Source: Guillardia theta CCMP2712
Taxonomy: Eukaryota; Protista; Cryptophyta
NCBI RefSeq assembly: GCF_000315625.1
Contig: NW_005434652.1
Span: 90,348 to 154,347 of the forward strand
Length of the DNA: 64,000 nt
Direction: 5' to 3'
Shown: positions 1 to 64,000 of the stretch, one piece after another
Numbering within the stretch: the stretch's first letter is position 1
Layout: each line of letters opens with the position of its first letter
Position numbers and translations under genes: made by a program
The notes under the pieces: generated by a model
Told to the model about the DNA's origin: nothing
The model's database searches: none
The model's input: only the letters and a program-made list of their open reading frames with translations

Positions 1-515
1 GGGGGTGCGACTTCCTCAATCCTCCGCCTCCTCGCTGCTCCTCCTCTTGGCGCTAAACCCTAAACCCTAAACCCTAAACCCCTCTTTGTCTTCCTGTTCT
101 CGCTGCGATGATCTCATACATGATTTTTGATCAGCAATCTCCGTCAATCTTCATTCAAAGCCCTCAGTTCCTCGGTTACAGCCTCGATAAGAGAATGAAA
201 GTCCGTCATGAACATTTGATCAGGTACCTTTCCGTCCTCCTCTCCTCCCTCCCAATTCTCCATCTTGCTTCTTCCTTCCTCTTCTCTTTCTCCCTCCTCT
301 TCTTCCTCCTTGCATCCCTTCTCTTCTCAATCGCCCGCAGGAACTTATATCGTAACCCGATTCCCATCTCTTCGATGCTCGTGCTGACCGACAGAGACTT
401 TGCTGTTCGGTACCCGGCCCGGGACGTCAAGAAGTTTGGAGGGAGGAGGAGGAAGAGGAGAAACATGAAGTTGGATCAAAGCAAGAAGATGAGCAGCATG
501 CGGAGATACATGTCA
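1..515 (-). CDS. 5' part of a probable spliced gene running off the window start, product unknown
   Basis: Exon-like ORF segment (…RAGYRTAKSLSVSTSIEEMGIGLRYKFLR) followed by a purine-rich intron-like tract; no recognisable motif. Confidence 0.3.
54..81 (+). repeat. Interstitial telomere-type repeat (TAAACCC)x4
   Basis: Four perfect TAAACCC units (TTTAGGG on the minus strand) embedded in non-repetitive sequence. Confidence 0.9.
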
Positions 516-653
516 TGACATGTGCTGTTGCTCTTTTTTCAACAAGATACACAGAGCTACGAGTGGTTTCTGATTTCTGATTTATGAGCTTTACAATTAC
601 AATTCCTCTTCTGTCACCTTGCAGCAACGGAGATTTTCTCATCACATGTACAA

Positions 654-2253
654 TCATGTTGGGATTCGAATCAATTCCCATAATTCCATCTCATCAGACC
701 TATCGTATTCTTTCAATCTCTTCTCGAAGTCACTCCCTAGCTTCTTCCCGCGCAACAGAAAAGTTTTAGCACTGCCTATACATGTTTCTTCTCTCCCCTC
801 CCCCCCCCCACCCTCCGTCATTTCCCCTGTCGCTCTCCATCCTCCTTCTGCCCCTGCCCCTGCTGCCCCTGCCCCTGCTGCTGCCTCTGCTGCCCCTGCT
901 GCCCCTGCTGCCTCTGCTGCTGCTGCTGCTGCTCCCCTTTGCTGACATTCCTCAATGTCTCCTGCAGAAAATGCGTGAGAAGGATAGGCATTGGAGGATG
1001 TGTTGACAGCACCTTCCACTTGAACATGAGAAAAGAAGAAATCGTACTCTCTGCATGTTGTGCAAAGTTCAGGGAGGGTGAAGTTGTATCTTTTCTCGAT
1101 CGTCATTATCAATTTTGCGTCTTCTCTGCAGATGCTCAGAATTTGCACAACCTGCAAAACTCTTGATGTGAGTGCAACAATGTAGCATCGCAAACATGAA
1201 ACCTTGTTGAGGAAGGAGGTTGTCAGCTCGTTGGAGTAAATGACATCAGCAGCCAGCAGGTAATTGCAGCTTTTAAGTTCCATCAGCTCTTTTTCCGTCC
1301 AATCGAACTCTGATTGTTGTTTGACTTCGCAAATGTCAGGACCCCGAAACATTTCAATGTAATCACTATTGCCACCGTACAATCATTGGGAACACGGACA
1401 TCATTGTGATAATTATCATGGAGAGTATGATGTCATTGTAATGTCATCATCACCATCTCCATTATCATCATCACCATCATCATCGTCTCCATTATCATCT
1501 CCACCATCATCTCTTTCAAATCTTCATCTCTTCATCACCTTCATCCTTCTTGATTGGGAACTCATCGCTCCAATCAAGCTTACGGACAGAACAGACTCCC
1601 CGCTTGTCATTCAGCATGACATTCCTCAAACAGTTCCTCAACGACTTGTCTTCGTAGTCTGTCAAGAAGACACGACGGCAAACACGAGCAACAACAACTC
1701 CAGGTAGCCCAACCCCAGCTCCCAACTCCATCACAACTGCATCTTGAAACTGAGACAGTTTGCTCAGAATCCAATCGGAGAGGTAGAGTGAAGCGCCCCA
1801 AATTTGAACGCCGCATTCGCGGATAGTAGATCTTGTCTTCATGGTTATATCAATGTGAAACTTATCTGCTCGTGTTTTTCTTGAAGCATCAATGTTAGCA
1901 TGCGCGGTTGTGTATCAAGATATCCCAACCTCCTCCTCTTCCTCCTAACGGGAACAAGGTCACCTTCGTTATCCCGATCCCTGGATGTGGTGATCAACGC
2001 ATGCTTGTACATCACACTCAACAAGAAAGGGAAGTGGGAAAGATTGTTTTCTTGGGTGGAGACAAGGTTGTTTGAAATCAGCGGAAGCTTTGTCGACAGG
2101 TTGTGAGGCAAGTTTACCAGGACTGTTTGCCGCCATCACCGGAGTCTTCAGAAGAGCTCGATTCTTCTTCAGGAACTTCACATGTGAATCTCCATCTTCG
2201 CCATGCTGATATATCTTGCTTCACCTCCTTCTGGTGCCCCTCCTGCCCCTCTT

Positions 2254-2333
<80 letters not shown>

Positions 2334-2440
2334 CACATCTCTTCCTCCTCAACTTCATGCTCATCATCGTCTTCCTCTTTCCTCCTCCTCCTCCTCCTCC
2401 TCAAGGCTTCGCTCCGAACAATCTCGTCGGCTTCCTGCAT
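654..2440 (-). CDS. METTL22: METTL22-like protein lysine methyltransferase (Methyltransf_16 family), multi-exon
   Basis: Exons encode CGVQIWGASLYLSDW, VMELGAGVGLPG (SAM motif I), VFLTDY, VRKLDW, LLAADVIYSNELT and IEKRYNFTL; DNEGDLVPVRR resembles the METTL22 N-terminal DxDGDLxVxR motif. Confidence 0.85.
2258..2332 (+). repeat. Intronic (TGCTCC)n hexamer microsatellite; same unit at about 4477-4507, 9613-9665, 59643-59707, 61208-61269
   Basis: Direct reading of tandem units. Confidence 0.9.
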
Positions 2441-2761
2441 GGTGCGGATCTAACGATATCGGATTTTGTAGGAAGGGTATGTGCGATGGAGATAAACTTC
2501 GGTCACAGCAGAAAATTTCGCAATAAAAATGATCTTACAATTATTTTTCTGTTGATAAAATATAAAGTATAAATATTTTACTGCAAAATCGCTCCTGCAC
2601 AGTCACAGCAGGGCTAGCTGGTCTGTCATTGGGGGGTAGTGGGGTCCAAAGACGAGGGATACCTCTCATTTGAGGGGTACTTTTCATATTAATATGTGGG
2701 GTACTTAAATGGGATGATCAATGTGAGGGGGAGGGGGTACTCGCGTCGCAAGTCACCCTCA

Positions 2762-4373
2762 ATGAGAAAAGTGCGCACCATGCCAGCGCGAGGATGGCGA
2801 GGAAAGATGCTGATGATGCCGCTGACCGTGGGCGTCATGGTCTGCATGCTGCTCATCGCCGTCTCCATGCTGAGCTCGACGCCCGTCAGCGCTCAGGCAT
2901 GCAAGAAGGAGCTGAAGCTTCTGACTTGGAACGTTGCAGCGGTCAACAATAATCCGTTCGAATACTGGATTACTCACGAAGACGCGGGGTATGCGTCCCT
3001 TATGGAGGGGGTCCAGAAGTTCATCAGCGAGCCAGGAGAGCAGGACGTTGAGGTGGAGAAAGTCTTCACGGAGAGTATGTTCGACGAGCTCATCCAGGAG
3101 ATGACTTCGAAAGGAGCACAGGGGCTGGCTGAAGTCACGACAAGGTGGAAGGAAGATCTTAAGGGGAGGAAGATTATCAGCGGGTTCATCAAGGACAAGC
3201 AGATCGGCAAGAAGAGGCTCGCCTCCATGCCCGACAGAGTCACCAACTCTATCCACCTTGATGGCGGCGGGCTAGCGCTGCGGCCGACCGTGATCAACTG
3301 CATGGAGGAGGAGATACCGGATATGAATGGATGGTGGAAGAAGTGGAAGAGCTTCATGTTCAAGGATGTGCTTAGCTTGCCAAAGAGAGATGGACAGAGC
3401 ATGAAGAAGGTAGGATGCGCTGCTCAGCCATTCCTTCTCCTCATCATCTCCGTCATCATTTTCATCATCATCATCATCCCTGCCCCCTCTCTTCCCCCTT
3501 ACACCTCTCCTTCTGACAATTTCCAGGTTCCGTTCGAGATGCTGCAGAGGATTATGCGCAGCAAGTATCCTGAGATCACGGTAGAGGAGGAGGAGATCAG
3601 TATCCCTCTACAAACCGTCTGCCTTGCAATCTTCGACTCGATCCTCGTTCATATGCTCAACCAAGTAGCAGCGTCCTCATGGCAGCCCATAAGGAGGACT
3701 GTTTGCAAGGCGCTGAACAAAGACAAGGACAAGAAGATCATGTCGATTCTTAAGAATGTTTACGGAGATGCAGACATTCTCTTCTTGCAGGTAAGGGCTG
3801 AGTGTTGTTGTCGTTGGAATTATCTCACTGTTTGCAACAGGAAACATCCTCTGCATTCTACCATAATATCACCAGGTTGGACGAGTTTGAAGAAGATCAC
3901 TGTTTGTTGACTTGTGGTCTGTAGAGATGCCGCATTCAGCACACGTTACCACATCTTCTCCCCAAAATCAGCAACGGGAAAGAGAGACCAGTAAGTTGTT
4001 CCTCTTGCTTCACATATGGAACTCACATGCTGTGAAGAAACTCACTTATTCTCGTCGATAAATCATCTTTCCTTGTCGGATCTGCTGTCTTTGGAGTGAA
4101 AATGACTGACTTGAGTTTAAGAAGGAAAAGGGGATAGAAGTCACAGAGGCTGTTCTTCAATATGACAAAGGCGAGGATTATACTTCCTCTCCTCTCCTCT
4201 CCTCTCCTCTCCTCTCCTCTCCTCTCCTCTCCTCCCCTCTCCTCTCCTCTCCTCCCCTCTCCTTTTCTCCTCCCCTCCCATGGGTCACATTTTTTGTCCT
4301 CCTTCCAGACAAGAGCGCTGCCCCAGGCGACCTGCTCGTGATTTCAATCCAAACGTCTGCAAAGAAAAGGTGA
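2762..4373 (+). CDS. Endonuclease/exonuclease/phosphatase (EEP) fold protein with N-terminal signal/anchor; 3' end apparently missing
   Basis: Hydrophobic leader (LTVGVMVCMLLIAVSMLSS), then LKLLTWNVAAVNNNPFEYW and DADILFLQE (joined across an intron), typical EEP N-terminal motifs; GT-AG introns at about 3410-3526 and 3791-3840. Confidence 0.7.
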
Positions 4374-4476
4374 AAGAAGATGACGAGGAAAGCATCTGAG
4401 ATGCAATGGAGGATGTGTCCATAACTATAACCAATCCTGGAGAAACAAGAAGCGGAGGAGGTAGATGAGTTGGAGA

Positions 4477-4507
<31 letters not shown>

Positions 4508-4508
<1 letters not shown>

Positions 4509-7500
4509 TTAACTTGTTGGTCAGGTTTCTTCTTGCCTCCTTCCACGGTGATACGAATGGCCTGGCAACAATCCCAATCGTAAGTGCGGTCCTGCAGGTA
4601 TAGCTCCTCCTCCTCTTTCTCCTCCTCCCTCCACCCTCCCCACCCTCCCTCCCTCCTCCTCCCTCCTCCTCCTCCTCCTCCCTCCTCCTCCTCCTCCTCC
4701 CTCCTCCTCCTCCCTCCTTCCCTCCTCCCTCCTCCTCCTCCTCCTCCTCCTCCTCCTCCTCCTCCTCTCTCTCTCTCNNNNNNNNNNNNNNNNNNNNNNN
4801 NNNNNNNNNNNNNNNNNNNNNNNNNNNNNNNNNNNNNNNNNNNNNNNNNNNNNNNNNNNNNNNNNNNNNNNNNNNNNAACAACCAGGAGAGAAGGTGAGA
4901 AAAGGAGAGCAGGAGGAGAGCAGAAAAGGAGAAGGAGCGAGTACAGGAGAGAAGGAGAGAAGAGCATGGAGAAAGGAAGGAAGGGAGGAGTTGAGAAGCT
5001 ACTTTGCTGTGGGAGGTGAAGAGAATGGGTTTGAAATTGCTCTTGTTGAAAACCAACTCCAATGCGTCCCGCCAGGTGTCTTGCGCGCTGCCGTACCCGA
5101 TGCCGCTGGAAGGTTGATGAGAGGAAGAGGGGAGGAGAGGAGGAGAGGAGGAGAGGAGGAGAGGAGAGGAGGAGAGGAGAGGAGGAGAGGAGGGGGAGAG
5201 GAGGGGGAGAGGAGGGAGAGAGGAGGGAGAAGATGAGGATGAGGATGAGGAATAGAGAAGAGTAAGGGGAGCGAGATGGAGATAGAGAATGAAGGGAAAC
5301 AAGAAGAAGGTTGAAGGAAGGAAGCAACAAGGAAGGGGAGGAACGAAGAGCAAGACCTGTTGTAGGCTACGAAAAGATCGGGAAGGTCGTGATACCTACA
5401 AGAGGATAAGGACCGAGGAGGACGAGGAAGGAGTGAGATGGAGAGAAGGGAATGTAGAGCAGCAAGAAGGGGACGAGGACGAGGACGAGGACGAGGAGGA
5501 AACCAGGGCGAGGAAAGCGAGGAGGAGACGGGCGAGAAGGAGGAGGAGGAAACGGAGGCGGAGGATAAGACTGTAGAAAAGCGAGAGGTGCAGGAGGAGC
5601 AGGGACACCAAATGGACATAGGCGTGCTAGGAGGAGGAGGAGGAGGAGGAGGAGGAGGAGGAGGAGGAGGAGGAGGAGGAGGAGGAGGAGGAGGAGGAGG
5701 AGGAGGAGGAGGAATACTGAATCTGTTTCTTCGCTGGAATTTTGTTTCCTGTTTTTTGTATCCTCGTCACTGCCTAGTTTCCCTCCACTCAAAACAATTT
5801 GACAGGTGAAGAACAAAGATGGGACGATCTTGTTGAATCCAGGAGCAGACTATGTCGATATTTCAACTTGCTTTTGCTCGAAAGTGATTCATCACATACA
5901 GGTGATTCAAGACAAAGACGTCCTTCTATCCATAGCAAGGGACGACGACTCCTACACTGTCAACGACGGTTCTTTCTACCGTGAGCTGCAAGCTCAACAA
6001 GCCAAGTCGTCATCAGCACGGAAGTCCAAGAGAGTGAAGAAAAAACCAGAGAGGATTTTGTTCTGCGGATGGAGAAGAGACCTGGCAGATATGATCTCTC
6101 ATCTCGACCATATCGTCCCCAAGGGCAGCGAGCTCTGGCTCCTGAGCAGCATCCCCGTCTACCAACGACGAGGGCTACTGGAGGACGTCGGTCAGCGGGA
6201 GAACCTTCAGCTTGTCAACNNNNNNNNNNNNNNNNNNNNNNNNNNNNNNNNNNNNNNNNNNNNNNNNNNNNNNNNNNNNNNNNNNNNNNNNNNNNNNNNN
6301 NNNNNNNNNNNNNNNNNNNTCCTCCTCCTCCTCCTCCTCCTCCTCCTCCTCCTCTCCACCCGCACTGTACTTGTCAGACTACTCCCTCCTCTTACCCCCA
6401 TCCCCACCGTCTCTACCGGTCAGAGAGGAAGGAGATCCAGTTGAGGAGCTCGACGCGGTTCCAGGCATTGGTCGGAGGGCCTGCGGAACAGCCTCGGCGT
6501 GAGGAGGATGACAAGAGAGTGAAGGGCGAGGAAAGGGGAGGAGGGGGGAGGAAGGAGAGGACTAGAGACGAGGAGGACAAGGGGGGAAGGGGGGGGCATA
6601 GGGGGTTGAGAAGGAGAAGAAGAAGGGGAGGCAGGGTGAGGGAAGTAAGAAAGAGAGAAGAGCCGCGGGTAGGAAAGGGAAAGAAGGAAGAGGGGGGGAG
6701 GGAGGGAGGGAGGGAGAGCGGGGGGGTTGAAAGGAAGGGAGAAGGTGTTTCTGCAAGGGATGGGTACAAGCAGAGCAGGGGGGGTATCTTGACCGGGAAA
6801 GTCAAACTCCGGAAATTTCCTTCCGGAATCTGCAAAGACGTCAATGTGGGAGGAGAAAGCGGATGGAGAAGAAGTATAAAGGAGAAAAAGAAAGGAAACA
6901 AACTGAAGGGAGGAAGAGACGACGAGGTTGAGAAGGAGGAGGTGTTTTAGAGAAAGAGGAGGAGGATAAGCAGAACATGGACGAGAGGACTTAGCAGGAG
7001 AAGGAGGAGGAGGAGGAGGAGGAGGAGGAGGAGCAGCAGCAGCAGCAGCAGTCAGTTTCTCACGAAGGTCTCGTAAATCCTGCTGGATCTCTCGGAGATC
7101 GTTAACCTAGATGAGATAAACTTCAGGCAAGATCCGAGCAGGGGAGACAGTCGAAGAATAATGACGAAGGAAGGAGAAGGAGAAAACATTGCAGATTGAG
7201 GAGGAGAAAATGGGAATGGAAGGCAAGCAGGAAGGAATTATGAAAACAAGAGTGCAAGAATGCAACAAAAGCAGCGAAGGATAGAACAGATAACGCACCA
7301 CTTTCTGGTAAGCCTTGTCCGACAAGTTGCATTCTTTCCTGCAGTGTCTTCAAAGAGATGAGTCAGTTCCGTCCGCAAGTTGACGGCGCTGCTTACGAAG
7401 GGAAGCCAGACTTTGGGCAGGAGTATCCCTGATAGCTGCAGCAGGAATCAGGACGAAGTCGAGGACAAGCACCTGGTGAAGCGGGGAGGGAGACGGGAGC

Positions 7501-7997
7501 GAGGAGGAGAAGGCCGAACAGCAACAGCAGAAGGAGCAGGGGAGGAAGAACAGGGGAGATGGGGAAGGAGCAGCAGCGATACGGGAGGAGCAGTGAGGAA
7601 AAAGCGGGAGTAGCAGTGAGGAAAAAGGAAGGAGCAAAAAGGAGAAAGGAAGGAGCAGTGAGGAGAGAAGGGAAGGAAAAGGGAGGGAGAGCAGTAAGAG
7701 CTTGTGAAATAAAGGAGGAAACCTCTCAGAGCAAGATCCGCATCCCTTCCCGATCTTGGCATACTGCTCTGCAAGGTTTCGGATGGTAGGAGCAGGATGC
7801 TCTAGCATGGGACTTAAAGGCTCGTCCCTCCTTGTTGCTTCCTCTATCAACCGATTCGCATCTATCTCTACCCCCTTCTCCTTCTTTCCCTTCCCGAAGA
7901 GTCCAAAGAATCCCCTGGAAGGAACCCTGGCAACCCTCCATGCGGGGGAGGAGGAGGAGGAGATGATGCTTGAAGATAGACGATGTATGCTCATCAT
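4508..7997 (-). CDS. MSS51: MSS51 (fungal-type mitochondrial Cox1 translation/assembly factor), multi-exon, interrupted by gaps
   Basis: Arg/Ser-rich presequence-like N-terminus (…WRVARVPSRGFFGLFG); exons YSCPKSGFP, (D)SGRKFPEFDFP, LLNWISFLSDR and YHDLPDLFVAYN/SGIGYG…WRDAL…PILFTSHS match recalled Mss51 motifs (CPxxGxPxxC, DLRSGRxFPEF, NWDTFLYxR, PGF…W…P.L.T) in the correct order. Confidence 0.8.
4778..4877. other. Assembly gap (100 N)
   Basis: Run of N next to a (CCT)n tract. Confidence 1.
5630..5714 (+). repeat. (GGA)n microsatellite
   Basis: About 28 perfect GGA units. Confidence 0.95.
5806..6219 (+). CDS. Internal fragment of a CASTOR/POLLUX/DMI1-family cation channel (RCK region)
   Basis: ILLNPGADY|VIQDKDVLLSIARDDDSY…PERILFCGWRRDLADMISHLDHIVPKGSELW parallels plant CASTOR/POLLUX ILLNPDDxY…IAEDDDTY…PEKILFCGWRRDxxDMI…GSELW; acceptor TTGACAG at about 5805; 48-nt GT-AG intron at 5854-5901. 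Confidence 0.85.
6220..6319. other. Assembly gap (100 N)
   Basis: Run of N. Confidence 1.
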
Positions 7998-8215
7998 CTC
8001 TGAGTAACATCAAAAGTGAATGAAACAACACTATACTTTGATTGTATGGGTTTCAGGGGGAAATAGCTAGAGGGGGCGGGGCAGGAGATATGAAGATAAG
8101 CGACACGTTCATCGTCTTTCCCTCACTCGTCCTGAGCATGATTTAAAATTGAGGACATGGTCCAGGAGGAGCAGGAGCAGGAGCAATGGGAGGAGGAGGA
8201 GGAGCAGCAGTAGCA

Positions 8216-8259
<44 letters not shown>

Positions 8260-8810
8260 CGATGACGATGATGATGATGATGATAGTGGTGGTGGTGGTG
8301 GTGATGGTGATGATCATGATCACGATCATGATCATGATCATGATTTGGCGGACTGCAAGGTTTTGGCGTACAGGAAGTGAGTTCTCTTGAAGACGAGGGT
8401 AGACAAGGTGACGATGATATGTATGACAACTCTTGATGTTAAAATTTTGATAGAATCATCATAATGTTCACGTGATTGGGAGCATCTCTTCATGATCTAG
8501 ACATCAGCCCTCTTGTCATCCTCGCCATCTTTTTCTCGTGTCCTCGTCATGATCCTCAACATATCTGTAAACCATCATGGACTCCTCTACCCTTTCGCTC
8601 CTTGATCATCATGTCACTCAGATCAGCTTCTTCTTACTTCTCCTCCATCTCCTCCTCATCATCATCATCACAAGCACTAATGAGCCTCGTGCAAGGCGGC
8701 ATTAAAACAGCATTACGGACCACATCCCCTCCATTACCCCCGGCCCGGGGCCCGTAGGAAGCAGAAGGGGGAACTAACATGGTCACTGGGGGCTCGACTA
8801 GAAAATTTTC

Positions 8811-9610
8811 ATGGCTGAACCAGCGGCGATCCTGCTGGAGCTGGGGACGATGTACTGGAAGGTGAGAGGAGGAGGAGAGGGAGAAGAGATCACGACAAGG
8901 AGAAGAAGAGGGGCTGGTGAGCGCAGAGGATGCAGGGAAGAGGGAGAGGGAGAAGAGGAGAATTAGAAGGAAAGCGAAGACAAGTCAGTAGATATGTAGG
9001 AGAGTGAGGATACGACAACGAACGAGTGCAAGTCTTCCCTGTTCCTCGAAGGATCCCAGGGGTTGGAAGGAGAGAGTGTAGATGTCTAGAGAGCGAGCGA
9101 GCAGTCCTTGTGAGAACATTGCAGGTTGGTTTTGCTGGGGAGTATGTCCCTCGCAAGATTGTTCCGAAGAACATGTTGAGGAGGACAGCAGGTGAGAGGA
9201 ATCCGAGAAGACGACCCTCACGTGAAGTTGCAGAGCCAGAGAAAGTGGAGAAGGCGCTCAGAAACGTGTTCATCAACATCCTCCTGTGCACTCCACGAGG
9301 AAGGAAGGTTGTGTTGTGTGAGAAGGTAACAGAGCAGACCAAGTTTCGAGCTCTCGTGGTCAGGTGTGAACTGTAGTTGACGATAGAGGAGTAGTGGTGA
9401 CGCCTTGCAGCATCCTGCTGGAGAAGCTTCAGGTTGACTCGGTACAGTTCGTCCCTGCTCTTGTACAGCCTGTCTACGCGTGCTGCCGAGACAATGAACT
9501 CTCGGGGTTGATGGTTGATGTGAGTCGCACGAGGAGGGAGAGGGGAAGAGGGAGGAGCAGGGACAGGAGGAAGGAAGGAAGGGGAGGTGGGGGGAAGGGA
9601 GCAAGAGCAA

Positions 9611-9666
<56 letters not shown>

Positions 9667-11717
9667 AGAAGGGGAGGAGGAGGGTCTCAACATGATCTTT
9701 CACAGGTTGGTTACTCGGAGACTTGTGTGCTCCCTGTCTACCACGGGCATCCTCTCGTGCACGCCATGTCAGTAGCAGATGTTGGAACGCGGACTGTGCA
9801 TGAATGTCTGGCGGCCCTGGCGGGTGAGAAGGAGCTTGTTCAGTGGCAGTCACCGGCTCCCGAAGACGCGATCCTGGACCATGTGGATGCGCACAGACAA
9901 GCAGAGGACATGGACGATGTTGTCGTACGAAGTTGCTCTCTCCACCCTGATGACGAGGTGCGAAGTGGTAGAGGAGGAAGCGTGTCTGTCTAACAGCTTC
10001 CAGCTCGAAACCATCCATGTGCTCGTTGGGCAGGGTCACCGAGTGATGGTCGGTCAGTTCGCGCGAACTAGTGAGCTGCTGATGGGCATCTGCTGGGGTT
10101 GGGTCAGTGCTGACGATGCTCTGACAGATGTTTGTAATGTCCTGTTTGGCATGAGCTGCGGCAAGTTTGTCGGTTGGCACGCCTTCACCTCTCTTTTGCT
10201 GCTCTTGCTCTTGTTTTCTCGCTCTTCTCTTCCTCTCCTCCTTAACGGTTTCCCCCTCTCCTGCTCACCTGGCATGCAGGAGACAGCGAGCTGAGTGCCG
10301 CCAAGCTTGTCCTCGACAGCCTGAGCAGATGCGAGTTGGATGTTCGAGCTCAGGTGTGATCCAACTGGGAAGGGAAGGGAAGGGAAGGGAAGGAGAAAGG
10401 GGAAAGGGGGGGCAGGGAGGGAGGGAGGAGCGAACCAGGCACGGGAGCGGGGGAGGGTGCGGGGGATGTAAAAGCAGGGGATGGGGTGGGCAGGAGGGCG
10501 GGAGGGGGAGGAGTGGGTGGGACAATAGAGGAGGGGAAGGTGACAATGATTGCAGGTGAGCAAGAAGGTAGTTCTGGTGGGGGGAGGAAGCATGCTTGAA
10601 GGCTTCAAGGTTCGCGCTTGTTCCTCTTCTACCCTCCAGCTGACACTCAGCAGGAGAGGCTCGTCATCGCGTGCAAGCAGCTCTGCGAAGAGGAGAAAAG
10701 GCACAAACTTACTCGTCCCCTTGCTTGCTTTTTGTCCAACCATGTGTTCCTCCCGTTTCATCCTCCTACCGCTCTGTCTCCCTTCCTTCTTGCCGCGTCT
10801 GACACTGTTCTCTTCTCCCGGTCCCCGAGCACGTCATTCTTCCTGCTCTTACCCTCTCCGTTCATTTGCGCTTCTCCTCCTCCTTCTCCTTCTCCTTCTC
10901 CTTCTCCTGCTCCTGCTTCTCCCTCTCCTCCTTCTCCTTCTTCTTCTCCTCCTTCTGCTTCTCCTCCTTCTCCTTCTCCTTCTCCTTCTTCTTCTCTTTC
11001 TTCTTCTTCTTTTTCTTGATCATCATCATTGTCATTGTTCTGATTTCATTAGCAGCTATCGACATCTGAGGGTTCTTGTGGAAAGGATGAAAATCTACGG
11101 GGCATCGCTGGATGGAGCCCGCAAGCATGCGGTCCCAGCGAACATTCTACAGTGATGATCTCTCCTCCTCCTCCTCCTCCTCCTCCTCCTCCTCCTCCTC
11201 CTCCTCCTCCTCCTCTCTCCCTTCCTTTCTTGCCCGCCCTCCCCAACATACCCTCTCACTGATTCCAACCCCCCTTCCTTGCTTCCTTCCTTCCAATCGT
11301 TGTCTCTCCTTCCCCCCCCCATCCCCCCCCTCCTAACGGTCTTCAGGTGGATGAGTGCCTCCTTGATCTATGCTGCTCGTGGGGCGCCGCAAGGTGAGCA
11401 TACAGTCGAGTAATTCTCCTGCCCCTCCTCGCACTCCCCCTCCCCCTCCCACTCCCACTCTTCCTTCCCTCTTCCTGCCCCTCCCCCTGTCCAGTTCTCT
11501 TCCTCTTCCCCTCCTGCTCTTCTCAAGTTTAGGTACAGGGATAACGCTAGAGAACTGGCGAGACTCTCGTTCCCTCCCGGACTTCCTTTTCCATCCTGCT
11601 CCCAACCTCCATCAGCTGCCCATGGCGACCGGGGTCGACTTATCATGGCGGGATGGCGCGCCATGGCTGCGGTCTGAGGAGAGGAGGACGGTGGTGGGAG
11701 ATGAAGGGAGCAGATGA
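8811..11717 (+). CDS. ACTR10: Actin-related protein 10/11 (dynactin pointed-end Arp), multi-exon
   Basis: MAEPAAILLELGTMYWK|VGFAGEYVPR, RKVVLCEK, SGLMVD|VGYSETCVLPVYHG, VVLVGGGSMLEGFK|ERL, WMSASL and RSLPDF give a divergent actin fold with Arp10-type motifs. Confidence 0.8.
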
Positions 11718-11737
11718 ATGAGAATGCTGAAATCTTT

Positions 11738-13732
11738 CTAAACTTCATGCCAGTACTTGACGCCATGGTATCGTTTCACTTTCTCGACTTTGCTCTTGCG
11801 GTTCCGTTCCGTCAGATGTTTCCTGTACCTGCAGAAAAAGTTAGACGAGTGCTCTGCTGCTACTGAGGAGAAAGATGGGAGGAGGAGAGAGGAGGTCAGC
11901 ATGGCGGGAAGAAGGCAGGATGGGTGAGAGGAGATGGTGATCAAGGGGAGGGGAGGAGAATGAGGAAGAAGCTGAGCGAAGAAAATCTTGAAGGGCTGGT
12001 GCTGCACCCTCTAGAGAATGAGAGTAGCGGAGGGAAAAACAAGAGGAGATGAGACAGAACATCTTGTGGGAAGAGGTTGAGATGATGAAGAGGAAGAGGA
12101 AGAGACGTACTCGTGAATGTTTCTTTTGCGGTACCAAGTCTCGGGGTCCATAATGGTGTCTGAGTCCGGAGGGGAACAAACCTGTCATGGCAGCGAGTAA
12201 AGAGCAAACATGACATCTTCACGCTTTACTTCACCTTGTCACCTTTGCAAACATTCTTCTCGTCATCATCGACCTCTCTCAATCCTGATTCTGAATGCAT
12301 CTGCTGTCCCTCGACGGTCAAGGAGGCAGTGCGAGGTGGTTGATGTTTACCTCATTGTCAAGTTCAGGTACAAGTCTGTGAGGTTGATCATTGCCGTTCA
12401 CGTAGAAGTACTGCAAGTTGGACTTCCTGTCTGAAGAAGTGAAGGAGTAAGAGGAGAGAGGCGAACAAGGAGGAGATACCTTGCTGCAGAAGCTCTCGAG
12501 GGATGGTGCCATGTAGTTCGTTGTTATGCAGGAAAAGATGAGAAAGCTAGAGATCAACTCAACAGGAGTTTTGTTGTAAGGAAAACAATTCTTCACGTTC
12601 TTCAGCTGCGCAAGTTCAGCAGGTATTGTTCCGGTCAGCAAATTCTCTTGCAGTATGATCATGCGAAGATTGTGCTGAAGACACGAACTGTTCAGGTAAT
12701 TCAGCCTCAAGACCTATCAATCCTCACTAGCTCTCCCCAAGCAGCTGGAATCGATCCTTCGAGGAAATTCTCAGCGAGAACGATCTTCTCTCTTTGAAAC
12801 AACCATCACAAACAACAACGGCTTCTCAAATGATAGTCTTACAGTCTTAGGAGCTTTCTAAGGTCAGGGATTGATCCAGTCTGGAGAAAAACTCACATGT
12901 CTGCTGTTGTGACTCAAAGAAGTGCTGCAATACCAACAGGTTGTCAAACAAGATGAGATCTATAAGTCTTCAAGTCAGCTTGCAATCAAAATGACATCAG
13001 CCCACCTTTCAATCTCTCTAGTCTTGAAATGTCCATGGGCATGGTTCCGCTGATATTATTCGCGGATAGATCGAGCACCTTCAAACGCACGTCAAAAAAC
13101 GATGATCAAGTTTCTCATGAGGTCTCAAAGGAATGCTCTCTCTAGAGACATTTCAGACAGCATGAAAGCTCTGGCAGATGACAAGTTTTGACGTCACCTC
13201 GAGATTCTCAAAGACGCTGATTCCATCCGGCAAGGCCCCGACGAGGCGATTGTGCGGTAAAACTATCGCGCTCACCGCACTGCTCCCCTCTGCCGTGCAG
13301 AATATACCATACCATAGGCAACAGTCAGGGACCTGACGTGCGCTCGTTACCACTCGACTGAGATGAGAAACCCTTGTACAAACCGATGGCTTGATGGCTC
13401 CGTTGTGCTGCCAACCAAGATTTCCACCAACTGCCAGATAGATGAGTCCTAGCTCGCTGCATGCTGCTACTCACCCCCCCATGCTAGCCCGATCGAGGAG
13501 CCGCTCGATCGGCTGGTCGGCTGCTCGCATGGCCTGCGCGATGGAAATAATCAACCCTTTGCTTCCTTGCTTCATGGCGACAAGACCTTCCCTGTGCTCC
13601 ACATTTCCAGCCATCTCCATTGGTGCCCACGTAGAGCAGCTCGAGGTACTTCATGTCCTCCCATGAGCATCGCTGCTGTGCCCCCCCGGCGCTCACCAGC
13701 AGCAGCATCAACACCAACCCAAGTTTCATCAT
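11738..13732 (-). CDS. Secreted leucine-rich-repeat protein (plant-type LRR with N-cap), multi-exon
   Basis: Signal peptide MMKLGLVLMLLLVSAGGA; LELLYVGTNGDGWK; CCLWYGIFC cap; repeats LPHNRLVGALP, LDLSANNISGTMP, LQENLLTGTIPAELAQLKN. Confidence 0.8.
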
Positions 13733-14440
13733 CGCAATGCTCTAGTAGCTAGTATATGAATTATTCTCTTTATTGACTGAAACTTGAAAGAAGGGCAAAC
13801 CGGAGCAAACAAAGGAGGGGGAGAAATAGAGCCTACAAACCCGCCTCAAGAAAAAAAATATTTATTGACCGTGAAAAAAAACAGAGCAAAACTTGTCAAA
13901 CTTTTCAACGGTCTTTCATACAATATATATATATATTATATATCAGTTATATCCTGGGGAGGGGGGGGGGGGGGTGGTGGGGGCGGGGCCGGGCAGCCTG
14001 TGACTCAGCGGCGGCACCCTCCCGCCAGGCGGGCCGGCGGCTCACTCAGACGGTCACTTTGCCGCCCCGGCAGTGGTATGAGTGAGACGGCCACGGTACT
14101 ATGCCATCATGCCAGTGATCAATTCAGTCACGGTCAGAGCCTAAGGCGGGGTCACGGCCGGAAGTTAGCGCACGGTACCGGTGACTCCCCGAGTCCGCGA
14201 TCCGATCCGATCCGGGCCCGGGAGTCCGCGGCTAGTGTGGCCGCGGCGGTGAGTGAGCCGCTCCGCCGCGAGTCACCGTACTGCGGCCGCAGCCTCGGCG
14301 GCCAGCCAATCCTGGGGCCGCCCCGCCCCCAGGCTCGGAGCCGGCGGCCCGGGCGCGGGGCCGGGCCGCGAGGGGGCGGCCCGGCCAGACTCGGGTGACC
14401 GAGTCTGCAAGCTTGAATCCGACTGGCATCACGGTGATGT

Positions 14441-14829
14441 TGATGTTGCACCCGCATGACGTTACGTCAGTAACGGACATGGCAGCATCATGCGAGTAGT
14501 CGCAAGAGGCTACGTACGCTGGCGAGGTGTATAATGCTAGAATCGAAGATGTGTACTGGGCGTAGACGTACGTACAACACATTGGTATGATGAAAGCATG
14601 AGGCTGGTATAAACCGATACACATGTTTACTCATTGCTGTATTACGGGTTAAGCCTGACCTCGACATATAAGCAACCCATCTTAGACGTTGGCCACGTCA
14701 TCAGAATGGGATTGCACGAACATTGACGTGTGTTCTCTTACTGCTGTACATAAACAAATCTAGCTTCATTGTTCATCTGTTCTACTCCTAAGTGCACTAT
14801 CGCTCAGTTGCTGGACTATACCCGCATCA
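14441..14829 (+). repeat. 5' LTR
   Basis: Matches 21859-22247 base for base on manual comparison; TG…CA termini with 5-bp inverted ends. Confidence 0.97.
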
Positions 14830-14847
14830 GGTTATAAAAGCCTCGCG
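14830..14847 (+). promoter_or_regulatory. Primer-binding site, degenerate half-tRNA-iMet type
   Basis: GGTTATAAAAGCCTCGCG directly after the LTR; resembles the GGTTATG(A/G)GCCC PBS of copia elements primed by an internal tRNA-iMet fragment. Confidence 0.5.
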
Positions 14848-14859
14848 TTAAAGGAACAG

Positions 14860-15411
14860 ATGTCGCCATACCGTCTACAATGGCCGCCAATCAATCAGCC
14901 TCAGGACTCGATGATTACAGCAGTAACACCCGAGAATATGCAAAGACTTGCCCCAGATATCGAGAACTTTATACAGTTCGAGTTGATAGGGCAATACTAT
15001 GCATACCTCAACTCTGAAGGGAATCCAGAAAATATGAGAGCCTACTTCGATTGTCATTTTCCCATCAGAGATACTCAATCAGAAGAATTACAGGAAAACA
15101 TGAGACAGAAAAGGAGAGAATTTGTACGAGAAGCAGATGCTGCTTTGACGCAAATCCTCCACACTGTTTACATGCAATGCCCTGGCAGGATTCAGATTCT
15201 GAAAGCCCACATGGAAGAAGAACACAAATCCCCCGAGACACCTACAAAGCTTTGCTTAGCTGGGATCAAGGCATGGACAGACTTTAAAAGACTAGACAAG
15301 CCAACCGAAGCAACAAAAGCTGAACAGACCCTTGCCAATCTCAAACTCCGAACTAGAGCAAGCAGTAATCTACAACGGAGACTACCAGAGTTACATCCCC
15401 AATGTGGTTAG
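14860..15411 (+). CDS. Gag N-terminal ORF (frameshifted relative to the main polyprotein)
   Basis: ATG 30 nt after the LTR; 183-aa ORF overlapping the next ORF, which is in the +1 frame. Confidence 0.75.
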   Translation: MSPYRLQWPPINQPQDSMITAVTPENMQRLAPDIENFIQFELIGQYYAYLNSEGNPENMRAYFDCHFPIRDTQSEELQENMRQKRREFVREADAALTQILHTVYMQCPGRIQILKAHMEEEHKSPETPTKLCLAGIKAWTDFKRLDKPTEATKAEQTLANLKLRTRASSNLQRRLPELHPQCG

Positions 15412-18400
15412 GACCTTGAAGAAATTTGCTTCACAAGGCAAAGACTGCACTTTCATCTACACCCGTGCTTTCAAAGACGTTATCGACAACCTCAGAGCAA
15501 TCGACGAAACGGGCGTGCAAGCAGAACTGGGTAGTTGGATAACATCTCAAATCCATCGCAACGCAACGGAAGAAAATTTCTTCTACGAAGGAGAGCCACA
15601 GATTGAAGATTTTTTGAAATTCCATCAACATATGATGAACTTCACTACCAGAGGCACCAAACACCCAATACCTATCCTCCAAGCAGGACAAGATAGCTCT
15701 GGCAAGAAATCAACAGAAGCACATCATTCAGGTCAGAAACGAAAGGCGAACGCCGTGTTTTCAGCCTCCGTCAAACAAAACAATACACCACAGAAAATCA
15801 GGAGACAACAACAAGAAAACTTTACTGGATGCAAAATCTGCAAAGAAAAACGACTTCCAGCAAGGATTTCTCTCAGTCACGCTACCAGCGAGCATGACGC
15901 ATCTAGGATCGGAGAAAGAGCCACTGGCAATAAAACAGCGCCAACCATGAAGAGGATCACAGGAAGCATTTCAACCGGTTTTCAGACAAGGGCAGGAAGA
16001 TCCGCAAAATTTACTGCCAAGAGTCATCGCTCGTCGAACCCAAACCGTTCAAACGAGGAGAGCGGGCAGTACCCCAAGTCAAAATACAAGCAAACAGTCA
16101 GCATCGACAAGAAGGTCCTCGTGAACCTCACAAAAGCACTGCAAGAAGCCACCTCTACCGACCAAACTGAAACCCAAGAATCAGTTCAAGAATCACCTAG
16201 CAGTGATGAAGACGAATCCGATGAACCGTCCTCATCTCGAACACCTCCGAAACGACTGAAAGAAGTCGTAAAAGAGACGTTCCGAGGCACACTAGGACGC
16301 AGTTCTAGAAAGAATAAATCTCCCAAGGAGTATCCCTGTTCTAAAAATTATGTTGTATATCAAAGTGATACCAGGTCGAAAACTGAAGAGATCCAACTGC
16401 ACAAGCTTGATGCAGCTCTGTTCTCAAAAGTTTCAAAACCATGGTACCTTGAATACATCTTTCATATACCCAGACTACTGATCAGGAACACTGATCGGTA
16501 TCAAGTTTTCCTACACGCGTTAAAAGCGAAAGAACAACAAGAGTCCCTGTACGCTATTGTCGACTCAGGTGCAACTGTAAGCGTACTCTGCAATCCAAGT
16601 TGGTTACAGAGATCGTTTACACACAAAACTGAGATCACCGGCGTGGGGGGCAGCAAGATCAATACATCGCTCGGAGGAATTCTAGCAGGAACGATAGCAT
16701 CAATCGAAGGAAAACGTTTTGCATTTGCAACTATAGCAACAGTAATCAGCGACGAAAATGCTAAAATCAACCTGTTATCCATCTGGCGAATTACAAATAG
16801 TGGTCATACAATAATCCACAAAGGTAAACCAGAAGGAGGACTACACGGAATCATTACACTCAACAATGAATTTATACCTTTCTACTTCTGCCCAAGCACC
16901 TACCTATGGTACGTCGAAATCCAAAGACCCAACAGGAAGACCAATAAGATAATCTCCAAGCTATCAGCAAAAACCATCTGGGATAAAGACACAATTCTCA
17001 GAGAAATTCAAGAAGGCGAAATACCACTCACGGCAACAATCAAGGAGTCAACACATACGACAAATACACAAAGTACATCAAAACGCAGAATCCACCTGAT
17101 CATCCATGGCGCAAGATTGGAGAGCGTACCTCGTTGGGGGGGAAGCATCCACATCTACCAAGCTGCGATGCAGGGGGAGAGCACAACTTCGGCAACAGCT
17201 TTCAAGCCCACGCACATGAAGACCTTTCCTATCAGCATGCGAGATGTACGACCTGAATTAGACACGTCAGAAGAGTCAGACAGTGAAAATGGAGAGACCT
17301 TGGACAGTTGCAGCAGCTCCGATGACGAGCTGATGACTACTGACAACACTCCATTAGAACCTACAAGACAATTCACGACGGAAGAGATTCAACAGCAAAC
17401 CAAGGAGTATCTCAACGACCCAAGATCATTTACAGATTTTGACGACTTTACAAACACAACGATCGAAGAACTTGACGAAAACGACAAGGAATACGAAGAA
17501 CAATTGAAGAATGACAAATCAGATCTCAAGAATATTTACCTATATTCAACGGGAGAACGCATCAAAGGAACAAGAGCATCAGCGATTCTGCTCAAGTGGC
17601 ACGTAAGAACCAACCACATCGGCAAGAAATACCTTTTCCAACTGGCAGAAAACATCGAAGGCATGGAGGAATTGAAGAGAATCAATCCAAAGACACCCCT
17701 GCCGACATGTCACACATGCCGCAGAGCGAAAACCAAGGCAGCTCCATTACCAAAATTCAGACACAAAAGATCCGATGTCAGATTTCACAGGCTGCATGGG
17801 GATATGAGCTCCTATCGAGTCCGCTCGATCGAAGGAGCAAAGTACCTCCAACTCTGGAAAGACGACTTCTCAGGATTCAAGATGCCTGTAGGTTTAGCGA
17901 GCAAGAAAGGTTACAGGAAATCGTTACGACTTGTTGTCACGAGATTCAACAATGGGGTCTACCCCAAAGTGATTCGAGTTGACAATGGGAGCGAAATGGT
18001 TTCAAAGAAATCACTGAAGATGTACGAGAAGCACAACATCCACCTAGAAAGAAGCGCACCATATGAACATTGGCAAAATGGAAGAGCTGAATCTGGAATC
18101 TACTCGTTAGATACAAGGACTAGATTGGCAATCGTACACTCAAACGTTCCGAAAAATCTCTGGCTCAGCGCTATATATTACAACGCAGAGATCGAGAATG
18201 CATTCCTTCCTACCAGCAGAAACTCAAACATCAGTTGCTACCAAGCGTTTACAGATCATATCCTAAAGGACAGAAGATTAGATCAAAAGAAAGACAAAAA
18301 ACTCGAGCCAACAGCAGAAGTTTGCGTGTTTCTTGGACAAAAAACTCGAGCCAACAGCAGAAGTTTGCGTGTTTCTTGGCTTCGCCCACCACCTAGGAAT

Positions 18401-20989
18401 GAAAGGTTATTTGGCAGCATCAACGAAGAAGTATTCCCCTACAGATTTTCTCACCCGGAGGACAGATCTTGGAAAATACCATACGGCGGAACTGATGATT
18501 TTGGCGACGACAACGTCATTGTGCTCAAAAGAGCCGGTGAACGATTGATCGAAATGTCAGATACATCAGACGCATCAGATTCAGAATCTGAAGATGCCGG
18601 TGGAAACTCCAGCGCCCAACCTGAAGAGAGAAATCGACGACCGTTTACAGATCAACAACATGGCATAGCACACAATGATCCCATGGTGATCCAAGTGAGG
18701 CAACAAGCTATTGAAGTTGACAACCATCTCACGAGAACCTGTTCTGAAACATCAGTTGTAAGAGAGAGTGATATCACACAAGACGAACAAGTAGCGGTGG
18801 ATCCAGGACTATCAGAAAGAGGGCACATGAACCGTGAACTAGCCAGTCTTCAAGTCGAAACCTACAACAGTGGTGAAAAGGATTTTGAGTGGGATAAACT
18901 CACCCAAATACCTGAACATCAACTGAGGTCAGGACGAATTGTACAGAAGACGAATGTGGACACACCGACAAGTGATTCAGACCACGAAGACAATGATCTT
19001 CCAGCAGGAATTGAAGAGTTCGACAATCAAGACTTCATCAATGCGACACTACTTCCATCAGGAAGCACACTAGAGTTCCTTACGAACCTGGGCATCCCTT
19101 ATCAAGATCGCACCTTAACGAAGCGACAATACTGTGGAGTACTTGTCGACACATACAATAACCTGGAAGAGAAAATCATGACATGGTCACATGGGCCACC
19201 ACAACGAAACATGTACAACGAAAATCATTACAACGAAGAAATCGACAGCTTGATGTCTTTTCTTCAAGGATGCAAGAAAGATGAAAGAAGAGAATCAAGG
19301 ATACAAAAAGCTCAACTATTCTACACAGGCATGTTGTCGGCAACCAGCCATATCGCGTTTGACAATGACGAACCAAGCATCAAAGAAGCTCTCAACAACA
19401 ACAACCCAGAGAGACACCATTGGATAACAGCAATTCAGTCAGAGGCACGATCATGGAACGGACTAAAAGTATTCGAAGAAGTCGACAACATCCCAGACGG
19501 AAGAAAGGCAATCGGATGCAGAATCATCCTTAAAAGGAAAAGAGGACCGAATGGAGAAGTATTGAAATACAAGGCAAGAGCGATCATACAAGGTTACAAC
19601 GCGGTACAAGGGATCGATTACCTCGACTCCTTCTCAGCGACAGCGAACCCAATTACGATCAGACTCCTTCTGACAATCGCCAGAGCAAACAAATGGCACG
19701 TCAGATGTCAAGATATCTCAACTGCATACCTGATGGCACCACTTCCTACAGTTGTATATATCAGGACCCCAAAGGAATTTCAAGAGTTCTGCAACATTAG
19801 AGCAGCATACTTGAAGATCCTGAGTTCAGTCTATGGACTTCCTTCATCAGGTCGAAACTTCTGGAAGAAGCTCTGCCAAGACCTACGCGATTTCGGTTTC
19901 AAAGCCTGCACGTCAGATGATTGTTTGTTTCTATATCATGACGAGCAAGGGGGAGAGATCATCATCGCGTTAGTAGTCGACGACATCATCCAAGCTAGCA
20001 ACAGCCAAGCACTATTTGCAAAGTTCGACGACTTCATGATGAACACAAAAGGATACAGCGTAACAACCGACAACGATCTTAGCTTCTATCTGGGAGTCGC
20101 GTACAAGAGGGACGAAGCTGGAGACTTCATCAGCAACCAGCAAGCGTACATCGAAAAATGTTTGAAAAGATTCAACCTCGAGGGGATCGACCCTACAGGG
20201 AAATTCACCACGCCAATGGATCCCAAGTTCGTGATCGAACCAGAAGACGTTGATCCGCACGCGCCTGAAGACTTAGTCAAAATCTACAGAAGCCAAGTAG
20301 CAAGTCTGATATACATAGCAACATGGTCAAGACCAGAAATCAGCTATGCAGTATCATTGCTATCAAGATATCTCACAAGTCCTACGAAGAAACTGTTAAT
20401 GGCAGTGCACAGAGTATACGCTTATCTCAAGAACACCAAGACACTAGGAATCAGATACACCGACAACGACGACAACGGACACAAGAAAATGGAACTAGTC
20501 GCATTCTGCGATAGCTCAGACGCCGATTGCAAGCTCACAAGCAGATCAACCGGTGGATACGTCATTTTCCTCAATGGGACACCAATCTCATGGAAATCAG
20601 CAAGACACAACACAGTCTCACTGTCTACCATGGAAAGCGAATACATCCAAAGCACGCTTACAGCTATCGAGATCTTGTACTTGCGAGAGACGCTCGAATT
20701 CATGGGATACAAGCAACCTACGACGATATGCTATCAAGACAACGCCGCCTGCATCAAGCTCAGCGAGAATCCCGTCAGCAAGAGCAGATCGAAACACATC
20801 AAGAGAAGACACCATTTCATACGACAATGCGTTGCCAACAAGGAGATCACCTTGGAAGCAATTCATACAAGCGAGCAAGTTGCTGATATATTCACAAAAC
20901 CGCTGCCCGCTGATCAGTTTCTCTATCTAAGAGACCAATTGTTGAACCTCCCTGAAGCAACACGCTATCAAAGGAAAACAAAAAAGTAA
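15332..20989 (+). CDS. Copia Gag-Pol polyprotein (Gag C-term, protease, integrase, RT, RNase H)
   Basis: AIVDSGAT (protease); WHVRTNH…CHTC, RLHGD…RVDNGSE…QNGRAE (integrase); YKARAIIQG, LVVDDII (RT); FCDSSDAD, QDNAAC, RSKHI, QVADIFTKPL (RNase H). Confidence 0.97.
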   Translation: MPISNSELEQAVIYNGDYQSYIPNVVRTLKKFASQGKDCTFIYTRAFKDVIDNLRAIDETGVQAELGSWITSQIHRNATEENFFYEGEPQIEDFLKFHQHMMNFTTRGTKHPIPILQAGQDSSGKKSTEAHHSGQKRKANAVFSASVKQNNTPQKIRRQQQENFTGCKICKEKRLPARISLSHATSEHDASRIGERATGNKTAPTMKRITGSISTGFQTRAGRSAKFTAKSHRSSNPNRSNEESGQYPKSKYKQTVSIDKKVLVNLTKALQEATSTDQTETQESVQESPSSDEDESDEPSSSRTPPKRLKEVVKETFRGTLGRSSRKNKSPKEYPCSKNYVVYQSDTRSKTEEIQLHKLDAALFSKVSKPWYLEYIFHIPRLLIRNTDRYQVFLHALKAKEQQESLYAIVDSGATVSVLCNPSWLQRSFTHKTEITGVGGSKINTSLGGILAGTIASIEGKRFAFATIATVISDENAKINLLSIWRITNSGHTIIHKGKPEGGLHGIITLNNEFIPFYFCPSTYLWYVEIQRPNRKTNKIISKLSAKTIWDKDTILREIQEGEIPLTATIKESTHTTNTQSTSKRRIHLIIHGARLESVPRWGGSIHIYQAAMQGESTTSATAFKPTHMKTFPISMRDVRPELDTSEESDSENGETLDSCSSSDDELMTTDNTPLEPTRQFTTEEIQQQTKEYLNDPRSFTDFDDFTNTTIEELDENDKEYEEQLKNDKSDLKNIYLYSTGERIKGTRASAILLKWHVRTNHIGKKYLFQLAENIEGMEELKRINPKTPLPTCHTCRRAKTKAAPLPKFRHKRSDVRFHRLHGDMSSYRVRSIEGAKYLQLWKDDFSGFKMPVGLASKKGYRKSLRLVVTRFNNGVYPKVIRVDNGSEMVSKKSLKMYEKHNIHLERSAPYEHWQNGRAESGIYSLDTRTRLAIVHSNVPKNLWLSAIYYNAEIENAFLPTSRNSNISCYQAFTDHILKDRRLDQKKDKKLEPTAEVCVFLGQKTRANSRSLRVSWLRPPPRNERLFGSINEEVFPYRFSHPEDRSWKIPYGGTDDFGDDNVIVLKRAGERLIEMSDTSDASDSESEDAGGNSSAQPEERNRRPFTDQQHGIAHNDPMVIQVRQQAIEVDNHLTRTCSETSVVRESDITQDEQVAVDPGLSERGHMNRELASLQVETYNSGEKDFEWDKLTQIPEHQLRSGRIVQKTNVDTPTSDSDHEDNDLPAGIEEFDNQDFINATLLPSGSTLEFLTNLGIPYQDRTLTKRQYCGVLVDTYNNLEEKIMTWSHGPPQRNMYNENHYNEEIDSLMSFLQGCKKDERRESRIQKAQLFYTGMLSATSHIAFDNDEPSIKEALNNNNPERHHWITAIQSEARSWNGLKVFEEVDNIPDGRKAIGCRIILKRKRGPNGEVLKYKARAIIQGYNAVQGIDYLDSFSATANPITIRLLLTIARANKWHVRCQDISTAYLMAPLPTVVYIRTPKEFQEFCNIRAAYLKILSSVYGLPSSGRNFWKKLCQDLRDFGFKACTSDDCLFLYHDEQGGEIIIALVVDDIIQASNSQALFAKFDDFMMNTKGYSVTTDNDLSFYLGVAYKRDEAGDFISNQQAYIEKCLKRFNLEGIDPTGKFTTPMDPKFVIEPEDVDPHAPEDLVKIYRSQVASLIYIATWSRPEISYAVSLLSRYLTSPTKKLLMAVHRVYAYLKNTKTLGIRYTDNDDNGHKKMELVAFCDSSDADCKLTSRSTGGYVIFLNGTPISWKSARHNTVSLSTMESEYIQSTLTAIEILYLRETLEFMGYKQPTTICYQDNAACIKLSENPVSKSRSKHIKRRHHFIRQCVANKEITLEAIHTSEQVADIFTKPLPADQFLYLRDQLLNLPEATRYQRKTKK
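18293..18378 (+). repeat. 43-bp tandem duplication within pol
   Basis: GACAAAAAACTCGAGCCAACAGCAGAAGTTTGCGTGTTTCTTG occurs at 18293-18335 and again at 18336-18378. Confidence 0.95.
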
Positions 20990-21849
20990 TTCATACGATG
21001 ATTACCTTTGGTAATTTTCAAAATGAATAAACTTTTCTCAAACTTGTCTAAGATCCTTCGAAGGACAAAGACACATACGCGAAGTGCTGAGCACCTCTGG
21101 ACTGTTCTAGTACCAGGGAGTAGCATAGTACAAGCGAAACCATAAGCATGTGGCACAACTTGAGCATCCCTGGGGCATTGCGACTTCAGTGGGTAGTGAT
21201 AGTTGCTTGCAAACGCAAATGGACATGGGAGAAAGGAGTAAGAGTTTCATAGCACAGCTTCCCCATAGTATATGGGCTGATATGGTGACATGGAAACATG
21301 ATTGCTAATCAGGGCGATGGCGCGTAACATGATTTCTTTTGAAACATGGAAACGTACTCTTCGTTAACTCACCTCCGTGGGTAACCGGCGTGTAGCAAAA
21401 TGCTGCATAGCTGCTCTAAACTTCCATTGAAGCTAGTTGATGATGCGAAAAGCTACATCAGGGTTTGGAATTGCTTACCCCACACAATCAGCAGTGTGTG
21501 AAAGGCAATCCAACGTCTCGTTACCTCAAAAATGCTACACGCAATTCCTCACGTGCATCCACAAAATGCTACGAAGGAAACGTAAAAGCATGTGGAAACG
21601 ACGTGTTATGCTCACTGAAAGGCATATGAATGCATGTATGACTTTGGAACCTATGTCATTTGCTGAAACGTACCGGGAACTCACCGTCCTGGACCACATT
21701 TGCATTTTGGCTTCCTGCCATTTTCGCATTTTGTTGGTTAGTTCGCGAAGAGTCAAAGGGAGACCCTCATACAGCATCGGAGCCGTTGGGTCGATTCCGG
21801 TGTTGCATAAATCAATGCTCTCACGCAGTGACGACACTAAGTTTCGAGC

Positions 21850-21858
21850 AAGGGGGAG
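21850..21858 (+). promoter_or_regulatory. Polypurine tract (plus-strand primer)
   Basis: AAGGGGGAG immediately before the 3' LTR. Confidence 0.9.
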
Positions 21859-22247
21859 TGATGTTGCACCCGCATGACGTTACGTCAGTAACGGACATGG
21901 CAGCATCATGCGAGTAGTCGCAAGAGGCTACGTACGCTGGCGAGGTGTATAATGCTAGAATCGAAGATGTGTACTGGGCGTAGACGTACGTACAACACAT
22001 TGGTATGATGAAAGCATGAGGCTGGTATAAACCGATACACATGTTTACTCATTGCTGTATTACGGGTTAAGCCTGACCTCGACATATAAGCAACCCATCT
22101 TAGACGTTGGCCACGTCATCAGAATGGGATTGCACGAACATTGACGTGTGTTCTCTTACTGCTGTACATAAACAAATCTAGCTTCATTGTTCATCTGTTC
22201 TACTCCTAAGTGCACTATCGCTCAGTTGCTGGACTATACCCGCATCA
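21859..22247 (+). repeat. 3' LTR
   Basis: Identical to the 5' LTR; followed by the GATGT TSD. Confidence 0.97.
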
Positions 22248-22632
22248 GATGTCATGTACCGTACGGTCGTGATTCATTAAAGTAATGTCAACTTGTCACT
22301 AGCCGCGCCTGAGTCTGATCACAGTGAGTCCGATCGGAGATAGAATTTGAAGTACGGTAGCAGATAATCGAACGATCAGAGAAGTCGAGATTGTCGAGAG
22401 GAGTAAGCACACCAATCTAGTATTTGTAACATAGAACAGATCAACTACTTCTCAGAGTTTGTAGGCAAGCCGAGCCTCAGTACAGTTTTGTCATCGGACG
22501 TGACTCCTCCGAAATCTTAGTGTTATTAGTAAATATACTTCTCTCAGTAACTCAACAAGCCTCTACGAAGCAAGTGTCTGCTAAATTCTAGCATGCGGCG
22601 TGTGCGCTCTCGATCTCCTCCTACCATTCAGC

Positions 22633-23687
22633 TCAAAGTCTTGCTCGCAGCGGTGCTTTCGCTTCTCGCCGACCCTGCACAGTGCTAGACATCACGAATG
22701 GCACATCTTCACCCCCCAGAGCACCACTCCATTTGCCCAGAGACTGAGGAACCAGGTTCGCTCTCCTGAACATGTTATGGATAGTGTTGGTCGGGCAGGG
22801 CCTCGATGTGCCTTCCACGAACATGTCGAACAATCCATGCTTGAAGCTGAGCGCTTCTTGAGGAACCACCTTGAAGCCAGTCCAACCAGCAAAGTTCTTC
22901 TCCTGGCCATGCAGCTGAATAGTTGGCTCCTGGAATGCCAGAGGTTTAATGAGACCTTTGACTGCAGAAATCTGAAGATAGCGCAAGAGGGCCTCTTTCT
23001 GCTTCTTGAACTTCGCCGAGAAGCAAAGTTTCAGCTGTCCTTCAAACCTTTCGTGCAGGTCATGGCCAGGAACGACATTGTTCCAAACACTCTTCAACTT
23101 TTTCAGCGTCCTTGCCCATCGTTTCTGGCCATCTCTTGCTCTTTGCTGAATTGGGAAAGAGTGGAAGCACTGGCTAGCGAACTCCTGCTGCGCATTTTCT
23201 GTAGGATCCATCCTATTTTCAACCAGCTCGTTGGAAGAAATCGTCTCAGATCCGCTTGACTCAATCATTTCTGAAGGAGAAATCAATGATTCAAACTCGA
23301 AATGGATTCCTGCCTTCGCTTTGTCCTTGAATTCATCTTCCGTGTTGCAGAACGTATTACACGGCACTCCAGAGCCCCTGCACGATGCACCGTCTTGCAG
23401 CTCCCAGGAGCAGATCGTGCTGGGCTGAATGCCATGATGACCATCCTGGATAGCTTGGAAGCACAGAAGGAGGTCCTCACACGGCACCTCCTCCATTCTC
23501 ATCAACTTCCCTTCCGCCATGCCTCAACGCGCTCAGTTTGTGGGTTCGCTGGGGGAGAGGAGGACGATGTACCACCCCTCGTTCCACCCTGTTTGCTGGG
23601 GGTGAGCAAACCCCTCAGCAACTCCAGGTCACGGCTCGCTTCCGAGGTATTCTCAAGGACGGGGTGGAATTTAGTGAGATTAAGCAT
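22633..23687 (-). CDS. Hypothetical protein
   Basis: 295-aa ORF plus a probable upstream exon; acidic N-half, ordered-looking C-terminal domain (FAGWTGFKVV…TIHNMFRRANLVP). Confidence 0.6.
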
Positions 23688-24520
23688 ATAAGGAGGGGTA
23701 GGGTACTTGCCGCGGATGACTCAGTAGAGGGAGGTAGTCTTTCTTTGGTGGAAGATTGGGGGGTAGTAGGACGAGGGGGTGGTGGCGATGGGTCGTGGCT
23801 TATTATGGGCGTGACGCGCTTTTAAAACTTAGTAAAACATTTATGATTTTACTACATGTCAGACAACCCCTGCACAAGAGCTCCCAGGACCGGGTGTAAA
23901 AATGATTCAACAGTTGCGATAGTAGTAAATTCACTACTACCCCAACCCCCCTAACCCCTGCAACGGTGACAATCTGTCACATTTTTATATTTCTTGTTTT
24001 ATAATAGATACATGCTTTGAATATTTTTTTTTCCCACAGTCGGAAGGCAGGATTTTTTTTTTATTTCAATCCTCCGAACTCAGTGCAAGGATGCCGCACT
24101 GCGGCAACGGCCCGGCCGGGCCCCGACCTTTTAAATATTGTATCCGATCTACCCGGGCAACCCCTGGCTGACAGCTAGGACAAAAATTATATGGCGCGCG
24201 GGAGGATCGTCGTGTTCGCCGGAGCTGCGATGGCAGCGGCGGCTCTAGGTGGACGAGCATGAGACTGTTGTGATGGATTGAAGTGAAGTGAAGTGAAGTG
24301 AAGTGAAATGCGCTTCTGTTTGCGCTCTCCTTGAGGTTTTGAACTTGATGAAAAGCTTCACTGCTATTGTGAAACTGGTTTGCAAACTGGCGAGCAAGTT
24401 AGAATAGAGAAAGTCGGAGAGGAAGGGGAGGAGGAAGTTTTCCATGTGGATTCTTGATGTCTTTTTTTATTGCTGACATTGTATCAACGACTTTCAGCAA
24501 AGTATCTTTATGATTTCTAC

Positions 24521-25848
24521 ATGAAGGGACAAAGGAGGCGCAAGAAGGCGAGAAGAGTGAGAGAATCTTGGCACTTGAAGTGCATTGTGCCGACATATTT
24601 GCAGGTCGTGTTTGCACTGACAGGATTCGGCAAGTTTGATAATGTTGAAATCAATCCTACCGACGTCATCGTCAAGAAATTTCCATCATACTTGGAGGAA
24701 AATCCCCTTCCCTTCGAAGCTGCAGTCGACCGTTGCCTGGTCATGGAGGTGAAGTTGTTGTCGTTTGTCATCATGGTGATTGATGACTTCTGTTGCTTGT
24801 TGCAGGTGTCAGCAGAAGGATGCAAAGAGAGACTCTCTGCCATGCACAAGACATGTTTCCGCGATCACGAGGATTTTCGGGTCTGGTTGCACTTGGGGGT
24901 TGCAGCATCCAAGGAAGAGTTTCAACTAGAGCAGGTTGCATGGAATGGTAATGGCATCAGTGAGCTGTGTGATGATAAGAAAGAAGAATATGTGGTGGTG
25001 GTGGTGGTGGTGGTGGTGATGATGATGATCATTATGGCGACGACGATGGTGATGGTGATGTTGATGTTGATGTTGATGGTGATGGTGATGGTGCTGATGT
25101 TCATGACTATGATCTCGGAATGAAATGATTGAAATGATGATGTTTAATGCCATGATCATGAACACAATGGTGAATACTTCGATGATGATGCGAACGAGGA
25201 GGAAAACGATGGGGAAATACGAGAATCAGATGGTTGAGATAGTGAATTTCATTTCATCGCAGAGGCAGATTTCCGTTGTCCTGATGAGAGAGGATGGCAG
25301 CCGTCAAAGCAGCCAATTTTTAGGTGATCATTCATCAATGCCTTTTCTCTGTACTCACAATCCATGCATCTTAGCGAGGATGGCCCAATATCACAACAGA
25401 TGAAGGTTTGTTCGTTTTCACGGTGCTACCTATCTAAGCTTGCTCTACATCAGTCTCTCCTCCCGATTCGAAGGATTTGTTCAGCTCTTCGCAAAAACTT
25501 TCGTGTCAAGATTTCTTGTGATCCAGGAATTTTCCGATCTAAAATTTGCATCGTCTGATGTTTTGTGACAGGACGCTTTGTTTGCAATTGGATCTATTAC
25601 TGCTCATTGCGATCTTGTCGAACAGGTTGACGATTGTTGTTTCCACCCACTTCGCCGCGATTGAAATTCACCAATAGAGGACCCCGAAGGAAGCGACTCC
25701 TTGTTCGTGCATGTACCGCCCTTCAGGTCTGTCCTCGCTTACAATCACATCTCTTTCACTCCATTGCTGCAGCTGTATCGAAGAAGGAGAGCAACTCAAA
25801 TTCATCCACAACCTTATCTGTCAAATTGCCACGAATCTCACGTCTTGA
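24521..25848 (+). CDS. Pyroglutamyl-peptidase I (peptidase C15), multi-exon; start uncertain
   Basis: LTGFGKFDNVEINPT, WLHLGVA, LEQVAWN (Glu), DPGRFVCNWIYY (Cys) and LFVHVP (His): complete catalytic triad; ADFRCPDERGWQP as in plant homologues. Confidence 0.92.
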
Positions 25849-25901
25849 TCATCTTTTTACCACATGGTGTTAGCATCCAGATCTACTCTTTGAGAGAGGC
25901 T

Positions 25902-27785
25902 TTATTTTACAGGGATGGTGACCAAGTGTACACTGGTGTAATAAACAACAGTCATCCTGCTCCGACATGTACCTTCTAGTAACTTGCTCCCACCATTCTC
26001 GTCACAAGGTAAATGATGAGCTATCCTGACGTCCATAGTTTCTTCGTCACTCGCCGCTGCTGCTGCTGCTGCTGCTGCTGCGGACAGTGAAACTATCAGA
26101 AAACCACATATTATTAGCTCATCCGTGTTGCTTTCACCTTGAGTCAACAAGGTGGGAGGTGTACTGCACGTTCTCCTCATCTTTGTACCAGTTTACTGTT
26201 GAGCAGATAGCTTCCTGCAAGGGCTAGATTTGCAAGTGAGCGAAATCTGAAAGTGCCATGTTTATCTACCGTTGGCTGCCATTGTAAGATCTTTTTCGCC
26301 TTTTCGTTGCTTATTGGTCCGAAGTCAACGGATACCAATTCGGTTTCCAATTCTGCAAGGCGAATAAGAACGACGGAATGACGAATCAAGGAGTGAAGAG
26401 TAGGGATTACCAGGATCTTGCTTGCATCCGACTCCCACTGCTTCAGCAACCATGTTCACATACTCTGGAATGGTAGGCTGCCATATAAAGAATAATTGAG
26501 CAGATACAAAGAATAGAATAGGCAAAGGACCTTCTCTGTACACGCGATATGAAAGACGTTCTTGAAAACATGGTTTCCTGAGAATATGTGAGGATTCTCA
26601 AAAGGATTTCTTTATGAATGCCTTTCAGCAGTAGGAGCAAGACAACTCTGGCTACGTCTGGAGCATAACACAGACTGATCTGATGCACATCTGGACTCAC
26701 ATCAGGAACTGCTCGTGTCCCAATTGTCTCATTTGCCAAAATCGCCTGAACACGATTTATGAACAGTGAGGATGATGGTAGAAAACGAATGGCAGACAAA
26801 TACCTTCTGTAAGTTCATGAAAGATCCAAGATTGTCGAAGGGACCGATAACATCAGGCAATCTCAAGATGGTGTATCTGTCGAATCTATCGGAATTTTCT
26901 TGTAAGCAAAGCTCGCAATCTAGCTTTCCTCCTCCGTATTCATATTGATAATAGTTTCGTTCTTTTGCTTCTCTCTTTGACTTTTTGTTGTTGATTGGAA
27001 GAGCATGATCCTCTTCAAGGCCTGACTTCGACTGATAACTTTCAATCTTTGATCGTTCGCATGCCATGAAAACACTATCAGATGATATGAAAACGTAATG
27101 TTTGATGCACCCTGAGGCAGACAGAATGTCTTCAATGCCCTTCCGTCGAAAGCAAACAAAGTCGATGACGGCATGCCACTTGACCTTCGGAGACTCTGCA
27201 GGAACATCTTCGTCTTCCTTGCCATGTTGCAGAATTCTTCTAAATTTCTTCTGTTCATTCATTCGGTCGCATTTCAACACCTTCACTTGCTGCTGCTGAA
27301 ACGGGTTTCTTGTCTTCCCTCGATTCAGTACCCAGACGTCAGCGCCCTGTTCGAGCAAAAATGAAACAGTGTGCCGACCCATGAATTGAGTTCCACCTGA
27401 CAAGACGATGTTACAGACACGAAAAAAGGTCTGCTTCAGAATGTCGAAGACTTCGGAAGCAAGGAAGAAAGGAACAGATCTCGAGATACATAACTAAACT
27501 TCTACCCACTTTCTCATCTTCTATCTGCACCGTCGACACATCGTCTCCACCATCCTGCTCCACTCTCCTCCTCCTCCTCCTCCTCCTCCTCCTCCTCCTC
27601 CTCCTCCTCCTCCACCACCACCACCACCACCACCACCACCACCACCACCACCACCACCATCATCATCATTGTCTATCGTCTCCATCATCTCCATCATCAC
27701 CTCCACCATCATGATCGGTATCCTCCTCACCTATCACGAGCACTTTCCGTCCTGCGAGCTGTTCTTCGCCCTTGGCCGAAGCCAT
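25902..27785 (-). CDS. NAD-dependent epimerase/dehydratase (atypical SDR), multi-exon; 3' end approximate
   Basis: RKVLVIG|GTQFMG Rossmann motif, VLNRG, YVFISSDSV, YGGGK (YxxxK), TILRLPDVIGP. Confidence 0.85.
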
Positions 27786-28240
27786 ACTCCCTCTTGCTTC
27801 AGGGTACCATCCTCGTACCAACGGGGTTATTCCAGTACGGGTGACAATTCGAATTATCACGGTGGGTAGTACATGACCCCTCCTTTGTATACTAATTCAT
27901 TGTAATACTGTGGGGTACAATTGTAACTAGAAGGGGTAGTGGATGGAAATCAAAACTAAATTCCAGGTGGGGTAGTGAAATTTTGTTGTCTAGGAGGGAG
28001 GGGTACGGTGGAGGGGCAGGCGCGGGAAATGCGGAAGTTTGTGGTCACGGGGATCACAGGGAAGAAGAGGAGCAGGAGGAGCAGGAGGAGCAGGAGGAGC
28101 AGGAGGAGCAGGATGATGAGGACAACAGGATGATGATGATCAAGCAATGAACATGTAAGATTGTTGTGTCTTACACTCATGAGCATTGAAGGTTTTTCAA
28201 CAGTTCACTATGGTGGAACTAGGATGCAAATCTTGAATGT

Positions 28241-31200
28241 ATGACGTTGCCGTCTCGCGCAGCCAATCTGCTCCATCTCCTCTCGATGAAGATGCTGGTC
28301 CCTTCCATCATGACACTGTTGTGCTTGTTGCAATGTGTCCGGGGATCGCACGGTTTCTTGACCCTGAACAAGAGATCAGCCACGGCCAGAAGTTCTGTGG
28401 TGCTTCTTCATGGCCGTGGGAAAGAAACGGATCGAAAATCAGCGGGCATGAATGATCTTCATACGCTAGACACTCTGCCGCACTTGTTGGGGTTGAAAGG
28501 TGGGGGACCTGGTCTTGAATGGATAGAGCAGAGGTTCCAACAAGTTTTCAGCAGCATCTCACCTCGACCCACTGGGTCCAAGTCAAACAGGGACAAGGAT
28601 GAGGATGGACACTCTAAAATTTTCAAGTCGGGTGTGATTCCTCCAAGGGAGCTGTTTGACAAGAAGTTTGAATCTTATGTTGAAGGTGCTAGCACACCTT
28701 CATGGGCAATGAAAAATAAGTTCTTGTCGAACGTGATGGGCAAGAATGAGACGGGACAGCAATCTCAAGCACCAGCTCAAGGATTAAAAACGATGAACAA
28801 GGAATGTGTGTCTCCTGAGACGGAGAGCATATCTTCGTTGGAATCAGCCTTCCAACATCAGCCTCAAGGCGACTTGAGTTTCATTCCCACATCGTGCGAT
28901 ACACAGAATGTGGTCTCTCATGTGCTGCCTAAACTTGAAGACTCTGTGTCGACCAATATTGATCTCGGACCAAGTTTGGGCGTGGAATCATTGATGCTTG
29001 AGAACTCCATAAAGGGTGAGAATTCTCTGAAACCACGCATCGAAATTCCTGGACTTGCTGCATGTGTCAGGGAGCCATGCATTGCCGAAAGAATGTTGTC
29101 ATATGCTCTCGATCGCTTCCCTACAAGTCCTGATATTAATTGCATTTATGCAGATTTTCACTATTTTGTGAAGGAAAATAGCGATTTCGCGATAGAATTG
29201 TACAGGAAAGGGCTGCACCGTTCTCCAGATCACTTACCCAGCGTCAGTGGACTGGCAATAGCCATTGCTGAATCAATGTGCAACAAGCTTCAAATCAAAG
29301 CAAATGAATTCACAAATGCATCTTCCTATGAGGAGTTGAAATTTATTTGTGAAACTTGGTTGTGCTATCAGACCGATGATGCTTCTTCCATGTATGCATA
29401 CAGTATGTGGCTTCAGTATGAATATTCTGATATTTCAACTTCGGAAAAGGTTTTGAGGAGGGTGATTGAGTTGTGTCACGACGAGGAGCACAATATGCAT
29501 CCTCACTCTATCTGTGAAAGTACGAGAGAGTGGATTCTTTGTCGAGAATCGAAATGGGTTCTTGTACGAGCATTATGCGATCTCGCTGTTCTCGTCAATT
29601 CCACAGCTCATGATCTTTCTCAAGCAGAAACATTGATCAGGGATGCCCTTTTGATAGATTCGAATCACTCAAAAGCCCATTACCTGTTGGGTTGTTTGCT
29701 GCAATACGATGTATCTAGGAGCGAAGAAAGTGAGAGGTCCTTCAGAAATGCCATCCAAATTTGTCCGACCAATCATAGAGCTTTGTGCAATTTGGCAAAT
29801 CTGGTTTATAGGTGGAAAGGTGATCAATATGAGGCGGAGCGACTCTTTTTATCGGCTCTTCGGCTTGATCCTGAAGATTCTGAATCATTACAATCTTATG
29901 CAATTTTATTGGATCAAGGAATTGGCGACTACAAGGGTGCGATGGAAATGTGTGAACGAGCGCTTGCCATTGATCCGTTTCATGTACCGACCTTGGCGTG
30001 CTATGCAAGAATATTGCAAGATGAAATGCAGGATCATGCCCGAGCTGAAAATATCTATAAGCAGATTTTAAGTGTCGACCTTCAATGTGTCGATGTATTG
30101 TACAATTATGGAAGGCTCTTGTTGGAGGTCAAAGGAGACTGGCCAGCAGCAGAGCGCATGTACAGAAGAGCGTTGCAGGCCAATCCAAGGCATATTCCTA
30201 CCCTCTGCAATCTCGGACTTCTCCTGGAAGAGTATCACAGAGATTTTGAGGGCGCAGAGTTTCACTACAAGACTGCGCTTGAAGTGGATGCGAATGATCA
30301 AGCTGCTCTCTACAACTATGGAGTTCTGTTGCAAAATGTCAAGTGTGACTATGATGCAGCAGAAGAAATTTACAAACGTTTGTTACGTTTGGAACCCCAG
30401 GACAAACAAACTCTTCATGTTTATGCAAACCTTCTCTTTGATGTCAAGAAGAACATTCCAGAAGCCGAAGAGTTGTACACACGAGCGATCAAAATAAATG
30501 ATACAGATCCAGCTTTATTATGCGACTATGGTAGACTACTACATTCTGTTGGCAGAAACCTTGAGGCTGAAGAAAAATACCGCAGGGTTTTGAGGATGGA
30601 TGAGAATCATGAAATTGCTCTGAGAAATTATGCTTCGCTCCTTCATGATGATCTGCAAAACTATGATCAAGCCGAACTCCTTTACAAGAAAATTCTTTCG
30701 AATAGTCCCTCCACTACATCGAAGGCTTCAGCTTTCTGTAATCTGGCCAGGCTACTTCAAGATGTAAGGCGAGATTACGACTCGGCTGAATCTCTGTACC
30801 TGCAAGCGATAAAGTACGGAGTCATGGATTTCCGATCAATGCATTCGTATGCAGTCCTCCTAGATGACATCCGAGGCCGATATTCTGAAGCGACAATCTT
30901 TTACAGAAAGATGATGAGGCATAACCCTGAAGTCGGAGCCCGCGAACTGTATGCAATTGCCAGAAAGAAGAAAGAAACAGGAGATATTCAGACTGCCATT
31001 GAAGTCCTGAGTTTCATCTTAGAGGAAAAATCGTTCTTTGAGAACTCTCAAATTCTTCAAGAGATTGCAAATCTGACACTTCTCCGACATGATTACAAAG
31101 ATGCTTCTCAATTCTACGTCCGTTCAATGCGAAAGGACCCAAGTGCGGTTGCAAGTGTATCTCGAGTTGCGCTTGATTTTCAGAATCAAAAGAACCACCT

Positions 31201-34200
31201 TGCTGCATTGGAGTTGTACAAAGGAATATTAGAAGTTAAACAGGACGATAGCCTTGTATGCTTGAGATTGGGACAAGTTTTGTTTGCTCTTCATGAAGAA
31301 GGTAGAGTTCCGGCAGATTCTTCTCATCTGGAATATACGAATTTCTTGCGACGAGCCTTAGAATTGGATCCCAACTTGTGTGACCATGTTTATATCTTGG
31401 GTGTAAAGCTTGAAGCGAAAGAAGATTTTTTGCAAGCAGTTGCTCTGTACAGAATGAATGCAATTGCTTCGGAGTATGCTCACTCAAAATCTCTCGTTCA
31501 AGCTGCTATGATCCTTCATCACAAACTGCATAGCAATGAAGAAGCTGGGTTCATGTATGAGAAGGCAGTCATGTCTGGAGTGCAAGAATCAAAGTTCTTC
31601 TTGTCATATGGAAAATACAACGAAAAGTTTGCGATGAACAACACCCTTGCGATGGAATGCTACCGTGCGGCAGAACTGATTGAACCAACAAATATTGATA
31701 CTCTGATATCTATTGCAAGAATGGCTACACAAACGCACCCTTATGTCTCCCGTGAATACATTTCGAGGGCTATTGTACTTTACAGTGATGAGCGTCTATT
31801 GGAGACTGGAAGCGAATTCCACATGGACTCGTTTCTGGCACAACTCCTCATTGAACTTTCGAGAGTTTCCAAAATTTTGGGTGATATCGATCATGCCGAG
31901 GAAATCTTGCTGCAAGTGCTTGATGCGTACCCTTTGCACACAGAAGCCATGACTGAGATGGCCTTACTCCTAAGAGAAATGGGTCAAGATGCACACCTTC
32001 AGGAAATCCTTGTGTCTCGACTGGTTGAGTTGAATGTAAATAACTCTGCAGTGTGGTGCTTACACGGGAAGCTTTTGATGAACAAAGCTGTCTCCGAAAA
32101 CAGTACACAAAATGGAATACGTGATGCGCTCTGCGCATTCAATCAAGCTTTGGATCTGAAACCCAATGACGTTGATGCTCTTTTTGAAGTTGCAGCGTTG
32201 TCCGCATGGGAAGGAAATCATGAAAAGGCAGTTACTTTATTGGAAAGAATACTGGTTGAAGATCCTCTACAACATAAGGCAATGGTAGCTTACACTTCAA
32301 TGGTGACAGAAAATCATTGTGAACATGCCGCTTCAATAATCCAAGAAGCTCTGAAAAGGGACCGGCAGAACTATGACGCAAGGAAACTAAGTGCAAAGAT
32401 TCTTCTTTTGCAGGGGAGACTTTTGCCAGCTTTCATTGAGGTTCAAGGTTTGATGACAGACAAACCAAGTGATATTGAGGTGGTGAACTTCTTCAAAGCC
32501 ATTCAGATCGATTTTGCAAGAATTTTCTTGGCAGTGAAAGACTGTTTTATGAAGTTGTGCCTGCAGTATTGCTGCTGTCAAATCCTCTTCATGCAGCATT
32601 CCTTTGAGCCTCCGCATGATGGATTTTTGTCGTTGGACTTGCAGGTGGAAGATTCTACTATGGCATTTGTCAATGCTCAGGAGAGCCCGTGGAGGTTAAA
32701 GCAGAAGAATGACATATCCTTCATCCAGAGCTCCATGTTGGAAAGAAATGCCGACAGTTATCATTCCAGTCAGATAAAAAATTCTAGAAACGGAACGGGC
32801 TCGCACACTTCTCCGTGTCTGTTGCAAATCAATGCGATGGAGGGCTTTGAAGAACCTGCGTTGTTCGATTTGAACACGCCGTGTGACCTGAAGTCTCGGC
32901 CGTTCATCGTTGCCACACCTGTTGATGTTGACAGGGGCTTGCCAGAAGATGAAAAGTTACAGGAATGGCAGTCAGCACAATCTGATGCTTCTGTTGGCCA
33001 GGATTTGCAGGATGAAACAGTACCAGCAGACATGGTAGATGAACACTTGACACCAACACTTGGAGCCGAAATAGATTCTGATCAAGCTTTCAATTCTGAG
33101 AAAGATGAATCTGCTACCAGAAATAGTGACTCTATGTGGAAGGAATCAGAAGGGCAACAAGATCTCATCGCATCGTATAACCATGGAGGCTCAGAAAACA
33201 CAATGAAAACCGACGAAACCACCCAGGCAATGTTTTCAGATGACGATTTCCAAACCATTTTGTGCTCCGACACCATCTCTTGCGCTGTCTCATCTCAGAA
33301 TGTCCATCCCGCAACTCAACCGGACAAAGCAGATGCTTATGGGGATTCGTCCATCGAAACTCTGCACGTGGACAACGTGAATGCAGAGAACTCGTTCAAA
33401 CCTGCTTCGTCTCACAAGAGCCCCATAACGATTCGCTGCATTCAAAATGGATTCATTGATGAATTTCGTAAGCCAAGAATGAAGGAGAATCCGACATCAA
33501 ACACGTATTCCTTCTCATCTGAGAGCTTCGGATCACACTCTAGGCTGTCGGGTGAAACAGATTCCCCCTCTGATAGTAATTCTGATGATGGAGGGTCGAT
33601 GTCTGTGTATGATGCTGACCAGGTCATGCCCCTAAGTAAGAGTCCCTCGGTCGCACCTGAAACTCCAAGATGGAAACTTGTTGCGCAGCAAAAGGCGTTT
33701 GAACGAGAGCAAAAGCGAAGTGAAGAGAAGGAGCTTTCTCCAGAATTGGACGGCATTTCCACTTTATTTCAATCACCACCAACTTGGAGTGCTAGACAAT
33801 TCACAGAGATCACCGTTGCGAAAGCAGCGCATGGCAGCAGATCAAGTGCAAAGAAATCAAGGTTAATATCCCCTCGAAGACCTCGCCCTGTAACTGCATC
33901 CTTCGTCTCAACTCCTTTGATCAAAGATCACAACCAGAATGGTTTTGTGAATCGAATTCCTGCGAGCTGGAAGGCTGAAACTGCGCAGACCGAAGAGTTT
34001 TCACCTTCGGGAACTCAAGTGCAAGATGTTCCAATGAAACATTTGCAAATCATGGATTCAATGTTCACAGCATTGAGAGGAGTTGCTTTCCGTTCCAGGA
34101 CTAGCAGAGCGGAGAAGTTCAAGATCTACGACTCCACGAATAGAGTCGTGGGGGTAAGACCGGGACAGTGCTTTCTTGCAAAGAAGTGCGAACAGCCAGG

Positions 34201-34627
34201 TTGGGTGCAAGTGACAGATTCCCGTTTTACAGATTTAGGAGCAGAGCTATTTCTCCCCGTTTCCACAGTTGTTGGGGAGGATCTTCTGCTTCAAATATCA
34301 GAGTCCGATAATAGAGCGTCAAGATGCTCAAATGAGATGCGAAAATCGATCCAGGATACAATCGATGCGAATCTTTATTACGAACATGTACAATCACCGA
34401 ATAAGATCCCAGAGTATCTTTCAGTCCCACATTCTATTGGTGTGGACCCAAGCGGACTCTCTCAGGACCATGACTTTGGTCATCCCGATGATGCGGATGC
34501 TCCACCTGTAGTGGTTCGGAGATTCTCTCTGCAGGATACATTTATATGCGAAATGAAGTTCAGAGCTTCAGCATTTTATCCGACGTGCTACCCACGAGCG
34601 ATCCAACTATGCTGTCTTCCTGACTAA
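28241..34627 (+). CDS. Large TPR-repeat protein (2128 aa) with N-terminal signal peptide
   Basis: Many ~34-aa repeats (e.g. LYNYGRLL…AERMYRRALQANP, LCNLGLLL…YKTALEVD); leader MKMLVPSIMTLLCLLQCVRG; long Ser/acidic disordered C-terminus. Confidence 0.9.
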   Translation: MTLPSRAANLLHLLSMKMLVPSIMTLLCLLQCVRGSHGFLTLNKRSATARSSVVLLHGRGKETDRKSAGMNDLHTLDTLPHLLGLKGGGPGLEWIEQRFQQVFSSISPRPTGSKSNRDKDEDGHSKIFKSGVIPPRELFDKKFESYVEGASTPSWAMKNKFLSNVMGKNETGQQSQAPAQGLKTMNKECVSPETESISSLESAFQHQPQGDLSFIPTSCDTQNVVSHVLPKLEDSVSTNIDLGPSLGVESLMLENSIKGENSLKPRIEIPGLAACVREPCIAERMLSYALDRFPTSPDINCIYADFHYFVKENSDFAIELYRKGLHRSPDHLPSVSGLAIAIAESMCNKLQIKANEFTNASSYEELKFICETWLCYQTDDASSMYAYSMWLQYEYSDISTSEKVLRRVIELCHDEEHNMHPHSICESTREWILCRESKWVLVRALCDLAVLVNSTAHDLSQAETLIRDALLIDSNHSKAHYLLGCLLQYDVSRSEESERSFRNAIQICPTNHRALCNLANLVYRWKGDQYEAERLFLSALRLDPEDSESLQSYAILLDQGIGDYKGAMEMCERALAIDPFHVPTLACYARILQDEMQDHARAENIYKQILSVDLQCVDVLYNYGRLLLEVKGDWPAAERMYRRALQANPRHIPTLCNLGLLLEEYHRDFEGAEFHYKTALEVDANDQAALYNYGVLLQNVKCDYDAAEEIYKRLLRLEPQDKQTLHVYANLLFDVKKNIPEAEELYTRAIKINDTDPALLCDYGRLLHSVGRNLEAEEKYRRVLRMDENHEIALRNYASLLHDDLQNYDQAELLYKKILSNSPSTTSKASAFCNLARLLQDVRRDYDSAESLYLQAIKYGVMDFRSMHSYAVLLDDIRGRYSEATIFYRKMMRHNPEVGARELYAIARKKKETGDIQTAIEVLSFILEEKSFFENSQILQEIANLTLLRHDYKDASQFYVRSMRKDPSAVASVSRVALDFQNQKNHLAALELYKGILEVKQDDSLVCLRLGQVLFALHEEGRVPADSSHLEYTNFLRRALELDPNLCDHVYILGVKLEAKEDFLQAVALYRMNAIASEYAHSKSLVQAAMILHHKLHSNEEAGFMYEKAVMSGVQESKFFLSYGKYNEKFAMNNTLAMECYRAAELIEPTNIDTLISIARMATQTHPYVSREYISRAIVLYSDERLLETGSEFHMDSFLAQLLIELSRVSKILGDIDHAEEILLQVLDAYPLHTEAMTEMALLLREMGQDAHLQEILVSRLVELNVNNSAVWCLHGKLLMNKAVSENSTQNGIRDALCAFNQALDLKPNDVDALFEVAALSAWEGNHEKAVTLLERILVEDPLQHKAMVAYTSMVTENHCEHAASIIQEALKRDRQNYDARKLSAKILLLQGRLLPAFIEVQGLMTDKPSDIEVVNFFKAIQIDFARIFLAVKDCFMKLCLQYCCCQILFMQHSFEPPHDGFLSLDLQVEDSTMAFVNAQESPWRLKQKNDISFIQSSMLERNADSYHSSQIKNSRNGTGSHTSPCLLQINAMEGFEEPALFDLNTPCDLKSRPFIVATPVDVDRGLPEDEKLQEWQSAQSDASVGQDLQDETVPADMVDEHLTPTLGAEIDSDQAFNSEKDESATRNSDSMWKESEGQQDLIASYNHGGSENTMKTDETTQAMFSDDDFQTILCSDTISCAVSSQNVHPATQPDKADAYGDSSIETLHVDNVNAENSFKPASSHKSPITIRCIQNGFIDEFRKPRMKENPTSNTYSFSSESFGSHSRLSGETDSPSDSNSDDGGSMSVYDADQVMPLSKSPSVAPETPRWKLVAQQKAFEREQKRSEEKELSPELDGISTLFQSPPTWSARQFTEITVAKAAHGSRSSAKKSRLISPRRPRPVTASFVSTPLIKDHNQNGFVNRIPASWKAETAQTEEFSPSGTQVQDVPMKHLQIMDSMFTALRGVAFRSRTSRAEKFKIYDSTNRVVGVRPGQCFLAKKCEQPGWVQVTDSRFTDLGAELFLPVSTVVGEDLLLQISESDNRASRCSNEMRKSIQDTIDANLYYEHVQSPNKIPEYLSVPHSIGVDPSGLSQDHDFGHPDDADAPPVVVRRFSLQDTFICEMKFRASAFYPTCYPRAIQLCCLPD

Positions 34628-34758
34628 GACACCAGTGTCAAAATCTTCTTGTATTTTTTTATTTGCCCCATCTAAACCATATTAAGGATCTTGTCGGGAT
34701 ATGAATTGAACCCCGGCCTGTGTAAAGTTCTAATCAGTATCGAACGTGTATTATGTCT

Positions 34759-37700
34759 CAACTTGACCTGCTTGGCGTATCTAGAGAGAGGCCCTTGCCT
34801 GCAGAGGTTGTTACAAACAGCATGGAGTATGCGTGCCAACCTTTCTAAAGTTTGTTCCTTTGAAACAGCAGAATTCTCCTTAGACGCATCCTGAATACAT
34901 TCAGATTTCTTGTACGGCTGCAGTGATTTCTACCTTTTCTTCATTTGGTATGCTCATGCTTGCCGCAGTAGTTTTGTACATCCCAGCTGCCTTCCATGCG
35001 TATCTTCGCCTAGTGAGGAGCAGAAGACGGCATGAAAAGTATCACCTGTCGCCCAGTTGAGTTGTGGACGCTCCATTTTGCAGCACATTGTCTCCTGCGT
35101 TGAGAGCTACGGAGATTGTCTTGTTCCATGCATTTTGGTATACAGGCTAGACAGAAAAGTGAATGATTCCATGATGGTTACTAAAACTCACCGGGGGTTT
35201 CTGCGATACAAGCCGCTTCCCAAAATTTGAGTCGATGGGATGATACTGCACGAACTGTCAAGATGGGCTCTGCTTCTCTTCATGGGCCACCTCAGTCTCC
35301 ATCGCTGATGAATCTCCGGACTTATTCAATGGCCCGAGCAACCCTCGAGCAAAATCGGTGTATGTGATGCTGGAAAAGCACAAGTTGAGGAGGAGCAATC
35401 ACACTTAGCAACGCGACTCAACCTCCCCTTGGATCCAATGTCCAAGACGTCGAAGATGCAACTGATCTCGTCGTCCTGTATCCGATTCAGCAAGCAGAGA
35501 AACATGAAGGATCCGATCTACCTCAGCCTCGATGCTCAGATTCTTCCGGATGAGCTGTTGAAGCTCTGCCGCCATATATCACCACGTGCTGTAAAGGATC
35601 AAACTTTCTCACCGCCGAGTTCGATGCGCCCGGACCCATCCTTGTCAACAGATCGGAAGGCTCTCTACCGCTCTTGTCAGAGACAAGGGAGGCGGCAAAG
35701 ATTTAATGCCTGCATAGAACCGTGTGTTGCTTGACTTGCTTTTCTCAGTAGCGACCAAATCTCTTCAGCTCTTACGAGCACATCCGGGCTGCTCGAAAGT
35801 GATCAGGCTTCATTGCGGGCGTTTGCAGGTCACCTGAAGTTGTTGGCAAGAAGTTGTGTCCTTGTTGCCTTCTGGGCCTTGCGGAGGTTCACTCCATACA
35901 TGACGTGCTCTTCTTTCTTGCCGTCTTTCTTATCTTCCGCGATCGCGGGAGAGTGAGGTCCGTCGGGTGTTATTTCTTCTGCACTCAATGACTCAGCTCA
36001 TGATTCTGATCGCCCTGGAAGACCTGCGTTGCCATTTCTGATGGTATGAATCTTTTTGACTTTGAAGGGCACGTCGATAGTCCGCACTTCGTCCGACGGC
36101 ACTCGATCCACGTTGGAAACCCCCATGCCCAAAGTTCTGGCTTTCTTCTGGAACTTGTTCCTGTCATCAGGATCAGTTCAAATGCTCGCAACTCAGGCGC
36201 TTCAAACACCGTGCTTGTGCTGTTGGCCTGCCGGGATTGGCTGGATCTTGCCACTTTCGAGACACGTCAACATTGTTGAATGCAATGTCAGCTGTCTTTG
36301 AGCGCCAATTGATGTCATCTGAAGCGATCTCGTGGCTCGGTTCTTCTTCGAAGCTGTCCTCAAGCTCGCCATTTTCCTCTAGATGAAACTGATTCTTGAG
36401 ATGACGATCGACTTGAGCTTTGACGGCAGACACATCATCAGCCTGGTTGTTTGATGGAAGTCACTGAACAAAAAAGAGTTTCAAAGGAAGGAAATTCAAC
36501 CATCTGCAAACTTGGATCCAGGGCACCGAAACATCTCTCGAGCTCGAGGTAATCTGAAGCACTGTCAGTTGCCGGCTCCTCATGAAAGTCTTCAGACCGA
36601 TTCCATTGTCCGTCTCAAGCAAGGAGCATAGCTCTTCTAAAGCTTTCTCTCCTCCTTCTGGACATAACTTGTGCAGGCGAAGCACCAGAATGAACTTTGG
36701 GAAACAGTCAGAGCAGGTGCAACGATAAAAATTGGCTCACATCCTCCTTCGGAATAACTCCGGCCTTGGTGGGATCATGTGTTGCAAGAGCAGTGCGAAT
36801 CTCGTAGAATCGTCTGGAGTGGACGCAAGAAAGTGAGGGAGAGCGAGATCAAAGGGAGACAGGGAAAACAAGCAAAGGGATGAACTCGTGCAGCCATGCA
36901 TACTTATCAAGCTTCTTTCGGAGGTTCTGAATGATGAAGGGTTTGCCCTTGACTACAAGACTCTCGTTCTTGGCGTAGAGAATGTTTGTACCAGAAGCCC
37001 ACACGTCATACATCTTGGCTTGGTTGGTGCTGGCCTTGATCAGATCTCTTCGTGCCTGCACGCTGACTCACCGCAAGAATTGGCAGAGAGATGAGCTAAC
37101 CTGTGCTGCCCTCGCTTCTGCCGTGTCAGAGACCGTGTCCGTCAACTCCACGTCAGGGTTTGTGATCGCAGCTGCAAACTCATCGAAGCTAAGCTCTCCG
37201 CTGCCGTCTTTGTCCATGGTCTTGAAGATGATGTCGAACGCCGCATCCGAGACAACGATGTACAGAACCTCTTCGATCAGCTTTCGGAGCTCCTCGCGTG
37301 ATATCACACCTGTTGTGCATGTTTAATTGAAGTGAAGGTAATGTTGTTAATAAAATTTGAATCGGTGTGTGGCATGAATTTCGAACAGGCGTGCACAAAT
37401 CCTCACCTGAGAAATCTTTGTCCACAAGCCTGAAGGCTGTTTGCACCTTCTTGAACTCCTCAAAGTTGTCCAAGATCAGCTTCCAAGCAGCCTTGGCCTC
37501 CTTCAGCTCCTTGCTGCACTGCTCGTCCAGCTCGTCCTGCAGGGACCGCATCCTCGGCTGCTTCATCCTCAGCTGGGGTTTGACCCGCAGACTCAACTGA
37601 TGCTGGATGTCCTCCCACTCGGGAGTCCTCCACTGCGGCATGTGACCAAGGTAGCCTGGTATCGCTTTGAGCCCGAAGCGCACTTGAGGTTTCGTCATGG

Positions 37701-38754
37701 TAGAGGGCTTGGCCTTCGCCGTGTTCCCACGGGACTTGGTGGCGACTCGCTCAACCATGGGGTCGATGCGAGGAGTAAAGACAAGGTAGGGCAACTCCTT
37801 GCCGCCGTCAGCGCTGCTCTCCCCCGACAGCTCCATCATGCTAGTCTGCTGGCTCAGGACAGGGCGGAGCGTGCGCCCCTTGGAACCATCGCGGCTGGAT
37901 CGGGCAGTCTGGGAGGAGGAAGGCTTCACCTGCTTGAGGGCATCGGCCAGGGAAAGTTCGCAGGCCTTCATGAAGTCAACGATGTTGAGCAGCCCGGCAG
38001 CATTGCAGCCAAGGCCCTTGATGAGAGCACGGAAGGAGGTGGGGGAGGGAGAAATCCCCATGAGCTCGCAGCCCTTGCGGAGGTTGGAGGGAGTGAGGTA
38101 GCCCTTCCTCTCAAGGTCCAGTTTCCTGAACGCTACCGAGGGAACCCGAAAGTGGCTCTCGACCTTGGAGTGAAACTCGATCCAGGTCGCGTTTGCCTCC
38201 GCAAACTCCTTCGCGCTCAGCTCGGGTACGAGGTCGTACTCCTCCTTGACCTCTTCCTCGGGGACCACCAAGGTGTCCGCGTCCCCACTCAGCTCCTTCA
38301 TCAGCTTCTCGGCCGTCTCACTGAACGCCTGCCGTTGCTCTGTCATGTAGAAGATCTGGTCGACGCTGGTCCGTGCTAGCAGCCCCTTGTTGCGGGTCAG
38401 GTTCTTGAACGAGTACCCCGGCATGCAGTTCGATCGCACGTGGGGAACGTGACCACAGTACCCTGGCATGAGACCCTCGTCGCTCGAGATGAGGTTGGCG
38501 TCTAGGGGTTTCCCCCTCGACACAGGATCATGCTGGCGGGACTGCAAGGCATGCCCTCTGCTGCTGAGAGCGATCCAGACCTCTGGTTTGTCAGGGTTCT
38601 TGTACAGGGCATCATTCCTCGACGTTCGCAGAGTGTCCTTGTAGTTGAACCCAGGGGGGACGTTCTGTATGCCAGGGATGTAGCCCGAGTACCCGGGAGG
38701 AGGAGTGTACGAGAGGTGGCCAAAGTAGAGAGGAGGAACGACTGCTGTCGACAT
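34759..38754 (-). CDS. Multi-EF-hand protein with PGYxG (PYG-type) repeats, probably flagellar; multi-exon
   Basis: PPPGYSGYIPG, MPGYCGHVP, IPGYLGHMP; EF-hand loops DLERKGYLT, DKDFSG, DKDGSGELSFDEF and DKDGSGRIE. Confidence 0.75.
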
Positions 38755-39986
38755 GATGATGAAAGATCTGGCAAAGAGATTGTAAGATTGAACATTACCG
38801 TCCCTTTCAGACCCCTGCTTTTTATCTCGCTAGGAACTCCCTTTCTCCCCACCGCGAACTGACCATGTCTACGATTCTATAGTTTGATCCCAGAGCGTCC
38901 TCCATTGTACACGGTCAACCCCTCTGATCTCTCCTGCCCTCTGATATCTTCCTCTATGTCCCAGTAACGCACAGGATTTTCATCTCCCAGTCCTGCCTTG
39001 CTGTTCCTCTTGGCTACCTGTCACCCATCCCTTGCTTCACCTCTACTCTCCTCACTAGTCTTGCTGATAGCTCCCTTGCTCGTCCTCCGCTCCTCTCGCC
39101 CTCCCCCTCTCCTCCACCTTCCTATCGCCTCTGTCCTCTCCTGCGCATCGCCACCATACTAACAGCCGTTCCGTTGCCCCCAACGGTACTCAGCAAGGGT
39201 GGGGGTGGGTCAAGAAAAGATGGTGGGGTGCAGTCAAAACCATTGCTGATGAGGGGTACTTGAAAGGCATCTAGGTGGTAGGGGTGGACAAGATTATCTT
39301 GACTACGGAGGGGGTGAGAGGCTGTAGGGGGTAGGGGTAGGACCTTTGCAGACCATCGGGTTGGGGTACTCTTGAAGCCGTTGACTCTGCTCGGTGGGTA
39401 GGGTCATATATAAACAGGGGTATGCGATCGGAAAATAGCTTCAAGAAGTTGACTTGAAAGGGGGTGGGTACCACAACGATGGGGGTCCTGACGGATTTGA
39501 GTGGGGTAAGGGGTCACTGAGTCGTGGCTCGTATGCACGACAAGAGGAGAGGAGAGGAGAGGAGAGGAGAGGAGAGGAGAGGAGGGGAGAGGAGGGGAGA
39601 GGAGAGGAAGGAGAGGGGAGGGGAGGGAGAGGAGAGGAGGGTGAGGAAGAGGAGAGGAGATGAAGGGGAAAGGGAGGGAGGGGAGAGGGGGGGAGGGGGC
39701 AAAGGCCATGAAGGTATTCGCAAGAGTTTTCATTGTGTTTACAATCCTCTTGCAAAGACTAACAAGGGAGAGAAGCATCGAAGCACTTGTACGACTGAGT
39801 AGCGTACAGCGAAAATCAATTGAAGGAACGTCGAGTACGAGAGAGAAAGGGGGGGGGGGGGGCAAGTGAGATGAAACATGGGAGGGAGGAAACACAGCAG
39901 GCAAGTAGCAAGAAGAAGAGCTGTATCGAGATAGGCGGTAGCGATGGAGGGAGGAGAGGGCACAGGAGAAGGAGGAGGAGCTCGGG

Positions 39987-41427
39987 TCAGTCAAGTTTGG
40001 GTGTCTTCCACAGACCGTCGTTGAGGTGATGCACAACATTCACCCCAATCCCCTTGTTGACCTGAACAAAGCGAATACAGCAGTCAACCAACCGACTGCG
40101 GCCACAAATAGACAAACAAGCATGGAAGGAGTGAAAGAGTTAACAAAGAACAAAACGAACACACGAACAAAGATTCAAGTTCTAAAAGATACACAGGATC
40201 ATGGAGAGAACAGACACTAGAGCCCTGTGCCCAGCACAGGGCAAGACAACAAGAGGTGATCGCAGTGATCAAGGGAGGAGGTGTAGGAGCAACTCTCTAC
40301 CTGTATGATGTCTTGACTACTCATCTGTGTATGTCCAATGGCAAGCGCATGCTCCTTGCCCTGAGTGAGAAACCATGAGACGGTCCCGATGTCATTCCGG
40401 AGGTCAGGGAGGTACCTCAGCAAGGATGGCGACTGGCGTGTTGTTGTCGACGGGCTTGTTCGCAAGCTCCTCAACAACATTCTGAGAGAGGATGGTAAGG
40501 GAGGAGCGAGCAGCCGAGGCAGCTGACCTTGTGGGTGAGACCTGGGCACATGATGTTCGCTCCGGACAGAACGAACTTGATAGCTCCCTTGTCCACTCGC
40601 ATTGTAGGCATCATGAACGGGTACTGGTGGTGGACGCGGAGGGTCGGGTAGTAGGGCCCATCGCGTACCTGCAGAGAGGTCACAAGGAGCGTGTAGCAGA
40701 GCATGCGCTCACGTTGTAGAAGACTGGTTCTCCGTCGATCATGACAAGATTGATTTTGCCCTCGCACTTGGCGAGCTGTCGCTTCGACGATCAGCATAGA
40801 GAAGAGAGGTTGATGTGCAACGTCTCACCTGGATCTCTGACTTCTTTGGCATCACCTAAGGGACAAAGGTGAGCAGAATGGCAGGCAGAGTGAGGGAGAA
40901 CGGAGGAGGTTATGCAATATTGTTGATGGAGCAGAAGATGACAACAGCGGAGGAAACTGAACATTCAGATATCACATTCTCGAAGTAAGGATCCAGCGAC
41001 GGATACTGATCCCTGGAAAAACGTGCAGCATCAGTTTCATGTCATCTTATCAATAAGACACTCACTGGATGGCCTGGCGAATGGCTCGCTGCTGTGAAGA
41101 TTTGATCTTACTCTTATCTTTAACCTGCAACCGAAAAATCCCATTAGACGGCTCCATGAGACAGCTTCTCTGTGTACTGCCCAAGATGCTTTCTTTCCCT
41201 GCTATCCAACCTTTTGCATCCCGAATAAAATTTCAACCCATTGTGCAGCTAAGAAGGAGGACTAAGAAAATCCACATCCTGTCTACCTTCTCTTCTTCCC
41301 CTCTCCTCTCCTCTGCTTCTACTTTCTTACGTCGCCACTTCGTCTTCTTTCACTGCACATCGCCTCCGCTTCTCCTCTCCTCTCCCTCCTCTCCTCATAC
41401 CTCTTCGTTGCTGAACTTCTTGAACAT
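39987..41427 (-). CDS. MCTS1: MCTS1/Tma20 translation re-initiation factor (PUA domain), multi-exon
   Basis: MFKKF start; [10 protein letters not shown]; [44 protein letters not shown]; [10 protein letters not shown]; NKGIGV…HHLNDGLWK. Confidence 0.95.
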
Positions 41428-41547
41428 TTTCGCACGAGAGCCGAACACCGGCTGGCCCTCATCCCCTATCGTGGCAACTCAAGTATAACAGCGTAACTTT
41501 ATACATGGCCGTCTATAAAGGCAATTGCTAATACTTCTCAGTCGGGC

Positions 41548-43895
41548 ATGCGGTATGGCAGGCCGGTTCGATTGCTGCTGTTTCTGTGGTTGACGGCGGG
41601 GGAGACGAAGGGAGGAGAGGAGGAGAACCATGCAGCTCTGAGCTGCTACAAGGAAATCGTCAAGCTACTTGCTAGCAGAGGCCTCTCCCCCCCTGTGGCG
41701 ATGGAGCAATCGCAGGTTTTCAGATGCGACGGTCCTGGCTCCCTGAATATTGTTGGTAGATTGAAAGAACGAAGAGGCACTATGACCTGCATGCCAACGA
41801 AGTGATTCCAAGGAAGCATGCTCTGATAAAGAGGAGCCAGAGTCAGACTATCCAGTTGAAGAGGTTCCACAATGAAGTGAAGGTTAGTCTAGTGTATCAT
41901 GGATGATTGCAATCTTGCTTCTCATCTGCATGGGTTGCCTTTGATCTGCCTCCATGAGATGATGGATGTATGCTTGAAATTTTATCTCATACTTTGCTCT
42001 TCAGAGATCCTTGATAGAATCGTTTGCGACTCGGGCTGATCACGTGTTGGACTTGGGATGCGGTCGTGGCGGTGATCTGTAAGGACAACGTGATTTTTTC
42101 TGCATGGCTGATCTGGAATTTCTCTTTTCAATCTTTCCTATGTTGAAAATCATTTGTCCGCCAGAAACAAGTGGTTTGATGCCAAGGTAATCATGGCGGG
42201 GTGGGGCAAAGTGTTGTTCACAATATTCTATCAGATTGCAAATGTAGTTGGAGTGGATCTTTCTCAGAAGGAGATACAAGAAGCCATCAAGCGCCTCCAT
42301 GAACTACGTTCCAAGGCGCGAGGTGGTGTTATCAGGAACCGTTTGGTCGACACGTTCAACGCTAGGTTCCTACAGTCTGATAGTTTAGGTAGAACGGTGT
42401 CCTCTGAGAATGGTTGTTACTAATCAACTGCACGTTTCAAGGCATCTCTTCCCCGATCCTGTTTGCAAGTAATCGTCATGTAGAGTGTCTCAATACTCTG
42501 CTGCAGTGACTGATCAATTGCACGCAGCAATTCGACGCTGTCACGTGCATGTTTGCACTGCACTACTTCTTCGGAACCGAGCATTCTCTCAGGTGAATCA
42601 AAATCTTGAGATTTCATGCCGAGTCTCCCATGTGTTTGTGTCCCAATCAAGAGCTCTGATCGTTCTGTGCAGGAATCTTCTAACGACTGTCTCTGCGAAC
42701 CTGAAGGTTGGAGGTTACTTCTTCGGAGTCTGTCCCGACGGTACTTCGGATCATTGGTCAAACAAAGTAGGAAGGATAAATGATGAACAGGAAGGAGAGT
42801 GAACGATCTTCTCAAGAAGCATAATGGGACCTTCACAGGGCTCGTCTTTTCCTGCCACATAGTACACGTTTGACTTTCCGGCCTCAGGAATGTCTTCTCC
42901 CTTCAGAAGAACGAGGATTTGCCAAGCTTGCAGTTCGTTTCCATGGAGAAAGACTCTCGGTTTGGAATGACGTACACATTCGCGCTCAAGGACACGGCAA
43001 GCGACGTCAGAGCGCGTGACATGTGCTGATTCGTATGCAGGTGACTGGTGAAGTTGAAGACAGTGACGGGAGCATTGAGTTCATGGTGTTTGAGGTTTCT
43101 TATATCATCTTCCTGATTCTCAGCTGAAACTTCTTCAGGATCTTCTGATAGAGATGGCGGCTGAAGTAGATCTCGTTCCTGTATGAAACAAGCCTTCTAT
43201 CCTTTTATTCCCCTCTTCTCACACTCCCTGCCCCTGCCCCTGCCCTGCCCCTTCTCCTTCCCCTCCCCCTGCTGCATTACTGCTCCTGCCCCAACAGCTC
43301 CTGCTCCTGCTCTTGCTTGTAATCCTCCATCTGATCGTATTGGTGCGTCTTTCCCAGGTGCTAGAATACGACAGGTTGGCTTTCGGCAAGCTTCTCTCAC
43401 TTGGTGAGCATGGCAAAGTGACTTGAGCATCTCACGTGGAGTGTAGAAGCAACCAAGTATGGGCTCTTCAAACATTTCATCCCCGTTTACGACAACGTCG
43501 AAGAACTTGAAACGGTCCGAACCATAGTTCTATGAACCTTCCCTTCTCCTTTTCCCTTCCTCCTCCTCCTTCACTCTCATCGTTCTCTCCCTCGCTCCCT
43601 TCCAGTTTCGTCCTCTCCAAAGCTTCAATCACTCTTAACTTGCAGGTCAGCAAACTCAACTGCGCGTTCACGTTCGTCAAGGTTGATCCCAACAATCAGA
43701 GCGACAGGCACACCATGGGGAAAAGGTGAGAAACGCCTCGTGATCCTTCTGTTTGGTGTACCTCGTGCCGCCGCTGCTCGGACATCACCACCTCGCATGA
43801 TTGTCGCTTCCTCGTCCTCATTCTTTCTTCTCCTGCTCAGGCAGCTCGGATATGAGGAGCACGAGTTTCGCGGTGAAGTGAACGACACTGCATGA
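41548..43895 (+). CDS. mRNA cap guanine-N7 methyltransferase (RNMT/Abd1-like) with signal-peptide-like N-terminal extension
   Basis: HY…RSQSQTIQLKRFHNEVK, VLDLGCGRGGDL|NKW, VGVDLS, FDAVTCMFALHYFF, VSANLKVGGYFFG, YTFALKDT|V and AFTFVK. Confidence 0.88.
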
Positions 43896-46404
43896 GGGCC
43901 GGGGCGCCGTGCGCGGCAGTTCACAGTCACCGGGAGTCCGAGCCGCGACCGTGAACAAGTGCCAAGCCTATCATCACTGAGGCACAAGGCCCAGTTAAGT
44001 TCAAAGTGTCGGGGACAGCAGTGGGCAGGATAAGGCTGATTGAATAATTTTCCGGGCCGGGCCCGGTGCCACGGTTGGTTCCCGGCGAGTCACTCACTGA
44101 CCGTCTTTGAATGTGCGACAGACCGGTGTCAGGGTCCGATGGTCCGATCAGTCAACTTGGCAACGGTTGAGGGTCTCGGACTCCCGGATCCGAGAACGCT
44201 CGGAGGCTCTGACTGAGTCTACTCTCTTGACTCAGTGATCAGCCCGATGATCCGATCATTGATAGCCCGCCGCTAGTCACTGAGTATCCTGACTCGTGTG
44301 AGCCTGTACTGTCCGATCGGACGGTCCGGTCCGATCCGTCGGTACTACCGGCGCAGTCACTCGGACTTTTCACTTACGGGGGCCGTGGCTTTCAAGTTTG
44401 AGCCCGGTAAAGGCACGGTCGGACTTACCGGCGGGCCGTGGCTTTGAGCCTAAAGTTACGCGTATAGTATGGTTTGGGTTGACTCCGACCGTGATCCGAT
44501 GCGGCAACTGACCCGTCGGCCGGACGGTTGGAGCGAGCCGAGTTCAAAGTATTGTCACACCCCGGTGATCATGCCTGGCCGCCCGGCCCAGCGGGGCCGA
44601 CTCGAACAAACTACTATCACCGCCGCCGTACGGTAGCAGGCTTAAACTTGAAATGGGCCGTGCCGGGCGCGGCGGCCCGGCCCCGGGGGCCCAGGGTGCC
44701 GCTGTCACGGTCCGGGGCATCGGCGGCGGCCGCCCGACTCGGGCCAAGGCCGGGCCGGGGCGACTTCCGAGTTCAGAGACGGCGGCAGTGTGAGTGAAAG
44801 ACCGTGAGAGACGCCGGCTGGTCGGACTGGCACGTGACCAATGACTGACGGTACAGGGGTGTAGCTTTGGTTGCTCTAATAAGAGGAAAGCTAGGGTGGG
44901 TACAACCTCGCAACTTGAAGTACAGTGAAAGGTGAGCTAGTAGGTAGGGGTGGTTGTTTGTGAATGGAGGGGGTTAAAATATGGGAGGGTGAGGAGGGGT
45001 GTTCCAGGTCAGGGTAGTCATTCTGCAGGGTGGCTGCAGGGTGGGTGTCACCAAGGGGCAAAAATATCAGCAGTCGCGGCAAGGGCACTCAAATATATAT
45101 TATTTTCAATTATTCTGTCATTTTTCAAATTCTTCGAAGAAGGTCTAGGGCCAAAATCTAAATTGACACATTTTTTGAGCTGATGCAGCGAAGCTAGGAC
45201 TGTCAGGGACAGTTCCGACCGGGGGCTGCTTGTAGTAAACTGACTACAAGAGTATCGATACTTTATACTGAAAATAAATCAATACAATTTTTGTACGAGC
45301 ATCAATTCAGATTATCTTAATATATTGTAGTTTTATACTCTGAGATTAGAGATCTGATTGTGGCTCTGGTTCCTTTTAATTTCAACTCTAACAATGCACC
45401 ACCATTTCAAAATGGAGGAAAAAATCTTATATTGCCTTTTAATCAGACTGCGAGGATCTCTCAATATATATTATAAAAAGTATAAATACATCAGCTTTGT
45501 ACCAGCATACTCCTTTATGTGGTCTTGCGGCCGCCGAACTTCGGCGAGGGAATCACTTTCTTTATTGGGGTAGGGGTTATATTGAGTACCGGTACTATTC
45601 CTTTCATGAACTGGGGAACATCTGGGTTCCTGTTTTGTGGTACCCCTTGACGTATACAGGGGTACCCCTACGTCTAACGAATGGCCGCTACACTGGAGGG
45701 GTGCACTTGACTATAAGGTGAAAGGAGGGGTCAAATGAAGCTGCCCTCTATGGAGATGGTTCCTGGACTGGGGGTGGGGTGAGCGTTGGGTGTGGGGGAT
45801 GATACTCTGAAAGTAGGGGTACTTTCAAGGGAAATGCTATGCCGCCTGAGGCGATAGTCCATATAGGTGGGGTAGTTTCTACTCAGGGTAGGGTGGTAGA
45901 ATGTGGCCGCAGGGGTGTAGAGGGAGGCGCGCGAGGAGCAGCCCCCAAATGCTGAGATGCACGAGGGGATACGAGGGGGCTGAACCATGTCAGCATTGTC
46001 GGCACGCTCCTCCTCATGCTGCTGCTACTGCCGATGTCTCATCCCTCCCATCATCATCTCATCCTCGCAACATAATCTTCTCTTTCCTGTTATGGAAATC
46101 CTTTACGATGGCATACCCTCCCCTGTTCCTGGCTGAAGCGAGTGTGATAATCTTTTGGTGTTTTGTTGCATCGGATCCCTGCTTTGTTTACTCTATCTTG
46201 TTCAGTTTTGCTCATGAACTCATAGAATTGTGATTCTTCTGTTTCGTCTACCTTGGTTTGTTGGAGCAACTAAGGTTGTGAGGGGGGTTGTAAGTTCGAG
46301 ACGTACAGTTTGTTTTTGACTATGAAGGAAATTCAAGCACTAGAATTGTTAACTTTATGTGAATAGTCGATCGAAGTGTTGGCTCTGATCAAATCTCGCA
46401 TTGA

Positions 46405-47951
<1,547 letters not shown>

Positions 47952-49675
47952 ACATCTTAGGTCATATCGTGTATTTATTTCCTCACGTGCAGCTCGATTC
48001 TATGCACATTCTTTGGTTTAATTGCTAGTTCCAAACTCACAGCAGCTATTTTGTGCTGAAGAGCTTTTGATGGTTTTGAGAATGAATTCAAAATAGCAGA
48101 ACATATGGTTGTGTACCGTGACAGGCTTTTGGGTTTGGTTCTCGCTGCTCCTCGGACGACGGTACCGTACTATAAAGCCTCACCAGGCTGTCAGAAAAAG
48201 TCAGTCGCCACCGTACCGGGGCCCTGTCAACAGATTAATCAATGTCACTGGAAACTCAGTGACTCGGATAGTCACGCACCGTCACGCGGCCCGGCGTTGA
48301 GGGCCCGGGCCGGGCCTATTGGCCGGGCCGCAGTCCGGTTCCGACTCGTTCAGCCTGGCACTACGACAGTGCCACGACAGTACTATAAGTAGAGGTTAAG
48401 ATAGTAGTCTTAGTACCAGTACCGTACGAGGAGTACTACATGAAACAGCAAACTATTATGAGAATTATTACAACTTGTTTTTATCTGTACGAAAATTAAA
48501 TTTAAAAAATTAAAATCATTACTGAGTAAAATAAATAAATTTACAATAAGCATATACCAAGAAAAATTGAGTTTTTATAGTACCAGCGGTTTCTTTCCTG
48601 AGATGGATGAAGACAAAAAGAGGTATATTAATAGAACATTTGGAAAAGATAATATTTTAGATTTCGACATGATTTCATCAATATTTTTCAAAATACTCCA
48701 AAAGTTAAAATTTAATGGCAAAATATTAAATTGATTCCACATATATATAACTTTCATCCAGGTCTCTCCGTACTGCGTAACCTGTACCAGCATCTCAACA
48801 AGTTTTTATAAACCGCTTGAAGCGTTCGAACTGGCAGAGGACATGGCGAGAAGAGCGGAACTTGCAAGGGGGAGATGCAATGGATGGAGACGAGCAAGAG
48901 GAGCAGGAGGAGCAGGAGGAGCAGGAAGAGAAAGTAAATTATCAGAAGGATTCTGTACAACATCAAGAAGTTCTTTGTCAAGAGACTCTTCCAGCTGGAT
49001 CACTTGCAACGAGAGAATGTGGGATCATAATGCTCAAGACAGAGCATCTAATATCTCAGTGGTCCTTGTGCTCTGTGGAAGCAAACATTACAATTCTGAC
49101 CGGAGACATCTTGATCCGTTGATTCTGCCTACATGACATGTTTGTTATACATCGCAACTTGTAGATGAGGAATGAGGCACAAGCAATGTTGTAACTGGAT
49201 GTAGTCCTATTCTCGAGTGCTGATTTGCAAAATGGGTCATGCTTGGCTCGTGAATGCTTCAGGAGGATATAGTGACAAGGGGAGGTTGTTTGTCTGTACA
49301 GAAACAACAGAAAGCAACCAATGAATGCGTCACATTTAAGTTGTCCTAGGATTTGTATGGATTCTTTTATCCAACCTCTTGTTTAGGCACAAAGTTTTGG
49401 TGACTGCATGACTTTGGAAAGGCGTGAAAATTCTGTGAAAATCCTGAAATGTCATGTATTTAGCGTTGGCCTTACTTAAACACCTTGATGTTCTTGTGAA
49501 GTTACTGCCCCCGGCCCACGACTTGCAGGCCAGAGGCATGAGGAAAGTTAGGTATTTCAGATGTATGAAGACAAAGATATTGATACAATATTTGTGTTAT
49601 GAGCCGTCAGTTGACTCTTCCTTGGGTTTCAATAGTTTGGACGACTCGGATACTGGCCTTCGATATACATCCAAG

Positions 49676-51135
49676 ATGACGAACTCCGAAGCAAAGCTTG
49701 ACATGGACCTCGGTACCAAATTATTTCCTCCTCTCTTTGAATTTCAGTATGAACTCTGAGTCTGTTGCCACTTCTGGTACATCTGGAATTCTGATTCTTA
49801 TTTTTTTTTCTTTCTTTCTTTTTTTCAAATCGTTGTTGCGACAACGATGCTTGACGCATGTTCAAAACGTTTGTGTCTGATTGATGCCTGCTTCATTGCA
49901 CTCCTCCTCTCTAGAGCAAGAGCTCAATGACATGGTTCGTGGTGACAAGTATTGGTCAGCCGACGTCGTAAAGGCGGACAAAAAAGACGAAATGAAAAGC
50001 AAAAAGAGTCCGAAGGCAAAGGTGCTTCAATTGCTCACATGCCGGCAATTTAGGACTGACTGGAAGTCGCCGTTGAGAAGACGACCGGCGTAAAAGTAGG
50101 CACCAAGAAAGGAGTCAAAACCACCATCAAGAAGGACCCAGCTCTGCTCAAGGCTCAACAAGCTGCAAAGAAAGTTCGGCAACAACGTCAGGTTTCAAAC
50201 GCTTCCACTCCTCTCCGATGGATTGCTATTCGACCTTCGTATACTGCGCTGTCTTCTGAGAAATATCTACTCCAATCAAAGATGGCACCGGCTATTAACA
50301 TGATGCAAAGCATTTGGCTTGATGTGTTTCCATGAGGATCTATTGGCTCGATCAGGATAAACTTCTGACATCAATCTGATAATGACGCAGGCGCAGCTTG
50401 GGCAGAAAGCCACCAAAACCCCCCGACAGCAGCTGAGGAAGAATACCTCGACTAGTCTGCAGGGCGCTGTATCTGCACGCCGCAATCAGCAAGTACTTCC
50501 GATACGAAGACTGCAATCAATAATTGACAGTCGCTTGTCACTCTAGACGAAGCAGCGGGTCGCCAACACTGCACAAGCTCGCAAGAACAAGATTGCATCG
50601 AACAGGGGTCTTGCAAACAATCAGAACAATGCTGTCAGGAGAAACAACAATCAGAGACAGGCAAGATGAGAGCTCTTCTCGTTGAAAGCTTAGTTTGTCG
50701 ACAGCAGCAGCCCTTTGTTTTTCGCGGCAACAATAAGGGATACAACAATTACCGATCGAACCAGGTACTCATTCGTAATCTACGATCCTTGTTATACATC
50801 CTTTGATTCTGATCTTCCTACCTTGCATGTCCTCTCCTTCAATGACATACCTCAGCAGCAGTATAGGGGCAACTCGAACGCGATTCCTCGAGGTGGCATG
50901 CGCGTTGTGGTCGTGAACAACAGAGGCAACAGGCGGGGACAGCAGAGGGTCCCGCAGCCAACTGTGCGTGTTCATCCCCCTCTTGGACTAGAACTGACAC
51001 AGAGGCAGAGGATGCAGCAACAGGTGCAACAGCAGCGTCAGCGAGTACAGCAGGTCAAGCCTTGAGTTTGTTGCCTGGCTTGCATTCTTAGTCGCGTGTA
51101 GGGGCGCAATAATGTGATCAACCAACGTAGAGGAT

Positions 51136-51171
<36 letters not shown>

Positions 51172-51423
51172 TGGTTGTCGGTCCTGATCCTTGTGTTCCT
51201 GTTCCCTAACCTTGAGTCGCGGCGGATAGAACTACAGGAACAACCAGGGATACAACCGCGGTTACAACAGAGGAGGAGGACGTGGAAGAGGGTAAACAGC
51301 CTTCCGAGCTATTTTGGTTTCTGACTCTTAATCAGTCGAGGCGGAGGAGGAGGAGGGCGCGGTGGAGGGCGCGGTCGCGGTGGGGGTGGGGGTGGAGGCG
51401 TTGTTCGCGTCGTTCGGAGATAA
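49676..51423 (+). CDS. Basic low-complexity K/R/Q/N/RGG-rich protein, possible RNA-binding or export adaptor; multi-exon
   Basis: Chain of short exons from MTNSEAKLDMDL|EQELNDMVR to …RGGGGGRGGGRGRGGGGGGVVRVVRR*; N-terminus resembles the KLDMSLDDII UAP56-binding motif. Confidence 0.55.
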
Positions 51424-53307
51424 GAGACAGTCAATCTGGTATTGAGATGAGAGTCTCGTAGTTTTTGGTTTGTTAGATAGTCCAAACTCTTCAGTGGCGA
51501 GTGTTTGACTTGCAAAGTAACGCGATGTTGCCGATCATATTCTGGTATTGTGTTGTGCTCGTGGTAAAGGACTTTACATTTGTCATGACGATCGTCCGAC
51601 CTCGGGCACGGACTGCCCAGCCCCAGTCCGAGGCTCCGATCGGAGCCTGTACTGATATTATCACCCCACCCCCATTAAATGGGTCATTTTTCAGTCGTCA
51701 GGTGGGGTCAAACATTTTACTTTTCGATTTTCAAAGTTCAGACCTCTTTCCCCCCTTTTTCGGTTTTGCATGTCATAAAGCTGCCGGTTCGATTTTTATG
51801 CTGGGTAGGGTGGTTGGAATCTCTCCCACTACGGGTGTAATGATTCTTAGAAGAGGGGGTTAAGAGGTACTTTTCGTGAAATGGGGGATGGTGGAACGGG
51901 TCAGGGTGGGGTCTGCTTTTCTCCTAGCGCAGGGGCATGACACGGAACTAAAAGGCCAGGAATGATCACCGGTTCGAGGAGAGGTACAGTGGTAGGTGGG
52001 GGTGAAAAATAATTGAAGGGACCCCTGCTTTCTACAAGGAAAGGACCCCTTCATTATGGGGACCCCACCCTGCGAGGAGGTGGGGGATCACTGTTCCTTT
52101 CTTTCTACTCTCTTTAAAACGTTATAATATTATATATATATATCATCCCGGGTAGAAACCGTTCCATTCAGAAACCTTCCCGGCCCCCACCCCACCCGTA
52201 TGCGGTCCCCAGTGGACCACCTTCCCCACCCACCCACCCACCCACCCACCCACCGCATATCCCCTGACGTTGGGGGGCGCACTGCCGCACCCCTCTCACA
52301 GAAATTTTTCTCCAACACCCTCTTCAAGTGGTACCCGTAGAGTCGACTCTGTCCACCCCTCCTTTCACCTCTCGGAGTACCCCCAAGGCCACCGCTCCTC
52401 CGACTGACCGGCAGATCACTGATTTTTGAACCCCACCCTTCTCCCTGCCTTGATGACCTACCCCCACTCTTGCCATCTGTGTACTCTTGGGTCAAATGCT
52501 GAAAAAAAAAATCCCAAGGCCGTATCGACCACCCCTCCAAGGAAATCAGACCACCCCTGGTTGAGTCCTACCCCACCCCAAAGACACATAAACTTTCTAG
52601 CTAGCTGACCTACTTCCAAGTGCTGACAAGATCCACCACCCCCTGTTAGAGGCATCCCAGGTACGAAATTAACATTTGGGGTGATCACCCCCACCCTCCT
52701 TTCACTCCTTTGTAGCCCTACCTTGTCTGTACGATAGATGGGCGACCCCACCCCAGTGCTATCGCCGTGTAGGACCACCCACGGGTCCAACCGCCCCACC
52801 ACCCCCAGAGGTCACCTCTGCATCCCCTGTAAGGCTTGACTGACCTTATCGCCAATGCTCAAAGGCGACCGAGCACAGGCGCAACATGTCGTTTCTGTCC
52901 CCGATGTCATCTCCATCATCACAACACCATAATGCACTGCCATGAGATTGTCACCCGTCATCCTTGCTCCTATCTCGGAGTATAATCGTAATTGATCTTT
53001 GTTTCTCATTCATGCGGAAATCATAATTGTAACCTCAAACAACGCCCCTTTAGGAATATTAAATGATTCTTCTCTCATGATGTAGATTCTTGTGAAACCA
53101 GTCGTCTGCTTCTGTCCGCTCGATAGTCATGTTACTGGATAGGAGAGTAACAACAGAGCGAAATGGATATTTCGAGAGTCAGGGAGGTAGACAGGGAAGG
53201 GAGGGCTCGTTTGCAAATCAAATCTTGCCTTTTACAAATTCTGATTGTAATTGTGCGCAGAATTTTTCATGCTGACAGCTTATCTGTCTTGATTGCTTTG
53301 ACTCAAG

Positions 53308-56300
53308 ATGAAATCTTCGACATATAGCAAGCGAAGCATATCACCGACACCTGCTGTAAGAGCCAATCTTCCGGAGAAGTGGAACATCCTCAAGTTAGAA
53401 GGCGTGTCAAGCGATAGAAGCGTATCACCATTCCAGAGCCGAGCAATGGCTGCTAGAGCGAGTGCAGAGTTCAACATCACCAAGACGAGGCAGCAAAGCA
53501 AACATGCGCAGGACAAGAGATCCCTCTCACCCGTCCCGCGTCGCGTTGATGAAAATGTCCTTGCGGGGAACCAAGGGAGCAAGAAGTTTGACTATCCTGC
53601 TGGACCAGGATCAGCGCGTATTTACAAGTTACATGAGAATCGCAAGGTTGAGACTAAGTCGGTCGTGAGGACAAGCACTTTCCGAAAGAGCCTGCGCAAG
53701 GTATTTTTGCGATCTGAGAAGAAGTTGTTGTCGGAACTTTTCTTTGAAAGGTTGGAACTTTCCGTCATGCTTTTGCATCTAAAAGATTGACCTGCTTCTT
53801 AGATGGATAGTGTTCATGGCGTCGCAATCTCAAGCAAGAATGAAAGAAAGTGCCTCAGCTTTTGTCTTGTCCATTCGATCACAATCAAATCAGCAAAGCC
53901 TCGAAGCATATTTCTTTCGGTACTCTTGACATCCAACTTGGTTGGTTGGTTCGTTACTGATGTTATTCCTCAGGTGGAGTCAACAGCTCTTGCAGTTCAA
54001 GGCGGAAGATTTGAAGTTGAGGATGAAGGCCTCGGACGAGGCATCAAGAGCCCTGGTCGAGGTTGTCAACGAGCGAACCAATATCATGAGTCAGAGTCAA
54101 CATGACATCGAGGTGATCTCATTGTTCTCATGCTTGCCTTGTGATGACTCCTGCTTAGGTCTACGAATACCTCGTCGACAAGAAACTGCGATCAGAGCAA
54201 AACTTTCAGCACCTGATGGAGGTTTTCTACCACTGGAAGCAACTGCAGCAACTTGCAGGAAGGTTTTCCTGCAACTTAGTGAGCAGTGCTTTCAAACGTT
54301 GGAATGTGATTGTTCGTCACGAAAGGAATGAGAAGGTTGATGCGTTCGCTTTGCCATGGGACACACTAACTTCATTCTTCCTTAGAATCATTCCTTGGTT
54401 CAACATGGCAGTCGATTCATGCAAAGGATGTCTCATGGAGCTGAAGCATTGATCGTAAGGATTGTTCGCAAGCATCTTGTGCACTCTATCTTGGAATTTT
54501 GGCAACAACTTGCCATGAAAAACAAGTTCTACCAGAGAGTGCAGACGACAATCCAAAGTCGAAGCATTTTTCGACAAATGTTGTACGCATTCGAAGCGCT
54601 GAAATATCTTTGCCAAAGATCGCTGCGAGAGCGATATCTGACAAGATATCAAGAAATTATGTCCAAGAAGCAATTCTCAAGAATGCAGAAAAGCTTGATC
54701 AAGTACTGGCGAGCATTGGTGCTCAAGGCCAGATCGCAGAAGATGAAGTTGGAAGTAAGACAGTAGTGTTTATTTTGAGATTCTGATCGTACTGACTGCA
54801 TCCAACTTCAGCGTGTTATGCAAGCATACAAGAGACGATCGATGTTTCGATCCATTACAGATTGGCAACATACATATAGTTTTGACAAGAATGCACGAGT
54901 TCAAATCGAAAGAAAACAACGAAATGTGTTGCGCAACGCATGGATGAGTTGGAAGATGGAATTTGAATCGACCCGGTAAAATGCTTTTGGGGCATTCTGT
55001 CAAATTTGTAACTGTGGATGCAGCGAAAATCAGCTCACTTGCAGGGGTTGGCAACGTGATATCATCTCTCACATGAGAAGAGAAATCCTGGTGCTATGGC
55101 GAATGTCCTGTGTGATAGGCAGGATTTTGGTAAGAAGGGCCAACGTTCTGAACAACAAGAGAAGGTCGACTTTGCAACGGGTGTGCATTGAAGAATGGAC
55201 AAAGAGAACGAAGGAAGCGGCAAGTTGCGAGAAGAAAGTTCAACGACTGTTGTCATTGAAATTGATCAGTCAGGTGATTTTGCTTCACTCTTTTATTGCT
55301 TTCTGGTATTCTCACTAACTGAACATGCAGACACGCAACACATTTTTGTGCTGGTCACGCGCAGCTTTGAGGTCTTTCAAACTTCCGACGGGTCGGATCC
55401 ACAAATGGGCTGTTCACATCAAGCGAAAGTTGGCACTGAGTGTACTGAACAGCTGGGAAGATTTGATTCAGAATGCAAGCAAGCAAAGGCAGTTGATTAG
55501 AGATCGAAGTTTGCTGATGTTCTACCGAACAAAAAACAACATGTTCAGGAGGTGGAAAGCTCTAGTTGACACATCAATCATCAAGTGCGAACATGCAAAG
55601 ATCCTTGTGCGCAAGCAGGAGCGTTTGTTGGTGAAAGATCACTTCACTGTCTGGGTGAAGTGTCGTGAGGAGACGCGCAAGTCTCTTCACTCTCAACTCA
55701 GAGGTCGCCGATCGCTTTTGGCGTCCGCCGTGTTATGCTGGCGGAGGCGAATGAGGATGAAAGAGAAGAGAAGACGCGCTTGTCTTCTGTTCTACAGCAA
55801 GCTAAAGTTTTCTCGGTTCTTTTCAATCTTCAAGAGATGGTTCCGATGGAGCTTGTTGTCTCGGTCAAAGCTGCAATCGTGCATGAGAGCAGAGGCGAGA
55901 AAGAGAAATTTGCTCAAGTACAGAACGTTAATGAGGATGAAAATCGGGTTGATGAGCGCTCGGGCCCAGGATGACAATCAGGACGTGAGCAGCGACGAGC
56001 CAGCGGCGCAGGTCATGCTGCTTCCCCTGGAGGAACGGAAGAGGACTCGGAGGATATTTGAGGGATGGAGATGTCTTGCTGTCAGCTCGTCGTTTGCAGC
56101 TCGTAAAGTTGATGTCAAGTTGATGATCCGCCGAACGAAGCAGGTCGGTCGTGCTCTTGTAGGATGGATCCACTTGCGTTGGAGCTCCAAGAGAGTCCGG
56201 GACTTGTCTCTCAAGATCCGCACGAGAGAAGATCGCAGGAAGAGATCGTCCCTGTTCCTGCTGTGGCGCCAAGTGTGTGACAACAAGGTCAGGAAGAGGC

Positions 56301-58100
56301 TGATAGTTGGGCGGTGCATCGCGGCCAGGAGTTCGCAGTCCAAGAGGAGCATACTTGGCTGCTGGATGGACATTGTCTCCGACAAGAAGGTGTCAGAGTC
56401 ACTGGGCCGCTCCTGCTACACCTTGAAGCGCAGAAAGATTCTACGGCAGCACGTGGCGGTATGGAGCGCGTTCTCTGCCAGGCAGCTGCGGTTGTTCCAT
56501 CAGGAGAGGAGGATAGTGCGGAGGTCGCAGGCTGCTATGATCAGGAAATGCCTGCTCGTGTGGATCAGAAGCTCGGTTTCAAAACATCTCCAGCCTCTTG
56601 TGGAGAAGTTTGTGGGCAGGAAGTCTCAGCTCGTGCTCAAGTCCTCCTTCGATCGTGTTTGCAAGTATCACTTGCGTTGCAGAAGGATGCAATCAGTGGT
56701 GACAGGCTGCGGGCTCAGGCGATCCCATCGATTGCTTCACAGTGTCTTGCTACGATGGGCAAAGGAGACGACAAGGCAGGAGAGTCTCAACTACAAAGTG
56801 AAGAGCTTCTCAATGCTGCATGGATGGAGATTGACTTCCAAGTCCTTCAAGAGTTTGTTGGGCAACTCTCGAGATCGATCCAACTCGCCTCCTCAGTCAA
56901 TGTCGCACACCTCCAGCATCTGGGACCAGTCTCTCGTCCATGTCTGCTCCCCTCTCCCCCGAACTCCCGATGTCTCCGCTCCTCCCGCCCTCCTCGCGCT
57001 GTCGCCGTCCTCCAGCCATGACGTGTCAAGTGCGCCATCGTATGCTCCTCATCTCAGCTCCCCTCACTCTCTGCCGCAGGCTGGGCGATCGGGCAGCTTT
57101 CGTTCCACATCATGAGGAGCGCGATGAGGGGATGGCGATGTGCGGTGGAGGAGGTAAGATGCCGATGATCGTTCTTGACAAGACATGACCGACGGACCAA
57201 ACAGGCCAGACTTCTGAATGACTTCGCTGACATGTGGAACAACAACTGCGAGACGATCCTGGGCAAAGTGGTCGTCTGTTTCTACTCATGGCACAGGTAT
57301 CTTCATGCTCCATTCCACCTCGTCCTCCCTCCCTCCCTCCCTCCCTCCCTCCCTCCCTCCCTTCTTGTTCCCACAGCAGCTCTCGTCCTCCTGATCGTGA
57401 TATCCTCTCAGGATCTCCCTGTTCTCTCGCTATGAGACGGAAGAAGCGTCTTTTCACTCCACCAACGAGCTCCAGGTATCCTCCTGTCGTCCTTTCGCAG
57501 TCTCGTACTGACGCGCTGCTCCAGAAACGTCTTCTCCTCCTCCTAGACGTCAAGCGCAACTGCTCGAAACTCTTCCTGCAGCATCAGAGCCGAGGCTTCA
57601 TCCATGAGGCTGCAGCAAGTGGGTCGGAGCATGAGGACGGCTGCCACCCTCTCTCATCCTCCTCCACCGCCTCCACTCTCTCGCAGCATCTCGAACATGC
57701 CAGTCACTATCCCCTCCATGCGTCGACCCACTCCGACTTGTCTCCAGGTGAAGACAGGCGTCTTGACTACTCTGTGACTGACTCGTTCCTTAGGCAGTTT
57801 CCCCTTCCACGACCTCTACGTCTCTTGCTTCCCCCGCAACGACGTAAACTATGTGAGACATCCTTGATGTTCTTCTCCTTGTCTTCGCCACTGCTAGTTT
57901 CCGTTCTTGATCCTCGTTGAGCAGGGGGCTGACGGCCAGGTGAAACACACCGTGTCGCTTCCTCGAGTCCTGTCCACCAGGTTGACTGTTGTCACCTCTT
58001 CCTCCTCCTCCTTCAGGCCTCCATCTTCCTCCTCTCCCTTCCTCCTCCTCCTCCTCCTCCTTCTCCTTGTTCTAACTACTTGGCTGCAGCCCGAGTCCTT
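53308..58100 (+). CDS. Sfi1-like (centrin-binding repeat) protein; ends approximate
   Basis: Basic helical sequence with F/LxxW repeats; Trp-to-Trp spacing of 33 aa counted for FEGW to LVGW to FLLW. Confidence 0.75.
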
Positions 58101-58756
58101 CGACGTTTCCCCCACACTAAGTTGTAGAGTAGCGAGGTTATGTACACTAGACTTTGGTATAACATTATGTGTCAAGGTGTTGAATGACTAGTACGATGTC
58201 ACCGTGCCAGGGGTTCTGCTCAGGCTCCTCAGTCAGGTTGTTTAACTAAGTTAAAACTCTTCCCGCCGCGCGGCCAGTGGCTCTGAGTCCCGGGTCCGAG
58301 GAGTCACGGGCCGGGCCAGCTTCAGCTCGCCCCGTGACCCGACTCATGATATGCCCGGCACTGAGTACTACTACTACTTCGGGCCATTCCGCCACTAACC
58401 CCCTCCCGGAGAGGCGAGGCTAGTACGGTCCGCCGGACCGTGGCTCGGACCGTGGAACCGGGCTCCTGACCGGGCCCAGTCCCCGCCACGGGCCTCAGTC
58501 AACGGTCGTGACAGCAGTTGGCGGGATGAGGGTTGTTCTCGCTATCTTTTCTTCTCGCCGTTTGGTCAGGGTCAAGCCTCCTCCCGGTAGTACTGCCGCA
58601 GTGGTCGGACTCTCCTAATGTCCTCGTGATAGTACCGTGACTTTTTAACTTAACTTAATTGGGTGAAAGGAAATCTTGGCCCAGATCTGCGTCGCTGATT
58701 GTGGTTGTTCTAGATTTTGTTCCAGATTGCCCAGATTACCATCAAGATTCGTCGCC

Positions 58757-59642
58757 ATGGCCAGACTCCGGGTAAGCGAAGCGAAGGGGAGGAGGAGGAG
58801 GAGAAGCGCGGGGGGGAGGGGGTTGGGGGAGGGGGTTAGTGGCGAAAGTTAAGGAGGAGGAGACAAAGATAGGGTGGGAGAAAGGCTGCATCGCAGTGAA
58901 AACCTACTGGCTCCCCCGGTCTCGGAAGAATCTCGTTCGTCTTATGCCCGGGTCCGGTGGGAGCGAAGCACTAGACGAGGACGAGGGCGAAGACGAGGGC
59001 GAGAATAGGGGCAGGACACGGAAAGTTTGATAAATGGGGAGAATACGAACAGGTCAGCAGGAGGGGGTTAGGGAGAGTTAGGAGAGGGGAGGGAAGGAAG
59101 GAGACAAGAAGGGAGACAGGAGAAGAGATGATCGATCAAGTAACCGAAGAGAATCGATAGACTGCTGCTGTGGCTCTGTTGGGCTTCTCAGTGCTCAACA
59201 TATTCCTCCTCCAGAGCATGCAAAGAACAGGTCAGTGGTACTTGCTGTTTCGCCCTTCTCACACTGCTTGCTAGACAACAACCCAGAGGTGGATATGCTT
59301 CTTTCCACGTTACATGTCTTGGCATGTCATGAGCATCCTACCTGCAGGAGTTGAAGAGATCTACACCAGCTCGCAGGAGATCGAACAATCAGGTGAGGAT
59401 CGAACTTGCTTGCTGTCAATTTCTTGAAGAACACTGCAGTTCTGCGTTCAGAGATGTATCAAGGACATGCTACACATTCATGAATGCATACAGCAGAAGA
59501 GGAGTTGTAACGCTGACAAGTCAGCTAGTTGTGCTCACAGATGTTTGCTCTGACTCTCCGTTCAAGTTACAAGAGTTGTCTGTTGCGATGTGGAATACAG
59601 CAGGACGCCTACAGCCTCTTGGTTAGCGCGAGGTGCCCCCTT

Positions 59643-59677
<35 letters not shown>

Positions 59678-61206
59678 CTCCCTGCTCCTGCTCCTGCTCC
59701 TGCTCCTGCGCCTCCTCCTCCTCCTCCTCCTCCTCCTCCTCGGCTCCATGCGTTTGCTCGCTTCCTCCTCTTTCTCAGACTTGATTGCAGGCACGGGAAG
59801 TTCATGGTGAACCTCAACGACATCTACATCGGCGCTTCTCTTCTCTTCTACGGCGAGTGGAGCGACGAGGAGGTTGAGACAGGAGGATTGTGGGGGGGGG
59901 GGGGGGGAGGGGGGGGCTGACGGGGAATGATCAGATTGATCTGATGAAGTTGAACCTGCCGGCTGATGGTGTTGTTGTCGATGTTGGAGGTGACTATTCA
60001 CCTCCTCCCTCCTCCCTCAACTCCTTCTCTATCCTTCCTCTCTCTCTCCCTTTCGCTCCTCCGTTTTCTCTCGTACCTTCTCCTCCTCGTCCGATGTTGT
60101 CAGAATTATCTCGCTCGCTCCTCGTCCATGTTGACATCTCATCCTTTCAGCCAACATTGGGGCGATGACGGTTCCCCTGGCCAAGCATGTCAAGCAAGGG
60201 ATGTAATCGTCTTCTTGTTTGTTTCTCCACTCTCCTCACTTGTTTCTTCTCATTATTTCTTCTTGTCTCCTCCTCTCGCATGTGTCAGGGTTGTGGCGTT
60301 TGAACCACAGAGAGTCATCAATCAGCTTCTTGGAGGTAGCGAACTCACCTTTTCCTCCCTCCGAACATTTCATGTTGCCCGTCCTTCCTCCTCTTCCTCT
60401 TTCCTTCTCTTTCCTCATTCTCCTTCCTTGGTCTTTTCTCATCTCTACATCCCTTCTTGCTGTTCCATGCTGCTCATATTACGCAGGAAATGTCCAACTA
60501 AATAGCCTTGCAAACGTGCATGTCAGACGAGCAGCATGCGGGCAGGAAAGTATTATGAGTACCATCTTATCTTCTCATTCTTGGCATCTCATCCTTTGTC
60601 CTCTTGTCGTTTCTTCTGCTCACCTTCACACAGAGGCAGGAAGCGGATGGCTCGGAGCGAGTGCATGTACCGGAGATATCTCCTTTTGTTATGCACAACT
60701 TTGGGGGATTGTCACTTGAAAGTAAGATCTTGCTCATTGCACCTTGCCCCTACTTTGCTGCTTTCTTCTTTTTTTTCACATGTACCGGTCGTCCAACTGT
60801 TCTCGAACTTCGCTCTCGCTTCTCTCGTTCACCTTTGCTCGTGTACTCTCTCGATCTTCCCTCTTCCCCATCCCTCCTGTCTCTCCCTTGTCGTCTCCTT
60901 TCTAACATCCACTCACTTTGCATCTTCAAGGCACCTCCGGTGGGTCCTCCCCCACGGCGCTCAACACCAGCAAAGTTCTTCCTCTTCCTCCTCCTCCTCC
61001 TGCCCAGCGCTGACACGAGGACGCAGGTACTGGAAATGGTCGGGTTAGAGTCTCTCGACGATCTTGACCTCGCAAGACTGGACCTGCTCAAGGTCTTGCT
61101 TCCTCTCCTCACGCCTGCTGACCCCACCAGCCAGATCGACGCGCAGGGGATGGAACAAGGCGTTCTGCTCGGGGCCAGGCATACCATCAGGAAGCACTTG
61201 GTAAGG

Positions 61207-61271
<65 letters not shown>

Positions 61272-61600
61272 GCAAAGGGAGTGAATTGTCTGCAGCCCGT
61301 CATCTACATGGAGTACGAGAGCAGCTCGCCCAAGTTGTTCAAGCTAATCAAATCGCTCGGAGGATACAAGTGCTACTCTCACGCGCCCCGGTATGACAAC
61401 AACAGCAGGAGGCGCTTGCGATGAATTCGGCGCAGGTTGTACAAGGACAGCAACTTCAGAGGAGAAAAGATCAACATCTTCGGTCAGATCCGAAGCTTCA
61501 ATGTCTACTGCGGTACTCCCTACACGCTCCTAGTCTTTCCTGACCCTGTGCAGTTGCAAAGTCATCGATGAAAGTTCCTGGTGAATTGTCAAGTTTTTGA
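58757..61600 (+). CDS. FkbM-family SAM methyltransferase (Methyltransf_21) with N-terminal membrane anchor, multi-exon
   Basis: NDIYIGASLLFYGEWS, VVDVG|ANIG, VVAFEPQ, NFGGLSL, LDLLK|IDAQGMEQGVLLGA and PVIYME; hydrophobic AVALLGFSVLNIFLL near the N-terminus. Confidence 0.88.
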
Positions 61601-61992
61601 GAAGACAACTGACAAATTCCGATTGCAAGATTGGTTGAGGAGCAATGATCTAGATTCAATATCGCTCCCGTCGATATCACACGTCAGAAGATAATGACAT
61701 GAGAGGAAAAGAGATGTAGAGAATGTGTCTATGAAAAATGTTGAAAATGTTAAGAGGTTGTACACTAGTAATTTACTTGTTTACATGAAACCGTTCGTTT
61801 CAAATTAGATATTCGTTGTACAGTCAAAGGAGCCCTCTATTCATGTATGCGGAATACGCGTTTCAACAACCTTTTGTGACTTTCTTCAAGAGTCTTTTCC
61901 AGCTTCATCTCCACACATCTGATATCTCTTCTGACATATCTCATTACATCCCTTCTCATCTCATCTCATCTCATCTCATCCCTTCTCTTCTA

Positions 61993-64000
61993 CTACTTCT
62001 TATTGCATCGGGTGGAGATTCTTTGACCGAGCAACCTTGCGTTCGCTATCCCGGCAGTGGATTCCTTAACTTCCACTCGAGACACTGTAAACCCAAGGTT
62101 CCCCCGCACGCTCCCGTTGACGATGTTGGCGTCGCTGCTCTGAGGATCAGAAGCCCCGACGTCCTCATCAGATGCGATGCCTGCGATCCTGCGGCAAGAG
62201 TCAGAGGAGAAAGAGGAGGGGGAGGAGAAGTTCTAGGGAGGAGGGAGGAAAGAGATGAGCGAAGGGGAGGCAAAGGCAAGGGTTTGAGGAGAGGCAAGAG
62301 GGGAGGGAGGAGGGAGGAGGGAGGGGTAGAGTGAAAGGAGGAAGCGAGGGGGCGGAGGGAGAAGAGAGGACAGGACAGGCAGGGAGGAGGAGGAGATAGG
62401 AGGGCAAGGCTTACCTCGACTCAATTCTTGACGCGGCGATTCGCTTCTCTTCGAGGCTATAGAAGTAGTCGCATGTCTCCATCGACTCCTGGGCTTGAAG
62501 GGTTGCCTCGCTCCTCGCCCCTTCCCCTCCATCCTCCAGTGTCTCTTCCGCTACTTGTAGCCCTTCCACATGCTGAAATGGCTTCTCCTCCTTCTCCTTC
62601 TCTTCTGTCTTCCCTCTATCCTCTCTCTTTCCTCTCTTCTCCTCCTCTTTCTCAAGCGGCAAGACTTCGATCTGCTCGCCCTTTCGGGACGTGACCTGCT
62701 GCTGAATCTCGTGCATGTCTCGGTCTCGGGCGGTCACGTCAGGCGAGTCACGGGAGGGCAGGCGGGGGATGTCGATGCTGATGCTGTCGCGAGAGTTCGA
62801 GGCCTCTCCGCGCACTCCCGAGCTGCTGTCGGTCCCCTCAGCAGGCAACGAGGAGCTGAGCTCAGACCCGTGGAGGTCCGGGCTTGTGATGATCTGCGAG
62901 GTAAGGCTGACGACCTGGTCTGGCCCCAACCAGAGGGTGGAGGAATCAGCCTCTGCGTTTCCGTGCAGCACCGGCGGGGGAGGGGCGGGGGGAGGGGGAG
63001 GGCCGGTCAGGCTCGCGTCTACTTTCAGCGACTTGGCCATGCCCTTCCTCCTGCGCAACACGAACGCGAGCCCGACGGAGAGGAGGAAGGCGCCGGAGAT
63101 AGAGGATGCGATGATGATGGTGTTGGACGAAGATGACGATGGTGCAGAGGTCGCCTGCGCGGAAGTTTGCTGTGGGGATGACACTTCCTGGTAGTTTGAG
63201 ATGCCGACGAACCCGTTCTGCTTGATCTTGTCGTTGAGCGATGAGAACGACAACGCAGACGCGAAGTTTGCGATGCTGAAGTCTATCAGGTACGAGTGAC
63301 TCGCCCTCCGTTTCAGCAGCATGATCTTAGACATGATGACGTCATCCGCCTTCACCCCAGCTGTTTCAGCGACTGACTGCCGGAAGGTCAACTGGTCAGA
63401 AACGCTCAAGTAGCTGTTGGTGGTGAGCTGGACCCGGTAGCTGGACACAAACCCCTTCACGCACTGTCCCTGACTCACTCCGTTACACCCGCTCCAGTAG
63501 TATCCGTCTCCGCAGGCTTTGACCGCACAGGCAGAGCAGCTGGCGTCCGCCATCTGCGAGCAAGGAGCGGACTGATACTCCGTCAGAGAGCAGGTGGAGC
63601 AGCTCCTGCACTCTCCTGTCGACCCAGAGCCGCATCCTGTCCTGTACTGCCCCGAGCTGCAGGAGAGCGAGCTGCAGCTCGAGCACTTGGCGTCGCTCTT
63701 CCACGAGCAGTTCTGCAGGGCAAACTCGTCGGCCTTACACCTGCGGCAGGCCCTGCAGTCGCCCTGGTAGGACGGGGAGCAGGCAGACAAGAAGCTCGAG
63801 GCGTTACATCGCTTGCATTGCACGCAGTCGCTCAAGGAGGAGGAGCCTTGCGTGGAGTTGCGATACGCCGGACATTCAAGGCACGTCCCTCTCGCCTGAT
63901 CCTCGTACGTACCAGCAGGGCAGGCCTGACAGCCGTTGCTGGTGCTCTCGACATACCCGGGCATGCAGACGCAGCTCGTGCTGGAGGAGCTTGCTGCCGG
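61993..64000 (-). CDS. Cys-rich (GCC2/GCC3- and TNFR-like repeats) type I membrane protein, 5' end beyond window
   Basis: CQACPAGTYED and repeated CxxC modules; stem domain; TM IIIASSISGAFLLSVGLAFVL followed by RRRK; disordered cytoplasmic tail; last intron at about 62191-62413. Confidence 0.85.

Follow-up and report, generated by a model that had tools for sequence, protein, structure and literature searches.

The cis-acting RNA structures of LTR retrotransposons are known in depth mainly from the yeast elements Ty1 and Ty3 and from the retroviruses. The CTE of MPMV, the RTE of IAP, the MTE of MusD, and the RSV stability element are folded RNAs downstream of the last gene and upstream of the 3' LTR that act on the unspliced genomic RNA; none of them is known to pair with the leader. 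The region described in this study is like these elements in position, but differs from them in having no Rfam match and in having a candidate pairing with the leader. Ty1, a member of the same superfamily as the element studied here, also has a short complementary pair that connects the leader with a site upstream of the polypurine tract (PPT) and a structured 3' region, both of which are linked to replication (PMC7969010; PMC3681743, PMC3592414). However, the CYC5/CYC3 pair of Ty1 has no sequence relation to this element, and a function is proposed here by analogy. In addition, the 3' partner in the present element is situated within a ~370-nt multi-hairpin domain of a true 3' UTR, ~430 nt before the PPT, whereas Ty1 is almost without a 3' UTR. 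The Sireviruses, a group of plant Copia elements, resemble it in having conserved motifs and palindromes, specific to a lineage, downstream of the last ORF and ahead of the 3' LTR (PMC2829016). The role of these non-coding motifs is unknown, and they were defined by sequence rather than by covariation (PMC2829016). In contrast to the present element, which has no ORF in this interval, the plant-specific Sireviruses often contain an env-like ORF; the two were compared by description. As for antisense transcription, the Drosophila retrotransposon TART has an internal antisense start and its antisense RNA contains several introns (PMC1636488), and the antisense copy-number-control RNAs of Ty1 also come from an internal start (PMC3681743). 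The case described below differs from both in that it concerns an LTR element of the Copia type in an alga, in which an intact sense ORF is crossed by at least 13 antisense introns, and in that the first exon and the first intron of the antisense RNA overlap with a conserved structured domain. A literature search found no paper on Copia elements of Guillardia theta or on a similar element.

The window, a stretch of 64,000 nucleotides from contig NW_005434652.1 of Guillardia theta CCMP2712, contains an intact young Ty1/Copia element at positions 14441-22247. Its two TG..CA LTRs (389 bp; plus strand, 14441-14829 and 21859-22247) are 100% identical to each other, and the target site duplication GATGT can be read directly in the sequence on both sides of the element (14436-14440 and 22248-22252). 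Directly left of the insertion, the stretch 14300-14400 is extremely GC-rich, and a similar GC-rich flank lies beside the LTR of a distant relative, lineage G (L068, 1-300). The gag-pol ORF (plus strand, 15332-20989) comprises 1885 codons, in which Pfam recognizes rve at residues 820-912 and RVT_2 at residues 1380-1621, i.e., an integrase N-terminal to a Copia-type reverse transcriptase (RT). Between integrase and RT, gag-pol contains an exact 43-bp tandem duplication (18293-18378) whose length is not a multiple of three, with the frame still open; one RNA contig diverges strongly at 18211-18255 and omits 18336-18452 in this zone. A short plus-strand ORF that begins with the leader ATG upstream of gag-pol (14860-15411, 183 codons) overlaps the gag-pol ORF in the +1 frame, and a relative, lineage D, has a single continuous ORF of 2047 codons from its own leader ATG. 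The overlap may mark a site of frameshifting, or it may be damage in an element with identical LTRs.

Directly 3' of the 5' LTR, at 14830-14850, is a PBS-like sequence that begins with GGTTAT, as does the PBS of Drosophila copia, where it serves half-tRNA priming. At one place within it, family A, to which the element belongs, reads TATAAAAGCC, and families B and D read TAGAGCC; no primer tRNA partner for the PBS-like sequence was identified. At the other end, the PPT (plus strand, 21846-21858, gagcaagggggag) adjoins the 3' LTR and is invariant across the lineages. As pol stops at 20989, ~870 nt ahead of the LTR, the region of interest, 20990-21849, spans exactly the gap between the pol stop codon and the PPT.

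This interval is non-coding. The preliminary description had noticed no convincing ORF between pol and the PPT, and the comparison between families agrees with it, as no ORF is conserved. Mismatches between family A and families B, C, or D show no preference for any of the codon phases (p 0.79-0.91; the same test on pol gives p 1.6e-41), and the indels between families are not multiples of three. Family A does contain a 146-codon ORF on the plus strand (21437-21877) and a 100-codon ORF on the minus strand (21535-21837), which might be taken for a decayed or accessory coding gene, either env-like or antisense, as found in some plant LTR elements. However, stop codons break both of these ORFs in B and C, and Pfam gave no family in the region at its cut-off or with a convincing E-value; the one weak match, of the 146-codon ORF to Pox_L3_FP4 (E 0.019; 14.5 bits, cut-off 25), is read as chance. 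We therefore regard a coding gene as extremely improbable, and indeed as already contradicted: with even codon phases, frame-breaking indels, and stops in B and C, the region does not align as a decayed protein-coding ORF, and an accessory or antisense ORF conserved between families is ruled out by the lack of a coding substitution pattern and of a shared ORF. Searches for known RNAs gave nothing in the region either, neither with Rfam (E<=1; the window element and lineages B, C, D, and G) nor, for tRNA-like genes, with ARAGORN, and the suggestion that the RNA is ribozyme-like is left without support from any Rfam family.

The region had initially drawn attention because of the many stems that can be seen in its sequence. 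All of the stems listed at that stage could be located, either at the positions given for them or within a base or two. They include ATTACC/GGTAAT (21001-21006/21010-21015), CCAGGGA/TCCCTGG (21113-21119/21167-21173), CCCATA/TATGGG (21262-21276), CATG-GAAA-CATG (21289-21300), ACTCAC/GTGGGT (21367-21372/21377-21382), TGTAGCA/TGCTGCA (21391-21397/21401-21407), and CAGCATCGGA/TCCGGTGTTG (21772-21781/21797-21806), and the repeat GCATTTTG was found at 21702 and 21726. Folding energies proved less informative. Against dinucleotide shuffles, the whole 860 nt gave z-scores of -3.9 on the plus strand and -2.4 on the minus strand (20 shuffles), the conserved part (21228-21858) gave -2.5 and -1.9, respectively, and the spacer 20990-21227 gave -3.1. 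The region thus folds below its shuffled controls on both strands, but it is not separated in this respect from pol, as six pol windows of the same element gave z-scores from +0.1 to -4.8. Since coding sequence of the element reaches -4.8, thermodynamics alone does not single out 20990-21849, and on these figures the stems could be chance features of a neutral spacer.

Relatives of the element were found mostly in the same genome. Across the 87-Mb, 669-contig assembly, family A has eight copies with 97-98% identity, and one further family A relative (96.6%) is located on a JGI metagenome contig; this relative came from a metagenome pattern scan, the two other matches of which were judged to be chance. 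Lineage B is represented by two copies and a fragment, lineage C by a fragment without recognizable pol, and two more fragments, F and L011, also match the region, all in the same genome. Lineage D, with a polyprotein 80% identical, comes from an ENA metagenome contig, and lineage G, again from the same genome, was found by a covariance model only. Over the C-terminal 396 residues of pol, identity to family A is 82.5% for B and D and ~72% for G. Pol relatives at 40% identity had too little 3' flank, and gave no match to the covariance model. In one family B locus (L012:2400-2440; G000 C375), the PBS and leader (GGTTAGAGCCTCGCG...) directly follow the 3' LTR, an arrangement that suggests two tandem elements with one common LTR.

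In the between-family alignment, blocks of perfect identity alternate with variable segments from 21228 to the PPT. Identity between A and D in the region is 66%, compared with ~51% at the wobble positions of pol, which indicates that the region is under purifying selection. Conservation in five or six diverged lineages covers 21235 to ~21600 and a hairpin at 21772-21806. The first part of the interval behaves differently. The segment 20990-21227 (plus strand) is a variable spacer after the pol stop codon that has family A-specific stems, showed no conservation with B, C, or D, and hence gave no comparative support for a structure. In lineage G, the place of this spacer, after the pol stop and ahead of the structured domain, is occupied by about six tandem repeats of ~37-40 nt (L068 minus strand, ~2150-1860), and the pol of G contains frameshifts.

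The conserved part is organized as a series of hairpins. The first of these domains, R1 (plus strand, 21235-21360), is closed by a stem GGAGUA/UACUCU together with GUUUC/GAAAC, built from two invariant blocks, and encloses the hairpins H1 (21262-21276), H2 (21277-21312), and H3 (21329-21347) as well as a GCG/CGC mini-hairpin (21314-21323). On an ordinary MAFFT alignment that was not fitted to a model, RNAalifold predicts 41 pairs for R1, of which six are changed on both sides. When lineage G is added in a model alignment, the number of pairs changed on both sides rises to 9 of 41, compared with 4.0+-1.4 in shuffled alignments (none of 500 reached the observed value), and 96.8% of the cells are paired, compared with 92.7% in the shuffles; slid controls gave 0-3 changes on both sides and 36-49% pairing. 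At one position of H1 the full series C-G, U.G, and U-A is present. The long hairpin H6 (21526-21595), whose strand is ambiguous, shows the same behavior, with 8 of its 19 pairs changed on both sides in the unfitted alignment and again 8 of 19 in the model alignment that includes lineage F (shuffles, 3.8+-1.1, 0 of 500; slid controls, 0-3); 94.7% of its cells are paired. These shuffle tests for R1 and H6 used model-fitted alignments, and the covariation rests on five or six related lineages. With these bounds, compensatory changes exceed the shuffled and slid controls in both domains.

Between R1 and H6 lie Ha (21363-21385) and Hb (21386-21413; both on the plus strand), the invariant block 4 (plus strand, 21413-21441), H4 (plus strand, 21437-21463), and H5 (21465-21515), which has a CACAC/GUGUG core within a covarying outer stem and is ambiguous as to strand. 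MAFFT and RNAalifold lost Ha, Hb, and H4 once lineage G joined the alignment, and these hairpins were tested by folding the segments delimited by anchors. A strict column-wise helix scan was dropped, as 4-bp helices were too noisy. The segments that correspond to Ha/Hb, H4, H5, and H1-H3 form equivalent closed hairpins between the same anchors in A, B, C, D, and G despite their unrelated sequences, with Fisher p values for the single segments (combined for A, B, C, and G) from 1e-2 to 1.3e-6 (1.3e-6 for Ha/Hb on the plus strand; 3e-5 for H4, whose wobble variants function only on that strand). Further downstream, 21600-21771 consists of sequence-conserved blocks without conserved hairpins (Fisher p 0.14-0.7); these blocks may hold the promoter and 5' exon of an antisense RNA, or sites to which proteins bind. 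The last hairpin, at 21772-21806 upstream of the PPT (plus strand), has an equivalent stem with changed pairs in A, B, D, and C.

Taken together, about 370 of the 860 nt (21235-~21600 and 21772-21806) can be assigned to a folded RNA domain on the basis of covariation, which upholds the proposal of a large folded RNA in part; 20990-21227 and 21600-21771 received no comparative support. The latter two segments, and the pol windows with similar z-scores, are what a neutral spacer with chance stems would lead one to expect. However, the compensatory changes far above the shuffled and slid controls, the recurrence of the hairpins in five lineages, and an identity higher than that at pol wobble positions make chance highly improbable as an explanation of the region, and for 21235-21600 already contradict it. 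The domain was also described as cargo of the element; instead, it is an ancestral cis element common to a small Copia clade. Judged by sequence comparison, this conserved structured RNA domain is real and new, and its function we infer.

The use of G-U pairs indicates which strand folds. The consensus helices of R1 contain 32 G.U cells compared with 3 A.C cells, and the alifold consensus energy is -32.4 on the plus strand and -24.9 on the minus strand. In per-lineage folds of 21262-21463, G.U pairs make up 24 of 233 on the plus strand and 6 of 201 on the minus strand, and for Ha/Hb the numbers are 10 of 98 and 4 of 83. In H5 the bias is reversed (2 of 61 on the plus strand and 12 of 72 on the minus strand) and the hairpin folds better on the minus strand, whereas H6 folds about equally on the two strands. 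As H5 is reversed and H6 neutral, assignment to the plus strand is solid only for the 5' half of the domain. The early remark that several stems use G-U pairs that work only on the plus strand thus holds for 21235-21463, but not for H5 and H6.

The conserved domain also has a possible partner at the other end of the genomic RNA. Between families, the LTRs can be aligned only over their first ~13 nt and in a single internal block (14741-14776, identical to 22159-22194). This block contains CUAGCUUCA (22178-22186, and 14760-14768 in the 5' LTR), the exact complement of UGAAGCUAG in the invariant block 4 (21428-21436), and the 9-nt pair is invariant in A-D. Among the 7-mers common to A, B, and D (118 in the 3' region; 43 in the LTR end and leader), UGAAGCUAG/CUAGCUUCA is the sole complementary match, with a chance expectation of ~0.02 for a 9-mer. 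In lineage G, block 4 reads GGAGUUAG and the LTR reads CUAACUCC, so that two pairs are changed on both sides with the pairing intact; this covariation comes from a single lineage, the most diverged one. A transcript contig starts at LTR position 264, upstream of CUAGCUUCA, and extends past the leader into gag, with a TATA-like motif 30-35 nt upstream of this start, which suggests, rather than proves, that CUAGCUUCA lies in R/U5 of the genomic RNA. By analogy, the pairing looks like a Ty1-style 5'-3' cyclization. Several other candidate pairings were considered and rejected: block 1 has an 8-nt complement in the LTR (21237/14735), but lineage D has lost it, and chance alone is expected to give matches of this length; block 4 has a 7-nt complement in the PBS of B and D, but none in that of A; and local partners for GAAG (a CUUC hairpin and AGCUUC in block 1) show poorer compensation in G than does the motif in the LTR. 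When applied to long sequences, RNAduplex gave no useful information.

On balance, we lean slightly towards the view that 21235-~21600 and 21772-21806 form a signal in the 3' UTR of the genomic RNA that acts in cis in replication. This reading is favored because selection on the transposon acts at the level of such signals, because the wobble pairs of R1, Ha, Hb, and H4 point to the plus strand, and because the pairing with the leader covaries. In this model, the genomic RNA would carry, from ~240 nt past the pol stop, a structured 3'-UTR domain ending at the PPT, in which a string of hairpins (the multi-branch R1, Ha, Hb, H4, H5, and H6) is linked by invariant single-stranded blocks. Pairing of UGAAGCUAG with CUAGCUUCA in R/U5 would set the 5' leader beside the PPT-proximal 3' end. 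Such a cyclization may aid minus-strand transfer, and/or the domain may be a scaffold for Gag binding and packaging, with the invariant loops presented to Gag. The mode of action would be that of CYC5/CYC3 and the structured 3' end of Ty1 (PMC7969010). Three steps of this model are ones that we infer: activity of the domain in the sense genomic RNA, inclusion of the LTR motif in the transcribed leader, and the function in replication.

The same sense structure could also have a post-transcriptional role by analogy with the retroviral elements, either in nuclear export of the unspliced 7-kb RNA or in its protection from long-3'-UTR decay. The position downstream of pol and ahead of the 3' LTR, together with the series of hairpins and their invariant loops, would be suitable for such a role, the host splices heavily and has many short introns, and the pol stop codon is ~870 nt ahead of the LTR. 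However, there is no Rfam match, and the covarying pairing with the LTR would be left unexplained, and we consider a role in export or stability unlikely.

Four RNA runs were mapped over 16260-22250. The preliminary description had placed the fold in the genomic RNA, but in the one stranded run the RNA that covers the region is a spliced transcript of antisense orientation. The 13 joints listed all read CT..AC on the plus strand, corresponding to GT..AG introns of a minus-strand RNA with canonical flanks, and 19 further joints exist beyond those listed; there are at least 13 antisense introns, 45-280 nt in length, between 16418 and 21372 of the window. The same antisense joints are present in contigs of three studies and in stranded raw reads. 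In the stranded raw-read run, junction reads were 26:0 in one direction, which is taken to be antisense because of the GT-AG rule. Two of the minus-strand introns fall within the region: one of 203 nt (21170-21372), whose joint is found in contigs of three runs, encloses R1, and one of 54 nt (20952-21005) spans the pol stop codon. The first antisense exon covers at least 21373-21713 on the minus strand, as judged from a contig at 21406-21713 and from the depth table, and the variable spacer holds antisense exon 2 and parts of two antisense introns. Contig depth is highest at 21260-21659 and close to zero in U3 in two runs, which suggests that the antisense start is probably located between ~21715 and 21858. 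With contig depth near zero in U3, read-through genomic RNA was not seen. In the stranded run, of which ~6% was read, sense depth was 0 over 21060-21859, where antisense depth was 0.4-5.6. Within 16260-22250, sense depth in this run was appreciable only at the start of the interval and on the leader, being ~15 at 16260-16459 and at the leader copy 22060-22250 and near zero across pol (16460-20600). The sense RNA that was detected may stop after gag.

The splice sites of the antisense RNA can be followed into the relatives. In lineage D, at least 10 of the 11 introns that can be aligned keep the antisense 5' GT, the 3' AG is kept at ~8 of 13, and the antisense 3' AG at 21170 aligns with an AG in L013, D, and C. 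This retention is suggestive, but it overlaps with codon constraints. The antisense 5' splice sites GTAATC and GTGAGT are each located in one arm of a hairpin (21001-21015 and 21367-21382, respectively), and the opposite arms contain the sense-strand 5' splice-site-like sequences GGTAAT and GTGGGT (GTGAGT in L057).

The main rival to a genomic-RNA signal is that the conservation, or part of it (21373-21858, and H5 especially), serves this antisense unit. In that case, 21600-21858 would be the promoter and 5' end, H4-H6 would be structure of a first-exon lncRNA, the splice sites would be conserved as such, and the RNA would act as a regulator in copy-number control or silencing, either as part of the element's own equipment or put to use by the host. 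The 13 listed GT..AG joints with their canonical splice sites, their presence in three studies, the one-directional junction reads, the peak in depth at 21260-21659 with its drop in U3, the retention of splice sites in D, and the preference of H5 for the minus strand are all consistent with this proposal. However, R1, the best-supported domain, sits in an antisense intron and is specific to the plus strand, no ORF of the antisense RNA, once spliced, exceeds 107 codons or is conserved, the conservation of splice sites overlaps with codon constraints, and the most direct target of selection on a transposon is the set of cis signals in its genomic RNA. We therefore consider it possible, though rather unlikely, that the antisense unit is what the conservation serves.

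The two RNAs may also be interlocked, both being kept by the element: a sense RNA with a circularizing 3' UTR and a conserved many-intron antisense RNA that has its start, first exon, and first intron in this region and is possibly a brake on copy number. The antisense introns would survive retrotransposition, since only the sense RNA is copied, and, as the antisense RNA bears the same CUAGCUUCA as the leader, it could compete for the cyclization site. We put this forward as a tentative proposal of rather low probability.

The recognition of a large structured 3'-UTR domain and a candidate cyclization pair in a distant algal Copia clade was possible from comparative evidence alone. It suggests that genome circularization may be a widespread strategy of Copia elements, and the domain and the pair yield precise, testable mutations. 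At least 13 efficiently removed antisense introns over an intact sense ORF are unusual for an LTR element, and the antisense RNA offers a natural system for the interplay of antisense transcription and splicing with transposon control.
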